From an uncultured Nitrospiraceae bacterium (GTDB taxonomy: Bacteria; Nitrospirota; Thermodesulfovibrionia; Thermodesulfovibrionales; SM23-35): 64,000 nt of DNA. Where the stretch lies: the NCBI GenBank assembly GCA_963727775.1, contig CAVSHB010000002.1, forward strand, positions 608,001-672,000. Reading direction: 5' to 3'. The notes under the pieces were generated by a model. The model was not told the origin of the DNA. It searched no databases and worked only from the letters and a program-made list of their open reading frames with translations. Shown here in pieces: positions 1 to 64,000 of the stretch. Made by a program: the position numbers and the translations under genes. Every line of letters starts with the position of its first letter. Position 1 is the first letter of the stretch.

Positions 1-54
1 AAGCCGGCCGGCTGCAAGGTTAGAAGCCAACAAGCTTGGAAGCTCAGAGTCCGG

Positions 55-1098
55 TCAAATTTTGTAGTAGTTCCGATACCATCCCACAAACTGCTTAATA
101 CCTTGCTCAATTGTTGTAACGGGCTTAAATCCTGCATCTTTCATTAAATCATCCACATCAGCACAAGTTGCCGGGACATCTCCGGGCTGAATAGGCAGAA
201 GGTTTTTCTTTGCTTTTTTCCCGAGACAATCCTCTAAGACCTCGATAAATCTCATTAGCTCAACAGGATTGTTGTTGCCTATATTGTATAGCTTGTAGGG
301 CGCATAACTTATAGCAGAATCGGGATTGTTTCCGTTCCATGCAGGATCAGGCTGTGGAATCATTTCAATAACCCTGACAACTCCCTCTATGATGTCATCA
401 ATATAGGTAAAATCCCGCTGCATCTTTCCGTAATTGAATACATCTATCGGTTTCCCCTCTAAGATAGCCTTTGTAAAAAGAAATAATGCCATGTCCGGAC
501 GGCCCCAGGGTCCATAAACAGTAAAAAACCGCAACCCAGTACAGGGCAGGTTGTAGAGACTTGCATAGGTATGAGCCATAAGCTCATTCGACTTTTTGGT
601 TGCTGCATACAATGAGACAGGATGATCTACGTTATGATGAACAGAAAACGGCATTTTTGTGTTTGCTCCGTAGACAGAGCTTGATGAGGCGAACACAAAG
701 TGCTTAACCTTACTATGTCTGCACCCTTCAAGTATATTGACAAACCCGACAATATTGCTGTCTATGTACGCATGAGGATTTATTATGGAATATCTCACCC
801 CTGCCTGTGCAGCAAGGTTAACTACAACGTCAAATCTTTCATCAGAAAAAATTCTGGCTACTGATTCCCGTTCTTTAAGATCTATCTTTATAAGTTTAAA
901 ATTCTTGTTTCCTTCAATCTGTTTGAGTCTGTCAATTTTGAGATTGACATCATAATAATCATTGAGATTATCGATACCGGTTATTTCATTGTTATTTTGC
1001 AGCAACTTTTTACAAAGGTGAAACCCGATGAAACCTGCTGCACCAGTGACCAAAATCTTTTTACGGTTCAATTTTGTCTCCTTCCATAAGTTTATCAA
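55..1098 (-). CDS. NAD-dependent epimerase, UDP-glucuronate 4-epimerase type (CapI/WcaG-like)
   Basis: GAAGFIG Rossmann motif, [17 protein letters not shown] catalytic motif, GPWGRPDMA. Confidence 0.93.
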
Positions 1099-1270
1099 AA
1101 AAGCAAAAAAAACTCCAAGTGATTTGCAGGCAAAGTGTCCAGGTCAACAGGCCACAATCTTCTAATTTTTATAGATTATAAATGGACTTTTTTCGAAAGA
1201 AAAAACTTGCTTTTTGAGATGGGATTTAATATTTTTATAGAAACGATAATAATCGTTGGGAAGGTGATCA

Positions 1271-1435
1271 ATGATTGATTTGACCGGAAAGATAGTGGTT
1301 GTTGAAACGCCTGAAACGACTTATACAGGGAAGCTCATTGAGATAGGGGAGGAGGAAATTCATCTTGAATCGGAAATCGGATGGATTGTCATACCTGTGG
1401 AAAGGGTCACTTCAATCAAAGAAAAGGAAGATTAG
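1271..1435 (+). CDS. 54-aa Sm/LSm/Hfq-like small beta-barrel protein (not in ORF track)
   Basis: Manual translation MIDLTGKIVVVETPETTYTGKLIEIGEEEIHLESEIGWIVIPVERVTSIKEKED; RBS AAGGTG upstream; Sm1/Sm2-like spacing. Confidence 0.7.
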   Translation: MIDLTGKIVVVETPETTYTGKLIEIGEEEIHLESEIGWIVIPVERVTSIKEKED

Positions 1436-2196
1436 CCCATATCACCTAATAAGAACTGCGCCAGCGCCACTGCTGTGATCGCTGCGGTTTCAGCCCTGAG
1501 AATTCTTTTGCCCAATGAAATAACAAAGAACCCTTTTGCTTCGGCAAAGGCTATTTCTTCTTTTGTAAATCCGCCTTCAGGGCCGATGATTATAATTAAT
1601 TCCTTGCCGCCCCCCTTTACTAATGAGGGAATGGGGTCCTCGATTTTTTTTAATGACTCAACCGCTTCTGATAGTTTCAGTCCGCCTTCTTCATAAAATA
1701 TGAAACCATGAGTCATGGAGCTAGCAAAGCAGGAGGGCAAAAATTGTTCGAATTCAACAGGCTCATGAATTACCGGTACTAAACTTCTTCCCGATTGTCT
1801 CGACGACTCCCCGGCAATTTTTCTCCACCGCGTAATCTTCTTAGTCTCTCTCAGCTGGCTTCTGCCGGTAACGACAGGGACTATTTCTTTCACCCCGAGT
1901 TCCGTAGCCTTTTGAATGACAAGGTCCATTTTTTCACCTTTTAATAAGCCTTGCACAAGAATTATGTCTATGGGAGATTCGATATCGCATAGAAATTTTT
2001 CCGTCACCTCTGCGGTTATTTCTTTTTTTTCAGACTTTATTATCGTTGTCTTGAAACATTTGCCTTCTCCGTCAAAGACGGTCAGCTCATCGCCTTTTTT
2101 GCACCTGAGGACTGATATGAGATAACGGGCCTTCTCGTCTGTGATAGATATCGTGTTATCTACGATATTAGTCTTCGGCAGGTATATCCTCGGCAT
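1432..2196 (-). CDS. rsmE: 16S rRNA m3U1498 methyltransferase
   Basis: QKATELGV, IGPEGGF, LGKRILRAETA motifs. Confidence 0.96.
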   Translation of the reverse strand: MPRIYLPKTNIVDNTISITDEKARYLISVLRCKKGDELTVFDGEGKCFKTTIIKSEKKEITAEVTEKFLCDIESPIDIILVQGLLKGEKMDLVIQKATELGVKEIVPVVTGRSQLRETKKITRWRKIAGESSRQSGRSLVPVIHEPVEFEQFLPSCFASSMTHGFIFYEEGGLKLSEAVESLKKIEDPIPSLVKGGGKELIIIIGPEGGFTKEEIAFAEAKGFFVISLGKRILRAETAAITAVALAQFLLGDMG

Positions 2197-2204
2197 TTGA
2201 TCGT

Positions 2205-2648
2205 CTATTTCTTTAAAACGGATTTTAACAGAATGAGTATGATGCCGACGGTCAATGCTGAGTCGGCAACATTGAATGAAGGCCAGTGGTAGCTGCCTAT
2301 TGAAAAATCTATGAAGTCTACAACTTTTCCGTAAAGAATCCTGTCGATTAGATTCCCTATTGCTCCGCCGAGAACAAGTGAGAGGCCTAAGCTGTTGTAG
2401 ATATTCCTGATCAGAAGATTTATTACAAAAATTATTGCTATAACCGATATCCCGATAAAAAAGCTGCTGCCGAGGGATTTGAACATTCCGAACGCGGCGC
2501 CCGTATTCCTGATATTTACTATATGCAGGAAGGGAAATATTTCGATAGAATCAAACAGCGGCAGGTATCCGATAATGAGGAACTTCGTTATCTGGTCCAA
2601 TGCGATGACGGACAAGACAATGAACAAAATATATGCGGGTTTTTTCAT
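2205..2648 (-). CDS. lspA: Lipoprotein signal peptidase II
   Basis: DQITK, NTGAAFG, GNLIDR, VVDFID, FNVADS motifs. Confidence 0.96.
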   Translation of the reverse strand: MKKPAYILFIVLSVIALDQITKFLIIGYLPLFDSIEIFPFLHIVNIRNTGAAFGMFKSLGSSFFIGISVIAIIFVINLLIRNIYNSLGLSLVLGGAIGNLIDRILYGKVVDFIDFSIGSYHWPSFNVADSALTVGIILILLKSVLKK

Positions 2649-2698
2649 TAAGCACTCCTGATAATCCTGTTTAATTCTGTTCGTGATAAGAAAGAGAA

Positions 2699-5521
2699 TT
2701 ACTTCCCGAAAATTACCTTATGGCACCTATCGCAGATGTCCGGCGCTTCTGTAAATGTGCCGACTGCTTCGCTCCAGTTCCAGCAACGCTGGCATTTTGA
2801 ACCGGGAGCCCTTTCGACTTTTATCTCAAGACCTCCTATCTCCGTGCTTTGGTAGGAGCCTTCGCTGCTTTTGTCAGTAGCTTCAACTGCCGAGACGATA
2901 AAGAATGTCGGCAAAAATTTTCTATCTCCCAAAAGAAGGGCATTATATTTTTCAGGAAGGCGGAGTGTTATCTTTGCCTCAAGCGAATTCCCGAGGAACC
3001 TTTCCGCCCTTTTTATCTCGATCGCCTTATTTACCTCATTTCTCAATGAAAAGAGACTGCCCCATTTCTCTTCGAGCGCAAGGTCAAGATATGTTTCGTC
3101 AACTTCGGGGAATGAGGTGAGAAAGACGGATTCTTCCGTGTCTTTTCCCCCTTGTTCTCTGCTCTCTGCTTTTTGCTTTATGCTCTGCCAGACTTCTTCC
3201 GCGGTGAATGAGATGACCGGGGACATTAAGCGGGTCATTGTTGAGAGGATCCGGGAGAGCACCCATTGTGCCGCGCGTCTTTCTTTTGAATCAGTCCTGA
3301 AAGTATAGAGCCTGTCTTTCAGCACATCAAAATAGAACGAGCTCATGTCGACAATACAAAAATTGTAGATGCTGTGAAAAGCTTCATGGAAATCGAAACT
3401 CTCATAGGCGGAAGTTACCTTCCCTGTGAAGGTCTGCAGCCTGCTCATGGCCCATCTGTCTATCGCCAGCATGTCTTTGCCGTAATCGCCGTAATCGAAG
3501 TCGTGGATGTTCCCGAGTAGAAACCTGCACGTATTTCTTATCTTCCTGTACGCTTCGGTCAATCTGTCGAGTATCTCCTTTGATATCCTTATATCGTCCC
3601 TGTAGTCCTCTGCAGATACCCATAATCTCAGGATCTCCGCGCCGTTGGCTTTTATGACTTCCTGCGGGGCTATAACATTGCCGAGGGATTTGGACATTTT
3701 TTTGCCTTGGCCGTCAACCACGAAACCGTGGGTGAGCACGGTCCTGTAAGGGGCCTTGCCCCTTGTGCCGACAGACGTAAGCAGCGAACTCTGGAACCAT
3801 CCCCTGTGCTGGTCGCTCCCTTCGAGGTACATATCGGCAGGCCAGGAAAGCCTGTCGTCAGCTTCCATGACAGCCGCATGGCTTACTCCGGAATCAAACC
3901 ACACATCAAGAATGTCCATCTCTTTTGAAAACGATCCGCCACCGCATTTCCTGCACTTGTATCCCTGCGGCAGAAACTCCTCCGCTTTTTTCATGAACCA
4001 TATATCGGCGCTGTGGGTTTCGACCAGCTTGACTATTCCGGCCAGGACATCGGCGTCTGTTACAAACTCTTCACAACCTTCACACCTGAGTACAGTTATC
4101 GGCACGCCCCAAGCCCTCTGTCTTGATATGCACCAGTCGGGCCTGTTCGAGACCATGCCGTGGATCCTTTCGCGGCCCCATGAGGGGACCCATCCTGCCT
4201 TATCGATCTCTGAAAGGGCGTTTTTTCTTAGCCCGTTCTTTTCCATTGAGATGAACCACTGTTCCGTCGCCCGGAAGATCACCGGCTTTTTGCACCGCCA
4301 GCAATGAGGATATGAATGGGTGATCTTTTCCTCTTTTATCAAAGCATTTTTGTCCTTGAGTATGTCTATGATTTCGGCGTTTGCCTTGAAAACAAACTTG
4401 CCCTGTAAAGGCGAATCCTGTTCGACCCCGGCGAATCTGAACTTGCCGTATTTATCCACCGGAGCATAGATGTCCAGCCCGTACTTCAAGCCGGTCTCAT
4501 AGTCGTCTTCGCCATGGCCGGGAGCAACATGGACGATGCCGGTACCTTCTTCGAGAGATACAAATTCACCCAGGACCGTTTTCGATTGCCTACAAATAAA
4601 CGGATGCTGCGCGTACATGCCTTCAAGGTTTTTCCCGGTAGTCCTTGTAATAACATTTCCCGTGAGACCGATCTTTTCTCTGAGAGGCCCGACCCTGCCT
4701 TCCGCAACAATATAAACTTCATTGTCCGTTTCAATCCCTACGTAATCGAAATCAGGGTGAAACGCGAGGGCGAGGTTTGCCGGGAGTGTCCAGGGAGTGG
4801 TGGTCCATATTACAACAAACACGCTTTTTCCCTGGAGCTGTGGAAAAAATCTTTTTGTATTCTCCTCGTCAATAGCGAATTTGACGAATATGGAAGGCGA
4901 TTCTTTATCAGCGTATTCAACCTCTGCTTCCGCAAGGGCCGTAATGCATGACGGGCACCAGTGTACCGGCTTTTTTCCTTTGTAGGCGTAACCGGCTTCA
5001 AAAAATTTACAGAACTCCCTTACGATTGTAGCTTCATATGAGTACGACATTGTCAGGTAAGGTTTCATCCAGTCGCCTAATCCGCCGAGCCTTTGGAACT
5101 CATTTCTCTGGATCTCAACGAACCCTGCCGCATATTCCTTGCAGAGTTTCCGCTTCCCGAGGATATCGAGCTTGTCTTTCTTGTCCCCAAGGTTTTTATC
5201 AACCTGGAGTTCTATCGGCAGGCCGTGGCAGTCCCAGCCCGGCACATATGGCGAATAATACCCTTTCATCGCTTTGTATTTGACGATAATGTCCTTGAGT
5301 ATCTTGTTCAACGCATGGCCGATGTGTATGTGACCATTAGCATAGGGAGGTCCGTCGTGGAGGATGTAATGCGGGTTTTGCTTCCTCTGCTCAAGGATTT
5401 TTTCGTATATCTTTTTCTCTTCCCAGAACTTTATTATCTCCGGCTCCTTTTGTGTGAGGTTGGCCTTCATAGGGAAATCGGTCTGCGGAAGATTCAGCGT
5501 GTCCTTATAATCTTTCGACAT
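2699..5521 (-). CDS. ileS: Isoleucine--tRNA ligase (type 1)
   Basis: DGPPYANG, HIGH, GWDCHGLPIE, KMSKS, C-terminal zinc finger; start reassigned to MSKDYKDTLNLP at 5521. Confidence 0.98.
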   Translation of the reverse strand: MSKDYKDTLNLPQTDFPMKANLTQKEPEIIKFWEEKKIYEKILEQRKQNPHYILHDGPPYANGHIHIGHALNKILKDIIVKYKAMKGYYSPYVPGWDCHGLPIELQVDKNLGDKKDKLDILGKRKLCKEYAAGFVEIQRNEFQRLGGLGDWMKPYLTMSYSYEATIVREFCKFFEAGYAYKGKKPVHWCPSCITALAEAEVEYADKESPSIFVKFAIDEENTKRFFPQLQGKSVFVVIWTTTPWTLPANLALAFHPDFDYVGIETDNEVYIVAEGRVGPLREKIGLTGNVITRTTGKNLEGMYAQHPFICRQSKTVLGEFVSLEEGTGIVHVAPGHGEDDYETGLKYGLDIYAPVDKYGKFRFAGVEQDSPLQGKFVFKANAEIIDILKDKNALIKEEKITHSYPHCWRCKKPVIFRATEQWFISMEKNGLRKNALSEIDKAGWVPSWGRERIHGMVSNRPDWCISRQRAWGVPITVLRCEGCEEFVTDADVLAGIVKLVETHSADIWFMKKAEEFLPQGYKCRKCGGGSFSKEMDILDVWFDSGVSHAAVMEADDRLSWPADMYLEGSDQHRGWFQSSLLTSVGTRGKAPYRTVLTHGFVVDGQGKKMSKSLGNVIAPQEVIKANGAEILRLWVSAEDYRDDIRISKEILDRLTEAYRKIRNTCRFLLGNIHDFDYGDYGKDMLAIDRWAMSRLQTFTGKVTSAYESFDFHEAFHSIYNFCIVDMSSFYFDVLKDRLYTFRTDSKERRAAQWVLSRILSTMTRLMSPVISFTAEEVWQSIKQKAESREQGGKDTEESVFLTSFPEVDETYLDLALEEKWGSLFSLRNEVNKAIEIKRAERFLGNSLEAKITLRLPEKYNALLLGDRKFLPTFFIVSAVEATDKSSEGSYQSTEIGGLEIKVERAPGSKCQRCWNWSEAVGTFTEAPDICDRCHKVIFGK

Positions 5522-5537
5522 TTCGCAGTTTACTCTC

Positions 5538-7640
5538 TTATTTCTCTTCAGCCTTGTCTTTTTTCTGCGCTTCGCGTTCGGCAATAATCTTTTGGGTCAG
5601 GTGGCTCGGAAGCTCCTCATAATGAGAAAATTCCATTGAATAAAGCCCTCTTCCGGAAGTCAGACTGACGAGCTGGTTTGCATAAGTGAGCATCTCGGAC
5701 ATGGGGACTTGAGCGTTTATCTTCTGGTTGCCGCCGGCCTGAGGCTCTACCCCCTGGACTCTGCCCCTCTTGGAATTCAGGTCTCCTATTACCGCGCCGA
5801 GTGTGTCGTCAGGGGTTATGACTTCAACTTTCATTATCGGTTCGAGCAGAATGGGTTTTGCATCCTGAACAGCCTTTCTCAGTGCCATAGATCCCGCGAT
5901 CTTAAATGCCATTTCCGAAGAATCGACTGTATGGTATGAGCCGTCGACTAACGAAACCTTAATATCCACCAGGGGATATCCGGCGATGACACCGTCTTTC
6001 ATGGTCTCTACAACACCCTTTTCGACCGCGGGCCTGTATTGCTGGGGAATGACTCCACCGACAATCTTGTCTTGGAATTCATAACCTCCGCCTCTGGGCA
6101 ACGGCACTACTTCCAATGAGCAATCGCCGTATTGTCCGCGGCCACCCGACTGTTTCTTGTATTTTCCCTGTGCCCTTGTTGGGACCTTGATCGTTTCCCT
6201 GTAAGGGACCTTGGGGGTTTTCATCAGGACCTCGACGCCGAATTTTCGTTTCAGTCTTTCGAGGGTCACTTCGAGATGTACCTGTCCCATACCTGAAAGG
6301 AGCATCTCCTTTGTCTCCTCGTCCCTCTGGAACTTCAGGGTCGGGTCTTCTTCAAGTATGCGGTGAAGACCGGTGCCGATCTTGTCTTCATCACCCTTGG
6401 ATTTCGAAGCTATCGCATACGATATTATGGGGTCGGCAAATTTTACCTTTTCGAAGACAATCTGTTTTGCTTCCTCGGAGAGCGTGTCTCCCGTATATGT
6501 ATCTTTGAGTTTTGCAACAACACCGATCTCGCCCGGTCCGATGGCCTGTGCCGGGACCTGCTTTTTCCCAAGGAGGTAAAAGACCTGGCCGATCCTCTCC
6601 TTTGACCCTGTCATTGTGTTCAGGACATTCGAGTCTGCCTTAAGTACGCCGGAATAGACCCTGAATATGGAGAGTCTTCCCGCAAATGGGTCTGCGATAG
6701 TCTTAAAAACATAAGCCGACATGGGATCTGTCTGCAAAGGTTTTCTCTCCGCATCCTTCCCGTCCTTGGGGTTTTTCCCTTTAATCGGTGATATCCTTGA
6801 CATTGCTTCAGGAGAAGGAAGGCAGAGGATCATGGTATCGAGAAGTTCCTGGATTGCTATATTCTTAAGTGCCGAACCACAGGTGACCGGGATGAACCTC
6901 TTTGTCAGCGCACCCCATTTTACTCCCTTTATGATCTCCTCGTCTGTTAATGCCCCTCCCTCGAGATATTTCTCAAGCAGGGCATCGTCGGATTCCGCAA
7001 TCTTTTCTATAAGCTTCTTCTGGTATGCCTCGACCTCCGGAAGCATATCGGAAGGAATTTCAGATTCTTGTGCCTTACCGGTATCAAATGTGAAGGCCTT
7101 CATCTTTACCAGATCGACAATCCCCCTGAAACTTTCACCGGTGCCTATAGGTAGCTGCAGCGGCAAAGGCTCTGTTTCAAAGGACTTTTCGAGCTCTCCG
7201 ATGGCCCTCGAAAAATTCGCGTTGTCCTTGTCCATTTTATTTATGAAAACAACTACCGGTAATTCGAATTCGGACGCATACTTCCATATCTTTTGCGTTT
7301 CGGCTTTGACCCCCGAGATGGCACTCACGATGACTACTGCCCCGTCAACAGCCCTCAGACAACCACGGGTATCCTCAAGGAAGTTGATAAACCCGGGCGT
7401 ATCAATCAGGTTTATCCTGTAACCATTCCAGTTGCAAAAGGCAAGTGAAGAAGTGATCGTTATCTTCCGCGCTATTTCTTCCGGCTCATGATCGGTCGTT
7501 GATGTGCCGTCGTCGACTCTTCCGAGCCTGTCTATTGAGCCTGAATCAAAAAGGACCGCCTCGACCAAAGACGTCTTGCCGGCGCCTCCGTGCGCAATAA
7601 CAGCAATGTTCCGAATCTTATCAACCTCAAAGTTTGCCAT
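5538..7640 (-). CDS. fusA: Elongation factor G paralog (EF-G2 type)
   Basis: HGGAGKT, DTPG, NKMD, GMGQVHLE, KQSGGRGQYG; RKITI replaces RGITI; not in an rpsL-rpsG operon. Confidence 0.9.
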   Translation of the reverse strand: MANFEVDKIRNIAVIAHGGAGKTSLVEAVLFDSGSIDRLGRVDDGTSTTDHEPEEIARKITITSSLAFCNWNGYRINLIDTPGFINFLEDTRGCLRAVDGAVVIVSAISGVKAETQKIWKYASEFELPVVVFINKMDKDNANFSRAIGELEKSFETEPLPLQLPIGTGESFRGIVDLVKMKAFTFDTGKAQESEIPSDMLPEVEAYQKKLIEKIAESDDALLEKYLEGGALTDEEIIKGVKWGALTKRFIPVTCGSALKNIAIQELLDTMILCLPSPEAMSRISPIKGKNPKDGKDAERKPLQTDPMSAYVFKTIADPFAGRLSIFRVYSGVLKADSNVLNTMTGSKERIGQVFYLLGKKQVPAQAIGPGEIGVVAKLKDTYTGDTLSEEAKQIVFEKVKFADPIISYAIASKSKGDEDKIGTGLHRILEEDPTLKFQRDEETKEMLLSGMGQVHLEVTLERLKRKFGVEVLMKTPKVPYRETIKVPTRAQGKYKKQSGGRGQYGDCSLEVVPLPRGGGYEFQDKIVGGVIPQQYRPAVEKGVVETMKDGVIAGYPLVDIKVSLVDGSYHTVDSSEMAFKIAGSMALRKAVQDAKPILLEPIMKVEVITPDDTLGAVIGDLNSKRGRVQGVEPQAGGNQKINAQVPMSEMLTYANQLVSLTSGRGLYSMEFSHYEELPSHLTQKIIAEREAQKKDKAEEK

Positions 7641-7660
7641 AAATTCCCCCTATATTTAAG

Positions 7661-8104
7661 TTAGTCTAAAATTTCCTCGATGACCGGTTTCGTCTCTGTC
7701 TTTTTCGATATTCTGCTGCTCCATATTTTTACAACCGCAAAGGATATTATGAACGCGCCGAATCCGAAGACGGCGGAAACGATGTCAGGGTCGAGTTCCT
7801 GCAAAAAATGGCTGAAGACTTCTTTGCCGATGACCGCTCCTATAATCAGGGCAAGGGCGGGGATCCCATATACAACTACCGAGCCTCTCAGATATGTATA
7901 AGGTTTCATCACAATTCTGACCTTCTGTCCGACATGGGCATTGACGGGATTTAATGCCTCGATCTCCATGAATTGGTTCTCAGGCCTGCAGATACCCATG
8001 GTGCAGCCTTCGCAGGCGCTCTTCTGCGGTACGCAAACAATAGCAAGCATGCCGTCAATACTCTTGATAAGACCAACCTCCTCCACAGTTTTGAATTTTA
8101 ACAT
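7661..8104 (-). CDS. RseC/MucC family membrane protein
   Basis: SACEGCxxxxC motif followed by two TM helices (VVVYGIP...). Confidence 0.8.
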   Translation of the reverse strand: MLKFKTVEEVGLIKSIDGMLAIVCVPQKSACEGCTMGICRPENQFMEIEALNPVNAHVGQKVRIVMKPYTYLRGSVVVYGIPALALIIGAVIGKEVFSHFLQELDPDIVSAVFGFGAFIISFAVVKIWSSRISKKTETKPVIEEILD

Positions 8105-8297
8105 ATCGCATATTTAAAAGTCCTGACTTGGCAAGTAACCCGAAATACAGTTAGGAACATGCGGATGTCATGGAAAAATTTATTTTTCGCTACCTTTAGT
8201 GTACATTCAACAAATGATTCAGGGATTGGATATTTGACAAAATTATCCGTCTTTGGATAGGTTATATCGAAAAAATCACCCGGACAGTGAGGTCAGA

Positions 8298-9158
8298 ATG
8301 GAAATTATCCGGATACCGCATATAATGCGGGACACTTCAACCGGCCATATTCTATGTACGAAGTCAATAGGTTTTGTGCCGACGATGGGGGCATTGCATG
8401 AGGGTCATCTCAGTCTTGTCAGGAGGGCCAGGCAGGAAAATGATATAGCAGTGGTGAGCATATTTGTTAACCCGATCCAGTTCGGCCCCTCAGAAGATTT
8501 CACCAGGTATCCCCGGGACCTGGAAGGAGACATGGAGAAACTGCGGGTCGAAGTAGTGGATATCCTCTTTATCCCGGACATTTCATTGATGTATCCGGAG
8601 GGATTCTTGACCCATGTGGAAGTTGAGAAGATTTCGGATGAACTTTGCGGAGCATTCAGGCCGGGCCATTTCAAAGGAGTGGCAACTGTCGTGACAAAGC
8701 TTTTCCACATAATAAAACCTACAAGGGCATACTTCGGCCAGAAGGATTTTCAGCAGGCCGCCATTATAAGGAGGCTGGTTAAAGACCTCGATATGGACAT
8801 CGATGTGGTAGTGTGTCCGACTACAAGAGAGCGGGACGGTCTTGCGATGAGCTCCAGGAACGTATACCTTACTACAAAGATGAGAGAGGCGTCGACTATT
8901 ATCTACCGGTGTCTTACAGAGGCCTCGGACTCGATCAATTCTGGTATAATAAAAACTGGTCCTGTTAAGAGGGCGATGCACGAAAGGCTCCTTAATGAAC
9001 CTGCCGTGTCCGGTATTGATTATGCCGGCATATACGACCCTGAAACCCTTAATGAGCTTTCCGAGATTAAAAGCGCTGTACTGATCGCGATAGCGGTGAA
9101 GATCGGAAATACGAGGCTCATAGATAATATGCTTGTAAACACAAGGAAAGAGAGGTAA
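8298..9158 (+). CDS. panC: Pantoate--beta-alanine ligase
   Basis: FVPTMGALHEGH, RPGHF, GQKD, GLAMSSRN, RLIDN; ATG at 8298. Confidence 0.97.
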   Translation: MEIIRIPHIMRDTSTGHILCTKSIGFVPTMGALHEGHLSLVRRARQENDIAVVSIFVNPIQFGPSEDFTRYPRDLEGDMEKLRVEVVDILFIPDISLMYPEGFLTHVEVEKISDELCGAFRPGHFKGVATVVTKLFHIIKPTRAYFGQKDFQQAAIIRRLVKDLDMDIDVVVCPTTRERDGLAMSSRNVYLTTKMREASTIIYRCLTEASDSINSGIIKTGPVKRAMHERLLNEPAVSGIDYAGIYDPETLNELSEIKSAVLIAIAVKIGNTRLIDNMLVNTRKER

Positions 9159-9163
9159 CACGA

Positions 9164-9502
9164 ATGCTCCAAAGAGTTCATGTCCAGGTACTCGATAACC
9201 CGACAGAGGGCATTCTTTTTGATGATAATTCAACGGAAGTAAGCGGGACAAACAAGATACTCACGGAGGAACTTTCCAAGGAGATGAGTTATTTTTATCC
9301 TTCTGTTGTGTTTGTCGAATACATCGACCTGTTCATGGACGGGGATGAAGAATTCGACGATATAAAGGAACTTTTGCGCATGGGCGCGCTGAACACTCCT
9401 ATCGTCTTAATAAACGGGGTATTGAAGATCCACGGCGGCCTCCCGGCCACGGTGATCAGAAGGGAAGTGGAAAAACTCCTGTCCTCGGGGCCGATTCACT
9501 GA
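9164..9502 (+). CDS. Hypothetical protein with Cys-less thioredoxin-like fold
   Basis: C-terminal TPIVLING...HGGLP resembles the thioredoxin cis-Pro loop; RBS GAGG; follows panC. Confidence 0.55.
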   Translation: MLQRVHVQVLDNPTEGILFDDNSTEVSGTNKILTEELSKEMSYFYPSVVFVEYIDLFMDGDEEFDDIKELLRMGALNTPIVLINGVLKIHGGLPATVIRREVEKLLSSGPIH

Positions 9503-9516
9503 AGTATTAAAGCAGC

Positions 9517-9534
9517 CGCAGGCTTAAGCCTGCG
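9517..9534. repeat. REP-like palindrome CGCAGGCTTAAGCCTGCG between convergent genes
   Basis: Perfect palindrome; near-identical copy at 56030-56059. Confidence 0.65.
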
Positions 9535-9541
9535 TTCAGAA

Positions 9542-11410
9542 CTATGGTCTTTTACTCAATAAGTCTGCGACGGTCGGAAAAAGGCTTATGTCCGTATGCG
9601 GCAGGAAGAGGGCGGACATGTATTCATCCATGAACCTCCTTGATACGGAAAGTTCAATGTTCGTCATCTTATGGGCGATCTCCTCAGCTTCTTTTCGCAT
9701 GGCGTCGGAGAGGAGACAGAGATACGCGCCTGCAATGGAAGTATTGCCCACGAGTACAAATTTCTTTTTCGGCATATCGGGCAACATTCCTATAATGACC
9801 GCTTTATCAATGTTGAGATAATTCCCGAACCCTCCCGCAATGTAAACATGCTCTATGTCATCGAGCGCCAACCCGACTTTTTTCAAAAGCAGCGAAATAC
9901 CCGCGTATATTGCCGCTTTCGCCCTCATGATGTTTTCTATATCGACCTCCGTCAATACGATCTCCCTGCGGTCATCACTGTAAAATAAGAATTCGGGGCC
10001 TTCAAAGCCGTCTCTGATCCGGTCTGTCCCTCCTTTCACAAACCTTCCTTTTTGGTCTATGACCCCAGACAATAACATCTCTGTTATCGCGTCTATCATG
10101 CCCGATCCGCATATCCCGACAGGCTTCCCTCCTCCTATTACTCCAAGTGAAGGCTCAAATGTCCGGGGATCGATCTTTACGGACTCCACGGCGCCTTCGG
10201 TCGCCCTCATGCCGTGTCTTATACCGCTTCCTTCAAAACACGGGCCCGCAGAGCACGCGGCTGTAACGAGCCATTCCCGGTTGCCGATCACGATTTCTCC
10301 GTTTGTGCCGATATCCAGGAACAAAGATACTTCATCCTGCCTGTGCATTTTTGACGCAAGGACCCCAGCGACTATATCACCGCCTATATAACTGGCAATG
10401 CACGGGACCGTATATACAGGCGCAAGACCGTTGATTTTTATTCCGGCGGTGCCCGCATTCCACAAAGGAAAGAAATTTAGTGTCGGCGTATAAGGGTCTT
10501 CCCGGATATATCCGGGGTTGAGCTTCCAGAAGATATGGGACATCGTTGTATTGCCCGAAATCACTGCGGACTCGATCTCTCCGGTTTTTATGTTATGCTT
10601 TTCAATTATCACGGATAAAAGGTCATTGATATCCGTTGTCACAGCCTCACTGAGTTCTCCGAGCCCGCCTGCTTCTGTTGCGCAGACTATCCTCGTGATT
10701 ACGTCATCTCCGTATCGTATCTGTGAATTGTAAGTTGATCCGACATCAATGATACTGCCGTCTTTAAGGTCGACTACATATACGACGATCGTTGTTGTGC
10801 CTATATCTACTGCCATGCCGTATCGCTCCCTAAGCCCCTTCGGCGTTATAAACAAAGCCTTCCGGTCATCAGTGTAAGCAAGGTTGACCTTCCAATCCGC
10901 TTCCCTGAGAGATACGGCCAGCGATGATACAAAACTATAAGTAAATCTCAGGTCCTTCAAGCCATTCCCCTCTGCCGCCTGAATAAACCGTTCAAGGTCT
11001 CCGGCATTGTCATGTATAGAAGGGGGCGTGATGTCGAGGGAAATCCATTTCACAACCGGAGAAATTTTTCCATCCAGAGACCGGAAGAGTTCACAAAGGT
11101 CCTTAAACCGGGAAATCTCAATGATGTCTCCAATGACGATTGTTGATTCTTTCGGAATATCTATGGTGATATTTTCTTCAGGAACTATCTGACACGCAAG
11201 CACAACACCTGATTGTATCTCGTCGGGACCGAGTTTGCCCGTGGATTTTGCGGAGTATTTCCCTTCGAGTATCCTGATGCGGCATTTCCCGCATGTTCCT
11301 TTGCCTCCGCATGAGGTAGTAAGGTATACACGTTGTCTTTTCAAAGCCTGAAGCAGGTTTTCACTATCAGTCACGTCCAGAATTTTGCCGGTCGATAATT
11401 TGATATTCAT
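9542..11410 (-). CDS. ASKHA-domain reductive activator of corrinoid proteins (RACo/AcsV, DUF4445)
   Basis: N-terminal 2Fe-2S CGGKGTCGKC, DIGTTT, DIGTNGE, AGPCFEG, GICGSG, AGGFG. Confidence 0.9.
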   Translation of the reverse strand: MNIKLSTGKILDVTDSENLLQALKRQRVYLTTSCGGKGTCGKCRIRILEGKYSAKSTGKLGPDEIQSGVVLACQIVPEENITIDIPKESTIVIGDIIEISRFKDLCELFRSLDGKISPVVKWISLDITPPSIHDNAGDLERFIQAAEGNGLKDLRFTYSFVSSLAVSLREADWKVNLAYTDDRKALFITPKGLRERYGMAVDIGTTTIVVYVVDLKDGSIIDVGSTYNSQIRYGDDVITRIVCATEAGGLGELSEAVTTDINDLLSVIIEKHNIKTGEIESAVISGNTTMSHIFWKLNPGYIREDPYTPTLNFFPLWNAGTAGIKINGLAPVYTVPCIASYIGGDIVAGVLASKMHRQDEVSLFLDIGTNGEIVIGNREWLVTAACSAGPCFEGSGIRHGMRATEGAVESVKIDPRTFEPSLGVIGGGKPVGICGSGMIDAITEMLLSGVIDQKGRFVKGGTDRIRDGFEGPEFLFYSDDRREIVLTEVDIENIMRAKAAIYAGISLLLKKVGLALDDIEHVYIAGGFGNYLNIDKAVIIGMLPDMPKKKFVLVGNTSIAGAYLCLLSDAMRKEAEEIAHKMTNIELSVSRRFMDEYMSALFLPHTDISLFPTVADLLSKRP

Positions 11411-11554
11411 AATTGTTGCACCTATTCTATCATAAGATATGCTCGCCTGCCGCCATAGTAAAATTTATATAACTTTGGGTCTTCTATTTGAAAATGAGTT
11501 TGATATAATCTGCTTAATTGTATAATTATAAATCTGAAGGAGTATTTTACAGTT

Positions 11555-12025
11555 ATGAAAAGAATACTATATGTCCTATTTTTATGCCTCGGACTTTCGG
11601 TCTCTTTTTTTGCGACTGCACGGATAGTTCAGGCTACTCTTGGCGAACCAGTCGATTCAATCTCTGCGGACAGAAAAGCCTTATCGGCTGTTCGGCGCGC
11701 CGCGACTGTACATAAGGGCTACGCGGTCCAGGAAATCGCATCCGATTCGACCGTTGTGCGACAATATATTTCGCCGTCGGGAATCGTATTCGGTATAGCG
11801 TGGAACGGCTTGATCCACCCCGATCTTACTCAGCTCCTGGGCTCCTATGATAGCGAATACCGGGAAGCTTTACAGCAGACGCCGCGCAAACGGGGCAGCA
11901 GACGCTTACAGGTGAAGACGAACCGGGTTGTTGTCGAGAAATGGGGGCACATGCGGAACCTTCAGGGACGGGCTTACGCCCGGGCCTTAATTCCTCCAGG
12001 AGTAAACGTAGATGAAATCAGGTAA
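11555..12025 (+). CDS. DUF2844 family exported protein
   Basis: Signal peptide; VRQY..PSG.VFGIAW.G..HPDL.QLLG; GHMRNLQGRAY; overlaps the DUF3443 gene. Confidence 0.8.
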   Translation: MKRILYVLFLCLGLSVSFFATARIVQATLGEPVDSISADRKALSAVRRAATVHKGYAVQEIASDSTVVRQYISPSGIVFGIAWNGLIHPDLTQLLGSYDSEYREALQQTPRKRGSRRLQVKTNRVVVEKWGHMRNLQGRAYARALIPPGVNVDEIR

Positions 12026-13196
12026 GATATCGATCCTTATGATTGTTCTTGTGTTGATGGCCGCATGCGGCGGTGGATCGTCGGGAGGGGGCGGTTCTAC
12101 GCCAGTCAATACCGGGGACAATGTACTCACCATCACCGTGAACGGGTCATTGTGTTCGGCTAACTCTTACACGAATAAGCCTTGCGTAAGTCTGACGATC
12201 TGTTCGCCCGGAACCTCGACCTGTCAGACGATAAATGACATTCTGCTTGATACCGGAAGCTATGGGTTACGTATATTTAAACAGGCACTGAGCGTCCCTT
12301 TGACGCAAGTTACCGCCGGTTCCGGATCGCTCGCCGAGTGCGTACAGTTCTCAGACGGGTCCTCGGATTGGGGGCCTGTTCAGACAGCGAGCGTCATCCT
12401 GGGGAACGAGCCTGCGGTCCTGGTACCGATCCAGGTCATTGACTCAACTTTCGCCAGTGCCCCTCACGCGTGCAAAAATCCTGACAAAAGTCCGGCTGAT
12501 GCCGGATTCAACGGGATACTCGGGATCGGCCTCTTTGCCCAGGACTGCGGTCCGGACTGCTCAGGCAACGCCGGCAATGGGCAATATTATACCTGTAACG
12601 GATCGAGCTGCAGCGGAACTACTGCTGCCCTCTCAAATCAAGTACAGAACCCGATAGCTTTGTTGCCCCTTGACAACAACGGGTTTATAGTTAAGCTTCC
12701 GAATGTTCCTTCTGGAGGCTCGCCCTCGGTCAATGGCACCCTTGTGCTTGGTATCGGGACCCGGTCCAACAACGTGCCTCCAAAAGTGACAACGTATCCC
12801 GCCAACCAGGTCGGTGAATTCATTACAACCTTCAACGGTAACACTTACAGCAGTTTTATCGACAGCGGCTCAAATGGCCTATTCTTTCCTTCTCCCTCAT
12901 CCAGTCTGCTTCCGGATTGCGCTCCTCCCAATTCAGGATTTTACTGCCCCTCTGTCATAAGGAGCTTCAGTACTACCAATACAGGCGCCTTCGGTTCCCC
13001 GAGTGGAGTAGTCTCTTTCGAGATAGGAGACTTCGATAGTCTTATGTCTTCGCCCAACAACGTATTTCCAGATTTAGGGGGGAGTGATGTTGGCGAATTC
13101 GACTGGGGACTTCCATTTTATTTAGGGCGGGATGTCTATCTGGGGATCGATGGGACTACGTCCAGCCTTGGCAACGGTCCTTACTGGGCTTATTGA
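12012..13196 (+). CDS. DUF3443 lipoprotein, pepsin-like aspartic protease fold
   Basis: Lipobox LMAAC, Gly/Ser linker, DTGS and DSGS motifs, NGILGIG, FDWGLPF. Confidence 0.82.
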   Translation: MKSGKISILMIVLVLMAACGGGSSGGGGSTPVNTGDNVLTITVNGSLCSANSYTNKPCVSLTICSPGTSTCQTINDILLDTGSYGLRIFKQALSVPLTQVTAGSGSLAECVQFSDGSSDWGPVQTASVILGNEPAVLVPIQVIDSTFASAPHACKNPDKSPADAGFNGILGIGLFAQDCGPDCSGNAGNGQYYTCNGSSCSGTTAALSNQVQNPIALLPLDNNGFIVKLPNVPSGGSPSVNGTLVLGIGTRSNNVPPKVTTYPANQVGEFITTFNGNTYSSFIDSGSNGLFFPSPSSSLLPDCAPPNSGFYCPSVIRSFSTTNTGAFGSPSGVVSFEIGDFDSLMSSPNNVFPDLGGSDVGEFDWGLPFYLGRDVYLGIDGTTSSLGNGPYWAY

Positions 13197-13413
13197 TTGT
13201 AATCACCTGCCTTGTAACCAACTGTTCATTTACTGCGTCTCTAAATAAAAGACCGGTGTAAATCCGGAATTTTTTATCTTCTTCTTTTTTGCGGCAGCCA
13301 GTCTCCCCCCTATAGACTGGCTGCTCCCTCCCTAATATATGCGGGCGCTCATAATTCATTGAGTTTGTTCATCCTACATGGTATATTAATCAAAATAAAT
13401 GAGGTCATGATAT

Positions 13414-14679
13414 ATGCTGATTGTACAAAAATACGGCGGAACATCCGTCGGCAGTATTGAGAGGATTAAGGCCGTTGCCGAACGGGTTTTTAATACCATG
13501 GCACAAGGTAATAAGGTAGTTGTTATCGTCTCGGCAATGTCCGGTGAGACTGACAAGCTCATCAAGCTTTCAAATCAGATTTCTCAAAATCCCGACGGAC
13601 GTGAGATGGATCTCCTCCTCTCAGCAGGGGAGCGCACCAGCGCCGCCCTCACAGCAATTGCAATAAATGAACTCGGCGTCAAGTCGCTGTCTTTTACCGG
13701 CAGACAGGTGGGTATTATTACAAATGAAGTCCATACGCAGGCAAAGATAGAAAAGATAACGGGAGAAAGAGTGAAGAAGGCCATTTCAAAAGGGATAATA
13801 CCTGTTATCGCGGGTTTCCAGGGTGTAACAGAGACTTCTGAAGTTACAACGCTTGGAAGGGGAGGGTCGGATTTAACTGCTGTAGCCGTAGCTGCTGCGT
13901 TGAAAGCCGATCTTTGCGAGATATATACGGATGTTGACGGCGTGTTTACTACAGACCCTAATATTGTGCCTGATGCGAAAAAGCTCGCTAAGATCTCTTA
14001 TGAAGAGATGCTCGAGATGGCGAGTCTCGGCGCGAAGGTTCTGCAGACAAGGTCGGTCGAGTTCGCAAAAAAATACGATGTGCCTGTTGTGGTCAGGTCG
14101 AGTTTCAATAATAATGCCGGTACACTGGTCGTGAAGGAGGACAAGGAGATGGAAAAGGTTGTCGTATCAGGCGTTGCCTATGATAAGAACCAGGCTAAGA
14201 TAACCGTGGTGGCAGTTCCGGATAAGCCGGGGGTGGCGGCAAGACTCTTCAACGCAATTGCCGGTGCTAATATTATTGTTGATATGATCGTCCAGAACAT
14301 AAGCAGCGACGGGAAGGCGACGGACATATCCTTTACTGTGCCGAAGGCCGACAGTAGAAATGCACTGAAGATTACGGAAGAGATCGTCACCGAACTCGGC
14401 GCAAAGGACGTTAAACTGAGGGAAGATATAGCCAAGGTTTCTGTGATAGGCGTCGGTATGAGGACCCATTCAGGAGTTGCGGCAAAGATGTTTGAGACAC
14501 TTGCAAAGCACAGCATCAATATTATAATGATAAGCACTTCTGAGATAAAGGTCTCTTGCGTTGTTGATTCAAAATATACGGAGCTTGCGGTCAGGGTGCT
14601 GCATGATGCGTTTGGTCTCGGGGAAGATATTCAAGAGCAGGCTAAAAAGAGTAAGAAGGTAGTCCAAAGGAAACGTTAG
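13414..14679 (+). CDS. lysC: Aspartate kinase
   Basis: [15 protein letters not shown], two ACT domains. Confidence 0.96.
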
Positions 14680-14686
14680 TGTTGTT

Positions 14687-16252
14687 ATGCGGCAGATAGA
14701 GATATATGATACAACATTGAGGGACGGGGCGCAGACAGAAGATATCGCATTTTCTGTAGAGGACAAGCTCCGGATTACCGAGAAGCTTGATGAGCTCGGG
14801 GTGCATTACATAGAAGGAGGCTGGCCCGGAGCCAATCCAAAGGATATTGAGTATTTCAAGAAAGCAAGGAAGATCAAATTTAGGAATGCAAGCATAGTTG
14901 CATTTGGCAGCACTCACAGGCCTAAATTCAAGGTAAGTGAAGATGCCTTAATGAAAGCGCTCCTTGATTCAAAAGTGAAAATCATTACGATCTTCGGAAA
15001 GTCATGGGATTTCCATGTCAAAGAGGCGCTGAAGATATCTCTCAACGAAAACCTGGATATTATCCATAATTCGGTCTCCTATCTCAAGAAAAATGTAGAG
15101 ACCGTTTTTTATGATGCGGAACATTTCTTCGACGGATATAAGGACAATCAGAAATATGCTCTCAAGTGCCTTCTTGCCGCGCAGGATGCCGGCGCAGACT
15201 GTCTCGTGCTCTGTGACACAAATGGCGGGACCATGCCTAATGAGATAAGGAAGATTATTGAAGAAGTCAGAAAAAATGTTCATACTCCTCTCGGTATCCA
15301 CTGCCATAATGATTCCGAATGCGCGGTTGCAAATTCTGTTGTCGCGGTAGAAAGCGGTGCTGCTCATGTACAGGGGACGATCAACGGGCTCGGTGAGCGG
15401 TGCGGGAATGCAAACCTATGCTCTGTAATACCTGATTTGCAGATTAAACTCGGGATGAAGTGTATCGGTGATCAGATGAGAAGGTTGAGGGATGTATCAA
15501 GGTTTGTGACTGAGATAGCCAATCTCAGGCATTTCAAGAGACAGCCCTTTGTCGGAGACAGCGCTTTCGCCCATAAGGCGGGGATGCATGTAAGCGCAGT
15601 AAGGAAGAGGCCTGAAACTTATGAACATATCAGGCCGGAGGTTGTCGGTAATTCCCAGAGAGTATTGATATCGGACCTGGCGGGGAAGAGCAATATATTG
15701 AGGAAGGCAGAGGAATTTGGTATCCGCCTTGACCCTGATTCTCCCCAGATACAGGACATCGTGACAACCTTAAAGAACCTTGAAAACGAGGGTTTCCAGT
15801 TTGAGGGTGCAGAAGCCTCGTTCGAACTCCTTATGAAAAAGTCGTTGGGGCTCCACAAAAGATTTTTTGATCTTATAGGGTTCAGGATTATCGTTGAGAA
15901 GAGACAGGAGGGGGAGGAGGCCCTAAGTGAGGCGACGATTATGGTAAAGGTCGGGGGCCGGATCGAACATACCGCTGCGACGGGGAACGGTCCGGTAAAT
16001 GCAATCGATCATGCCATGCGAAAGGCGCTTGATAAGTTTTATCCGGAGCTGAAAGACGTCAAGCTGCACGATTATAAGGTACGTGTCCTGACGGCTGGCA
16101 GAGGTACCTCTGCAAAGGTCAGGGTACTTATTGAATCAGGAGATGAGGAGAAAAGATGGGGCACTGTCGGAGTGTCCGAGAATATTATTGAAGCATCATA
16201 TCAGGCGCTGGTCGACAGCATCGAATATAAACTGCTGAAGGAAGAGCGGTAA
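14687..16252 (+). CDS. cimA: Citramalate synthase
   Basis: [37 protein letters not shown]. Confidence 0.9.
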
Positions 16253-16286
16253 GCAGATTATATAAGTTGTAGTTTATGGTCAGACT

Positions 16287-17336
16287 CTACTTCGTGATTT
16301 TCTGGAACAGTTCATCGAGAAGATCTTCCTCGTCGACGCTTTTGACTATCCGTCCTTTCTTGAAGAGGATGCCTCTCCCTTTCCCTCCTGCTATACCATA
16401 GTCAGCTTCTCTCGCTTCTCCGGGGCCGTTCACTATACATCCCATAACGGCAATGGTCATCGGCTTGTCGATATTTTTAACCCTGTCTTCAACCTTTTTT
16501 ACAAGCCGTTTCAGGTCGATCCTGCACCTGCCGCAGGTGGGACAGGATATGATGTTTACCCCTCTGCGTCTCAACCCGAGCGAAGCCAAAATGCCGTAAG
16601 CTACTCTCACTTCTTCTTCAGGGTTTGCAGTTAGCGATACTCTTATAGTATCTCCGATTCCGTTATTAAGTAATATGCCGAGCCCGACAGAGCTCTTTAT
16701 AATCCCTTGAGACGGTGGGCCTGCTTCTGATATCCCTATATGGAGAGGGTAATCATATCTTTCCGAAAACAACCTGTATGCCTCAACTGTTTTCAAGACA
16801 TCCGATGCCTTCAGTGAGACCTTGATAGCCGTAAAACCGAGTTCTTCGAGTATCTGTATATTCCCTCCGGCACTCTCAACCAAAGCCTCCGGCGTCGGAT
16901 GCCCATACTTACGTAAAAGCCCTTTATCGAGAGAGCCCGCGTTTACACCTATCCGTATCGGTATCCCTCTGTCCATTGCCGCGGTTACGACCTCCTTTAT
17001 CTTCCACCGCGCACCAATGTTCCCGGGGTTTATCCTGAGTCCGTCAACCCCCTGCTTTATTGCTTCGAGCGCAAGCCGCCAGTCAAAATGGATATCAGCT
17101 ATCATGGGAATTGCAATCGACTTTTTTATCCTGCCGAGTTCTTTTGCCGCCTCTGCATCAGGTACTGCAAGCCTGATAATCTCACACCCTTTTGTTTCGA
17201 GGGCTTTTATCTGTTTTACCGTTGAACGAACATCCGCAGTGCCTGTTTTTGTCATGGACTGAACAGCAACAGGATGTCCCCCTCCAATCGGCACTTTTCC
17301 GACATAAACCGTCCTTGTCTTTTTACGGGCTTCCAT
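16287..17336 (-). CDS. ispG: HMBPP synthase
   Basis: VQSMT, ADIHF, RINPGN, CPTCGR, MGCIVNGPGE. Confidence 0.97.
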   Translation of the reverse strand: MEARKKTRTVYVGKVPIGGGHPVAVQSMTKTGTADVRSTVKQIKALETKGCEIIRLAVPDAEAAKELGRIKKSIAIPMIADIHFDWRLALEAIKQGVDGLRINPGNIGARWKIKEVVTAAMDRGIPIRIGVNAGSLDKGLLRKYGHPTPEALVESAGGNIQILEELGFTAIKVSLKASDVLKTVEAYRLFSERYDYPLHIGISEAGPPSQGIIKSSVGLGILLNNGIGDTIRVSLTANPEEEVRVAYGILASLGLRRRGVNIISCPTCGRCRIDLKRLVKKVEDRVKNIDKPMTIAVMGCIVNGPGEAREADYGIAGGKGRGILFKKGRIVKSVDEEDLLDELFQKITK

Positions 17337-18381
17337 TTTTCTCCGCGTTTTTCCTGCTGGTTTTTTTGTTCTCTTTCTCTAACGCTGTTTCTATCTGCCT
17401 TTTTACCCTGTATTCATTTACAGCGGCCTGGTGTTCTTCGGCGCTGACGGAAAAGTGATGCGTGCCGTCATTATTAGATACAAAATAAATATACGGCACG
17501 TCCGCAGGGTAAAGTGCCGCCGTGATCGATTTTATGCCGGGGGACGCAATCGGTCCCGGCGGAAGGCCTTTTATCATATATGTGTTATAAGGGGTGTTCT
17601 TTTTCAGATCATCAGACGTAATTTTTTCTTTTGAGCTTTTTATCCCGTAGATAGCCGTAGGGTCTGCCTGAAGCCGCATCTTTTTCTTGAGCCTGTTATG
17701 GTAAACAGCCGAGATTAAAGGCCTGTCCGCATCCGTAATCGCCTCTTTTTCGATTATTGAAGCAAGGGTCAATACCTCATTGTCCGAGAACCCGATCTCT
17801 GATGCCCTTGCAGTTAGTTTCCCGGAATATTTTTCCCTCATTTTGTTTATCATCATCCCTACTGCTTCTTCAGGCGCCATCCCTTTCGGTATCTTGTATG
17901 TCTCAGGGAAAAGGTATCCTTCAATTGTCGGGGCATTGATATTGTGTGAAGATAAAAAGGTTTTATCCGACGAAAGCTGCCGGAGCGCATCATTATCCGC
18001 TATGCCTTTTTCAGATAACTTTGCTGCAACCTCCCTTAGGGAGTCACCCTCAACAACCGTTATCTCATATTCGATTATCTGTCCCTTTCTTAAGATTCTC
18101 AAGAGATCGAGGGAGTTCATTGATTTGTAAATCGAATAATATCCGGCCCTTATCTTTCTGTCGAGGCCGCTTATCCTGCCGATGAACAGAAACAGGTTTT
18201 TGTCACGGATCACTCCTTCTTTGTAAAAGATTTCGATAGCATGCCTGAAAGTAGCGCCTTTGGGCACCGCGATCTCGATATTCTTATTGCCGACCGGCAA
18301 AGGTATCAGGAGTTGAACAGAGATATAGACCAGACAGGAAAGAATGATGCCCGCTGATATGAAAATGATATTTTTTTTCAT
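17323..18381 (-). CDS. mltG: Endolytic transglycosylase
   Basis: N-terminal TM, EGYLFPETY, LASIIEKE, YNTY..GLPPGPI. Confidence 0.95.
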   Translation of the reverse strand: MKKNIIFISAGIILSCLVYISVQLLIPLPVGNKNIEIAVPKGATFRHAIEIFYKEGVIRDKNLFLFIGRISGLDRKIRAGYYSIYKSMNSLDLLRILRKGQIIEYEITVVEGDSLREVAAKLSEKGIADNDALRQLSSDKTFLSSHNINAPTIEGYLFPETYKIPKGMAPEEAVGMMINKMREKYSGKLTARASEIGFSDNEVLTLASIIEKEAITDADRPLISAVYHNRLKKKMRLQADPTAIYGIKSSKEKITSDDLKKNTPYNTYMIKGLPPGPIASPGIKSITAALYPADVPYIYFVSNNDGTHHFSVSAEEHQAAVNEYRVKRQIETALEKENKKTSRKNAEKNGSP

Positions 18382-18430
18382 TGTTTTAGGATGACAGAAT
18401 AAATGCGGAAATGTAAAGAATACATCGATT

Positions 18431-18462
18431 AAAAAAGAAAGCGGGGAAACCCCCGCTTTCTT
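18431..18462 (-). terminator. Rho-independent terminator of groESL
   Basis: 12-bp stem AAGAAAGCGGGG/CCCCGCTTTCTT with U-tract on the minus strand just past the groL stop. Confidence 0.85.
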
Positions 18463-18483
18463 GATGTACTTATTATTTAAATC

Positions 18484-20112
18484 TTAATACATGCCGCCCA
18501 TGCCGCCGCCCGGAGGCATTGGAGGCTCAGACTTTTCCTCTGGAATGTCTGTGATCATTACAGAGGTGGTCAGCATCAATGCCGCGACTGATGCCGCATT
18601 CTGCAGCGCATATCTTGTTACCTTTGTGGGGTCGATAATCCCTGCTTTAATCATGTCGACGTAATCTTCTTTATCTGCATCAAAGCCGTAGTTGACTTCT
18701 TTTGCGTGTTTTACTTTTTCGACTATTATTGATCCCTCAAGCCCTGCATTGTTGACGATCTGTCTGATCGGCTCTTCGAGTGACCTTTTCACTATTTCAA
18801 CGCCTATCTGTTGATCGGCGTCGAGTTTAACAGCTTTTAGGGCAGAAAGGCATCTGAGCAATGCAACTCCTCCACCAGGGATAATCCCCTCTTCAACAGC
18901 CGCCCTTGTGGCATTGAGTGCATCTTCGACCCTTGCCTTTTTCTCTTTCATCTCCGTCTCGGTTGCTGCTCCAACGTTGATCACGGCGACTCCGCCGACG
19001 AGCTTTGCAAGCCTTTCCTGGAGCTTCTCCTTGTCGTAGTCGGAGGTTGTTTCTTCTATCTGTGCCTTGATCTGCTTGACCCTCCCCTGGATCTTCGCCG
19101 GATCTCCTGCGCCTTCGACGATCGTTGTATTTTCCTTGTCCACGTTAATCTTCTTTGCGCGGCCCAGGTCGGATATCTTTATGCTTTCAAGCTTTATCCC
19201 GAGGTCTTCCGATATCATTGTGCCGCCGGTAAGAACGGCGATATCTTCGAGCATGGACTTGCGTCTTTCCCCAAAACCCGGCGCCTTCACAGCGCATACC
19301 TGAATTGTCCCGCGGAGCTTGTTCACAACGAGAGTTGCGAGTGCCTCACCCTCAATCTCTTCTGCAAGGATCATTAAAGGTTTCCCCATCTTTGCAGTCT
19401 GCTCGAGTATCGGGAGAAGGTCTTTCATACTTGATATCTTTTTCTCATTGATAAGAATAAAGGCATCTTCGAGTATACACTGCATTCTTTCGGGGTCGGT
19501 TATGAAATACGGCGATATGTAGCCCCTGTCGAATTGCATGCCTTCAACGACATCGAGGGTTGTTGCCATACTCTTGGCCTCTTCAACGGTAATGACACCG
19601 TCTTTTCCGACCTTGTCCATGGCCTCTGCGATCAATTCACCGATTGAGGAGTCGTTATTTGCGGAGATTGTGCCGACCTGTGCGATCTCTTTCTTGTCCT
19701 GGACCGGCTTGCTGAGTTTCTTGAGTTCTTCGATGACCACTTCTACTGCTTTTTCGATACCCCTCTTGATGTCCATGGGGCTTGCACCTGCAGTCACGTT
19801 TTTCATCCCTTCCCTGTAAATCGCGTGGGCAAGGACCGTAGCTGTAGTGGTGCCATCACCTGCAGTATCGGATGTCTTCGACGCCACTTCTCTTACGAGT
19901 TGTGCACCCATATTTTCCCATGGATCTTTCAGTTCGATCTCTTTTGCGACGGTGACGCCGTCCTTTGTTATTGTGGGCGCGCCGTATTTCTTATCAAGTA
20001 TTGCATTCCTTCCTTTCGGACCCAAGGTTGCCTTGACGGCATCGGTCAGCATGCTTACTCCCTTGAGTATAGCGCTTCTTGCTGCATCATCAAAAAGAAG
20101 CTGTTTAGCCAT
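18484..20112 (-). CDS. groL: Chaperonin GroEL
   Basis: [24 protein letters not shown] tail. Confidence 0.99.
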
Positions 20113-20131
20113 TAATCAATCCTCCTTTTTA

Positions 20132-20419
20132 TTATTCAACGATTCCTAAGATATCTTCTTCCCTTATGATAAGGTAATCTTCATCATCCATTCTGATCTT
20201 CGATCCCGCGTACTTATCGAAAAGAATGATATTCCCTACCTTAACGTCCATGGACTGGCGTTTCCCGTCGTCAGTAATCTTGCCTGGTCCTATTGCTATT
20301 ACCGTCCCCTTCTGGGGCTTCTCTTTTGCTGTGTCAGGAATGAAAAGACCTCCGGCTGTCTTTTCCTCTTCTGACGAAAACTTGACAAATACCCTGTCTC
20401 TTAGTGGTTTAAACTTCAT
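20132..20419 (-). CDS. groES: Co-chaperonin GroES
   Basis: [16 protein letters not shown] mobile loop. Confidence 0.98.
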
Positions 20420-20453
20420 AAAGTTCTCTCCTTTCTTTAGTGTAAGATTTTTG

Positions 20454-20480
20454 TTAGCACTCGAAGTCAGTGAGTGCTAA
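20454..20480. promoter_or_regulatory. CIRCE element (HrcA operator)
   Basis: Exact TTAGCACTC-N9-GAGTGCTAA upstream of groES. Confidence 0.97.
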
Positions 20481-20593
20481 TATAATAAGTTTCCGGGATT
20501 GAAGGCAAGGTTTCTTAATGCGGTAAAAAGGGGTAAAAACTAATGAAATCTTCGAAATATTAATATTATCTATATTTTTATAAGAAATACGGG

Positions 20594-21493
20594 TTAGAGA
20601 GATTTCTTTTTATTATCAATGAAATTTCTTAATGCCTCTTTGAAAAAATCCCCTTGGGACCTTACTTCGAGAGCGATCCTGCCTTCATATAGCTTTATGC
20701 CTTCTTTTAAATCCGATACAAAGACCGAAGCGAAGTTGTTGTTCCTGATGGCCTCGTCTGCTTTTGCCGCATTATAAAGGTATATATCCGCTACTATGGT
20801 CCTCGCCAGCCTTCTGGCCCGCTCTATCTTTTCGTCAGGCAAAGGCCCTTTTGTTTCTTCTGTCGACCGTATCTGCGGCTCCGCCTTTTGTTCAGGCTTC
20901 TGTTCCGGTTTTTGTTCAGGCGGGGAAGGAGGAGCTGTCGGTTTCACTATTTTCTCTTCCATCTTCGTCGGTTCTTTGCTCTTTAGATGGTTGATCGAAT
21001 CCAGCAGGAGTTCGGATATGCGGTACTCCTCGATATAATCATCAGCGTCATAGAAAGATTCAGGTTCTCTTCTATATCTGTCCTTGTCGTAAGGGGAACT
21101 TATAAGGATAAACTTCATCCCCTTTGTCTCGGGCCTTGATTTCAATCTTTTACATACTTCAAACCCGAGGATTTTTGGAAGACCGACCTCGATTACGGCA
21201 AGGAAAGGAAGCTCTTTAATCGACTTGACCATAGCTTCTATCCCATCGGAGGACATAACTGTCCGGTATCCGCTTTGATGCAACAGGGAGGCTATCTCCT
21301 CGGCGGTAACGGGATTGGAATGCGCTATGAGAACTTTGACTTTGTCCACAGGCTTTTCGATAGCCGCGGGTTGAGGTCTTTTTACGAGAAGGACGGTGCT
21401 GCATTTCGGGCATTTAAACCTTGAACCACCTTCGGCCACTTTTTGTTCATTGACTTTGAGTCTTGTTTTGCACTTCGGACATGCTACAACCAC
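20594..21493 (-). CDS. MJ0042-type zinc ribbon + atypical receiver domain protein
   Basis: CPKC...CPKC; receiver-like fold with Glu at the phospho-Asp position; PEQK linker; ARRLARTIVADI C-terminal domain. Confidence 0.75.
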   Translation of the reverse strand: MVVACPKCKTRLKVNEQKVAEGGSRFKCPKCSTVLLVKRPQPAAIEKPVDKVKVLIAHSNPVTAEEIASLLHQSGYRTVMSSDGIEAMVKSIKELPFLAVIEVGLPKILGFEVCKRLKSRPETKGMKFILISSPYDKDRYRREPESFYDADDYIEEYRISELLLDSINHLKSKEPTKMEEKIVKPTAPPSPPEQKPEQKPEQKAEPQIRSTEETKGPLPDEKIERARRLARTIVADIYLYNAAKADEAIRNNNFASVFVSDLKEGIKLYEGRIALEVRSQGDFFKEALRNFIDNKKKSL

Positions 21494-21806
21494 CGTTTCG
21501 TCCTCCTTGGCAGCCAGAGTTTAATTGTCAGGAGACCTATGAGGAACTATCCGATATACGCAAACCATGCAACCCCGCCGCCCTCATGAACTCCTATACT
21601 TACCAAACCATTTAAGAACTGTATAATAGCCCAAAACCCGATAACTATCAAGGCCGGAATTCTTACGGTGGTTATATTTTTTCGATTTCTGACCAGGAGC
21701 AATTCATGCTTGCATTATGAGATATGGATATGCTATAAATTTACGGTCGTAAAGCATTCACTAATTAAATGATAAATGATAAATAATAACTTATAGGGGG
21801 TCCCTA

Positions 21807-23486
21807 ATGGATAATAAAAAAATTATGCCATTGTTTTTGCTTATTGCCTTCCTGATTTTCCCCGTATATGTAAGCGCTGCAAAAGGAGTTGTCCAGGACG
21901 CGAAAATGTGCCTGGCATGTCATTCGGATAAGACGTTGTCCAAAAAACTTATGGATAAGGAAAGGCTCCCATTATATATTGATGGGCATGAATTTGCAGG
22001 TTCCGTCCATTCCAAGGTCGGATGTTCGGGATGCCACACGGATATCTCCATGGACAACCATCCACAGGTAAAAAAGATAATGAGTAAAAAAGAGTATGTC
22101 GCAAATATGTCCAGGAATTGTTCACGATGCCATACTCCCGAGAAGCTGAAGAAGAAACCGATGCACAGTTCATTGGCAGCTAAAGGCACTTGCGTTGAAT
22201 GTCACGGCTCTCATTATATTAAGGGATTGGCAGAGCAGAAGGGCGGGGTAAAGGAAAACCAATACTGCCTGACCTGCCACAGGAACAAACTCAGCATGTC
22301 ATTGAAGAACCATGAATCCCTTTCCGTTTATGTAGACGAATCAGTCCTTAGGAATTCCGCGCACAGGGACCTTCAGTGCAGTGGTTGTCATACGGCCTTT
22401 TCGAAAAACCTGCATCCGGTCAGATCTTTTGAGAACAGGCGTGACTATACTATCGCCTCTTCCGAGGCCTGCCGGAAATGCCATGCAGCAGCATACAAAC
22501 AGTATGAAGTCAGCGTCCATCGTGCAGGTATAAAGGTTGGAAACCTTAAAGCTCCCGTATGTTCCGACTGTCATGGCGAGCACTCGGTGTCCGTCATAAA
22601 GAAAGACAGGAACATCGGCCTGAGGTCCTGCAACAAATGCCATGCGGATATGAACAATTCTTATGAGGCCAGCGTTCACGGCAAAGCAAGGAAGATGGGA
22701 TATGAGAAATCCCCTGTCTGCTCGTCGTGCCATAATGCTCACAATGTTGAGTCTACTGCAATGACCACAAAGATAAAAGAAGGTTGCGCGAAATGCCATA
22801 AAGATGCCGGAAAATCCCATAATAAATGGCTGTCGAATCCTCCGATAACTATGCCTTCGTTTGCAGCCGCCCATTTCGACGTTGTGTCATGCGCTGCATG
22901 CCATTCTGCCGGGGCCAAGCGGGGTGTATATCTCAGCCTGTTTAATCGGAGAACCGGGAAACCCGTGACCGATGGAGAGTTGCAGGAGCTTCTGCATACG
23001 GATTCCGCCGGATTGATCGGGAAAGTGGACACGAATGGAGACGGGAGTATTGATGCGAAAGAGTTGTGGGATTTCTTTGCTCTGCTGTATAAGAAAGGTA
23101 TCATTGCGATATTCCAGGGTAAGATGGACGTGAGCACCGCAAAGGAAGCGCATCAAATCGGGGCCAAAACAGAAGCAGTAAAGGACTGCGAAAAGTGTCA
23201 CCTGCCCGGCGCCGAACTGTTTAAGAATGTTTTTGTTACCATTAAAAAGACCGACGGCAAACCGATGCTCCTGCCTGCGAAAGAAGAAGTGCTCACTTCG
23301 GTATATTCGATATTGCCGGTCAGTAAGTTTTATGCCCTCGGCAGTACGAGCATAAGGCTTCTCGATATTCTCTTTATCATCGCCCTCATCGGCGGCATTG
23401 CCGTGCCGATAGGCCATATCTCATTAAGAATAATAACTTCACCCCTCAGGGCATTAAGGAGAATGGGGAAGGGAGGCAAGAAATAA
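21807..23486 (+). CDS. 13-heme cytochrome c with EF-hand and C-terminal membrane anchor (CbcA-like)
   Basis: Signal peptide, 13 CxxCH motifs counted, DTNGDGSIDAKE EF-hand, C-terminal TM containing His. Confidence 0.88.
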   Translation: MDNKKIMPLFLLIAFLIFPVYVSAAKGVVQDAKMCLACHSDKTLSKKLMDKERLPLYIDGHEFAGSVHSKVGCSGCHTDISMDNHPQVKKIMSKKEYVANMSRNCSRCHTPEKLKKKPMHSSLAAKGTCVECHGSHYIKGLAEQKGGVKENQYCLTCHRNKLSMSLKNHESLSVYVDESVLRNSAHRDLQCSGCHTAFSKNLHPVRSFENRRDYTIASSEACRKCHAAAYKQYEVSVHRAGIKVGNLKAPVCSDCHGEHSVSVIKKDRNIGLRSCNKCHADMNNSYEASVHGKARKMGYEKSPVCSSCHNAHNVESTAMTTKIKEGCAKCHKDAGKSHNKWLSNPPITMPSFAAAHFDVVSCAACHSAGAKRGVYLSLFNRRTGKPVTDGELQELLHTDSAGLIGKVDTNGDGSIDAKELWDFFALLYKKGIIAIFQGKMDVSTAKEAHQIGAKTEAVKDCEKCHLPGAELFKNVFVTIKKTDGKPMLLPAKEEVLTSVYSILPVSKFYALGSTSIRLLDILFIIALIGGIAVPIGHISLRIITSPLRALRRMGKGGKK

Positions 23487-24169
23487 TGAAAAAGATATAT
23501 CTTCATCCGCTACCGATCAGAATCTGGCATTGGGTGAATGCTCTGGGTTTTATCATCCTGATCCTTACCGGGACACAGATCAAAATGGGGAATGCCATTC
23601 ATCTGGTATCGTTCGAAACCGCGGTTAAGATCCACAGCTGGCTGGGGTTCATTCTTCTGGCAAATTACTTTATATGGCTTGTCTATTACCTCGTTACGGG
23701 CAACATAAAAATATACATACCCCCTCTGACCCGTCCGATGGAGTTCGCCAAGAAGGCTTTAATCCAGGCAAAGTTTTACGGGTGGGGCATAATGGTCGGA
23801 GACGAGAACCCCCATCATTCATCGCCTGACAATAAGTTCAACCCCATGCAGCAGGTGTCGTATCTCGCGATCATGGTGGCATTAATCCCTGTACAGATTA
23901 TAACCGGACTTTTCCTGTGGGACCCGCACTTCTTCGGGCCTGCCGTTAACCTTATAGGAGGGATACAGATAGCGGACCTGGTCCATATCCTTCTTTGGAT
24001 ATTCTTCAGCGCCTTCATTATTGTCCATTTTTATCTCGCTACTCTCGGACATACTCCTATGGCGCATATTATCGCGATGTTTTCAGGATTTGAGGAAGAA
24101 CATGAAGAGCACGGCCACGGCGAGGAAGATGGCCACGGCCATGCAGAAGAACACGGACACAGCCACTAA
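23486..24169 (+). CDS. Di-heme cytochrome b (Ni-hydrogenase CytB/PhsC/CbcB-like) with His/Glu-rich tail
   Basis: RIWHWVNA, KIHSWLG, KFNPMQQ, VH..HFY; translationally coupled to the cytochrome c. Confidence 0.88.
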   Translation: MKKIYLHPLPIRIWHWVNALGFIILILTGTQIKMGNAIHLVSFETAVKIHSWLGFILLANYFIWLVYYLVTGNIKIYIPPLTRPMEFAKKALIQAKFYGWGIMVGDENPHHSSPDNKFNPMQQVSYLAIMVALIPVQIITGLFLWDPHFFGPAVNLIGGIQIADLVHILLWIFFSAFIIVHFYLATLGHTPMAHIIAMFSGFEEEHEEHGHGEEDGHGHAEEHGHSH

Positions 24170-24188
24170 TTATATCTTCACCTAAATT

Positions 24189-24222
24189 AAAAAACCGGGA
24201 CAGAGATGGACCGGTTTTTTTT
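24189..24222 (+). terminator. Terminator after the cytochrome bc pair
   Basis: AAAAAACCGG...CCGGTTTTTTTT. Confidence 0.65.
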
Positions 24223-24398
24223 CGCGGATTATACTGTCATGCTGAATTACCTTGATTCACTGCTCAAGAACATGATAATGTATTAGCAAGATTTTAGAGG
24301 TTTTTGCGTTCACAGAAGGCCACAAAGACTTTTAGCTTTGAGGCCTTTTTTATTGCGTTCTTCTGAGATTTTAGTTTAAAGATAAGGAGGTAAACAAA

Positions 24399-24599
24399 AT
24401 GACAACAGGAACAGTGAAGTGGTTCAATGACAGCAAAGGTTTTGGTTTCATTACTGCTGACGATAACAGTGATGTCTTTGTACACCATACGTCCATCCAG
24501 GGCAGTGGATTCAAAAGCCTTGCCGAAGGTGACAAGGTCAGCTTTGATACTGAACAAGGTCCGAAAGGTCCCAAAGCGATCAATGTAGTCAAACTGTAA
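24399..24599 (+). CDS. cspA: Cold-shock protein
   Basis: GTVKWFN, KGFGFI (RNP1), VFVHH (RNP2); RBS AGGAGG. Confidence 0.96.
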
Positions 24600-24607
24600 T
24601 TAATTTT

Positions 24608-24645
24608 GGACAAGGCTCCTTCCGCCGGAGGGAGCCTTGTCCTTT
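24608..24645 (+). terminator. Stable hairpin after csp with only a short U-tract (leaky terminator)
   Basis: GGACAAGGCTCCTTCC-GCC-GGAGGGAGCCTTGTCC-TTT. Confidence 0.7.
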
Positions 24646-24664
24646 GAGAGGGTGTGTTAGGAAC

Positions 24665-25033
24665 ATGAATAATAGTAAGAATGCAGTCAGGATGGAGAGG
24701 ATGCAGGAAATTATGCAGCAGAGACGTGACGCAGGTTCCGTAGCTACACACTTCCCAGAGGTTGCAAACATCGTCATGAATATGACATATAACCAGAGGG
24801 GTGCAAAATCGATACTCCGGACCTTTAATTTCGCTCCTGAGAGTTATGCTTTTTTTATAGTAAACTGCTTAAGACAAGACTGTGTTGGCGGTGGGTTTGA
24901 TCTAACCCACGTTATAACCGCGATGATCAGAAACCGCAAAGCAGAGGGAAAAGGAGAACTTAGCTGTAAAGGCACAGATTCCGCCATGAGCCACTCGGAG
25001 ATTGTTTATGAAGTTGCCATACAATACACGTAA
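24665..25033 (+). CDS. Hypothetical protein with CxxxxC-xGGGFDL...C..H motif
   Basis: Open frame directly downstream of csp; candidate metal ligands. Confidence 0.7.
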   Translation: MNNSKNAVRMERMQEIMQQRRDAGSVATHFPEVANIVMNMTYNQRGAKSILRTFNFAPESYAFFIVNCLRQDCVGGGFDLTHVITAMIRNRKAEGKGELSCKGTDSAMSHSEIVYEVAIQYT

Positions 25034-25493
25034 ATCGCTGTCTTTTAATCTTACGATATTTTGAGATAAAGGATCTCTCGCGCAGAGCCAGCTCCCAACT
25101 TGGTTTTGAATATATTCATTGCGGGTTGCCGTTTCAGGAATGACTTTCCATTTGGCACTCTCTGCCAAAGTCGTTATTATTAAAATAATATCAAAAGATT
25201 GCAATCTGTTATGCCTATTAAAGAAAATATAACGATAATATGTTATGCTTAATACAAGAGGAAAAGAATAAATATTCGAACAGGGACACTGATAAATAGA
25301 TTTTATTTCGAAAAGCTCACCTTTTAGCGGTCTCCCCAATTAACAAACATTTTATCTTGCTTCCATATTTTAGAAAGGACTTTTCTGCCGCTTTGTATAG
25401 GTAAGTGGGGATATAGGGTAAAAAGAATATGATTACGTGTCCTATAAGTAAAGTTTAAATGTCAGTTATTAACAACAAAACAGGAGGTTGAAG

Positions 25494-25811
25494 ATGAAAA
25501 AGATCTATGTCGGAAACATTGCATTTAATGCAACAGAACAGGATTTAAGGGAGTTCTTCTCGGAGTATGGAGAGATCGAATCATTAAAAATAATAAAGGA
25601 CAACTTTACGGATCGGTCCAAAGGTTTTGGTTTCATAGAAATGGCAGATGAAAACGATGCTAAAAAGGCGATTGAAACCCTTAATGGTAAAGATTTTATG
25701 GGGAAAGCACTTACTGTGGCTGAGGCGAGACCACAAGAAAAGCGGCGTGGCTTTAATGATAAAAGGGGCGGCTATGGAGGTGGCAGGGATACAGGTAGAG
25801 GCTGGAAATAG
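25494..25811 (+). CDS. RRM RNA-binding protein with Gly/Arg-rich tail
   Basis: IYVGNI (RNP2), KGFGFIEM (RNP1); RBS CAGGAGG. Confidence 0.94.
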   Translation: MKKIYVGNIAFNATEQDLREFFSEYGEIESLKIIKDNFTDRSKGFGFIEMADENDAKKAIETLNGKDFMGKALTVAEARPQEKRRGFNDKRGGYGGGRDTGRGWK

Positions 25812-25924
25812 TTCTTGGATATCGAAGTCAATGAAAATAGTGACAAACCCACAGATTATTGTAAAGAAACTCTTAAAAATATTGGGTCTGTAAAATAACA
25901 GCCTATATGCTTATGGAGGTGGAT

Positions 25925-26155
25925 ATGAAGGCACTTATTGAACTAATTGCGAAATCGTTGGTAGATAAACCGGAAGAGGTGACAGTAACTGAGGTAGGCG
26001 GAGAAAAAACTGCTCTCTTTGAATTGCGTGTTGCTGCAAGTGATATCGGGAAGGTTGTCGGAAAGCAGGGAAATACAGCGCGTGCAATGAGAACAATACT
26101 GAGTGCTTCGGGAACAAAAATAGGTAAACGCTGTGTTCTCGAAATATTGGACTAA
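25925..26155 (+). CDS. khpA: KH-domain RNA-binding protein (KhpA/YlqC family)
   Basis: [18 protein letters not shown] (GxxG), RAMRTIL; RBS GGAGG. Confidence 0.9.
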
Positions 26156-26184
26156 TTGAATAATGCCCCCAAAGGAGTATAGAA

Positions 26185-27573
26185 TTGACGGAATTTCATA
26201 CTTTTAATTTTCACCCACAAGTTGCAGCCGGGATAGCGTTAGCGGGTTATGTTTTACCGACGCCTATCCAGGCACAGGCAATCCCACTGGTTATGGATGG
26301 TCGTGACGTTATGGGATTGGCACAGACCGGCACCGGCAAGACCGCAGCCTTTGTACTGCCGATTCTGCATCGTCTGATGAAAGGGAAGCGCGGGCGCATT
26401 CGGGGCCTTGTCATCGCTCCTACTCGCGAGCTGGCTGAGCAGATCCACGAAGCAATCGGTGTTCTGGGACAGCAGACTCCTCTCCGGAGCGTAAGCATTT
26501 ACGGCGGCGTGGACATGAACCCGCAGAGACAGAAACTGCGCAGCGGCGTTGAGATCGTCATCGCCTGCCCCGGTCGCCTTCTCGATCACATTAATCACGG
26601 TGTGATAAACCTGTCTAATCTGGAAGTGCTCGTTTTAGACGAGGCGGACCGGATGTTTGATATGGGCTTTCTGCCCGATATCAGGAAGATACTTGAGAAT
26701 GTGCCGGCCATGCGCCAGACGTTGATGTTTTCGGCAACCATGCCGGATGATATCCGACATTTGGCCCGCGAAGTCCTGAGCGCTCCGGTCACAGTGCAAG
26801 TCGACCCTTCCGCACCGGCAACTACTGTGGCGCATGCACTCTATCCGGTCGATCAACACCTCAAAACTGCACTCCTCCTCGAACTGCTGCGCCGTACTGA
26901 CACTGAGTCGGTTTTGGTCTTTACGCGCACCAAGCACCGGGCCAGGCGAGTGGGCCAACTTCTGGAGAAGGCCGGCTACCGGGCCGCATCTCTGCAGGGG
27001 AACCTGTCCCAAAACAGGCGGCAGGCTGCACTTGACGGCTTCCGTGACGGCTCCTACAAGGTCCTTGTTGCGACCGACATTGCTGCCCGCGGGATCGATG
27101 TCACACGCATATCCCATGTCATCAACTATGACATGCCCGATACTGCCGATGCATACACGCACCGGATAGGCCGCACCGGCCGGGCTGAAAAGACCGGGGA
27201 TGCCTTCACGTTCATCACCCGTGAAGACGAGGATATTGTGCTCAGCATCGAGCGTGTTCTCGGTGAAAAGGTGGAACGGCGCACGATGGATGGATTCGAT
27301 TATAAGAAAAGGGCGCCGGTGCGTGATACTGAGTTTACCCGTCCGCCGCGTGAACCACGACGCAGTTTTAAGAAGAATTATCCGGGACTATCTGTGTCCA
27401 ATACTGCTGTTGCTTCTACGCAGAAAGGGCGCCACGGCAAAAGAGCGGAAGATCAGAAGTTTGTTGGAAGCACAGATCTCCGGAAGACGTCACAGGGGGT
27501 TCTCGCTCCCCGGAGTTCCTCCGGTACAACTAAACGCAGGTACCGACCGCATAGCCGCGTATCCGACCGCTAA
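26185..27573 (+). CDS. DEAD-box RNA helicase (RhlE-like)
   Basis: Q motif, AQTGTGKT, PTRELA, DEAD, SAT, ARGID, HRIGRTGR; TTG start after AAGGAG. Confidence 0.95.
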   Translation: MTEFHTFNFHPQVAAGIALAGYVLPTPIQAQAIPLVMDGRDVMGLAQTGTGKTAAFVLPILHRLMKGKRGRIRGLVIAPTRELAEQIHEAIGVLGQQTPLRSVSIYGGVDMNPQRQKLRSGVEIVIACPGRLLDHINHGVINLSNLEVLVLDEADRMFDMGFLPDIRKILENVPAMRQTLMFSATMPDDIRHLAREVLSAPVTVQVDPSAPATTVAHALYPVDQHLKTALLLELLRRTDTESVLVFTRTKHRARRVGQLLEKAGYRAASLQGNLSQNRRQAALDGFRDGSYKVLVATDIAARGIDVTRISHVINYDMPDTADAYTHRIGRTGRAEKTGDAFTFITREDEDIVLSIERVLGEKVERRTMDGFDYKKRAPVRDTEFTRPPREPRRSFKKNYPGLSVSNTAVASTQKGRHGKRAEDQKFVGSTDLRKTSQGVLAPRSSSGTTKRRYRPHSRVSDR

Positions 27574-27596
27574 ACGACGTCCCTCAAAGCCAATTC

Positions 27597-28148
27597 ATGA
27601 ATGATATTGCTATTTTCACCGATGTGAGCCTAAATCCTGTGCTTAGGCTTGGAGTGGGCGCCTATCTTGTTGTTCCTGCTGCTTTTCTGAAAGTCTCACC
27701 TCACAGCATTGAAATATCCCAAATAACCGACCGGTTGGTGATACGAAGATTTGAGGGTACTTCATCGACCACACTTGAAGTTCAAACAGTTTTGTGGTCT
27801 CTTGAAGAGTATTGCAATGGATTAAAGGGTCCCAAATTGGGGAAACTGCAGGTATATTCTGATTCCCAGTGCGTCGCGGGTCTTTTAAGAAGAAGACTCG
27901 CTTTGGAGGCCAAGGGCTTTCTCAGCAAAAGGACAAAACGCCAGTTAAAGAACGCCTGCCTTTATCGCAGATTTTACGAATTCTACGACGAACTGGGATT
28001 TGAGATCATAAAAGTGGCAGGGCATACCCGTTCTTGCTCACACAATACTGTTAACCGAATATTTTCATTGGTAGACAAGAATGTGAGGAAAGTATTGAAC
28101 CTCTGGATGCGTGAGTTGGGACGGCACAAAAGAAGCGCTCATCTATAA
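27597..28148 (+). CDS. RNase HI-like protein
   Basis: FTDVS, TLE, YSDSQ, VAGH and a late Asp give the D-E-D-H-D catalytic set. Confidence 0.8.
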   Translation: MNDIAIFTDVSLNPVLRLGVGAYLVVPAAFLKVSPHSIEISQITDRLVIRRFEGTSSTTLEVQTVLWSLEEYCNGLKGPKLGKLQVYSDSQCVAGLLRRRLALEAKGFLSKRTKRQLKNACLYRRFYEFYDELGFEIIKVAGHTRSCSHNTVNRIFSLVDKNVRKVLNLWMRELGRHKRSAHL

Positions 28149-29990
28149 TGTTTTAACGAGACCATTCAATACAGGATATTCATCCTTTGCAAGGACCAAG
28201 TCTTCTTTGAGCAGTCTTATCCCTTCCGGAACATATTTCAGAAAATACTTTTTGCCCTTTACTCCGGAAAGGAAGCCATAGGCGCCAAGGGCCTGCATGT
28301 GGCGTTGGAGTCTGCACGGTAGGGTTGTTTTTCTGAATTCGTTTTCATTAAACCATTGAGTGTTTTCCGACATGCCGTTTATGTAATAAAATAAAAGATT
28401 CTCTCTTACGTCATCATCAAGGCGATAATAAGGGTCCCATAATATTGAGGCAATGTCATAGGCCGGCGGGCCGATTCTTGCGCCTTGATAATCTATGAGC
28501 CTTGGGGTGTTTCGTTTTGTGACCATGATGTTCTGAGATTGAAAATCCCGGTGGATGATGGTTTTGGGGAAGGCGTCTACTTTCACGGCAAGTCTGTGAA
28601 ACTCTTCATTAAGGGTTGATAGATTTTCGAACCTGATATCGCTGATGCCCTGAACGAACCTTTCGATAAAATAACTTGTCTCCCATCTTAGATGATCATA
28701 ATCGAAAACCCTGCCTTGAAACAACGGGCATTCCGATATGTGTTCGGTTACAGTTGTGTGGATTAAGATCGCTATATCAATGGCTTTCTTATATATCTCT
28801 TCTATGCATTTGAGATCACGCGAACACTTAAGCAGACTGTATAGCGATAAATCTCCAAGGTCTTCAAAGAGGGCATTACAATTTTTAAAGTCAACCTCCA
28901 GCAGTTCCGGCACAGGCACGGAATGTTTTTGGAAGAATCGTGTGTATTCGACATGTCTCCGGAAGTCAGGGTCATCATGAGCACACTGCATGAGCACCGT
29001 TGAATGGGCATCTTTCCTGATCCTGCAGTATTTCCTGTCGGACCCTCCCGTGCCTATGAGGAGGGCATTGTTTTCTGTTGTATTGAAAAAGTCTGTCTCA
29101 CCGAGATCAATTTTGAATCCGGTACCGAGGATACAGTTGTCGTATATTGAACCAGGCTTTATCTTGCTTTTTGGAAGCAGAATGCAATTTCTGATAGAGA
29201 TATCCGCATCAACCTCGTTGTCTTTTTCAATGACCGTGTACCCATCCAATTCAATATGACTGCATCCTTTTACTGATGGATGTATATAAACCGTTTCGCC
29301 ATTATTTCTTAGTTCACGTATGACAGCCTTAGTATATGCAGAGGGAGTGCCGATGTCGTTCCAATAACATCCGGTTACATTAAATGTTCCGATTTTGGAT
29401 CCTGACTCAATTGCCTTCAGCCATGCATCTGTAACGCTGGAAACGCCCCCCGGTAGGAAATCGAGAAATTGAGGAGAGTAGACTGCAATTCCTGTAAAAG
29501 CCAAATTGTTTGGCGCCCCTGATAATGCGCTAATGCTTTTGAGAAAACCTCCCCTATCTATTCCGAGTTTATTAAACTCAGGATAATCATGCACAGCAAG
29601 GGTCGCGAGATTTTCGGATGAGAGCTGGAAATCAACCAGCCGCCTCAAATCGATATCAGAGATGATGTCCGAATTATGGACAAGGAAAAGGCTGTCTTTA
29701 AGAAATGTTGTTGCATTTTTCAGAGCGCCTCCTGTGCCGAGGACGGGGTCTTCAGGGAAGAGCACTATCTGATTGCTGAATGAGGAACGGTCCAGCCAGT
29801 TTTTTATCAAGTTATTTTTGTAGTGGAGGTTTATCCCTATTTTGTTTGCGGGTAAAGCCGACATTTTTTCGAGTACAGTCTGTAAAACGGGAGTACCGAG
29901 AATAGGGACAAGCGGTTTTGGAATATAATCGGTAATCGGCCTCAGTCTTTTTCCGCGTCCCGCAGCAAGAATAAATACAGAGAAATTCAT
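28143..29990 (-). CDS. Fused sugar-phosphate nucleotidyltransferase (MurU-like) + APH-family kinase (AmgK-like)
   Basis: LAAGRGKRLRP..PKPL N-terminal domain; GGSDRKY, EDLGD, HRDFQSQN, IDYQ, QRHMQALG C-terminal domain. Confidence 0.85.
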   Translation of the reverse strand: MNFSVFILAAGRGKRLRPITDYIPKPLVPILGTPVLQTVLEKMSALPANKIGINLHYKNNLIKNWLDRSSFSNQIVLFPEDPVLGTGGALKNATTFLKDSLFLVHNSDIISDIDLRRLVDFQLSSENLATLAVHDYPEFNKLGIDRGGFLKSISALSGAPNNLAFTGIAVYSPQFLDFLPGGVSSVTDAWLKAIESGSKIGTFNVTGCYWNDIGTPSAYTKAVIRELRNNGETVYIHPSVKGCSHIELDGYTVIEKDNEVDADISIRNCILLPKSKIKPGSIYDNCILGTGFKIDLGETDFFNTTENNALLIGTGGSDRKYCRIRKDAHSTVLMQCAHDDPDFRRHVEYTRFFQKHSVPVPELLEVDFKNCNALFEDLGDLSLYSLLKCSRDLKCIEEIYKKAIDIAILIHTTVTEHISECPLFQGRVFDYDHLRWETSYFIERFVQGISDIRFENLSTLNEEFHRLAVKVDAFPKTIIHRDFQSQNIMVTKRNTPRLIDYQGARIGPPAYDIASILWDPYYRLDDDVRENLLFYYINGMSENTQWFNENEFRKTTLPCRLQRHMQALGAYGFLSGVKGKKYFLKYVPEGIRLLKEDLVLAKDEYPVLNGLVKTL

Positions 29991-31189
29991 TTATAGATTG
30001 AATATCTTTTTCTGAACTTTCTGTTGAATTCCATAGACTGCTCTCGCCACCACTCTTCCATCGTATTGAGCTTTTTGCCTTGTTCTATATATCCTCTCAA
30101 CTTGTCCGTTCCCGCGAGGATATCGATCGGCATCTTTTTTGCTTCATACTCGTATGGCGGCTTTTTCCATGCGAAATGTTCAGGATAAAGGTCGTGAATA
30201 CTCTTAATGACTGCAACTCCGGTCTTGAACGGTCTGAATCTTTCTCTGTTTACGATATGAATTTGTGCTCCTCCGCATAGTTGACCTGCATATTTTTGAA
30301 AGGTGGGCTGGAAATACATCGGCCTGAAAACTACTCCGGGTAATTTGAAGCTCATGAGAAGACCTGCCAGCTCATCAGGATCTATGAAAGTAGCTCCGAA
30401 TATCTCAAATGGTCTCGTAGTGCCTCTGCCTTCGCTGATATTTGTTCCTTCAAGCAGGCACATCCCCGGATAAACTATTGCTGTATCGAGTGCCGGCATA
30501 TTCGGAGAGGGCATAACCCAAGGCAGTCCGGTGTTATCGAACCACATCTTTCTGTACCAGTTCTGCATTGGTATGAGATGAAAATCCAATGAAGAATAGA
30601 ATTCGTTTCTGAAATAATTTGCAATTTCTCCGATTGTCAAACCATGACGGACAGGCAACGGGCGCTGTCCTACAAAAGACGCAAAATCCATATTCAGGAC
30701 AGGGCCTTCTGTAATAGATCCGCCGATGGGATTCGGCCTGTCGAGTACGACAATCGATTTATTCGCATTAAGACATGCCTGCATGCACAACTCCAGTGTC
30801 CATATGAAGGTATAATAACGGGAGCCCACATCCTGCATGTCGATCACGAGGACGTCTATATCTTTCAGCATGGAGGGTACGGGTTTTCTTGCGCGGCCAT
30901 AAAGGCTGAAAACGGGGAGGCCTGTCTGCTGGTCATGAAACCCTTCCCATTCCACCATGTTGTCCTGGGTTTCCCCTCGTATCCCGTGTTGAGGTCCGAA
31001 GAGCGCCTTTAACGCAAACTTTTTTGATTTGATAAACAGATTGACGGAATGTTCCAGGTTTTTATTTACGGACGCGGGATGTGCAAGCAGACCTATCCTG
31101 GAACCTATTAATTCTTTTGGCCATTTCTTTTCGAAAAGGTCGGCTCCTGATAGGACGCGCTCATGAAATTTCTTTTTATTGATCATCAT
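29987..31189 (-). CDS. namZ: Exo-beta-N-acetylmuramidase (DUF1343/YbbC)
   Basis: LFGPQHG, DMQDVGSRYYT, LDRPNP, SPNMP, SEGRGTTRPFE. Confidence 0.9.
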   Translation of the reverse strand: MMINKKKFHERVLSGADLFEKKWPKELIGSRIGLLAHPASVNKNLEHSVNLFIKSKKFALKALFGPQHGIRGETQDNMVEWEGFHDQQTGLPVFSLYGRARKPVPSMLKDIDVLVIDMQDVGSRYYTFIWTLELCMQACLNANKSIVVLDRPNPIGGSITEGPVLNMDFASFVGQRPLPVRHGLTIGEIANYFRNEFYSSLDFHLIPMQNWYRKMWFDNTGLPWVMPSPNMPALDTAIVYPGMCLLEGTNISEGRGTTRPFEIFGATFIDPDELAGLLMSFKLPGVVFRPMYFQPTFQKYAGQLCGGAQIHIVNRERFRPFKTGVAVIKSIHDLYPEHFAWKKPPYEYEAKKMPIDILAGTDKLRGYIEQGKKLNTMEEWWREQSMEFNRKFRKRYSIYK

Positions 31190-31288
31190 TTATTTTGATT
31201 CTTATTAGTCTACCTTCAAACGGTTATTTTTGAAATATGAATTTACAGCAGATGAGGCTTTGATATGATTAAGTTACGATTAATTCCC

Positions 31289-31415
31289 ATACCCCGCCGT
31301 CTCTGCGGCGGGCACCTTGCGTCGTCGGGGTGCAGGGCGTCGGAGCGAAGCGCAGACCCTTGCCGACCCACGGGGTCTAATACCCCGTGGTGTCGAAACG
31401 AGCAAAGCGAGTTTA
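31289..31415. repeat. GC-rich array of four hairpins (REP-like or mobile-element end)
   Basis: CCCGCCG-TCTCTG-CGGCGGG; GCACC...GGTGC; AGGG...CCCT; CCACGGGG-TCTAATA-CCCCGTGG in AT-rich context. Confidence 0.5.
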
Positions 31416-31464
31416 GTTTATTCCGCTTTGGGCTGGCATTACGCCCCAAGAATTTAAAGAGCCA

Positions 31465-32361
31465 ATGAAGATATTCCAAGGTAAAAACGTTGAAGATAAA
31501 GATGAGATGCAGGACTTATTAGCTCAATTAGCCCAAGTGACAAAAATTGAATGCTCGGATTGCTCGTTAACTATGGAGGAGTTAAATAAACTGAAACAAC
31601 TTTGCAAAGCAGGGGGATTCGACATTGAGCATGATAGGAAAAGAATTGAGGAAGTAATTGACTTTCAGTTAGTTGCTCCAAACGAGACAAAGCCTTTTCA
31701 GTACGTGATTGAAGCCCACTTCCCTTTGTCTCACGGTATTCCATTGCAGCGGTTGATGACAATAATAGAGACGTCCAAAATAGCCACAAAAAGTACTGAA
31801 TCGCGCTTCAGGGATGTTTTCCCGATCTTTGACACGAAAGGCTATAAGTCCATTGGTAATGATGTACTTCTATTAAATGTCTCAAACCAGCCTATTGTCT
31901 CAAATGAAGTTAAACAAACCATATTTGTTAAGTCAAACTCTGTTACCCTCACATATTGGGCGCGCCATTTTCACTGGGAGCAGGACAGAGGTCAGCCAGC
32001 AATAAAACTCAGATATGCACGCGAAATTAACGAGGAAAGCGTCAAGTTATTTCTTTTTTATAGAAAGTTAGCGCTCAATCTCAATCTACCCACCATGACT
32101 GTTAGAATACGCCTCTTTCATGTACAAAATGGTGTCTTATTAACTGATCGCATATATTTCCAGCCATCGATGGAAAGCTTTAGAGCGCCTGATACTAACG
32201 ACGTAGAAATTGAACGTGTCATTAATGTCAACAATGCACCGAAGCAAGAATATACGGACTTATTGATGCACATATGGGAATCCTTCCGATCATCGAGCGG
32301 TAAATATCCTATCCTTAAGGAAGAAGACTTTTCTTGGTTAGAAGATAATCTTGAAATATGA
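31465..32361 (+). CDS. Hypothetical protein, putative gene cassette
   Basis: 298-aa AT-rich ORF with no recognised motif; attC-like site begins 4 nt after the stop. Confidence 0.75.
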   Translation: MKIFQGKNVEDKDEMQDLLAQLAQVTKIECSDCSLTMEELNKLKQLCKAGGFDIEHDRKRIEEVIDFQLVAPNETKPFQYVIEAHFPLSHGIPLQRLMTIIETSKIATKSTESRFRDVFPIFDTKGYKSIGNDVLLLNVSNQPIVSNEVKQTIFVKSNSVTLTYWARHFHWEQDRGQPAIKLRYAREINEESVKLFLFYRKLALNLNLPTMTVRIRLFHVQNGVLLTDRIYFQPSMESFRAPDTNDVEIERVINVNNAPKQEYTDLLMHIWESFRSSSGKYPILKEEDFSWLEDNLEI

Positions 32362-32364
32362 GAA

Positions 32365-32435
32365 GCATAACAGGGTACATATGAGCATCCAACCAGACGT
32401 ACAAGCGGCCAAGCCGCTTAACTCACTGTTATTGC
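32365..32435 (+). mobile_element. attC-like integron recombination site
   Basis: GCATAAC directly after the stop ... GCCGCTTAACTCACTGTTATTGC, resembling the aadA1 attC 3' end. Confidence 0.6.
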
Positions 32436-32498
32436 AATTAGAATAATGCCAAAAGTTCCTTATGTTACGTTATAATGGTTTCTATAAGGAGGTAAATT

Positions 32499-32711
32499 AT
32501 GAATGCAGAATATACAGCAGTAATAAAGCAATCAGGCGATTGGTGGATTGGCTGGATAGAGGAAATTCCGGGTGTAAATTGCCAGGAAGGAACATATGAC
32601 GAACTGCTTGAAAGCCTTCGGCTAACCCTGAAAGAGGCACTTGACTTTAACCGAAAGGACGCTATCGCCGCTGCAGGTTCAGGATATAAAGAAGAAAAAA
32701 TCGCGGTATGA
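32499..32711 (+). CDS. hicB: HicB-like antitoxin
   Basis: YTAVI..WWIG.IEEIPGVNCQ..T.DEL..L.EAL pattern; RBS AGGAGG. Confidence 0.85.
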   Translation: MNAEYTAVIKQSGDWWIGWIEEIPGVNCQEGTYDELLESLRLTLKEALDFNRKDAIAAAGSGYKEEKIAV

Positions 32712-32896
32712 AGCGCAGTGAACTGCTGAAGTATCTGCGGTCACAAAAATGTGAATTTATCAGAGAAGGTAGCCGCCATTCATGGTGGTGGAATCCCAGC
32801 CAGAACAAACGATCCTCCATTCCAAGACATGCTGAAATCGATGATAATCTTGCTCGAAAAATTTGTAAAGACCTCGGTATAGAACAAATAAAATGA
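32708..32896 (+). CDS. hicA: HicA mRNA interferase toxin
   Basis: REGSRH catalytic His, IPRHAEI, ICKDLG; ATGA overlap with hicB. Confidence 0.9.
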   Translation: MKRSELLKYLRSQKCEFIREGSRHSWWWNPSQNKRSSIPRHAEIDDNLARKICKDLGIEQIK

Positions 32897-32897
32897 G

Positions 32898-32986
32898 CTA
32901 TAACACAGCCTTCGACCAGACGCGGATTATAGTAGTAGGCGTAGTGTGTTATTTGAGTCTATAATTCGCCCCGGTGAACCAGGGCG
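32898..32986 (+). mobile_element. Degenerate attC-like site lacking the final GTT
   Basis: CTATAAC directly after the hicA stop; TTCGACCAG/CCGGTGAA and GCGGATTATAG/CTATAATTCGC arms. Confidence 0.5.
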
Positions 32987-33022
32987 AACAAAAAGTGGTT
33001 TGCAAAAACATTTTGTAAGACT

Positions 33023-33778
33023 TCAAGGGATCGTGTCAATCGATGCGAATTTGGGCTCATGCAGAGGGATAAGGATATCCGCCATATCTTTCACTTTCAA
33101 TACGATATCGTATGCTTCATAAGCGTTAACATGAGTGCCCGGAGGAATGACTTCCATCTCCATGGCTTTTATCCTCAGCGGAGGATCAAAGTTTTCCATA
33201 ATAATACAAAAGCCTGTTATTGCGGCTTTCCCCTGGGAAGTATCCACTATTACCGTTAGACCGCCTTTGGTATGCGCCGGCGTGTGGACAACATTAATTC
33301 CCGGAAGAATCTCTGCGTCTCCGGTAACCTTCTTTATCTGTCCCCTTTTTTCTATGTCAAGGATATAATCTTCCATATAGCGGATGTCGAGGGGATGAGG
33401 GTAGTGTATCTGCTCCAATTCTTTCTCATGTATATAAAATACCGCATTAACACATTTATCGTCGTTTTCGCAGTGGTCGCTGTGCAGATGTGTGTGTATA
33501 ACAATGTCGATGTCTTCCGGCTTCAACCCCCATCGCGCCAGTCCCTCCTCAAACTTATAAATCTTTCCCCCGATGGCGCTTTCTCTTTCCTTAGACAATA
33601 GAGGCGCTATTTCTCCGGTATCCACGAGGACTTTTTTGTCTCCGCCTTCCAGATACCAGCAGTAAATGGGGATGGTATACGGTTCGCCATAGCCGTACTG
33701 ATATGTCATCATGCTTTTGTCAAAGGCCTTTGTCCCCATTACGATTGGATGTATTTTGTATTTGTTTAATGTGTCCAT
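33023..33778 (-). CDS. MBL-fold hydrolase, N-acyl-homoserine-lactonase family
   Basis: THLHSDH, TPAHT.G, PLH; RBS AGGAGG. Confidence 0.85.
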   Translation of the reverse strand: MDTLNKYKIHPIVMGTKAFDKSMMTYQYGYGEPYTIPIYCWYLEGGDKKVLVDTGEIAPLLSKERESAIGGKIYKFEEGLARWGLKPEDIDIVIHTHLHSDHCENDDKCVNAVFYIHEKELEQIHYPHPLDIRYMEDYILDIEKRGQIKKVTGDAEILPGINVVHTPAHTKGGLTVIVDTSQGKAAITGFCIIMENFDPPLRIKAMEMEVIPPGTHVNAYEAYDIVLKVKDMADILIPLHEPKFASIDTIP

Positions 33779-33952
33779 ATAATCCTCCTTAATTTATACA
33801 TTATATTATTTAATTATCTAATTATCAAAACATTGAGGGGATATAAAATTTGGTTAATTTCCAACAAATAAGCCACGCGCCCCGAAGAAACTTTCTTTTA
33901 TTGACTTAAAGTCTCTTTTTCTTATATCCTTCCTCTCAAGGAAAAATAATAA

Positions 33953-34570
33953 ATGGGCGTATTCTCAAAAGATCGGGACTTCTTTGCGTTATTTGATAAG
34001 GCGGCAGCCAATGTTACACGAGCGGCCACTGTATTGGTCGCTATTATGGAACACTTTACTAACCTGGATAACTGGGCAAAAGAAGTGCACGAATTAGAAG
34101 AAGAAGGAGATTTAATAACCCATGATATCATCAAGAAATTGAATAAGACCTTCGTTACCTCTATCGACAGGGAAGATATCCATGCCCTGGCATCGACATT
34201 GGACGATATCCTCGACTTCATTTGGGGTACGGCTGAAAGGCTTGCCGTGTTTAAAATGACTGAATCGATGAAAGATGCGGTAATTATGTCAAAAGAACTC
34301 CTCACTACCGTGGAATTGGTCCATAAAGCGATAAAAAAATTGAAGGAAAAAAATTATGCCCAGATGCAGGAATACTGTGTCGAAATCAACAAACTCGAAA
34401 ACAAACTGGACAGAGAATTTAGAGACGCGCTCGGACGTTTATTCGATGAAATAAAAGACCCCGTCCTTGTGATTAAATGGAAAGAGATATATGAGCATCT
34501 CGAAAATGCATCCGATAAATGTGAGGATGTTGCCGATATTTTGGAATCCATAGCCATCAAGACCGCATAA
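33953..34570 (+). CDS. DUF47 (PhoU-like) phosphate transport regulator
   Basis: E.EGD, FVTSIDREDI, LDDILD, LENKLD, LENASD.CEDVAD. Confidence 0.88.
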   Translation: MGVFSKDRDFFALFDKAAANVTRAATVLVAIMEHFTNLDNWAKEVHELEEEGDLITHDIIKKLNKTFVTSIDREDIHALASTLDDILDFIWGTAERLAVFKMTESMKDAVIMSKELLTTVELVHKAIKKLKEKNYAQMQEYCVEINKLENKLDREFRDALGRLFDEIKDPVLVIKWKEIYEHLENASDKCEDVADILESIAIKTA

Positions 34571-34964
34571 TAGCTTTTTTGTTTGCCATAATCTGATTTC
34601 TGAAATTCGTCTGAATTTTATAAACTGTTCCCGTCTATGTTGTTGCAATTTATGATTTCAAAACAGTAGTATCTAATAAATTGGGATTTTAGGAGGAAAA
34701 TAGGATGCAAAATTTCTTTTCGGAGTCATTCGGCCGTAAACATGTTCTCACGCACTTCAGGGCACTTAAATTGTAATTTATTCAGTAATTTTGTTATTTT
34801 AATGATCAGTGAGCCTAATCGAACTATGACAATAAATCAAATGGCTATGACGATTCAATAAGTTCAGGATGACAATTCAAGGCTTTTGCAAGAGCCTCAA
34901 TTGTGTTAATATGACATACAACTTGTGAAGAATTATTTGATTTAAATATCTTATAGGAGCAAAG

Positions 34965-35189
34965 ATGATGGTTGTCAAATTAGACACAACAGGTTCCAGA
35001 TGTCCTCAGCCAATCCTGAAAATCGCTACAAAATCACCCGATATGCAGCCTGGCGATATCCTGGAAATAACTGGGGATTGTCCAAGCTTTGAGAAGGATA
35101 TTCGTGCTTGGTGTATGAGGCTGAGGAAGACGCTTATGTTTATCAGAGATGAAGGTGGTGGCAGGATGAGGTGTCAGATACGGTTTTAG
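34965..35189 (+). CDS. TusA/SirA family sulfur carrier
   Basis: LDTTGSRCPQP, GDILEI.GDC..F..DI.AWC. Confidence 0.88.
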   Translation: MMVVKLDTTGSRCPQPILKIATKSPDMQPGDILEITGDCPSFEKDIRAWCMRLRKTLMFIRDEGGGRMRCQIRF

Positions 35190-35402
35190 ATGTTTGGAGA
35201 GTAAAATCAAGGCTTCTCGAATTTGTTTATCTCAATAATAAGTTTTGGTATTTTTTTATTTGTAGTCTGGAAAATGGATTTGTAATCTGATCTCAATATG
35301 GAGCACCGTTATCGTAACCTTAAGTTAAAGAATTCTCAGCAACAATCTGTTAGTAGAGATTTTAGCGATGTTTCTAAAAAGAAACCCTACGCCCTTACCC
35401 GG

Positions 35403-35432
35403 TTGACTTAATTATGAGCATATGCCTATAAT
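35403..35432 (+). promoter_or_regulatory. sigma70 promoter (TTGACT-18-TATAAT) containing palindrome TTATGAGCATATGCCTATAA
   Basis: Palindrome at 35412-35431; one-mismatch copy at 44895-44914. Confidence 0.7.
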
Positions 35433-35438
35433 TCATTT

Positions 35439-36803
35439 GTGGAGGATATCTTGGCAAAGAAGAAGATGGTTCATTCGGTGGCGACCAAGATTATTCTTGA
35501 CAGCATTGCAGATGGCGTTTTTACCGTGGACAAAGACTGGGCTATCAGTTCTTTTAACCGCGCTGCTGAAGGCATCACCGGTATTACTTCCCGTGAAGCA
35601 ATAGGTCAGAAGTGTTTTGATATCCTGCATGCCAATATCTGCCAGACTGCTTGCGCCCTCCGGAAGACGTTAAAGACCGGCAAGGAGATCATCGATCTGC
35701 CTGTAAACATCCTGGACAAGGAAGGGAAAATTATCCCCATATCGATCAGTACGGCAGTTTTAAAGGATGAAAGAGGGAACATCATCGGCGGAGTTGAAAC
35801 ATTCCGTGATCTCTCTGCATTGGAGGTACTTAAAAAACAGATCTCCCGACAGTATTCTTTTGAAGATATTATCAGCAAGAATTATGATATGCAGGCGATC
35901 TTTGCTATCCTTCCGGATATTGCCGAAAGTGACAGCACGGTGATCATAGAAGGCGAAAGCGGTACAGGCAAGGAACTATTTGCGCGGGCAATCCATAATG
36001 TAAGCAAAAGGAAAAAAGGGCCGTTTGTTGCAGTCAACTGTGGGGCACTTCCGGAGAACCTTCTCGAGCCTGAATTTTTTGGCTATAAACAGGGGGCGTT
36101 TACCGATGCAAAGAAGGACAAGCCCGGACGTTTTGCCCTTGCCGAGGGCGGGACACTCTTTCTGGATGAAGTCGGTGATCTTCCCCTTTCCTTACAGGCA
36201 AAACTGCTCCGCGTTCTGCAGGAGAAAGAGTATGAGCCATTAGGGGCTACCGGTTCGGTTAAGACGGATGTGCGCATCATATCAGCTACCAATCATAATC
36301 TATCGGAGATGGTTTCTCAAAAGACCTTTCGTGAAGATTTGTTCTATCGCCTCAACATTATTAAAATAGTGCTTCCGCCACTGAGAAAACGAAAAGAAGA
36401 TATCCCTCTGCTTGTGGATCATGTGATTAAAAAGTTAGCTGCTGGCAAGGGCAGGAACATTACCGGCATTTCAGATGATGTGCTGCGTCTCTTTATGACT
36501 TATGACTTTCCTGGCAATGTCCGGGAACTTGAAAACCTGTTGGAATATGCATTTGTTATGTGCCGAAATGGAGAGATAAAGAGTGAACATCTTTCGAAAG
36601 ATTTCAGAGAAGCAGTCAAGACAAACACAACTCATTTTCATGACATATATTTACGGGATCGTAACAAAGAGATAGAAGGTGAGTCTATCAAAGAGGTGTT
36701 GAAAAGAAACCTTGGTCATCGTGGCAACACTGCGCAAGAACTGGGAATAGATCCGAGCACGCTCTGGAGGAAGATGAAAAAGCTCGGGGTAGTTGATGGG
36801 TAA
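35439..36803 (+). CDS. PAS-AAA+-Fis sigma54 enhancer-binding protein
   Basis: PAS domain, GESGTGKE, GAFTDA, LFLDE, FREDLFYRL, GNVRELEN, HTH; start 35439 (GTG) or 35451 (TTG). Confidence 0.93.
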   Translation: MEDILAKKKMVHSVATKIILDSIADGVFTVDKDWAISSFNRAAEGITGITSREAIGQKCFDILHANICQTACALRKTLKTGKEIIDLPVNILDKEGKIIPISISTAVLKDERGNIIGGVETFRDLSALEVLKKQISRQYSFEDIISKNYDMQAIFAILPDIAESDSTVIIEGESGTGKELFARAIHNVSKRKKGPFVAVNCGALPENLLEPEFFGYKQGAFTDAKKDKPGRFALAEGGTLFLDEVGDLPLSLQAKLLRVLQEKEYEPLGATGSVKTDVRIISATNHNLSEMVSQKTFREDLFYRLNIIKIVLPPLRKRKEDIPLLVDHVIKKLAAGKGRNITGISDDVLRLFMTYDFPGNVRELENLLEYAFVMCRNGEIKSEHLSKDFREAVKTNTTHFHDIYLRDRNKEIEGESIKEVLKRNLGHRGNTAQELGIDPSTLWRKMKKLGVVDG

Positions 36804-36932
36804 GAATTTATTGCATTAATACAATAGTAACTTGCATCATCTTGCAGTTTTGCAATACATAATTTATATTGCAAAATCTCACTATCCGTAAAGCCGTTTG
36901 ATTTCATATGTAAATTTAACTCTGTATACTGG

Positions 36933-36948
36933 TGGCATCTTCCTTGCT
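36933..36948 (+). promoter_or_regulatory. sigma54 -24/-12 promoter of the mrp operon
   Basis: TGGCAT-CTTCC-TTGCT; TTGCA-N4-TGCAA sites and an IHF-like site upstream. Confidence 0.8.
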
Positions 36949-37169
36949 TACATCCAATAATGAGGATTTATTTGTTTTCCCCTGTATTCTTGTCGCAGGG
37001 CTCCCATTAACTCCTCTATCCTTGAAGGGAACAGAGGTGGAGCGAACGGGTAAAAAAATCGCCTCGTTCGTTGCCATCTCCCTTCAGGAAGGGAAGAATT
37101 TGAAAAGCATTGCCCATCAGTTTACTGATCGGATATTTCGGATATTTATGAAAGAGAGGAATTTATATT

Positions 37170-38060
37170 ATGGACAAGACAACTGATAACAAGGGGATGG
37201 AAAATGCCTGTCCATCCAAGAAACATCCCGGCAAAGATGAGATAGAAGAGCTTAAGGAAAAACTCATGCTTGACCAAAATATTTGCGGTATACGCCATAA
37301 AATACTGGTCATATCAGGCAAGGGTGGGGTCGGGAAAAGTTCTGTCGCTGCGAATATTGCTGTCGGCCTTTCCTTAAAAGGGAAAGGGGTCGGACTCATG
37401 GATATAGATATTCATGGACCGAGTATCCCGAAGATGGTCGGGCTTGAAGGGGCGCCGCTGAGACAGTCCGAAGAAGGATTAATGCCGATAGAATACAGCG
37501 ATAATCTCAAAGTTATGTCCATAGGCTTTCTCATCCGGGACCGGAAAGATGCCGTCATATGGAGGGCGCCTCTGAAGCACAGTCTTATAAGGCAGTTTCT
37601 TACCGATGTCAGATGGGGAGACCTTGATTATCTTATCGTGGACTGTCCACCCGGCACCGGCGATGAACTGATATCGATCGCTCAGCTCCTTGAGGGGGCG
37701 GACGGTGCTGTCATTGTCACAACACCCCAGGACGTTGCACTTAACGATGTCCGTAAATCGATATCTTTTTGCCGTCATGTTAATCTGCCCATTATCGGTG
37801 TTGTGGAGAATATGAGCGGTTTTGTCTGTCCACATTGCGGAGTCACTGCAGATATTTTCAAAACAGGCGGTGGAGAAAAGATGGCGTTGGAGATGGGAGT
37901 GCCATTCTTGGGAAGGATACCGTTAGAACCGAAAATAGTTGAATACAGCGACAGTGGAAAACCTTTCCTGCGGGATTTTGCAGAGACTGAAGCTGCAAAG
38001 GCTTTCGAAGCTATAATAACCCCGCTGTTAAGCATGAGTAGAGAAAAGGAGAAAGAATAA
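37170..38060 (+). CDS. apbC: Mrp/NBP35 Fe-S cluster carrier ATPase
   Basis: SGKGGVGKS, DIDIHGPS, DCPPGTGD, ENMSGFVCPHC. Confidence 0.93.
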   Translation: MDKTTDNKGMENACPSKKHPGKDEIEELKEKLMLDQNICGIRHKILVISGKGGVGKSSVAANIAVGLSLKGKGVGLMDIDIHGPSIPKMVGLEGAPLRQSEEGLMPIEYSDNLKVMSIGFLIRDRKDAVIWRAPLKHSLIRQFLTDVRWGDLDYLIVDCPPGTGDELISIAQLLEGADGAVIVTTPQDVALNDVRKSISFCRHVNLPIIGVVENMSGFVCPHCGVTADIFKTGGGEKMALEMGVPFLGRIPLEPKIVEYSDSGKPFLRDFAETEAAKAFEAIITPLLSMSREKEKE

Positions 38061-38061
38061 G

Positions 38062-38310
38062 ATGCCGACCTATGAATATCTTTGTAATGAGTGCGGCAAG
38101 AGATTTGAGATAAATCAGTCGATGCACGATCTTCCGATCGAAACATGCTCAGAATGTAAGGGAACAGTCCGGCGGGTTATCTCAGGAGGAAGCGGCTTTA
38201 TTTTAAAGAGCGCTGGTTCTGAGCATCCTTCTCAGCCGCGTTGTGGGAAGAGCGAAACCTGCTGTGGCAGCAAAACACCCTGTGAGACGCCTTCCTGTGA
38301 AGAAGGATAA
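38062..38310 (+). CDS. FmdB-family zinc ribbon with Cys-rich tail
   Basis: MPTYEYLCNEC...CSEC. Confidence 0.85.
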   Translation: MPTYEYLCNECGKRFEINQSMHDLPIETCSECKGTVRRVISGGSGFILKSAGSEHPSQPRCGKSETCCGSKTPCETPSCEEG

Positions 38311-38330
38311 TAAAAGACGATAATCTAAAT

Positions 38331-39503
38331 ATGGAAGAGGACGGGAAAAAGGTTGCATTATATTCAACACTGCTGAATGTGGTCTTCCTTTTTCTGAAAA
38401 GCAGCCTTGCCGTTCTTTCAGGAAGCGCTGCAATCATGGCTGAAGCAATCCACAGTTTTACGGATGTTATAGGGAGTCTGACAGTCTTGATGGGGATTTC
38501 AATCTCGAAGAGGAAGTCACCGTCTTTCCCTTGGGGGCTCTATAAGGTAGAGAATATTGCCGCCATCGTCTCTGCCTTCTTTGTACTACTTATGGCATAT
38601 GAACTCGGAAGAAATATTTTTTCTCCGGAAGCAAAGGAAATTGCAAACAGGACTATTTCAGTGGCGGTCCTTTCCCTGATGACAGTGCCGGTTTTTCTTT
38701 TTGCCAAATATGAAAAGAATAAGGCAAAGGGGCTTAACTCTCCGGGCCTTTTGGCCGATGCTCAAAACTGGATGGCAGATATTGCACCGTTGGGCATCGT
38801 GATTATAGGATTTGTAAGTTCAGCAATCTATCCTTCTACTGATAAAATAGCGTCGGCAATTATCATTTTGTTTATTGTCAAGGCTGGCTACGATATTGTA
38901 AAAAATTCCGTGAAGAGTCTTCTTGATGCATCTGTTGATGCTGAAACCATCAAAAAGATGAGGATGATCGTCAACAGTTTCAGTGAGGTTGAGGAGATAA
39001 CCGAATTGAATGCGCGGAATTCCGGGAGCTTCATTTTTGTGCTCCTTAATTTGCGGCTGTCCCTCAAAAAATTAAAAGAAGCTCATGACACAGCAGATAG
39101 AATTGAATGGGCAATAAAAAAAGAGATACCGTTTGTAGACAGGGTCACTATTCATTATGAGCCTGAGAAAAGGGAATTTATAAGATATGCCGTCTCTATT
39201 TCAAATCGCGAAGGAACTCTTTCCAAGCACTTCGGCAGCGCTCCCCTGATTGCCTTCTGGACTGAAAAGATCTCCGATAGAAATGTATTATCACGGGAGA
39301 TATTAGACAATCCTTTTCTCCATATTGAAAAGGGAAAGGGGCTTAGGCTTGCGGAATACCTTGTAGAGAGAAAGGTCGACGTTCTATATCTAAAAAAGCC
39401 TTTTGAAGGCAAAGGGCCTGAATATGTATTTTCAAATTCTGAGGTAGAGGTACGGATAACCGATAAGGAAACAATCAAGCAACTCATGCATGATATAATC
39501 TAA
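38331..39503 (+). CDS. Cation diffusion facilitator fused to a NifB/NifX-like domain
   Basis: HSFTD, TM core, C-terminal dimerisation domain, then SKHFGSAP...NP..KG. Confidence 0.85.
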   Translation: MEEDGKKVALYSTLLNVVFLFLKSSLAVLSGSAAIMAEAIHSFTDVIGSLTVLMGISISKRKSPSFPWGLYKVENIAAIVSAFFVLLMAYELGRNIFSPEAKEIANRTISVAVLSLMTVPVFLFAKYEKNKAKGLNSPGLLADAQNWMADIAPLGIVIIGFVSSAIYPSTDKIASAIIILFIVKAGYDIVKNSVKSLLDASVDAETIKKMRMIVNSFSEVEEITELNARNSGSFIFVLLNLRLSLKKLKEAHDTADRIEWAIKKEIPFVDRVTIHYEPEKREFIRYAVSISNREGTLSKHFGSAPLIAFWTEKISDRNVLSREILDNPFLHIEKGKGLRLAEYLVERKVDVLYLKKPFEGKGPEYVFSNSEVEVRITDKETIKQLMHDII

Positions 39504-39530
39504 TCAATAAATATAGTAGGTATAAAAACC

Positions 39531-40589
39531 ATGAAAATCGAAGCATGTCAAATTTATGAGACAGTAAAAAACAATCTTCCTGTAGGATTTACATTGGTTG
39601 ATGAGGAAGGTATGATTATCGACTTTAACTCCCAGGCCGAGGTAATCACCGGCTACCTAAAAAGCGAGGTGCTTGGTCAATCTCACCTTGAGATTCTCCA
39701 TGGCACAACCGACAGGGAAGCCTGTCCGCTGTTTCGATTCGCTCTTGATAGAAAACAACAGACAGCAGCAGTAGAGACAAACATAAAGCAAAAAAGCGGT
39801 GAAATAATCACTATCGTTGCCTCGATAGCACCTATTTTTGATGAAGATCAGAATTTCGTCGGAGGCATTGAACTATTCAGAGATATTACAAAAATCAAGA
39901 AACTGGAAAGAGAACGGAAAAATATCCTTCCTATGTTTGCCCATGATATGAAGAATCCCGTTATTACGGTTAGCGGTTTTTTATCAAGATTGCTTTCAGG
40001 GAGAGCGGGTTCGCTTACAGAACCCCAATTAAATTATCTGCATATAATGAAAGATGAGCTGACAAAAGTTGAAGACTTGATAAGCGATTTCCTTGAATTT
40101 TCCCGTTTTGAGGCAACAGAATACAAACCGTTAAAAAGTGCATTTAACATAGAAGAAGCCATAAACCATCAGATAGAAAAAATTAGACCTGAGACGGACA
40201 AGAAGGACATCCGAATCTCTTTTGAATATCCTGAGAACTTTGTCCCCGTGATCAGCGTTGACGGAAAAATGATAGAGCGGGTTCTCGCAAATTTATTTGA
40301 TAATGCGATCAAATACTCACTATGCAATTCCTCAATTACGATAAAACTTGCCGACTGGAATCTGGAAGTTCTGGTACAGCTGATTGATACAGGTATTGGT
40401 ATAGCTGAAGAAAATATTCCTTATATCTTTGATGCCTTTTACCGTGTTAGCAGAGACTCGGAAGGCTCAGGTCTCGGCCTTTCTATTGCAAAGGCTATAA
40501 TAGAGGCGCATGGCGGAAAAATATGGGTAAAGAGTGCTCCGGGAAAAGGCAGCACTTTCAGTTTCACCCTCCCGAAAGGTGAGCGGTAA
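39531..40589 (+). CDS. Cytoplasmic PAS histidine kinase
   Basis: PAS, AHDMKNP H-box, [19 protein letters not shown]. Confidence 0.9.
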
Positions 40590-40655
40590 AAGTGTCGCAG
40601 GTACAGGAATAATAGAGAAATTCATTGGAGAAGAAATTAGGGGAAGATCTTAAAA

Positions 40656-41090
40656 ATGAAGATAAAACCAATAGGGATTATTCATTCACCGTTCAAATCC
40701 AAACAAGAGACTCCCATTCAACCATTCCAGTCAAAAGCTGTGGGGGAAATAAAAGTATTCAGGGAATATGAACAGGGATTGGATGATATAGAGAGTTTTT
40801 CCCATCTGATCCTTATCTATGAGTTCCACAGGTCAAAAGGTTTTAGCCTGAAGGTAAAACCCATTATGGATGACAGGCTGAGAGGACTGTTTGCCACGAG
40901 AGCTCCGAGAAGACCGAACCAGATCGGGTTGTCTGTCGTTAAGCTCATACGGCGCAGGGGGAATATTTTATTTGTGAACGGGATTGATGTCATTGACGGA
41001 ACACCATTGCTTGATATAAAGCCATATCTGCCGGATTTTAATTCAGGAGAAGAAGTCAGAACCTGCTGGATCGCAGGGAGAACACAATGA
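40656..41090 (+). CDS. tsaA: TrmO/TsaA-family SAM-binding protein
   Basis: PIGIIHSPF, GLFATRAP.RPN.IG, DGTPLLDIKPY. Confidence 0.88.
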   Translation: MKIKPIGIIHSPFKSKQETPIQPFQSKAVGEIKVFREYEQGLDDIESFSHLILIYEFHRSKGFSLKVKPIMDDRLRGLFATRAPRRPNQIGLSVVKLIRRRGNILFVNGIDVIDGTPLLDIKPYLPDFNSGEEVRTCWIAGRTQ

Positions 41091-41215
41091 AACATATAGT
41101 CATAATGCGTGGCAAGGGTGGTACAGGGAACGGATTAAATAATATATGTATACGGCCCTATGGGGTTTCTCCTGTTTTGTGCAGGGAAAAAGAAGAGACA
41201 ATTACAAGGATGTAA
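41087..41215 (+). pseudogene. N-terminal remnant of a MinD-type P-loop ATPase
   Basis: MKHIVIMRGKGGTG matches the start of the 43963 gene (MKQLTIISGKGGTG), then diverges; ATGA overlap with tsaA. Confidence 0.55.
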
Positions 41216-41331
41216 TTTAAGATGTGTATTGGACATGATATTGATTAAGAAAGCTGACAAGAGTTAACAGCGTTTAGTAAACATATCTAATGAATTGGGT
41301 GGGGTAAAATTCTTTTTGGTAAGGAGGCAGA

Positions 41332-41793
41332 ATGATGAGAAAAACAGGAACTGTAATAGCAGTGCTTACAATTTTTAGCCTTTTTTTCACTATTGACTCA
41401 TTTGCACAAATGGGTTCGATGTGGAAAGGAAGTGGTGGCTGGGGCATGGGTATGCAATATGGCAAAATGTTTAATCCTAAAACTGTTGAGACTATAACTG
41501 GAGTAGTAGTCAGCGTGGATAAAATTACACCGATGAAGGGGATGTCCCAAGGCATGCATATGATATTGAAAACAGACAAGGAAACTATTGCAGTGCATCT
41601 GGGTCCCAGTTGGTATATTGAAAATCAAGACATTAAAATTGAGCAAAAAGACAGAGTTGAGGTTAATGGCTCAAGAATCACCTTTGAAGGGAAACCTGCT
41701 ATTATTGCAGCCGAAGTGAAGAAAGGAAATGAAATATTGAAACTTCGTGATGAAAAAGGGTTCCCTGTATGGAGTGGTTGGAGACGTCGCTAA
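41332..41793 (+). CDS. Exported Gly/Met-rich OB-fold-like protein (MamS/MamX-like domain)
   Basis: Signal peptide, VHLGPSWY, LRDEKGFPVW. Confidence 0.65.
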   Translation: MMRKTGTVIAVLTIFSLFFTIDSFAQMGSMWKGSGGWGMGMQYGKMFNPKTVETITGVVVSVDKITPMKGMSQGMHMILKTDKETIAVHLGPSWYIENQDIKIEQKDRVEVNGSRITFEGKPAIIAAEVKKGNEILKLRDEKGFPVWSGWRRR

Positions 41794-42053
41794 ATAATGA
41801 GACCCCACCCAATTACTCCCTCTTAAATTGACTGTCTTTCAATTGGAAATCGCCATGGTATTCTGCATCGGAGCAGGGATATTGAAACCTTTCACCATTA
41901 TTAGTTTTTAAATAATCGCACGTCAAGTTTATTGTGATATTGCATTATATATTTGCAATGCATTGCAAATATGCATTAGGTGATTTTTTATCCGCAAACA
42001 TTCTCTATACGCTAACGCTTTGATTAATCTGCATATTTCAAATTATTCCTTCC

Positions 42054-42069
42054 TGGCATATTGTTTGCA
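42054..42069 (+). promoter_or_regulatory. sigma54 -24/-12 promoter of the NifX/MinD operon
   Basis: TGGCAT-ATTGT-TTGCA; IHF consensus TAACGCTTTGATT at 42013-42025; TTGCA repeats at 41940-41975. Confidence 0.82.
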
Positions 42070-42083
42070 CTATGTATTTTGTT

Positions 42084-42479
42084 ATGAAAATAGCCATCCC
42101 GGTTTTCGAAAACAGGATTTCGCCCCGGTTCGATTTCGCTCCCGGTTTCGGGTTATATGATATCGAGGGGGAAAGGATAACCGGTAGCAGGGAAATTTCC
42201 TGTGAGGGGTGGAGCGACAGCGAGAGGGTATCAAAATTAAAGGGCTTCGGTATCGATATCTTAATCTGCGGCGGACTGCCGGGATACCTTCAGAGCATCT
42301 TAGCGAACAGCGGGATTAAGGTGATCCCGTGGGTAGCAGGCGATATCAACGATGTGTTATCCCTTTTTCTTCGGGGACAGCTGAATTCAGGGATGGTCAT
42401 ATGTTCCGGGAGAGGAAAACGACGTGGCTGCAAGAGAGGGTGGGAAGGCGATTTTAATAGTTATGAAAAAAGGAGATGA
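42084..42479 (+). CDS. NifB/NifX (MTH1175) family protein
   Basis: KIAIP..RISPRFD.A, LICGG. Confidence 0.82.
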   Translation: MKIAIPVFENRISPRFDFAPGFGLYDIEGERITGSREISCEGWSDSERVSKLKGFGIDILICGGLPGYLQSILANSGIKVIPWVAGDINDVLSLFLRGQLNSGMVICSGRGKRRGCKRGWEGDFNSYEKRR

Positions 42480-42856
42480 GTCATATGCCGAAACTATGTA
42501 TAAGTTCCACTGGAACGGATCTGGAAGCATCTGTTGACCCGCGATTCGGGAGATGCCAATACTTTCTGATCGTTGACACTGAAACGATGGATTTTCAATG
42601 CGTCGCGAATCCTGCGTTTACGGCTGGAGGAGGAGCAGGTATCCAGGCCGCCCAGTTGGCAGTTAATAGAGGGGCGAAGGTTATCCTCACAGGAGATGTC
42701 GGACCGAATGCCTTTCAAGCCCTTCAGGCCGGGGGAGCCAAGATCGTGACAGGCGCCCGGGGTCCGATAAAAGATGTAATTGAAAGATTTAACAAAGGTG
42801 AACTCGGATATACGGGATCCCCTTCGGTTGAATCGCACTCAGGAATGAGGAGGTGA
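42476..42856 (+). CDS. NifB/NifX (MTH1175) family protein
   Basis: DPRFGRC.YF, GAGIQAAQ, GPNAF. Confidence 0.88.
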   Translation: MSHMPKLCISSTGTDLEASVDPRFGRCQYFLIVDTETMDFQCVANPAFTAGGGAGIQAAQLAVNRGAKVILTGDVGPNAFQALQAGGAKIVTGARGPIKDVIERFNKGELGYTGSPSVESHSGMRR

Positions 42857-42861
42857 ATATT

Positions 42862-43089
42862 ATGCCCAAAGGTTTAGGAATGGGGTCTCCCGGCCCAGGG
42901 CAGGGAGGCGGACAGGGACAAGGGAGAGGACGTGGCAACTGCCGGGGAATGGTAGGAGGCAGGGCTAGCGCCGGACCCGGCGGAGAATGCATATGCCCTT
43001 CTTGCGGAACCACGGCGGTACACCAGGCCGGCGTTCCATGTTATCAGTCCAAGTGTCCCAAGTGCGGGACAAATATGGCAAGGAAGTAG
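42862..43089 (+). CDS. Small Gly/Arg-rich protein with CxCxxC...C..CxxC
   Basis: GPGGECICPSCG..H..GVPC...CPKCG; RBS AGGAGG. Confidence 0.75.
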   Translation: MPKGLGMGSPGPGQGGGQGQGRGRGNCRGMVGGRASAGPGGECICPSCGTTAVHQAGVPCYQSKCPKCGTNMARK

Positions 43090-43102
43090 AGGATAGGGTT
43101 TC

Positions 43103-43966
43103 ATGGTTATCTCTATAGCAAGCGGTAAGGGAGGAACAGGCAAGACCACTGTTGCAGTAAGTCTTGCCCTTTCGGCAGGAGCGTGTCAATTTCTTGATTG
43201 TGACGTGGAGGAACCTAATGCCGCTCTCTTTCTAAAACCGTCGATCACGGAAAAGAAATCGGTAAGTGTGTTTGAACCCTGGGTAGACGAGTCGAAATGT
43301 TCTCACTGCGGAGAGTGTTCCAGCATTTGTGCTTACCATGCCATTGCGGCATTTGAAAAGAATGTCCTTATCTTCCCTCCTTTGTGCCATGGATGCGGCG
43401 GGTGTATTTTGGTATGCCCTGAAAAGGCAATCACGGAAGGAAAAAGAAATATAGGAGTTATTGAAGAAGGCACGAGCAATTCCATAAGCTTTATGCAGGG
43501 GATCCTGAACATAGGGGAACACATGGCAACTCCGGTAATCAAAGAAATGAAAAAGCTCATTAGAGAGGATGTGAATGTTATTATCGATTCTCCTCCGGGC
43601 ACTTCCTGCCCGGTGATTGAAAGCATCAGGGGAAGCGATTTTGTATGTCTCGTTACCGAGCCGACGCCGTTCGGCCTGAACGATCTCAAATTAGCAGTAG
43701 ATGTGGTAAGGGAACTGAAGCTCTCCTTTGGCGTGATTATCAATTGCGATGGCATCGGGGATGACAGGGTGGAGCGATATTGCCGGAAAGAAAATATTCC
43801 GCTGCTACTGTCCATTCCGTGGAGTAGATGTATTGCCGAAGCATATTCCAAAGGAATCCCTGCGACAGACATATTGCCTGACCAGTTTCGTTTTCTTTAT
43901 CAGAAAATAGGAAGCATCGTCGGGAATAAAAGAGATTTCGGGGTGCAGTTGGAGACTTTGAGATGA
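43103..43966 (+). CDS. MinD-superfamily P-loop ATPase with inserted 2x[4Fe-4S] ferredoxin (COG1149)
   Basis: SGKGGTGKT, DCDVEEPN, two CxxCxxCxxxC motifs, PPGTSCP, TEPTPFG. Confidence 0.9.
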   Translation: MVISIASGKGGTGKTTVAVSLALSAGACQFLDCDVEEPNAALFLKPSITEKKSVSVFEPWVDESKCSHCGECSSICAYHAIAAFEKNVLIFPPLCHGCGGCILVCPEKAITEGKRNIGVIEEGTSNSISFMQGILNIGEHMATPVIKEMKKLIREDVNVIIDSPPGTSCPVIESIRGSDFVCLVTEPTPFGLNDLKLAVDVVRELKLSFGVIINCDGIGDDRVERYCRKENIPLLLSIPWSRCIAEAYSKGIPATDILPDQFRFLYQKIGSIVGNKRDFGVQLETLR

Positions 43967-44841
43967 AACAGTTGACCATTATCAGCGGTAAAGGGGGGAC
44001 CGGCAAGACAACCTTAACTGCCGCATTCGCCCATCTTGCCGATCAAGCAGTGATAGTTGATTGTGACGTCGATGCAGCCGACCTCCATCTTATACTTACA
44101 CCGCGTATTACAAAACAGGAACCATTTCATGGAGGCCATCTGGCCTCTATTGACAATGAACGATGCACCCGGTGCGGATTGTGTGAACAGGAATGCCGTT
44201 TCGGAGCCATCAGTGCTTTCAGGGTCGATCCTTTTTCCTGCGAAGGCTGCGGCGTCTGTGCATATATCTGTCCGGAGAAGGCCGTTTCGATGGAGGAAAG
44301 GCTCTCCGGCTACTGGTTTGTCTCTGATACAAAAGAAGGCACGCTGGTCCATGCACGGCTGGGAATAGCGGCGGAAAATTCCGGCAAGCTTGTCTCCACG
44401 GTGCGGCAGAAGGCGAAGGAATTGGCTGAAAAGGAGAAGAAGGATCTCGTTATCATTGACGGCCCACCCGGCATCGGTTGTCCGGTGATAGCATCGATTG
44501 GTGGTGTAGCCCTTGTCCTTATTGTGACAGAGCCGACTCTTTCGGGACTCCACGATTTAAAAAGGATACTTGAAGTGGCAAAGCATTTCAATATCCCGGC
44601 GATGGTGTGCATTAATAAATGTGATATCAATCCGGAAAATGCCCGGTCCATCGAAGGCTATTGTGAAGAAAAGAGGATTGCAATCGTTGGGAGAATCCCA
44701 TACGATCCGGCTGTGACCTTGGCGATGATGAATGTCCTTTCGGTGGCGGAATATCCCTGCGGGCAAGTGACCGAGGAAGTAAAGAAGACGTGGAAGAAGG
44801 TGGAAGAGTATCTCTTTGGAGCTAATAAAACGAAATGTTAA
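43963..44841 (+). CDS. Second COG1149 MinD/ferredoxin ATPase
   Basis: SGKGGTGKT, DCDVDAAD, two ferredoxin motifs, ENSGKLV, PPGIGCP. Confidence 0.9.
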   Translation: MKQLTIISGKGGTGKTTLTAAFAHLADQAVIVDCDVDAADLHLILTPRITKQEPFHGGHLASIDNERCTRCGLCEQECRFGAISAFRVDPFSCEGCGVCAYICPEKAVSMEERLSGYWFVSDTKEGTLVHARLGIAAENSGKLVSTVRQKAKELAEKEKKDLVIIDGPPGIGCPVIASIGGVALVLIVTEPTLSGLHDLKRILEVAKHFNIPAMVCINKCDINPENARSIEGYCEEKRIAIVGRIPYDPAVTLAMMNVLSVAEYPCGQVTEEVKKTWKKVEEYLFGANKTKC

Positions 44842-44885
44842 TTTTAAAATTTAAGAATGGATACCCAAATAATGGAAGATTCCTC

Positions 44886-44915
44886 TTGTAATTGTTATGA
44901 GCATATGCTTATAAT
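44886..44915 (+). promoter_or_regulatory. sigma70 promoter (TTGTAA-18-TATAAT) containing palindrome TTATGAGCATATGCTTATAA
   Basis: Palindrome at 44895-44914; ATG of the DUF134 gene 5 nt after the -10 box. Confidence 0.7.
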
Positions 44916-44920
44916 AAACC

Positions 44921-45211
44921 ATGTCCAGGCCCAAGAAAGTGAGATGTGTTAAATGCAAGCCTGATGCAACGTATTTCAAGCCGAGGGCCATCCCCATGAC
45001 GGAACTTGAGGAAGTGTCTCTAAGTATGGATGAACTTGAAGCGATCAGGCTCGCTGATTATGAGAAACTATATCATGCAGATGCGGCGAGAAAGATGGAG
45101 ATATCGAGGCAGACGTTCGGTCGCATCCTGAATGGAGCTCACAAAAAAGTTGCCGAGTGTTTTTTAAAAGGTAAGGCGCTCAGAATAGAAACAAAAGAAA
45201 AGGAGAAATGA
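44921..45211 (+). CDS. DUF134 (UPF0251) HTH protein
   Basis: MSRPKK.R, YFKP, ELEAIRL.D, MEISRQTF, A.KKVA. Confidence 0.9.
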   Translation: MSRPKKVRCVKCKPDATYFKPRAIPMTELEEVSLSMDELEAIRLADYEKLYHADAARKMEISRQTFGRILNGAHKKVAECFLKGKALRIETKEKEK

Positions 45212-45212
45212 G

Positions 45213-45593
45213 ATGAAAGTATGTTTCCCGGTTGCAAAGGTTGAAGGTATGAATAGTAAGGTGTATGGACATTTTGGTTCTGCTCCCGCGTTCATTGTTG
45301 TCGATACCGCAAATAATAGCGTTACAACGATCAACAACGGCGACCAGAACCATGAACACGGTCAGTGCAATCCGGTGAAGGCGCTGAATAGCCAGCAGGT
45401 TGACGCGATTGTGGTTGCGGGTATCGGAGCGGGCGCCCTGACAAAGTTGAATCAGCAAGGTATTAAGGTTTTTCAGGCGCAGGCCCAAACAGTAGAAGAA
45501 AATATTCTTATGCTGAAAGACCGAAATCTCCCGGAGTTCTCTGCCCAGCACACCTGTGCCGGTCACGACCATGGAATAAGTTGCGGACATTAG
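45213..45593 (+). CDS. NifB/NifX family protein with His/Cys tail
   Basis: GHFGSAP, HEHGQCNP, GIGAGA, HTCAGHDHG..CGH. Confidence 0.85.
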   Translation: MKVCFPVAKVEGMNSKVYGHFGSAPAFIVVDTANNSVTTINNGDQNHEHGQCNPVKALNSQQVDAIVVAGIGAGALTKLNQQGIKVFQAQAQTVEENILMLKDRNLPEFSAQHTCAGHDHGISCGH

Positions 45594-45621
45594 GAACTCC
45601 TTGAAACAGGAGTAGCATAAT

Positions 45622-45732
45622 CATAACCCCTCCTGTACTCCCCTTATCTCAAGGGGTAGGGAAGATTATCTCGAAAAATATTGGGATGACGAAGGCCCCC
45701 TCTTAGGTTAAGAGGGGGAAGGGGGGAGTTAC
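45622..45732. repeat. Inverted pair of REP-like elements
   Basis: TAACCCCTCC..CCCCTTATCTCAAGGGG and CCCCCTCTTAGGTTAAGAGGGGG..GGGGAGTTA. Confidence 0.6.
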
Positions 45733-45760
45733 AAAAAGACAATTTCAATAGGAGGTTCTA

Positions 45761-46129
45761 ATGGCAAAGAAGAGGATAGCTATAATTGCGTGCAAGAACA
45801 TAAAGGGTATCAGCTGCGTGGGTGGTTGCCTGAAATGTTTTAAAGGTATTGCAGAGAAGGCAGGGGAGTATGAGCGGTGGAAGGATTACGAAATAGAACT
45901 TATTGGTATGGATGACTGCGGCGGCTGTCCGGGTGTATTGATGCCGAAGGTCGCTTTGATGATGGATATGGGAAAACTCTATGACAGGGATTTCGATGCT
46001 GTCCACTTGGGTACATGTATGATGAAAGCTGTACAGACCGCGAAGTGCCCGATTGATATTGAAGACTTCAAAAAGAAGATTGAGACGAAGTTTAACAAAG
46101 AGGTAATCTTCGGCACCCATCCGTATTAA
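45761..46129 (+). CDS. CGGC-domain protein
   Basis: IIAC...C...C.KC, CGGCPG, HLGTC, CP, GTH; RBS AGGAGG. Confidence 0.88.
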   Translation: MAKKRIAIIACKNIKGISCVGGCLKCFKGIAEKAGEYERWKDYEIELIGMDDCGGCPGVLMPKVALMMDMGKLYDRDFDAVHLGTCMMKAVQTAKCPIDIEDFKKKIETKFNKEVIFGTHPY

Positions 46130-46159
46130 GACACGCGGCGAGAGACACTATTTTTCGGA

Positions 46160-46393
46160 TTATGCGCCGCCGCAACTCTGTAAGAGTGCCATGACCTCCA
46201 TTGGGGGTTTTGGAAGACCTGCGATTTTCCAGGCTATGCTGGCGTCGGGGAATTTCTCCATCGTGCATTCTTTACTGTGGACATTTGTACAAACAGCGCG
46301 GGCAAACGGAAAGGCGTTGAACTTCCTGTAATATTGCCTGATGAATTTGAGCTCATATCATCTATTCAGTAACGGTTCGTCGATATATTTCAT
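46160..46393 (-). pseudogene. TusE/DsrC-family sulfur relay protein, internally deleted (not in ORF track)
   Basis: Manual translation of 46357->46160: ..FIRQYYRKFNAFP..RAVC..KECTMEKFPD.SIAWKIAGLPKP..; upstream in-frame stop; out-of-frame MKYID start at 46393. Confidence 0.65.
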
Positions 46394-46649
46394 AGCACTT
46401 AAATTTTCGGGTATTAAACAATCTGTTATCCGAAATTTGAACGCATTTCGAATAAAAAAACCTATTGACTTTTTTGGAGTGACTATGATAATTTCTTTTA
46501 CCAACGAACGAAGCAATGCTCCTTTGGTAGTTATATAAGTTTAGGTGTGGAGGTAAGGGATTATTTCTAACTGACATTACGTCATATCTTTATTTGAGTC
46601 CAAATATTTAAGCAAATAGCCAAGTAGGAAAAGGAAGGGTAACACCATT

Positions 46650-47903
46650 ATGAGCGAATCAGCAAGTTGGGATTGGGAAACGAAAGAAAAATTAATCGCA
46701 GATATCAATGATTGGAAAAAGAAGTACATTGATGTCCGTGAATTAACCCCCTCTGATGATGGTGAGAAAATAGCCGCTGTAGTCCAGCCGGACAAAGGAA
46801 AATTTACTACCTGTATAAATGGAAATATCTGGGAAGAAAAATTTGAGAGGGTATATTCACTCAAATTCAATCCTGATAATCAACTTATATCATTAACCTA
46901 TAGAGATTATGTATGGGCTTTAGCTGTTGATCATGAGATGTGGGAGGAAACGTTTGATTATATATGGAACCTGACGTTAACCCAGGATGGCAAAGGTATC
47001 GCAGTCAGTATTAAAAGGGATCCGCAACTTGGAGCTGCTATAAATGGACAAGTGTGGGAGACACTGTTCACAGATGCACGGCATCTTGCCGTAAGCCCTG
47101 ATGGAAAGAAGACGGCGTCTTGCATTCAAATAAAGCCCATGAAGTCATTAGATATCTTTACTTATCAAGAAGGCATCTGGACTGTTGCAGTGGATGGAAC
47201 TCCGTGGGAAAAAACATTCTGGAGTGTCTGGGGTCCTGCCTTTAGCCCTGACAGTAATCATGTAGCTGCATGTGTCAGGACTGGTTTTGCTCAATATAAC
47301 ATTGCGGTTGATGGAAAGACATGGGAGGGGGGCTTCGGGTTGGTCTGGGAACCGATCTTTAAGCCCAATAGTAATGATGTGATTGCACCTATCAGGACTC
47401 CCCAGGGCAGTACACTGGCGATGAATGGAAAGCCGATTTGGGGGTTTTTCTCCAATGTATGGCATCAGGGATTCAGTCCCGATGGCCAGAAGATAGCTGC
47501 TGTTGTTGCCAAATTCCCGGTTTGGACAATTGCTGTTGATGGTACGCCGTGGCAGACTGCTTTTAGTGATGCAGTTCTCGCCCCGGTATTTAGTCCGGAC
47601 AGCAAAAGAATCGCAGCAGTAGTAAAGGACAATAAAAGATGGACAGTTGCGGTAGACGGTACGCCATGGTCTGAAAAGTTCGATAATACCTGGGATCCGG
47701 TTTTTAGTCCTGATAGCCACAGGGTGATAGCCAAGACAGAAAGAAACGGCAAATTTCATATAGTTGTTGACGGTAAGGTTGGCAAGAAAGGATACGAATC
47801 TCTCTGGGATCCGGTTTTTAGTCCTGATGGCGGTAAATTATTGATACGGTGTATTGACGCTGGAAAATATTATCGCCGAGTTGTCCCGATAAATGAAATA
47901 TAA
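46650..47903 (+). CDS. tmcD: TmcD-like Trp-rich beta-propeller protein
   Basis: SWDWE N-terminus; repeated WTVAVDGTPW...PVFSPD units. Confidence 0.8.
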   Translation: MSESASWDWETKEKLIADINDWKKKYIDVRELTPSDDGEKIAAVVQPDKGKFTTCINGNIWEEKFERVYSLKFNPDNQLISLTYRDYVWALAVDHEMWEETFDYIWNLTLTQDGKGIAVSIKRDPQLGAAINGQVWETLFTDARHLAVSPDGKKTASCIQIKPMKSLDIFTYQEGIWTVAVDGTPWEKTFWSVWGPAFSPDSNHVAACVRTGFAQYNIAVDGKTWEGGFGLVWEPIFKPNSNDVIAPIRTPQGSTLAMNGKPIWGFFSNVWHQGFSPDGQKIAAVVAKFPVWTIAVDGTPWQTAFSDAVLAPVFSPDSKRIAAVVKDNKRWTVAVDGTPWSEKFDNTWDPVFSPDSHRVIAKTERNGKFHIVVDGKVGKKGYESLWDPVFSPDGGKLLIRCIDAGKYYRRVVPINEI

Positions 47904-47918
47904 CGCGGAGAGTGAAAT

Positions 47919-48593
47919 ATGTATGATTTTATAAAAGACCCAACACTTTATAATCTCGTGAGAGGGCCGTTGGTCTGGATCGCATTTCTCATATTTATTG
48001 GTGGGAGTATCTATCAGTTGAGAAATTTGATTTTGCTCGCAAAGAAAGAAAAAGTCGTGTATCCTTATATGAGCTTGAAATTGACTCTGCGTTCCCTTTT
48101 ACACTGGCTCGTGCCATTTGCGAGTGTCAACGGGCGAAGACACCCTGTCATTACCATCATGACTTTTATTTTGCACAGCGGCATTGTTATTCTTCCCATA
48201 TTTGTTCTTGGTCACATTGTCCTGATAAAGGAATCGTGGGGTATCAGCTGGTGGAACATTCCCGAAGGATGGGGAGACACGCTGACTCTTTTTGTCATTG
48301 CCGGTTGTATCTTCTTTTTCCTCAGAAGAATTTTTGCTCCCGAAGTCAGATTCGTCACATTTTCTTCAGATTATCTCATCCTTGCAGTCACTTTTCTGCC
48401 ATTCTTGACCGGTTTTCTGGCATATCACCAATTGCTGCTTCCAAATAAGACCATGGTAACCCTGCATATGCTTTTTGGAGAAATTATGTTGATAGCAGTA
48501 CCGTTTACGAGAATAATTCATATGTTTTATTTCTTTTTGACGAGAGCGTATATGGGGTCTGATCAAGGCTTTCGTCATTCACAGGACTGGTAA
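47919..48593 (+). CDS. tmcC: TmcC/HmcE NarI-like membrane cytochrome b
   Basis: GPLVW, SLLHWLVPF, LH..GH, TGFLAYH, LH...PFTRIIHM. Confidence 0.82.
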   Translation: MYDFIKDPTLYNLVRGPLVWIAFLIFIGGSIYQLRNLILLAKKEKVVYPYMSLKLTLRSLLHWLVPFASVNGRRHPVITIMTFILHSGIVILPIFVLGHIVLIKESWGISWWNIPEGWGDTLTLFVIAGCIFFFLRRIFAPEVRFVTFSSDYLILAVTFLPFLTGFLAYHQLLLPNKTMVTLHMLFGEIMLIAVPFTRIIHMFYFFLTRAYMGSDQGFRHSQDW

Positions 48594-48617
48594 ATCATGT
48601 TATGGAGGATTATATAA

Positions 48618-49997
48618 ATGGCTGAAGTAGGCACGGAAGAAAGAGTCAAAGCAAAAGATGTGTTTGATCTTAAGAGAAAACCTGTCGCCGATATAGGATT
48701 TGATGAAACTGTTAAGAGACTCACTCCGGAAAAGATAGAAAAAGCGATTAATGCCGTAATAAATTTAAGGAAAAATGCGGGGAGATTCAAAGCTCCCCTC
48801 GATACCTGCATTCATTGCGCTCTCTGCGCAGAGGCATGCCATTGGTATATGTCTCATGGTAAAGACCCCTCATATGCGCCTGTTGCGAAGGTGAGGATGA
48901 CCCTATGGGAGATGATAAAGAGAAAAGGAAAGGTTAGCCCTGAATTCATGAAACAGGCTGCGCGGATTGTCTTTGCAGAATGCAATCTCTGCAGGCGTTG
49001 CAGCATGTACTGTCCCTATGGGCTCGATATAGCATATCAGCTTGGAATGGTACGCCGCATCTGTTTTCTGCTTGGATTGGTTCCTCAGAATATACTCGAC
49101 CAGGATAACAGCCATTCCGCTACCTTGAATCAGCTATGGATTACCCAGGCTGACTGGATTGACACCATGCAATGGCAGGAGGAGGAGGTAAGAGCTGACG
49201 TAAAGAACGCCCGCGTCCCCGTTGATAAAGAAGGGGCAGATGTCATGTGGTGCCCGCTCGGTACGGAGCCGAAAATAGCTACTTATCATATTGCCCGTAC
49301 TGCCAAGATCATGAATGTTGCCGGAATTGACTGGACGGTCGCATCCATGGATGGCTGGGATTGTGCCAATATGGCAATGTTCATCCGCGACATGGAGACG
49401 ATGCAGAGGGTTGTAAGAGGGATTTATGAAAATGCCATGAAGCTGAAGATCAAACGAATAGTACTGACTGAGTGAGGGCATCCACTGAATGCCACATGTT
49501 ATGTGGCACCGCCTCTCTTAGGATGGAAAGAAAGCCCGATTGAGACCCTTCATCCCATTGAGTTCTACTATGAACTTGTCACTACGGGAAAGATAAAAAT
49601 AGACAAGAGCAAGAAAATCAAGGGCCCTGTTACCATTCAGGATCCCTGTAACCTGGTAAGGTTGCGAGGTGCAGGAGAAAAGCTCCGGTATCTTGTAAAC
49701 GAAACCTGTGATGGTATTGTTGAAATGCATCCCAACCGTGGGCATAATTATTGCTGTAACGCCGGCGGCGGCGGAGCCGCTATTGGTCAACCGTGGAGAA
49801 ACAACAGGTGTGAAGGCAATAGCATTAAGGCTAAACAGATAATAGAAACAGGGTGTCACACCATCGTGACACCCTGCCATAACTGCTATACCGGCATTAA
49901 CGATATCTTGAAGTATTATAGTATCGATGGCCATGGCAAGTTTATGGATGAGTTAATAACTGAAACAATGGTAGTTCCAGACGAATTTACACCGTGA
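48618..49997 (+). CDS. tmcB: TmcB/HmcF (HdrD/DsrK-like) Fe-S CCG protein, 459 aa, probable selenocysteine at codon 286
   Basis: Two CxxCxxCxxxC motifs; ORFs 48618-49475 and 49503-49997 are in frame; TE-TGA-GH corresponds to ECGH; QDPC, YCC, PCHNC downstream. Confidence 0.8.
49473..49508 (+). promoter_or_regulatory. UGA plus bacterial SECIS-like hairpin
   Basis: TGA, 14 nt, then perfect stem TGCCACAT-GTT-ATGTGGCA; loop begins with GU, 22 nt from the UGA. Confidence 0.7.
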
Positions 49998-50022
49998 CAA
50001 GAACCCAGGAAGGGATACCGTT

Positions 50023-51720
50023 ATGACTAAAAAGTTATTGTTCTTCGTATTGTGTGCATGTTTTCTGTTCTTAATTGCCAGCGGATTGCGCGCAGTCTAT
50101 TCTGTAGAGAGTCCTGTAAAGGAACAAAAGGCGCTTGAAAGCAAGCCTGCCGTTAAAACAGATAATAAGCTTGCGATCGCTCACACGGAAATCTTCGGTG
50201 AGTTGGAGCGGCCGCAGGTAATTTTTGACCATCAGAAACATGTCGAGGCCCTGAAAAAGGAGGGCAAGAAAGAGGCAGAAACGTGTACGAAATGCCATCC
50301 TGTCGACGAGGAAAAGGACCTCATCCTGTTTAGTTTTCCCAAGAAGGTAAAGGGCAAGGACAAAGATGCGGTGATGCACGCCTACCATGACGAATGTATT
50401 ACCTGTCATAAAGAGAAGAGGATAGAAAAGAAAAAGGCAGGTCCCGTCATCTGCGCGGATTGTCATATCGAGAAGCTCCGATACGTAAAGCCCGATCATC
50501 CGGTATTTGAATTTGATTATCAAGTCCATGATAACCATGATAAGAAGCTCAAAGAGAGAAACATTAAGGAGACCTGTGATCGCTGTCATCATATCTATGA
50601 TGAAGAATTAGTTTACGAAAGAGGAAAAGAATGGTCCTGCTACTATTGCCACGATACCTCAAAGAAAACAGGCCCGGTATTGGCTGCTGCGACACGGATT
50701 ACTAAAAAGAAGGATTTTACCATAAGAAAAGTTTCACACGTTAGATGTCTCAACTGCCACCTGTATTTTACTCTGACGGAGAAACCTGATCCGACGGGGA
50801 AGAAAAAAGCGGGTCCTCTTGTCTGTGATAAATGTCATATCGGCAAATATAGAACAGTTGCCGAACTCGAAAAGGTTCCGCGGCCTGACGCTGGTCAGCC
50901 GAAACAGCCTTTCATACATATAGAAAATGCCAAGCTGAAGGGTGTAATGTTTGACCACAAGACTCATGAAACTAATTCCAAGACTTGCAGAGGCTGTCAT
51001 CATGAAACATTGAATGCCTGTAAGGAGTGCCACGATATTACTGGTGACGCTAAAGGAAAGTGGGTCAATACCGCAAATGCATATCATGATATATTTTCCG
51101 GAAAAAGCTGTGCCGGCTGCCATGGGATTAAGAAACAAGAGAAAGATTGCGTGGGCTGTCATCATGCGATATTACCGATGAACCTGGAGACAAACGGTCC
51201 GAAGAAAGAGACCTGCGCCCTCTGTCATACGGGGAAAAAGGAAGGCATTCCCAAGCCGCAAAAACTCTCTACGGCTGAACTCGCTAAGGAACTTGATAGA
51301 GAAAAAGTCAAAAAAGAGGTTGAGGTGAAGGTTCTGGAGAAGGAATTTAAGCCGGCCAAATTCCCCCATTTCAAGATGATCGAGAGGATGGTCAAAATAT
51401 CAAATGACAGCGGTCTGGGGTCTTATTTCCATGCGAAGATGCAGACTATCTGCGACGGGTGCCATCATCAGAGCCGCGCGGAAGCTGAAGCAAAGAAAAA
51501 TACTCCGCCGTTGTGCAGAAACTGCCATTCGATAACTTTTGATCCTCTGCACATGAACAGGCCGCGCCTGCTCGCAGCTTATCATCGCCAGTGTATCAGC
51601 TGTCATGAGAAGATGAAGCTTGAAAAGCCGAAACAATGTAAAGAATGCCATGAAAAGAAAGCTGTGAGGCCCAAATATGTCATTCCGAAACCTTTGGGCT
51701 ACGACGACCTGTTAAAGTAA
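50023..51720 (+). CDS. hmcA: 16-heme high-molecular-weight cytochrome c
   Basis: Signal/anchor sequence, exactly 16 CxxCH motifs in c3-type modules (FDH..H, AYH..C). Confidence 0.88.
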   Translation: MTKKLLFFVLCACFLFLIASGLRAVYSVESPVKEQKALESKPAVKTDNKLAIAHTEIFGELERPQVIFDHQKHVEALKKEGKKEAETCTKCHPVDEEKDLILFSFPKKVKGKDKDAVMHAYHDECITCHKEKRIEKKKAGPVICADCHIEKLRYVKPDHPVFEFDYQVHDNHDKKLKERNIKETCDRCHHIYDEELVYERGKEWSCYYCHDTSKKTGPVLAAATRITKKKDFTIRKVSHVRCLNCHLYFTLTEKPDPTGKKKAGPLVCDKCHIGKYRTVAELEKVPRPDAGQPKQPFIHIENAKLKGVMFDHKTHETNSKTCRGCHHETLNACKECHDITGDAKGKWVNTANAYHDIFSGKSCAGCHGIKKQEKDCVGCHHAILPMNLETNGPKKETCALCHTGKKEGIPKPQKLSTAELAKELDREKVKKEVEVKVLEKEFKPAKFPHFKMIERMVKISNDSGLGSYFHAKMQTICDGCHHQSRAEAEAKKNTPPLCRNCHSITFDPLHMNRPRLLAAYHRQCISCHEKMKLEKPKQCKECHEKKAVRPKYVIPKPLGYDDLLK

Positions 51721-51732
51721 GGAGAAGAGAAA

Positions 51733-51849
51733 ATGCATCTTTATATTTTTGAACAATTGTTTACGCCAAAAGGTTATGAGTACATGATAGCAGTCTTGGC
51801 TGCATTTGTATTCATTTTTTTCTATTCCGTTTTGAGCACGAAGAGATAA
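51733..51849 (+). CDS. hmcD: HmcD-like 38-aa single-TM subunit (not in ORF track)
   Basis: MHLYIFEQLFTPKGYEYMIAVLAAFVFIFFYSVLSTKR; purine-rich RBS; position within the operon. Confidence 0.7.
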   Translation: MHLYIFEQLFTPKGYEYMIAVLAAFVFIFFYSVLSTKR

Positions 51850-51871
51850 TAATTGGCACGGAGGCTAATCT

Positions 51872-52867
51872 ATGGGAATTAGCAGGAGAAATTTTTTTGG
51901 GCGTGTGGCTACCATTGCCGGAACTGCCATACTCGGCAGAAGCACAACAGCCCATGCATTGAATACGGCAAATGAAAGAAACTGGAATCTGTGGTATAAG
52001 AAACTGCCGCCTGTAAGTGAAGAGCGTTACGGTGTACTCGTCGACACAACTGTCTGTATCGGATGTAGGAGGTGTGAGTGGGCGTGTAACGAGTGGAACA
52101 AGAATCCAAACCCGCCGATAGAAGAGTTTGAAACTTCAGTAAACCAGAAGAGCTCTGTTTTCGATACTGTAAGAAGGATGCATGCGGAAAACTTTACGGT
52201 GGTAAACCGGTTTATAAGTCCTAAAGACGGAAAACCTATATATGTAAAAAGGCAGTGCATGCATTGCGAGGATCCGGGATGTCTGTCGTCATGCTTTGTT
52301 GATGCTTACAGGAAGACAAAAATGGGGCCGGTTTTGTATGGCCAGGGTCTTTGCGTCGGATGCCGTTACTGTATGGTTGCCTGCCCTTTTGATGTTCCTG
52401 CTTATGAATACAATGAACCTCTTAATCCGCAGATTACCAAATGCACTTTCTGTTTCGACAGAATTACCGTAGGCAGTGTGCCGGCTTGTGTTGAGATCTG
52501 TCCGGCCCAGGTGATGACATTCGGGAAAAGGAGTGACCTGATTAACCTTGCCCATAAACGGATTATAGATAATCCGGGCAAATATGTTGATCATATTTAC
52601 GGGGAACATGAAGTCGGCGGAACAAGCTGGATGTATCTATCTTCTGTCCCCTTTGAGCAAATTGGCTTTAAAACAAGTCTTCCGGAGGCAACGGTACCCA
52701 GTCTCAGTAAAGGGTATCTCTTCGGGGTAAAGATGTTCGAAGTAATCGGTGCATGGCCACTGGTCTTTGGGGCTTATTATGCGATATCAAAGGCTCGCAA
52801 GAAAACAAAAGGTAGCGATGAAGCATCTTCTGAGCAGAAAGGAGAAGGCCATGGCGCAAAACACTAA
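51872..52867 (+). CDS. hmcB: HmcB/HybA-like Tat-exported 4x[4Fe-4S] protein
   Basis: SRRNFF Tat motif, four Cys clusters, YGEHEVGGTSW, C-terminal TM. Confidence 0.88.
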   Translation: MGISRRNFFGRVATIAGTAILGRSTTAHALNTANERNWNLWYKKLPPVSEERYGVLVDTTVCIGCRRCEWACNEWNKNPNPPIEEFETSVNQKSSVFDTVRRMHAENFTVVNRFISPKDGKPIYVKRQCMHCEDPGCLSSCFVDAYRKTKMGPVLYGQGLCVGCRYCMVACPFDVPAYEYNEPLNPQITKCTFCFDRITVGSVPACVEICPAQVMTFGKRSDLINLAHKRIIDNPGKYVDHIYGEHEVGGTSWMYLSSVPFEQIGFKTSLPEATVPSLSKGYLFGVKMFEVIGAWPLVFGAYYAISKARKKTKGSDEASSEQKGEGHGAKH

Positions 52868-54068
52868 TTCTTGGGTCAGAGAGAAGATATTCCTTGGTAT
52901 GTCGAACCGAGACTATATTGCCAGTATTGCCACCCCATGGAATTTTCTTGCAGCTATCATTCTGTTCTTTGCAGTTGGCGTAATGATTTGGAGACTCTTT
53001 TTCGGACTTGGGGCAACGACAAATCTTTCTGATGATTATCCTTGGGGGTTATGGATAGGATTTGACATACTTGTCGGAATCGCCCTTGCGGCTCCGGGTC
53101 TTACCCTCGGGACAGCGGTTCATCTTTTCGGGATGAAGAAATATAGTCATTTTGTACGTCCGGCTATTCTTTCAAGCATGCTCGGATATATTTTCGCCGT
53201 AATTGCGCTTCTCTTCGACCTCGGTCGTTATTATCGTATGCCATATCTCTTGGGCGGGTCATGGGGATTTTCCTCTATCCTGTTCCTGATAGGCTGGCAT
53301 TTCTTTCTGTATATCAATATTTGCCTTATCGAATGGAGCCCCGCTCTGTTTGAATGGCTGAATCTGAGAAATCTCCGTGAATTCTTTAATAAACTGGCTA
53401 TCTGGGCTACTATTTTCGGGGTAATCATAGCGGGTGGCCATCAGTCTGCTCTCGGCGGTTTGTATCTTCTTGCCCAGAGCAAACTTCATCCGCTCTGGTA
53501 TTCGAAACTATTACCTGTTTTTTTCCTTCTGTCGGCGATCTTTGCTGGCATAGCCATGGTGATTGTTGAAAGCACGATTACCCATCGTGTTTTTAAAAGC
53601 CAGGTTAAGGACTTTAGTCAGCCTGATTTTGACAGGCTGACCATCGGTCTCGGTAAGGGTGCAGCGTCTGCCATGGTCATTTACCTTATACTGAAAATGC
53701 TCGGTGTCGCCGATGCCGACAATTGGGAGTACTTGAACACCCCGTACGGCTACTGGTTCTTAGTGGAACTCCTCGGCTTTGTCCTCTTTCCGGTTTTCCT
53801 CTTTACCTCTGCCGCCAGAAACGATAATGCCAAACTTGCCCGGATTGCGGGTTTCATTACCGTCTTCGGCGTTATATTAAACCGGCTGAATGTATCTGTT
53901 ATTGCTTATAACTGGGATCTTCCCGCCTCGTCGCTCAGATATTATCCGAGATGGTCTGAGATTGCACTAACCTTAGGAGTTGTTACTATGATCATATTAG
54001 CTTATCGCTGGATTGTGAACAGGATGGCTATTATGCACGAACATCCTGAATATGAGTCAGAGCATTAA
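52851..54068 (+). CDS. hmcC: HmcC/HybB NrfD-family membrane protein
   Basis: TNLSDDYPWGLW, DLGR, HQSALG, KLHPLW, LNRLN; start MAQN at 52851. Confidence 0.88.
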   Translation: MAQNTNSWVREKIFLGMSNRDYIASIATPWNFLAAIILFFAVGVMIWRLFFGLGATTNLSDDYPWGLWIGFDILVGIALAAPGLTLGTAVHLFGMKKYSHFVRPAILSSMLGYIFAVIALLFDLGRYYRMPYLLGGSWGFSSILFLIGWHFFLYINICLIEWSPALFEWLNLRNLREFFNKLAIWATIFGVIIAGGHQSALGGLYLLAQSKLHPLWYSKLLPVFFLLSAIFAGIAMVIVESTITHRVFKSQVKDFSQPDFDRLTIGLGKGAASAMVIYLILKMLGVADADNWEYLNTPYGYWFLVELLGFVLFPVFLFTSAARNDNAKLARIAGFITVFGVILNRLNVSVIAYNWDLPASSLRYYPRWSEIALTLGVVTMIILAYRWIVNRMAIMHEHPEYESEH

Positions 54069-54106
54069 ATTCAACTATCTTGCGGCAGGTAAAATTCTTT
54101 AAAAGG

Positions 54107-54136
54107 TAGTGCAGGGGGGTGTCCCCCCTTGCACTA
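54107..54136. terminator. Hairpin between convergent genes
   Basis: TAGTGCAGGGGGG-TGT-CCCCCCTTGCACTA. Confidence 0.7.
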
Positions 54137-54164
54137 TGATTTCTGTTTCGTAGATACGTGTTCC

Positions 54165-54563
54165 TTAGTTCTTAGGTTCCGGTTTCTTGGATTCCAGCCC
54201 AACCTGCTTTAAGGCGATACTGTTGGCTATATTCCTACCAGAAGACTTTGTAAACTTTACAACCGCCTTGTCGCCTGCTTTTATATCAGCTATAGTTTTC
54301 TTTTCGTTTTCTTTCGTGATTTTTGTCTTATCGTCGACAGCGACATTTGTCTCTATTACTCTGTTTCCCACTTTCTTTGTAACGGTAATTGATTTAGAAA
54401 CAGCATTGACTGCTTTGATTTCACCCGTAATTTGCTGTATTTTGGTCGCAGCCGGCAGCGAAGATGGAACCGGCTCTGTTTTTTTCTCGCCGGACGCAAA
54501 AGCCATCGAAGCTACAACAATTATAGCGATTACAGATAATAAAAAAAGTTTGACATCCTTCAT
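54165..54563 (-). CDS. Exported Lys-rich OB-fold-like hypothetical protein
   Basis: Signal peptide ending AFA, GEIKAV...DIKAGDKAVV; RBS AGGAGG. Confidence 0.7.
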   Translation of the reverse strand: MKDVKLFLLSVIAIIVVASMAFASGEKKTEPVPSSLPAATKIQQITGEIKAVNAVSKSITVTKKVGNRVIETNVAVDDKTKITKENEKKTIADIKAGDKAVVKFTKSSGRNIANSIALKQVGLESKKPEPKN

Positions 54564-54799
54564 TAAGATCACCTCCTTTCATTTAATAATTGTAAGTTTG
54601 TTAGAATAATCATTTTTTCTTGCAGGCTCAATACTCAAAAAATTCTAAGCTTAATTTTCATAAATATTATACTTTTTATATGGAATTTTCAATGTTTTGT
54701 TTTATGGGTTTTCTCGCTGACGAATTCATTCCTATTGAGCAATTGTGTTTGGGCTGCCGGCAGGTTTATCTCCTACTGACCGGCAAGAAAAAACCATCT

Positions 54800-55948
54800 C
54801 TACCATCGCAAATTTTTTAGGACAAGCGGAGCAAGAATAGTGGTCATCAAAGACATAAGCACTATCGACACATAGATGTCCTGGCTTATAATATTCGAGG
54901 TCAGGCCTATCAATGCGACTATCATTGCGACCTCTCCCCTTGGAGACATCCCAAATCCGATAGCTATCGATTCTTTATTATTGAATCCGACCAGTCGTGA
55001 GGCGGACCCGCAGCTTATAATCTTTGTCAATATGGCAGTAAAAAGCAGGGCCAGAAAGAAAGGCAGGATATGAGGTGTCAATTCTTTAAGATTTGCCAGT
55101 ATACCAAGGCTTATGAAAAATATAGCTCCAAAGATCACTTTTAGGTACTCTGCCCCTTCTTTTAAATCCTTGCTGTTTTTAGTCCTTATACCCTCCAATA
55201 CTGCTCCTGAGAGAAAGGCGCCGACAATCGCCGACAGGCCGATTATCTCGGCAACGGATGCATACAAGAAACAAAACATAATTGATGTGATGAACAAAAA
55301 ATGAGGATGCTTTGTCGCAAATCTCATCTTGTCCAACTGTAAAAATAATTTCTTGATGTACGGCGCAGCAAAGATTCCTGCAATCAGAAAGACTACTGCC
55401 TTAGTCGCCGTTGTAAAAATATACGCAACCGCCGTGCTCTCTGCTCTTATAGACCGTATGGAGATCGACAGTGCCAGAAGGCCGAGGACATCATCTATTA
55501 CCGCTGCCCCGATTATCGCACGTGCCGTGGAGGTGTCCAATTTTTTCATCTCCTGCAGGACGCCTGCGGTAACTGCGATGCTTGTCGCCGTTAAAGCAAC
55601 ACCGATAAACATTGATTCCCTGAAGCCGTAGCCGAAGAAATGGCCCAGTAGATAACCTGCTATCCACGGGAAAATAATCCCGACGAGCGCAATGAAGAGG
55701 TATTTCAATCTGTAAACTTCTCTAATCCTGAATTCCATGCCTACTGCAAACAGAAGGATTATCGCCCCGAGATGTGCCAGCATCTTTATTGCATCAGTAT
55801 ATTTAACCAGGGAAAGGAAACTCGGACCGATTATTATTCCAATGATTATTATTCCTACGACTGCAGACTGGTTGATTCTCGATGCCAGCAGATAACCTGC
55901 GATCGCAAACAGTAGGACTATACTTATTTGTAATTCAATGGTTGACAT
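54800..55948 (-). CDS. CPA2 cation/H+ antiporter
   Basis: TATSIAV, AAVIDD, GAF, GMSPRGE. Confidence 0.9.
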   Translation of the reverse strand: MSTIELQISIVLLFAIAGYLLASRINQSAVVGIIIIGIIIGPSFLSLVKYTDAIKMLAHLGAIILLFAVGMEFRIREVYRLKYLFIALVGIIFPWIAGYLLGHFFGYGFRESMFIGVALTATSIAVTAGVLQEMKKLDTSTARAIIGAAVIDDVLGLLALSISIRSIRAESTAVAYIFTTATKAVVFLIAGIFAAPYIKKLFLQLDKMRFATKHPHFLFITSIMFCFLYASVAEIIGLSAIVGAFLSGAVLEGIRTKNSKDLKEGAEYLKVIFGAIFFISLGILANLKELTPHILPFFLALLFTAILTKIISCGSASRLVGFNNKESIAIGFGMSPRGEVAMIVALIGLTSNIISQDIYVSIVLMSLMTTILAPLVLKNLRW

Positions 55949-56029
55949 GCGTCTTCAATTTTACTACATATCGGCTTTTTGTGTTCTTCCGAGAATTATG
56001 AGGGAGGATGTGTTAAATAGAATTGTCCA

Positions 56030-56059
56030 TATACACGCAGGCTGAAGCCTGCGTGTATA
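56030..56059. repeat. REP-like palindrome, second copy
   Basis: TATACACGCAGGCT-GA-AGCCTGCGTGTATA, 14-bp arms. Confidence 0.65.
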
Positions 56060-56557
56060 CGAAATAATGTCTGAAGAACCCTGAAAATGGTGGGGGCATT
56101 TAAATTCTGTACCTGGAACATGGGAAGGGTACGATGCACATGAAAGAATTTAAAGGACCCCGTAAGAAGGTTTGAAAGTTACTGTATTAGTGTCCTCCTG
56201 ATACTACACGTTACTTCACATTAATAGCCGACTTGCTTAGACTTAATCATTACAGCTACGAGAAATACAACACATACTATACGTATGACACCAATCACAT
56301 TGCATATAGTATTAGACAATATTCTCCTCACCCCAGGTAAACTTAATAAATACTTCCCATGGAATTATGACAAGCCGCTTGTACTTAACAGTACCGTTAT
56401 CTTTAATCTTTCTCACACAAGTAAATCTACTGTCGTCTTCCTTCTTAATCCAACCTCTCGCAGCCCATGCTCTAAGAACTGGCATCTCGGAATAATTTTC
56501 TTTTCTAAGAACCTCGGCGAGCTTGTGCCGATATATACCTATCCATTCGTCATCTAG

Positions 56558-58260
56558 GAGTCTGTCGGACTTGAATTGCTGTTTTTGACAGCGGTTGGAA
56601 TCCGAGAGAGTCGATTGTAGTTATTTTTCATGATTTGATCGTCTGTCATCGGTTCTTTCCTGCCGGTGTTTTGTTGGATACATTATGCCATCGCCATTTT
56701 CAGGCGCCTACCTGGCTGTTCCTCAATGCATGCAGCCTTTTGATGTTCCATGCAATGCAGATCATATCCCACTCGCCATTGACTGCAGTAAAACCACGCA
56801 ACAGGAATCGGTCAAATCCCATAGCTGCCTTGATTACCCCAAACGCCGGCTCCACAGTACTCTTGCGTATCGCATAAATTGCCTTACCGGCAACTGTCTT
56901 CAACCGATGTTTCATTCTTGTCACTGCATCAGCATCAACCGGCAATGGAGGCGGTTCGACGAATCGCTCCCATAAAGGCTGATTATGACTCTGCCGATCT
57001 ACTGCTATATATGGCTCTATTCCTTTGCTCTCACATTCTTGCACATTTGCTTCGCTGTAATACCCGCTGTCGGCTATTATAGTTTTTACTTTGCCAAGTT
57101 GTTCGGGCAGATATGTAAGCGCTTCAAGCGCTGGTTTCATCTGCTGTTTGTCATTGGATTGTTGTGTTACATGCGTTGCGACAATAAGCATTGTTTCTGT
57201 ATCCACGGCTGCTTGAGCATTATAAGCCTGCTTGAATCCTCCACCCGATGCCGGCATTATGCGAGATTCTTCATCGGTCAGATTGACCTGATCTTTGTCA
57301 GTTGGCCCGGCTGCAGGCGGCTTGGGTCCTTTGCCTCGGGGTTTCTTGCCGCTCTGCTTTTGTTTGGCTACACGCTCTGCCTGTTTCTTTTCACTGTCGG
57401 CTTGTTCCATTGCATGCCGCTCTGCCGCACGGCGCTCTATCTCAGCTTTTGCTTCAGCTATCATTTTCAGCCGCTTCTCTCGCCGCTCCAGCTCTTCCGG
57501 GATGTTCATGCCGTCAGGAATGTCAGCTTTGTCAGCAGCCTCAGCTTTCTTCATCAGTTCCGCCACTTCCACTTTCAACTTATTCTCTATTTTGCATGCA
57601 TGCCCGTAGCTCAACGCCTTGTGCTTTGAGGCATTGGCTTTCATTTTGGTCCCATCCAAGCTGACCGTGCCTAACTTCAATACCCCGGTTTCTGCTGCTA
57701 TCATTAGTATCTGCACAAACAGTTCTTTCAGCTTAGGCAAAAACCGACGTCGAAAGGTTGCTATTGTGTCATGGTCAGGGTGACTGTTGGCTGCCACATA
57801 CCGGAATGCTACAGAGTCGTACGTGCTACGCTCTAATTGCCTGCTCGAAAAGACTCCCGTCGCATATCCGTAAAATAATAATGCCACCAGCATCTCAGGG
57901 CTGTATGCCTCACTGCCTCGTCCTGCATAATCATTTTTCAACCGGTCAAGATTAAGCTGATCCACTATCTCTACGACAAATCTCGCCAAGTGACCCTCGG
58001 GCAACCATTCCTGCACCGACGGCGGAAATAAATATATCGTCTCTCTGTCACATTGTTTGAACATTATGCTGATCTCCTGTTGTTCATTCTTATGCCGCTT
58101 GTCTATTATGCCATAAGGAACGCCCATGCAGGTCTGTCGGACTTAGATAATTACAGGCCGAAAAGATTTCTGCTGCCCAGTTTGCAATAAAGGTTCTTAA
58201 GAGACTGCCGTGTCCTTCAAGAAGTAAACTTTTCAGAAATGTTGAAAGTCCGACAGACTC
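56558..58260 (-). mobile_element. IS1182-family insertion sequence, 1703 bp
   Basis: 15-bp perfect terminal IRs GAGTCTGTCGGACTT; CTAG duplicated at 56554-56557 and 58261-58264. Confidence 0.9.
56700..58064 (-). CDS. IS1182-family DDE transposase
   Basis: LFPPSV.EWLP.GHLA, PDHDTI..FR, DGTK..ANAS, ADSGY, RK.TVEP.FG.IK. Confidence 0.92.
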   Translation of the reverse strand: MFKQCDRETIYLFPPSVQEWLPEGHLARFVVEIVDQLNLDRLKNDYAGRGSEAYSPEMLVALLFYGYATGVFSSRQLERSTYDSVAFRYVAANSHPDHDTIATFRRRFLPKLKELFVQILMIAAETGVLKLGTVSLDGTKMKANASKHKALSYGHACKIENKLKVEVAELMKKAEAADKADIPDGMNIPEELERREKRLKMIAEAKAEIERRAAERHAMEQADSEKKQAERVAKQKQSGKKPRGKGPKPPAAGPTDKDQVNLTDEESRIMPASGGGFKQAYNAQAAVDTETMLIVATHVTQQSNDKQQMKPALEALTYLPEQLGKVKTIIADSGYYSEANVQECESKGIEPYIAVDRQSHNQPLWERFVEPPPLPVDADAVTRMKHRLKTVAGKAIYAIRKSTVEPAFGVIKAAMGFDRFLLRGFTAVNGEWDMICIAWNIKRLHALRNSQVGA

Positions 58261-59244
58261 CTAGGATTTGCCCATATAGTTCTCGTTCACTTTTATTCTT
58301 GAAATAACTCTCATTTGCCGATATCCAGGATGTTACAAAATCCATCGCTCTGGTCGGAAGATCTCCTTTATCTTTAGGCATCCGCTTGAACTATGTTGAA
58401 TACACGATAAATGTTCTCAGTGTCTGCTTTGTTACCTAGGCCGAGAATCCTGTGCACAAGATCCGCGGCAACCTTGATGACGGCAAAATAATGTGACATT
58501 CTATCTCCGACTTCTGACCCTGCTTCCCTTGAGAGTTCCTGCTGATATCTCTTGAACTCTTTTTTCAATTTGTGCAGCTCCCCAGGATTCTCAACGACCG
58601 CCAGAAGGCCATCTATGTATCTTGACCCTGCGTGACCATAATTCTCCCGGACAAGTTGCTTGAACTCATTGATGAATGCGCCCTTCGCATTGGCAAACGG
58701 CGATCCGTAAAGCTCAATGGTCCGCGCTCTTGCGCCTCCGAAGGTGGTACAATCGGTGAGCTTCCGCTCTCCAGTTGAGAAAACGACTGTCCGCCACGTC
58801 CTGAGGTGTTGTATAGCGGTAAGAGATCCTCTACCCTTTCCGGCTCCATTCGCAAGCTGATAAAGCATCTTCTACATTTTCTTGTCTTCTACATTTTGTG
58901 AATCATCGGGGAAAATAGGCATATCGCAATAGAAAGCGGCCAAGCGCTCCAAGAATACCCGCGTCGAATCCCATCCGAATACTAGACCTCCATTCTCTTT
59001 GTAAGGATTACCCCAAACACTTGAAGCGAGCTCAAGCACTGTAGTCTTGCCCACTGAGGTATTACCCCAGAAATGGAGCACACACAGAATAAATTTATTC
59101 CCGATGTGAACAAAATCTCTCCCCACATAACATCTTCCCCAGGATAACCGAGACTTCCTATTGTCTGGGGCGTGAAGGGCTATGGTAGATTTGAGCAATC
59201 CATATGACCTTGCATCTTCCTATCAAGATTAGTTAATTTCAAAT

Positions 59245-59635
59245 ATGCCTTCCTCGAGAAAAAAGAAAAAGAAACAACATCCCCTCCTTTGGGTTGTTGA
59301 ACCCTTGCTGTAAGAAGCGAGTTATTTGGAAAAACCCATGTTTGGATGTCTTGCGGTTTATCTTCATGGGAGGCTTATGCTTGTTCTTGCATACAGGAGA
59401 AGAACCCTGGTATGGTTTAATGATCCCGACTGACTACCAGTTCCATCAAGATATCATGGAAGACTTTCCCGATGCAGTTCAACACTCTGTCCTGAAAAAA
59501 TGGCTTTACTTGCCTGAAGCAACAGAGGATTTTGAAACAGTGGCTTCTAATATTGTTGAGAGAGTTAGGATGAATTATCTCAGATTTGGGGTTGAACCCC
59601 AAGAACGGATTCCAAAGAGAAAAAGAAAATCATGA
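59245..59635 (+). pseudogene. TfoX-N-like gene with internal stop and frameshift
   Basis: MPSSRKK..VEPLL*EASYLEKPMFGCLAVY; TAA at 59311; shift near 59392 into GEEPW..KWLYL. Confidence 0.6.
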
Positions 59636-60156
59636 GAATAATCCACTGTACCCAAAAACTCCTGAAAGAACTTGATATCCCTCTTATCGAACCTGATAAG
59701 ATTCTTTCCACCCCTGAAGGGTTGGGAAACTGGTATGCAAATCTGATAGGGATTGACAGGAGAAGGTGCCTTCTTTTTACTAATGAAAAGACCCTTTATA
59801 CATTTCTTATCCCGAAGGTATTGAAGGATAATCTAAAGAATATTGAGGATGAATTTCTTACCCACCTTACTTATAATTTGCAAAATGAGGGCTTCGGTCT
59901 GGAGGTTATAAGCATCCAGCAGGAATATAAGGAAATAGGCTTTGCAAAAACCTCAAACAAGAGAGTTTTAGGTTTGTTGGATGAATTTGCATTCGAATAT
60001 GAATTTATGATTAGGCGAGAAGGTGGAATAGAAAAGGTGAAAATCCTTGAGATTAATCGGCAGATTAACAGGACTATCAAAGTAGCAATAAGGTACCAGT
60101 GTCCCATTGAGATTTTGAAGAAGGTGTTGCAGGGAGCTAACCCTATCTTTTCTTGA
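59632..60156 (+). CDS. DUF6933-like hypothetical protein
   Basis: IHCTQKLL, LGNWYAN, KTSNKRVLG. Confidence 0.6.
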   Translation: MRIIHCTQKLLKELDIPLIEPDKILSTPEGLGNWYANLIGIDRRRCLLFTNEKTLYTFLIPKVLKDNLKNIEDEFLTHLTYNLQNEGFGLEVISIQQEYKEIGFAKTSNKRVLGLLDEFAFEYEFMIRREGGIEKVKILEINRQINRTIKVAIRYQCPIEILKKVLQGANPIFS

Positions 60157-60373
60157 TTCCCTCAAGCAACCCAACCTCCCCAATTAACCTGTTCCCCAGG
60201 ATAACCAAGACTTCTTCATGTCTGTGGGCGTGGAGGAGGTGGGAAATCCTAATCTTAAAATAGAGCTTATCGGAAATAATCCTTACTATATTTCTTTGTC
60301 GATAAATTCATCACGGCACCATTTCAATAATTTTTCAACGCCGCCGTCCAGTGAAGATTTGCGGCAGAACTAC

Positions 60374-60433
60374 GCGGTAACGCCCCGCATCACCGGGAGC
60401 GTGAAACGCATCTCGTGCGTGAGGTTGTTGCGT
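60374..60433 (-). mobile_element. Isolated degenerate attC-like site
   Basis: Minus strand CGCAACAACCTCACGCAC...CCGGTGATGCGGGGCGTTACC, directly after a stop of a decayed TM-protein fragment. Confidence 0.45.
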
Positions 60434-60627
60434 TTCTAATCTTCATGAATAATATTCTTTTATGGCTCTGTTCTGATATATGGATTCTCAACAGCTATAT
60501 AATATAGCGTTCCTACGATTCCACCTACTATGCCAAGCCCCAGAACACCAACTCATAACTATGAGCTATAAAGTGCATAACTTTAAATTCTTATGGCATA
60601 TCAAGCATAACCCTCTTTTATTGGTTT

Positions 60628-61086
60628 TTAATGTTCCTTTTTTATTATTTTCCTTGCTTCATCAAGATCTCCTCCTTGAGCAAAAGCAATTGCTGACATA
60701 ATCCTCTCAAGCTTTTCCGAGAAAGCCTCTTTTATTTTAGCAAGTAATAAATCTATATCAGCAGGTTTTCTGAGGAAATCAAACCCTCCGAGTTTTTTTG
60801 CCTCTTCCTCATCCTTATCTGTGCCATGTCCTGTCAGGATAATCACCTGGATTTCTCGTTTTATCTTCTTAATCTCCCGAAGAACCTCTATTCCGTGGAG
60901 TCCTGGCATCTTCAGGTCCAGAACTATGACATCAGGCTCTATTTCCTTTATATAAGACAATGCCTGTTCTCCATCATAAACAGTATCCACTAGCAACTTC
61001 CTCATCCTGAGTCTCTGGGCAAGCGTATTCACAAAAGCTACTTCATCGTCAACCAGCAATACCTTGATGTCTTTCTTTTTTTTCAT
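60628..61086 (-). CDS. Response regulator (receiver plus short C-terminal helix)
   Basis: LVDDE, LDLKMP, LTGHG, KP. Confidence 0.92.
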   Translation of the reverse strand: MKKKKDIKVLLVDDEVAFVNTLAQRLRMRKLLVDTVYDGEQALSYIKEIEPDVIVLDLKMPGLHGIEVLREIKKIKREIQVIILTGHGTDKDEEEAKKLGGFDFLRKPADIDLLLAKIKEAFSEKLERIMSAIAFAQGGDLDEARKIIKKEH

Positions 61087-61152
61087 TGGTTACTCCTTCA
61101 TTAAATTAATTTTTTGCCAAGATACAATTGCAATAATACTTCCTTCATATTT

Positions 61153-61827
61153 TCAGATCCTGTTACTGCTAGAAGACAAAGAGATAGGGAACATTATCGT
61201 TGTTTCATCTGCAGTCTTCTGAGAAATATTCCCCCCCAATTGCTTTATTATATGCTTATAGATCTCGTCGTTGCATATCACCTCCTCATCTGTTTCTATC
61301 AAATTTCCCTTAGGAATGATCGTGATACCTATTGAGTCATGTGAATACACGGTTTTGATAATAATCCTGCTGTTTTTATCAAGCCGCTTGAGATGCTTCT
61401 CAATAAGGCAAAATATAATAAATTGAATCTTCAATGGATTACTATGAATTAAGGGCATGTTTGCAGTAAAGTCTTTTTCAAGACATATCATCTTCTGGTT
61501 TGTAACTCTGCGTAACAAGACCATAAGTTCTTCAATGCTTTTATGAATGTTGAAGGCAGATACGGGTTTCTCCATTCCGTGTCCAAAGCCATTAAGTTTG
61601 TTACAGAAATATGTTGTTTGTTCTATTTGATTTTTTATGGATTGGGTTATTTTTAAAATCTCCTTTAAATCCTTCCGAGACGATGTTTTTCCTAACTCTA
61701 TAAGATCTCCTATCAACCCGACTGACTCTTTTAAAATGGCGAGATGATTGTTGATCTCATGAGAAAATACAGATAAGACTTTCCCTATAAAACTCAAGTG
61801 AGAGGTAATTAATTCTTCGTATTCCAT
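61153..61827 (-). CDS. HisKA protein with degenerate ATPase domain (phosphotransferase-like)
   Basis: SHEINNHL retained; N, G1 and G2 boxes absent. Confidence 0.7.
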   Translation of the reverse strand: MEYEELITSHLSFIGKVLSVFSHEINNHLAILKESVGLIGDLIELGKTSSRKDLKEILKITQSIKNQIEQTTYFCNKLNGFGHGMEKPVSAFNIHKSIEELMVLLRRVTNQKMICLEKDFTANMPLIHSNPLKIQFIIFCLIEKHLKRLDKNSRIIIKTVYSHDSIGITIIPKGNLIETDEEVICNDEIYKHIIKQLGGNISQKTADETTIMFPISLSSSSNRI

Positions 61828-61837
61828 ATATTAACTC

Positions 61838-62221
61838 TTATGAATGTTTGCTTAAATTTCGTTTCTCATTAGCATTGTTAATTTTTACGATTAATTCACC
61901 CATATCTACAGGTTTCATAATATAATCAAATAGTGCGGTCGGAATTCCTTCGCCAGTTCCCTCTGTTTCTGGTTGACCTGTTAATAAAATAACTTCTATT
62001 GTAGGATCAACTTTTTTGATGGTTTTAAGAACCTCAAGGCCACCAATCCCCGGCATTCTTAGATCGAGTAATACCACATCTGGTGGATCACTTTGTGCGG
62101 TAGTAATTGCATCTTCACCACGATATACAGCCTTTACATCATAATTACGGAGGGTCAATCGTTCCGCTAATGTTGATGCAAATTCCACCTCATCATCTAC
62201 TATAAGCACCTTTGTGCTCAT
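61838..62221 (-). CDS. Single-domain response regulator
   Basis: IVDDE, LDLRMP, LTG, KP. Confidence 0.92.
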   Translation of the reverse strand: MSTKVLIVDDEVEFASTLAERLTLRNYDVKAVYRGEDAITTAQSDPPDVVLLDLRMPGIGGLEVLKTIKKVDPTIEVILLTGQPETEGTGEGIPTALFDYIMKPVDMGELIVKINNANEKRNLSKHS

Positions 62222-63411
62222 ACAACTTGTCCTTTAGCGAATTCTGAATTTGTTGGTATCTCCACGATAAACGTTGTTCCTTTATTGCCATCGTTCTCCA
62301 CAAGGATATTACCACCCAAATTTTTTACAATCCCGTATGTTATGGAGAGGCCAAGGCCCGTTCCTTTCCCCTTTTCTTTAGTTGTAAAGAAAGGTTCAAA
62401 GAGATGTTTCAGATCTTCACCTGAAATTCCGTGCCCATTGTCTTTAATAGATACCTTAACCATGTTTTCATCCTTTATATCAGTAGAAACAGCTATGAGA
62501 CCTCCATTTTCAACAGCGTCTATAGCATTCTTTATAATATTCAGAAATACCTGCTGAAGCTGTCCTTTATCACTCCTAACCTCTGGAAGACTTTCTTTGA
62601 GGTTCAGCTCTAAACGAATGTTCTTGTATAAAATCTCTTTTTCGAGAAATACGGTTACTTGTTTTATAATATCATTGAGGTCAAAGATTTCGATAGAGAC
62701 TTCTGTTTTTCGTGCAAATCCTAAAATGCGATGGGTAACTGTTCGGCAGCGATTTATGCTTTCAAATATCGCATCCAGTAAATTTAAAAACCTTGTCTTA
62801 TACTTAAAATCCTCTGACATTTCAAGAATGTCCTTCATTAAGCCTGCCTTTTCGTTGATTATGGCAAGGGGGTTATTTATTTCATGCGCCACACCCGCTG
62901 CAAATGTCCCAAGTATTGCAAGTTTTTCATATGCTATAAGTTGTGCCTGCTTCTCGTATAATTTTCCTACTGCCTCTTCAACTGCCTGTTCAAGAGAACT
63001 CTTTACATCCAGAAGTGCTATGTTTTCCTTCTTTAGTTTTACTTTCTCAACAGCCTCCTTCACAACCTTTCGTACCTCATCCAATTTATAAGGCTTTGCG
63101 ATATAATAGAATGCACCTTGTTTCATAGCATCAATTGCTGTTTCTAAGGTTGCATACCCTGTTATCATTATTACCTCTGTGTCAGGGTACAGCTCGCGGC
63201 ATCTCTTCAGTACCTGTATTCCGTCTACCTTCTCCATTCTTAAGTCAGTGAGGACAACATCAAATTGGTGTTCATCAAGAAGTTTCAGGGCATTTTGTCC
63301 GCTCCCGGTTCCTACGACCTCATAGCCCTCCTTTTTCATAATATGTACAAGGTTTCCCATGGCTACCTGTTCATCATCAACAATCAATAACTGCGCGATA
63401 CCCATAGTCAT
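62218..63411 (-). CDS. Hybrid receiver-histidine kinase
   Basis: NtrC-like receiver; AHEINNPL, NIIKNA, DNGHG, FFTTK, GTGLGL. Confidence 0.9.
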   Translation of the reverse strand: MTMGIAQLLIVDDEQVAMGNLVHIMKKEGYEVVGTGSGQNALKLLDEHQFDVVLTDLRMEKVDGIQVLKRCRELYPDTEVIMITGYATLETAIDAMKQGAFYYIAKPYKLDEVRKVVKEAVEKVKLKKENIALLDVKSSLEQAVEEAVGKLYEKQAQLIAYEKLAILGTFAAGVAHEINNPLAIINEKAGLMKDILEMSEDFKYKTRFLNLLDAIFESINRCRTVTHRILGFARKTEVSIEIFDLNDIIKQVTVFLEKEILYKNIRLELNLKESLPEVRSDKGQLQQVFLNIIKNAIDAVENGGLIAVSTDIKDENMVKVSIKDNGHGISGEDLKHLFEPFFTTKEKGKGTGLGLSITYGIVKNLGGNILVENDGNKGTTFIVEIPTNSEFAKGQVV

Positions 63412-64000
63412 GCCCTTCCCATTTGTAATCGTATTAAAAAAAAGGAGGTTTCCTCCCCGACCTTACTGTAAACCCTAATACAGCTGTTATGTTCTTCAAT
63501 CATTTCCTCAACGACGTAGAGTCCGAGTCCTGAGCCTTTTCTTATATCGATTGGTGCTGAGTCTTTTTCAGAGTCTTTCGTGGTAAAGAAGGGATCAAAT
63601 ATTTGCGGTAGAATTTCTGGTGGGATTCCTTCACCTGTGTCTTGTATCTTAATATCGATAGAATCCTTACCAACAGGACATTCACCAGTACACGTACCAC
63701 TATATTTTGACAAGTTACAACCATGTTCTTTTACTGCTGTTTTTTCCTTTTCAAAATGTTTTTGTGCCCTGATGAACACCTTCACTTTTTCCTCCATGGA
63801 TTCCGCAGCATTTTTTATCAGATTCAAAAATGCCTGCTGCATATGTTGTTTATCTGCAAAGATCATTATATCGCTCGGAATTTCGAGAATAGTTTCGACT
63901 CCTTCTGGTATAGTACCTTATAAGAGATAGTATAGTCTCTTCAACAAGTTTATTCAGTTGATATGATTCCTTTTTGAATTCTCTTTGCCTTGAGAACTCT
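63408..64000 (-). pseudogene. C-terminal part of a histidine kinase, frameshifted near 63920, runs off the window
   Basis: HATPase boxes present; upstream EFSRQREF..LVEETI is in a different frame from GTIPEGVE..MIFADKQ. Confidence 0.6.

Follow-up and report, generated by a model that had tools for sequence, protein, structure and literature searches.

The stretch from 48618 to 49997 on the plus strand very probably constitutes a single gene, encoding the cytoplasmic CCG-type iron-sulfur subunit of an Hmc/Tmc-like transmembrane electron-transfer complex, in which selenocysteine (Sec) is predicted to be inserted at the in-frame UGA of 49473-49475 with the aid of a downstream hairpin. A genuine selenoprotein gene is very probable because the UGA column is conserved among homologues, the hairpin is conserved together with it, and the machinery for Sec insertion is present in the source genome. 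The following features of the gene were located in the window, i.e., the whole stretch of 64,000 nucleotides that was analysed:

48618..49997, plus strand: TmcB/HmcF-type iron-sulfur protein gene of 459 aa with one internal UGA, motifs for two [4Fe-4S] clusters, and two CCG units, of which the N-terminal one is degenerate and the C-terminal one complete
48807..49013, plus strand: eight-Cys ferredoxin-like region for two cubane [4Fe-4S] clusters (C64-C74 and C122-C132), invariant in the alignments
49473..49475, plus strand: predicted selenocysteine codon, an in-frame UGA at residue 286, at the Cys of an invariant E-C-G-H motif
49490..49508, plus strand: apical hairpin of the predicted bacterial SECIS (bSECIS), with an 8-bp stem and a GUU loop located 22 nt after the UGA
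49647..49886, plus strand: complete C-terminal CCG motif (C344, C379, C380, C420, C423), the predicted site of a single noncubane [4Fe-4S] cluster

The frame comprises 459 codons, and the TGA at 49473-49475, in the context ...IVLTE-TGA-GHPLNATCYVAP..., is its sole internal stop; the predicted peptide across residue 286 reads ...IVLTE-U-GHPLNATCYVAPPLLGWK. Under translation table 11 it is cut into the ORFs 48618-49475 (285 aa) and 49503-49997 (164 aa), the second of which starts at a GTG, chosen by the ORF caller, that lies within the hairpin. The initial annotation had joined these two pieces into one frame with its iron-sulfur and CCG motifs intact in both halves, and it was right on both points. 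The N-terminal half retains the cubane motifs C64/67/70/74 and C122/125/128/132, the eight cysteines of which never vary in alignments of 41 and of 38 sequences, and the five CCG cysteines of the C-terminal half are present in every full-length row of the alignment of 38. Pfam assigns residues 61-136 to Fer4_8 and residues 338-427 to CCG (31.3 bits against a cut-off of 20.6). In an AF2 model of the 459-aa protein (pLDDT 87.1), the TGA break falls inside a domain, between a strand at 280-283 and a helix at 287-300. The expectation that pipelines would call a split gene was borne out as well: N-terminal fragments of 285-288 aa account for 13 of the best 120 matches among the database clusters. 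Public gene calls divide the 459-aa gene and dozens of its relatives into a 285-aa fragment and a leftover. Because the gene is cut in this way, the predicted catalytic subunit of an Hmc/Tmc-type complex stays hidden across an uncultivated Thermodesulfovibrionales family.

Among the NCBIfam families, TmcB (NF045724) gives the best score for the 459-aa protein, 563.1 bits, which is below its cut-off of 735; HmcF (NF045711) and DsrK score 362.6 and 177.3 bits against cut-offs of 750 and 400, respectively. The features that characterize DsrK/TmcB/HmcF-type proteins (PMC10861901) were all found: two cubane motifs, a single complete CCG motif and an isolated T/GECGH cysteine left over from the lost motif. 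The gene is flanked by the following genes:

46650..47903, plus strand: TmcD-family subunit (NF045725, 497 bits, above the cut-off of 440)
47919..48593, plus strand: TmcC/HmcE-type membrane cytochrome b anchor (NF045723, 277.5 bits, above the cut-off of 240; Nitrate_red_gam)
50023..51720, plus strand: HmcA-like 16-haem periplasmic cytochrome c of 565 aa (NF045713, 468.6 bits, above the cut-off of 400)
51872..52867, plus strand: HmcB-like periplasmic iron-sulfur subunit (NF045715, 356.2 bits, below the cut-off of 420)
52749..54068, plus strand: HmcC-like NrfD-type membrane subunit (NF045714, 452.4 bits, below the cut-off of 550; Pfam NrfD)

With its listed GTG start, the HmcC-like gene overlaps the HmcB-like gene; its match to the family sets in at residue 62. 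The gene order TmcD-TmcC-TmcB-HmcA(-HmcB-HmcC) is a conserved one: in 33 of 52 related loci, homologues of TmcC and HmcA were detected on the upstream and the downstream side, respectively. Both the family profiles and these neighbours, which are unbroken as had been claimed of the operon, agree with the earlier assignment to a cytoplasmic CCG subunit of a Tmc/Hmc-type complex. The name TmcB, given at the same time, is only partly justified. It fits the best family match and the adjoining TmcC and TmcD genes, but not the score of 563 against 735 bits, nor the cytochrome encoded directly downstream, which is HmcA-like rather than TmcA (the TmcA model scores 91.6 on it against a cut-off of 114).

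Homologues carry the UGA codon, or a cysteine codon, at precisely the same column. Of 30 loci from related genomes, 22 have TGA in this column and seven have TGC or TGT, while in one the column is uncovered. Among named MAG loci these numbers were 14 of 23 for TGA and eight for TGC or TGT, with one locus unaligned. After removal of duplicates, 29 distinct TGA loci were left, with protein identities of 48-81 %, next to 15 loci of the Cys type, so that the pairing of UGA with the ECGH cysteine proposed in the initial annotation is found on alignment. The residues E285-C286-G287-H288 are invariant across 41 aligned sequences. A scan of the whole order detected a homologue in 62 of 317 genomes (E ≤ 1e-100), and at least one TGA was counted by hand in 46 of the 84 matches. 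In a quick tree of 38 homologues, one of which (L046) forms a long branch, at least six Sec/Cys changes are required. One relative (L039) has a second in-frame TGA, with a hairpin of its own, where the CCG motif has a true cluster ligand. In none of the public sequencing runs does the share of sampled words exceed 0.09, and RNA runs were absent from the list of matches. Short contigs of relatives were obtained from four public runs; four such contigs span the codon at 49473-49475, and no difference is seen among the rows listed.

The hairpin, TGCCACAT-GTT-ATGTGGCA, has a perfect stem of 8 bp and a loop that starts at 49498, 22 nt past the A of the UGA. According to a recent review, the apical loop of a bSECIS element is 3-9 nt long with a G in position 1 or 2, the upper stem is 4-16 bp, the distance from the UGA is 16-37 nt and the minimum free energy is at most -7.5 kcal/mol (PMC13188914). 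The hairpin falls within all these bounds, with a loop of 3 nt starting with G and then U, a stem of 8 bp, a spacing of 22 nt and an energy of -10.5 kcal/mol. Folded alone, it has a z-score of -3.07 (1 of 200 shuffles equally good); a 40-nt stretch gave -11.2 kcal/mol with z = -0.53 (61 of 200) and a 68-nt stretch -21 kcal/mol with z = -1.69 (9 of 200). It is through comparative evidence, and not by folding energy alone, that the hairpin stands above chance. In 20 of 24 distinct TGA sequences it is part of the minimum free energy fold in the same register, and 48-nt folds average -15.7 kcal/mol in the TGA forms versus -10.1 in 13 Cys forms. Across the 24 TGA sequences 89.6 % of the stem cells are paired and in three of the eight pairs both sides have changed. 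The covariation score of the stem was reached by none of 500 shuffles, and controls slid along the alignment pair at 22-57 %; this covariation comprises few events among related sequences. The hairpin is thus kept, with compensatory changes, in the TGA forms and mostly lost in the Cys forms, as expected of the SECIS-type element previously proposed 3' of the UGA. Part of its conservation reflects protein constraint, since it overlaps the conserved coding motif A-T-x-[YF]-V-A-P.

A search of the source genome for selA, selB, selC and selD, advised at the outset, returned all four above their cut-offs: selA (619 bits), two copies of selB (371 and 350 bits), two Sec-type copies of selD (371 and 370 bits, with one TGA in each) and a tRNA-Sec with anticodon UCA and G73. 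TGA serves as an ordinary stop in the window, where eight further ORFs, each 250 aa or longer, end in it. Long frames bridged by a TGA number 16 in the window, and beyond the 459-aa gene the scan gave antisense noise only. The one further sizeable candidate for a selenoprotein gene, with a TGA at 22887-22889 on the minus strand, was rejected as antisense to a multihaem cytochrome gene.

Other ways of reading the UGA have to be weighed against Sec insertion. That it is a nonsense mutation or an assembly error, leaving a pseudogene or two polypeptides in the manner of HdrC plus HdrB (the ferredoxin region on a chain of 285 aa and the CCG region on one of 164 aa), is highly improbable. Gene callers do annotate two pieces, and some truncated product is likely as UGA recoding is never complete. 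The codon, however, recurs at the same column in the 29 distinct loci, which come from independent assemblies and reach down to 48 % identity, and always stands opposite Cys; moreover, the five CCG cysteines are kept downstream of it, the break disrupts a domain of the model, and the GTG at which the second piece supposedly starts is located within the hairpin. A genome-wide reassignment of TGA to a sense codon, of the table 4 or 25 type and without local recoding, is refuted in practice: the 459-aa gene itself ends in TGA (49995-49997), as do the eight ORFs mentioned above, the UGA column pairs with Cys only, and the scan for other bridged frames gave antisense noise only.

Less easily dismissed, although still unlikely, is a partial or even predominant recoding of the UGA as Cys by a selC*-type tRNA-Cys together with the second SelB, for instance when selenium is scarce, in which case the residue would conditionally be Se or S. 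The source genome has two Sec-like tRNA-Cys genes of 95 nt, with a GCA anticodon and U73 as the discriminator, that exceed the Rfam cut-off for tRNA-Sec (57 and 55 bits), and the 350-bit selB lies directly downstream of one of them; because of these genes, some Cys insertion at the UGA may occur. Such selC* tRNA-Cys species are known from Nitrospirae (PMC7609411), and both UCA and GCA forms have been reported for SECIS-dependent insertion of Cys at UGA (PMC13582414). A TmcB paralogue of the Cys type is lacking in the source genome, in which the 459-aa protein is the only match. On the other hand, a GCA anticodon does not normally pair with UGA, the genome contains a canonical tRNA-Sec, selA and two Sec-type selD genes, and the retention of UGA over many genera, despite the low cost of a change to TGC, argues for selection for Sec itself. 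Insertion of Sec thus remains the preferred reading.

The sequence comparisons also bear on the role of the residue. The top-ranked folds in Foldseek were EtfD, LutA and HdrB, and U286 and H288 align with Cys581 and His583, respectively, of M. smegmatis EtfD (9ojn; phmmer E 9.7e-4, profile alignment 2.6e-10). In EtfD, Cys581 ligates the cluster of the first module while His583 contacts the noncubane cluster (PMC13083937). From the alignments, the Cys of column 286 is placed outside the five standard ligands of the noncubane cluster, and U286 appears as the only conserved survivor of the degenerate N-terminal CCG motif. A vestigial second cluster site, C212-x36-C249-x36-U286, was considered and rejected: of 38 rows, only 8 have C212 and only 5 have C249, and neither tracks Sec. 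Barbosa et al. (2024, PMC10861901) describe the role of the CCG motif in binding noncubane clusters and propose that the T/GECGH cysteine is catalytic, with cluster binding by it as only a possibility.

Based on this homology and on the literature proposal, the following mechanism may be put forward. SelB carrying Sec-tRNA(UCA) would bind the hairpin with the ribosome positioned on the UGA, by which Sec286 would be inserted in the place of the invariant Cys of the T/GE-C-GH motif. This would be the last conserved residue of an N-terminal CCG module that, in HdrB and HdrD, binds a second noncubane cluster. Sec286 would most likely be a redox-active nucleophile, free and turned towards the one noncubane [4Fe-4S] cluster that the C-terminal CCG motif is predicted to hold. 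It could attack a disulfide or trisulfide substrate, the latter comparable to the DsrC-trisulfide, to give an Se-S intermediate that would be resolved by electrons reaching it via cytochrome b in the membrane and both cubane clusters. Selenium might make this step faster or workable at a lower potential. Sec/Cys pairs typically are a marker of redox-active catalytic residues. As they mark such residues, the repeated Sec/Cys swaps at T/GE-C-GH support the catalytic-cysteine proposal for DsrK, TmcB and HmcF, and this comparative support for a redox-active role of the cysteine is independent of that recent proposal.

The initial annotation had instead assigned the selenium as a ligand of the noncubane cluster. 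This is possible, but it is not the reading that the evidence favours, since the five canonical ligands are all Cys in the intact C-terminal CCG motif and the cysteine has been proposed to be catalytic. Ligation of this cluster by the selenol of Sec286, either permanently or at rest, is accordingly regarded as a minority option. DsrK and TmcB give the EPR signal of the cluster without added substrate, but so does recombinant HdrB (PMC10861901). H288 aligns with a noncubane-cluster ligand, His583 of EtfD, and L039 has its second TGA and hairpin at a true CCG ligand position. U286 itself, in contrast, matches EtfD Cys581, which binds the cluster that is missing here; for the remaining ligands of that cluster, C212 and C249 are no conserved counterparts. 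Somewhat more doubtful still is a variant in which Sec286 would be a hemilabile sixth ligand: the cluster would be Se-ligated in the Hdr manner at rest, open on substrate binding, and be tunable between Se and S through the repeated Sec/Cys switches of the gene and through insertion of Cys at the same UGA by selC* and SelB*, perhaps with a second Sec at the true ligand position in the one relative. The free nucleophile remains the preferred role.

With respect to known systems, the novelty implied earlier was too high. "Fe-S oxidoreductase (GlpC)-like" selenoproteins with a U-G-H motif have been catalogued since 2004-2006; they are tabulated in a 2026 review, which credits its reference 12 (PMC13188914), and counts are available from two further papers (Zhang et al. 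2006, PMC1794560; PMC1976440). By description, they resemble the protein presented here in being CCG-domain iron-sulfur proteins with a single Sec in U-G-H (here TE-U-GH-P), in occurring in anaerobic sulfate reducers and syntrophs, and in having many Cys homologues. The present one differs in being a TmcB/HmcF-type subunit of a membrane-bound Hmc/Tmc complex in the Thermodesulfovibrionales (Nitrospirota). No statement that TmcB is a selenoprotein was found in the open-access literature searched, beyond which the supplementary tables of selenoproteome surveys may list such genes, and among the open-access titles and abstracts listed there was none on Sec in HmcF, DsrK or a Tmc complex. HdrD4 and HdrF2 of Desulfobacterium autotrophicum HRM2, a sulfate reducer, have been reported as HdrD-like CCG selenoproteins; in the same paper, TmcBCA is listed separately and TmcB is not termed a selenoprotein (PMC2702500).

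The TmcABCD and HmcABCDEF complexes of Desulfovibrio provide the best family matches, with TmcC and TmcD neighbours above cut-off, and TmcB and HmcF likewise have one CCG motif and the T/GECGH cysteine (PMC10861901). The protein described here falls below both equivalog cut-offs (563/735 and 363/750), its genes are ordered D-C-B followed by HmcA-B-C, the cytochrome is a 16-haem HmcA-like protein versus the tetrahaem TmcA, and Cys is replaced by Sec. The same gene set has been named an Hmc complex in Thermodesulfovibrio sp. N1 (PMC5165239). DsrK of DsrMKJOP shares the architecture and the conserved cysteine (A. fulgidus Cys329 in GECGH), which has been proposed to be catalytic in the reduction of the DsrC-trisulfide (PMC10861901). 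The two are nevertheless distant paralogues (DsrK score of 177 bits, cut-off 400), and the DsrK encoded elsewhere in the source genome (712 bits) contains Cys and is not interrupted by a stop. M. smegmatis EtfD (PDB 9ojn) and HdrB (5odc) are the closest solved folds, with a CxxC/E-C-G-H segment that aligns residue by residue; they carry a cluster in both CCG modules, whereas the first module here retains only the Sec/Cys and the His. Both the selenoprotein family and the recoding mechanism are already known and no new kind of system is involved; as such selenoproteins have been catalogued before, the result is a sound correction of the annotation rather than a discovery.

The gene at 48618-49997 (+), encoding an iron-sulfur subunit of the TmcB/HmcF/DsrK type, is a single frame of 459 sense positions in the sequence, the ORF list and the read-through translation, as the initial annotation had proposed. 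Its sole internal stop, TGA, occupies 49473-49475 within IVLTE-TGA-GHPLNATCYVAP. The expected split-gene artefact is seen as well: translation table 11 splits the gene into 285 aa (48618-49475) and 164 aa, and the GTG "start" of the second part, at 49503, falls within the hairpin that follows the TGA. Otherwise TGA acts as a stop codon: eight further ORFs in the window, each 250 aa or longer, terminate in it, and so does the focal gene. A long antisense TGA-bearing frame within 21807-24169 was rejected as noise as a selenoprotein candidate; this region carries the gene of a 559-aa multihaem cytochrome c, followed by that of a 227-aa membrane protein with a His-rich tail.

The proposed pairing of Sec and Cys at position 286, the residue at the TGA, was borne out by alignment of homologues. 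The aligned codon was TGA in 22, TGC or TGT in 7 and uncovered in 1 of 30 loci from 41 related genomes; in 23 named MAG loci, these numbers were 14 and 8, with one locus unaligned. After removal of duplicates, 29 distinct TGA loci remained, whose protein identities range between 48 % and 81 %. Order-wide, 62 of 317 genomes carry a homologue at E<=1e-100, including 42 of the 56 genomes of the family to which the window belongs and 18 of the 21 of a second family, the latter mostly with Cys forms. By hand count, 46 of 84 order-wide matches contain at least one TGA, its identity with column 286 being verified for the fetched loci and one counted TGA, in genome G034, being a normal terminator. A quick tree of 38 rows requires at least six Sec/Cys changes, in keeping with a residue that is catalytic and exchangeable. 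The UGA codon is spanned by four relatives' contigs, from three runs, which do not differ there among the rows listed.

Two Cys forms deserve mention. L043 (G014:C47) has TGC, is nested with the TGA forms L050 and L051, and carries after this codon a hairpin, GCCGU...ACGGC (-16.4 kcal/mol over 48 nt), resembling the hairpins of these two Sec forms; this suggests a recent switch, from Sec to Cys or the reverse, with a remnant or pre-formed SECIS. The other, L047 (G020:C3; locus L060:275-6583), is the Cys-type paralogue that is sister to the Sec clade of the window and lies outside the TmcDC/HmcA operon. Its neighbours are a LysR regulator of the "selenium metabolism-associated" kind (307 bits) and a divergent putative selenium transporter of the YedE type (496 bits); a double-cubane-cluster reductase with its activase follows. 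This paralogue may be a selenium-responsive Cys backup or have a role in selenium handling.

The hairpin, TGCCACAT-GTT-ATGTGGCA (49490-49508), has its loop start 22 nt past the UGA and agrees with a published bacterial SECIS model (rules in PMC13188914) in all four constraints. On its own it folds with -10.5 kcal/mol (z = -3.07), which 1 of 200 shuffles matches, whereas stretches of 40 nt (z -0.53) and 68 nt (z -1.69) are ordinary relative to shuffles, so that folding energy alone is insufficient for a SECIS claim. Comparison of homologues points to the postulated element more directly. In 20 of 24 distinct TGA sequences the hairpin is part of the minimum-energy fold in the same register, and the mean fold energy over 48 nt is -15.7 kcal/mol in TGA forms versus -10.1 in 13 Cys forms. 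In the 24-sequence alignment 89.6 % of the cells are paired and both sides have changed in three of the eight pairs, e.g., the loop-closing U-A to A-U, or A-U to U-A in the relative L064. The covariation score was reached by none of 500 shuffles, in a set of related sequences in which the hairpin overlaps conserved coding sequence; slid registers pair at 22-57 %. In the Cys paralogue L047, a similar peptide (ATTYMAP) is retained and the stem is broken. Several very short contigs from a single sediment metagenome run (X4) stack exactly on the hairpin (window 49482-49513), with a summed depth of about 46-56 against 5-10 on either side, which suggests that among the co-occurring strains it forms the most conserved island.

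A search of the genome for selA, selB, selC and selD recovered all of them: selA, two copies each of selB and selD, and a canonical tRNA-Sec with anticodon UCA and G73 (G000:C3:290654-290747). Both selD copies (G000:C1:1546371-1547294 and G000:C4:188434-189357) have one in-frame TGA, so the two selenophosphate synthetases seem to be selenoproteins in their own right. Taken together, the Sec/Cys pairing, the hairpin, the machinery and the relatives' contigs make genuine SECIS-directed recoding of the UGA at 49473-49475 very highly probable on comparative grounds, and the predicted selenoprotein is upheld. Some Cys may also be inserted at this codon, given the second selB and two more tRNAs, which score above the Rfam tRNA-Sec cut-off, with GCA as anticodon and U as discriminator:

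Elements of a possible second decoding system, outside the window
L076:10770-10860 (G000:C1:1566769-1566859), - strand, 95-nt Sec-like tRNA-Cys, GCA
L076:8855-10735 (G000:C1:1564881-1566725), - strand, second selB
L076:5768-5858 (G000:C1:1561767-1561857), - strand, 95-nt Sec-like tRNA-Cys, GCA

The second selB (350 bits) sits immediately downstream of one of these tRNAs, and the features of both tRNAs match the selC* tRNA-Cys type, described from Nitrospirae among other phyla (PMC7609411) and reported to be able to put Cys at a UGA followed by a SECIS (PMC13582414). A separate Cys paralogue of the focal gene was not found in the window's own genome.

Pfam places a two-cluster ferredoxin region at residues 61-136 and a CCG domain at 338-427. 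TmcB, the name given initially, is the top-ranked NCBIfam model; it is imprecise, as the protein scores below the equivalog cut-offs of TmcB (563 bits, cut-off 735), HmcF (363, cut-off 750) and DsrK (177, cut-off 400). The neighbouring genes are as follows:

Genes flanking the focal gene, with family-model scores
46650-47903, + strand, TmcD (497 bits, cut-off 440)
47919-48593, + strand, TmcC (277.5 bits, cut-off 240)
50023-51720, + strand, HmcA-like 16-haem cytochrome (468.6 bits, cut-off 400)
51872-52867, + strand, HmcB-like (356 bits, cut-off 420)
52749-54068, + strand, HmcC-like NrfD protein (452 bits, cut-off 550)

With its GTG start as listed, the HmcC-like ORF shares 119 nt (52749-52867) with the HmcB-like gene; the real start is probably near 52930, since the family match begins only at residue 62. 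A TmcC homologue upstream together with an HmcA homologue downstream occurs in 33 of 52 related loci, and the same gene set was named Hmc complex in Thermodesulfovibrio sp. N1 (PMC5165239). Upstream of the operon, on the same strand, four small genes (43963-46129) encode a MinD/ParA-type ATPase with two 4Fe-4S motifs, a DUF134 protein, a dinitrogenase FeMo-cofactor-binding-type protein and a CGGC-domain protein; together they may serve in the handling of metalloclusters. Among public contigs, those closest in sequence (76-81 % identity) are from Thermodesulfovibrionales/Nitrospirota MAGs and the genome also encodes a Cys-type DsrK (712 bits), so the source probably belongs to the Thermodesulfovibrionales and reduces sulfate or sulfite.

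Across 41 aligned homologues E285-C286-G287-H288 is invariant, as are the eight ferredoxin cysteines, C149, and all five cysteines (C344, C379, C380, C420 and C423) of the CCG motif at the C-terminus, the predicted site of the noncubane [4Fe-4S] cluster. The remaining positions of the N-terminal CCG-like module are unconserved. C212 and C249 have the classic spacing (x36, x36) with U286, but a vestigial second cluster site formed by them was rejected: they occur in 8 and 5 of 38 rows, respectively, and neither tracks Sec. According to Barbosa et al. (2024; PMC10861901), DsrK, HmcF and TmcB have a single CCG motif and a strictly conserved T/GECGH cysteine, which these authors propose as the catalytic one. 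This pattern, the latter report and alignments to EtfD make it somewhat probable that Sec286 would act as redox-active partner of the single noncubane cluster, in place of a lost second cluster. The ligation of this cluster by Se, as first claimed, is kept as a rather unlikely, minority possibility. The T/GECGH Cys "might be binding the cluster" as isolated, with a counter-observation from recombinant HdrB (PMC10861901). When the protein is aligned to M. smegmatis EtfD (9ojn) by sequence and by profile, U286 falls on Cys581, which ligates the first-module cluster, and H288 on His583, which completes noncubane-cluster coordination (PMC13083937). The AF2 model (pLDDT 87.1) has EtfD, LutA and HdrB as nearest solved folds. 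A paralogue in a related genome (L039; G003:C19:48823-50139) has two in-frame TGAs, one being the U-G-H codon and the other (L039:2698-2700) lying at the first Cys of the CxxC in the complete CCG motif, a true noncubane-cluster ligand position. The latter TGA is followed by a hairpin of 8 bp (-9.9 kcal/mol over 42 nt; equalled by 1 of 40 other homologous stretches). As this double-TGA form is a singleton among the 317 genomes of the order, it may be an assembly error.

In the open-access literature searched, supplementary tables aside, neither TmcB nor HmcF was found named as a selenoprotein. The degree of novelty claimed initially was too high, such selenoproteins being already catalogued; the focal gene is a correct and useful annotation fix and lends modest comparative support to a catalytic role of the T/GECGH residue. 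The pairing of selB* downstream of selC*, reported for Syntrophobacterales and Desulfobacterales, occurs here in a probable Nitrospirota genome. HdrD4 and HdrF2 of D. autotrophicum are described as selenoproteins (PMC2702500), and Fe-S oxidoreductase (GlpC)-like selenoproteins were counted in Syntrophobacter, Desulfotalea, Desulfovibrio and worm symbionts (PMC1794560; PMC1976440), a family with which the focal gene agrees in motif and domain.
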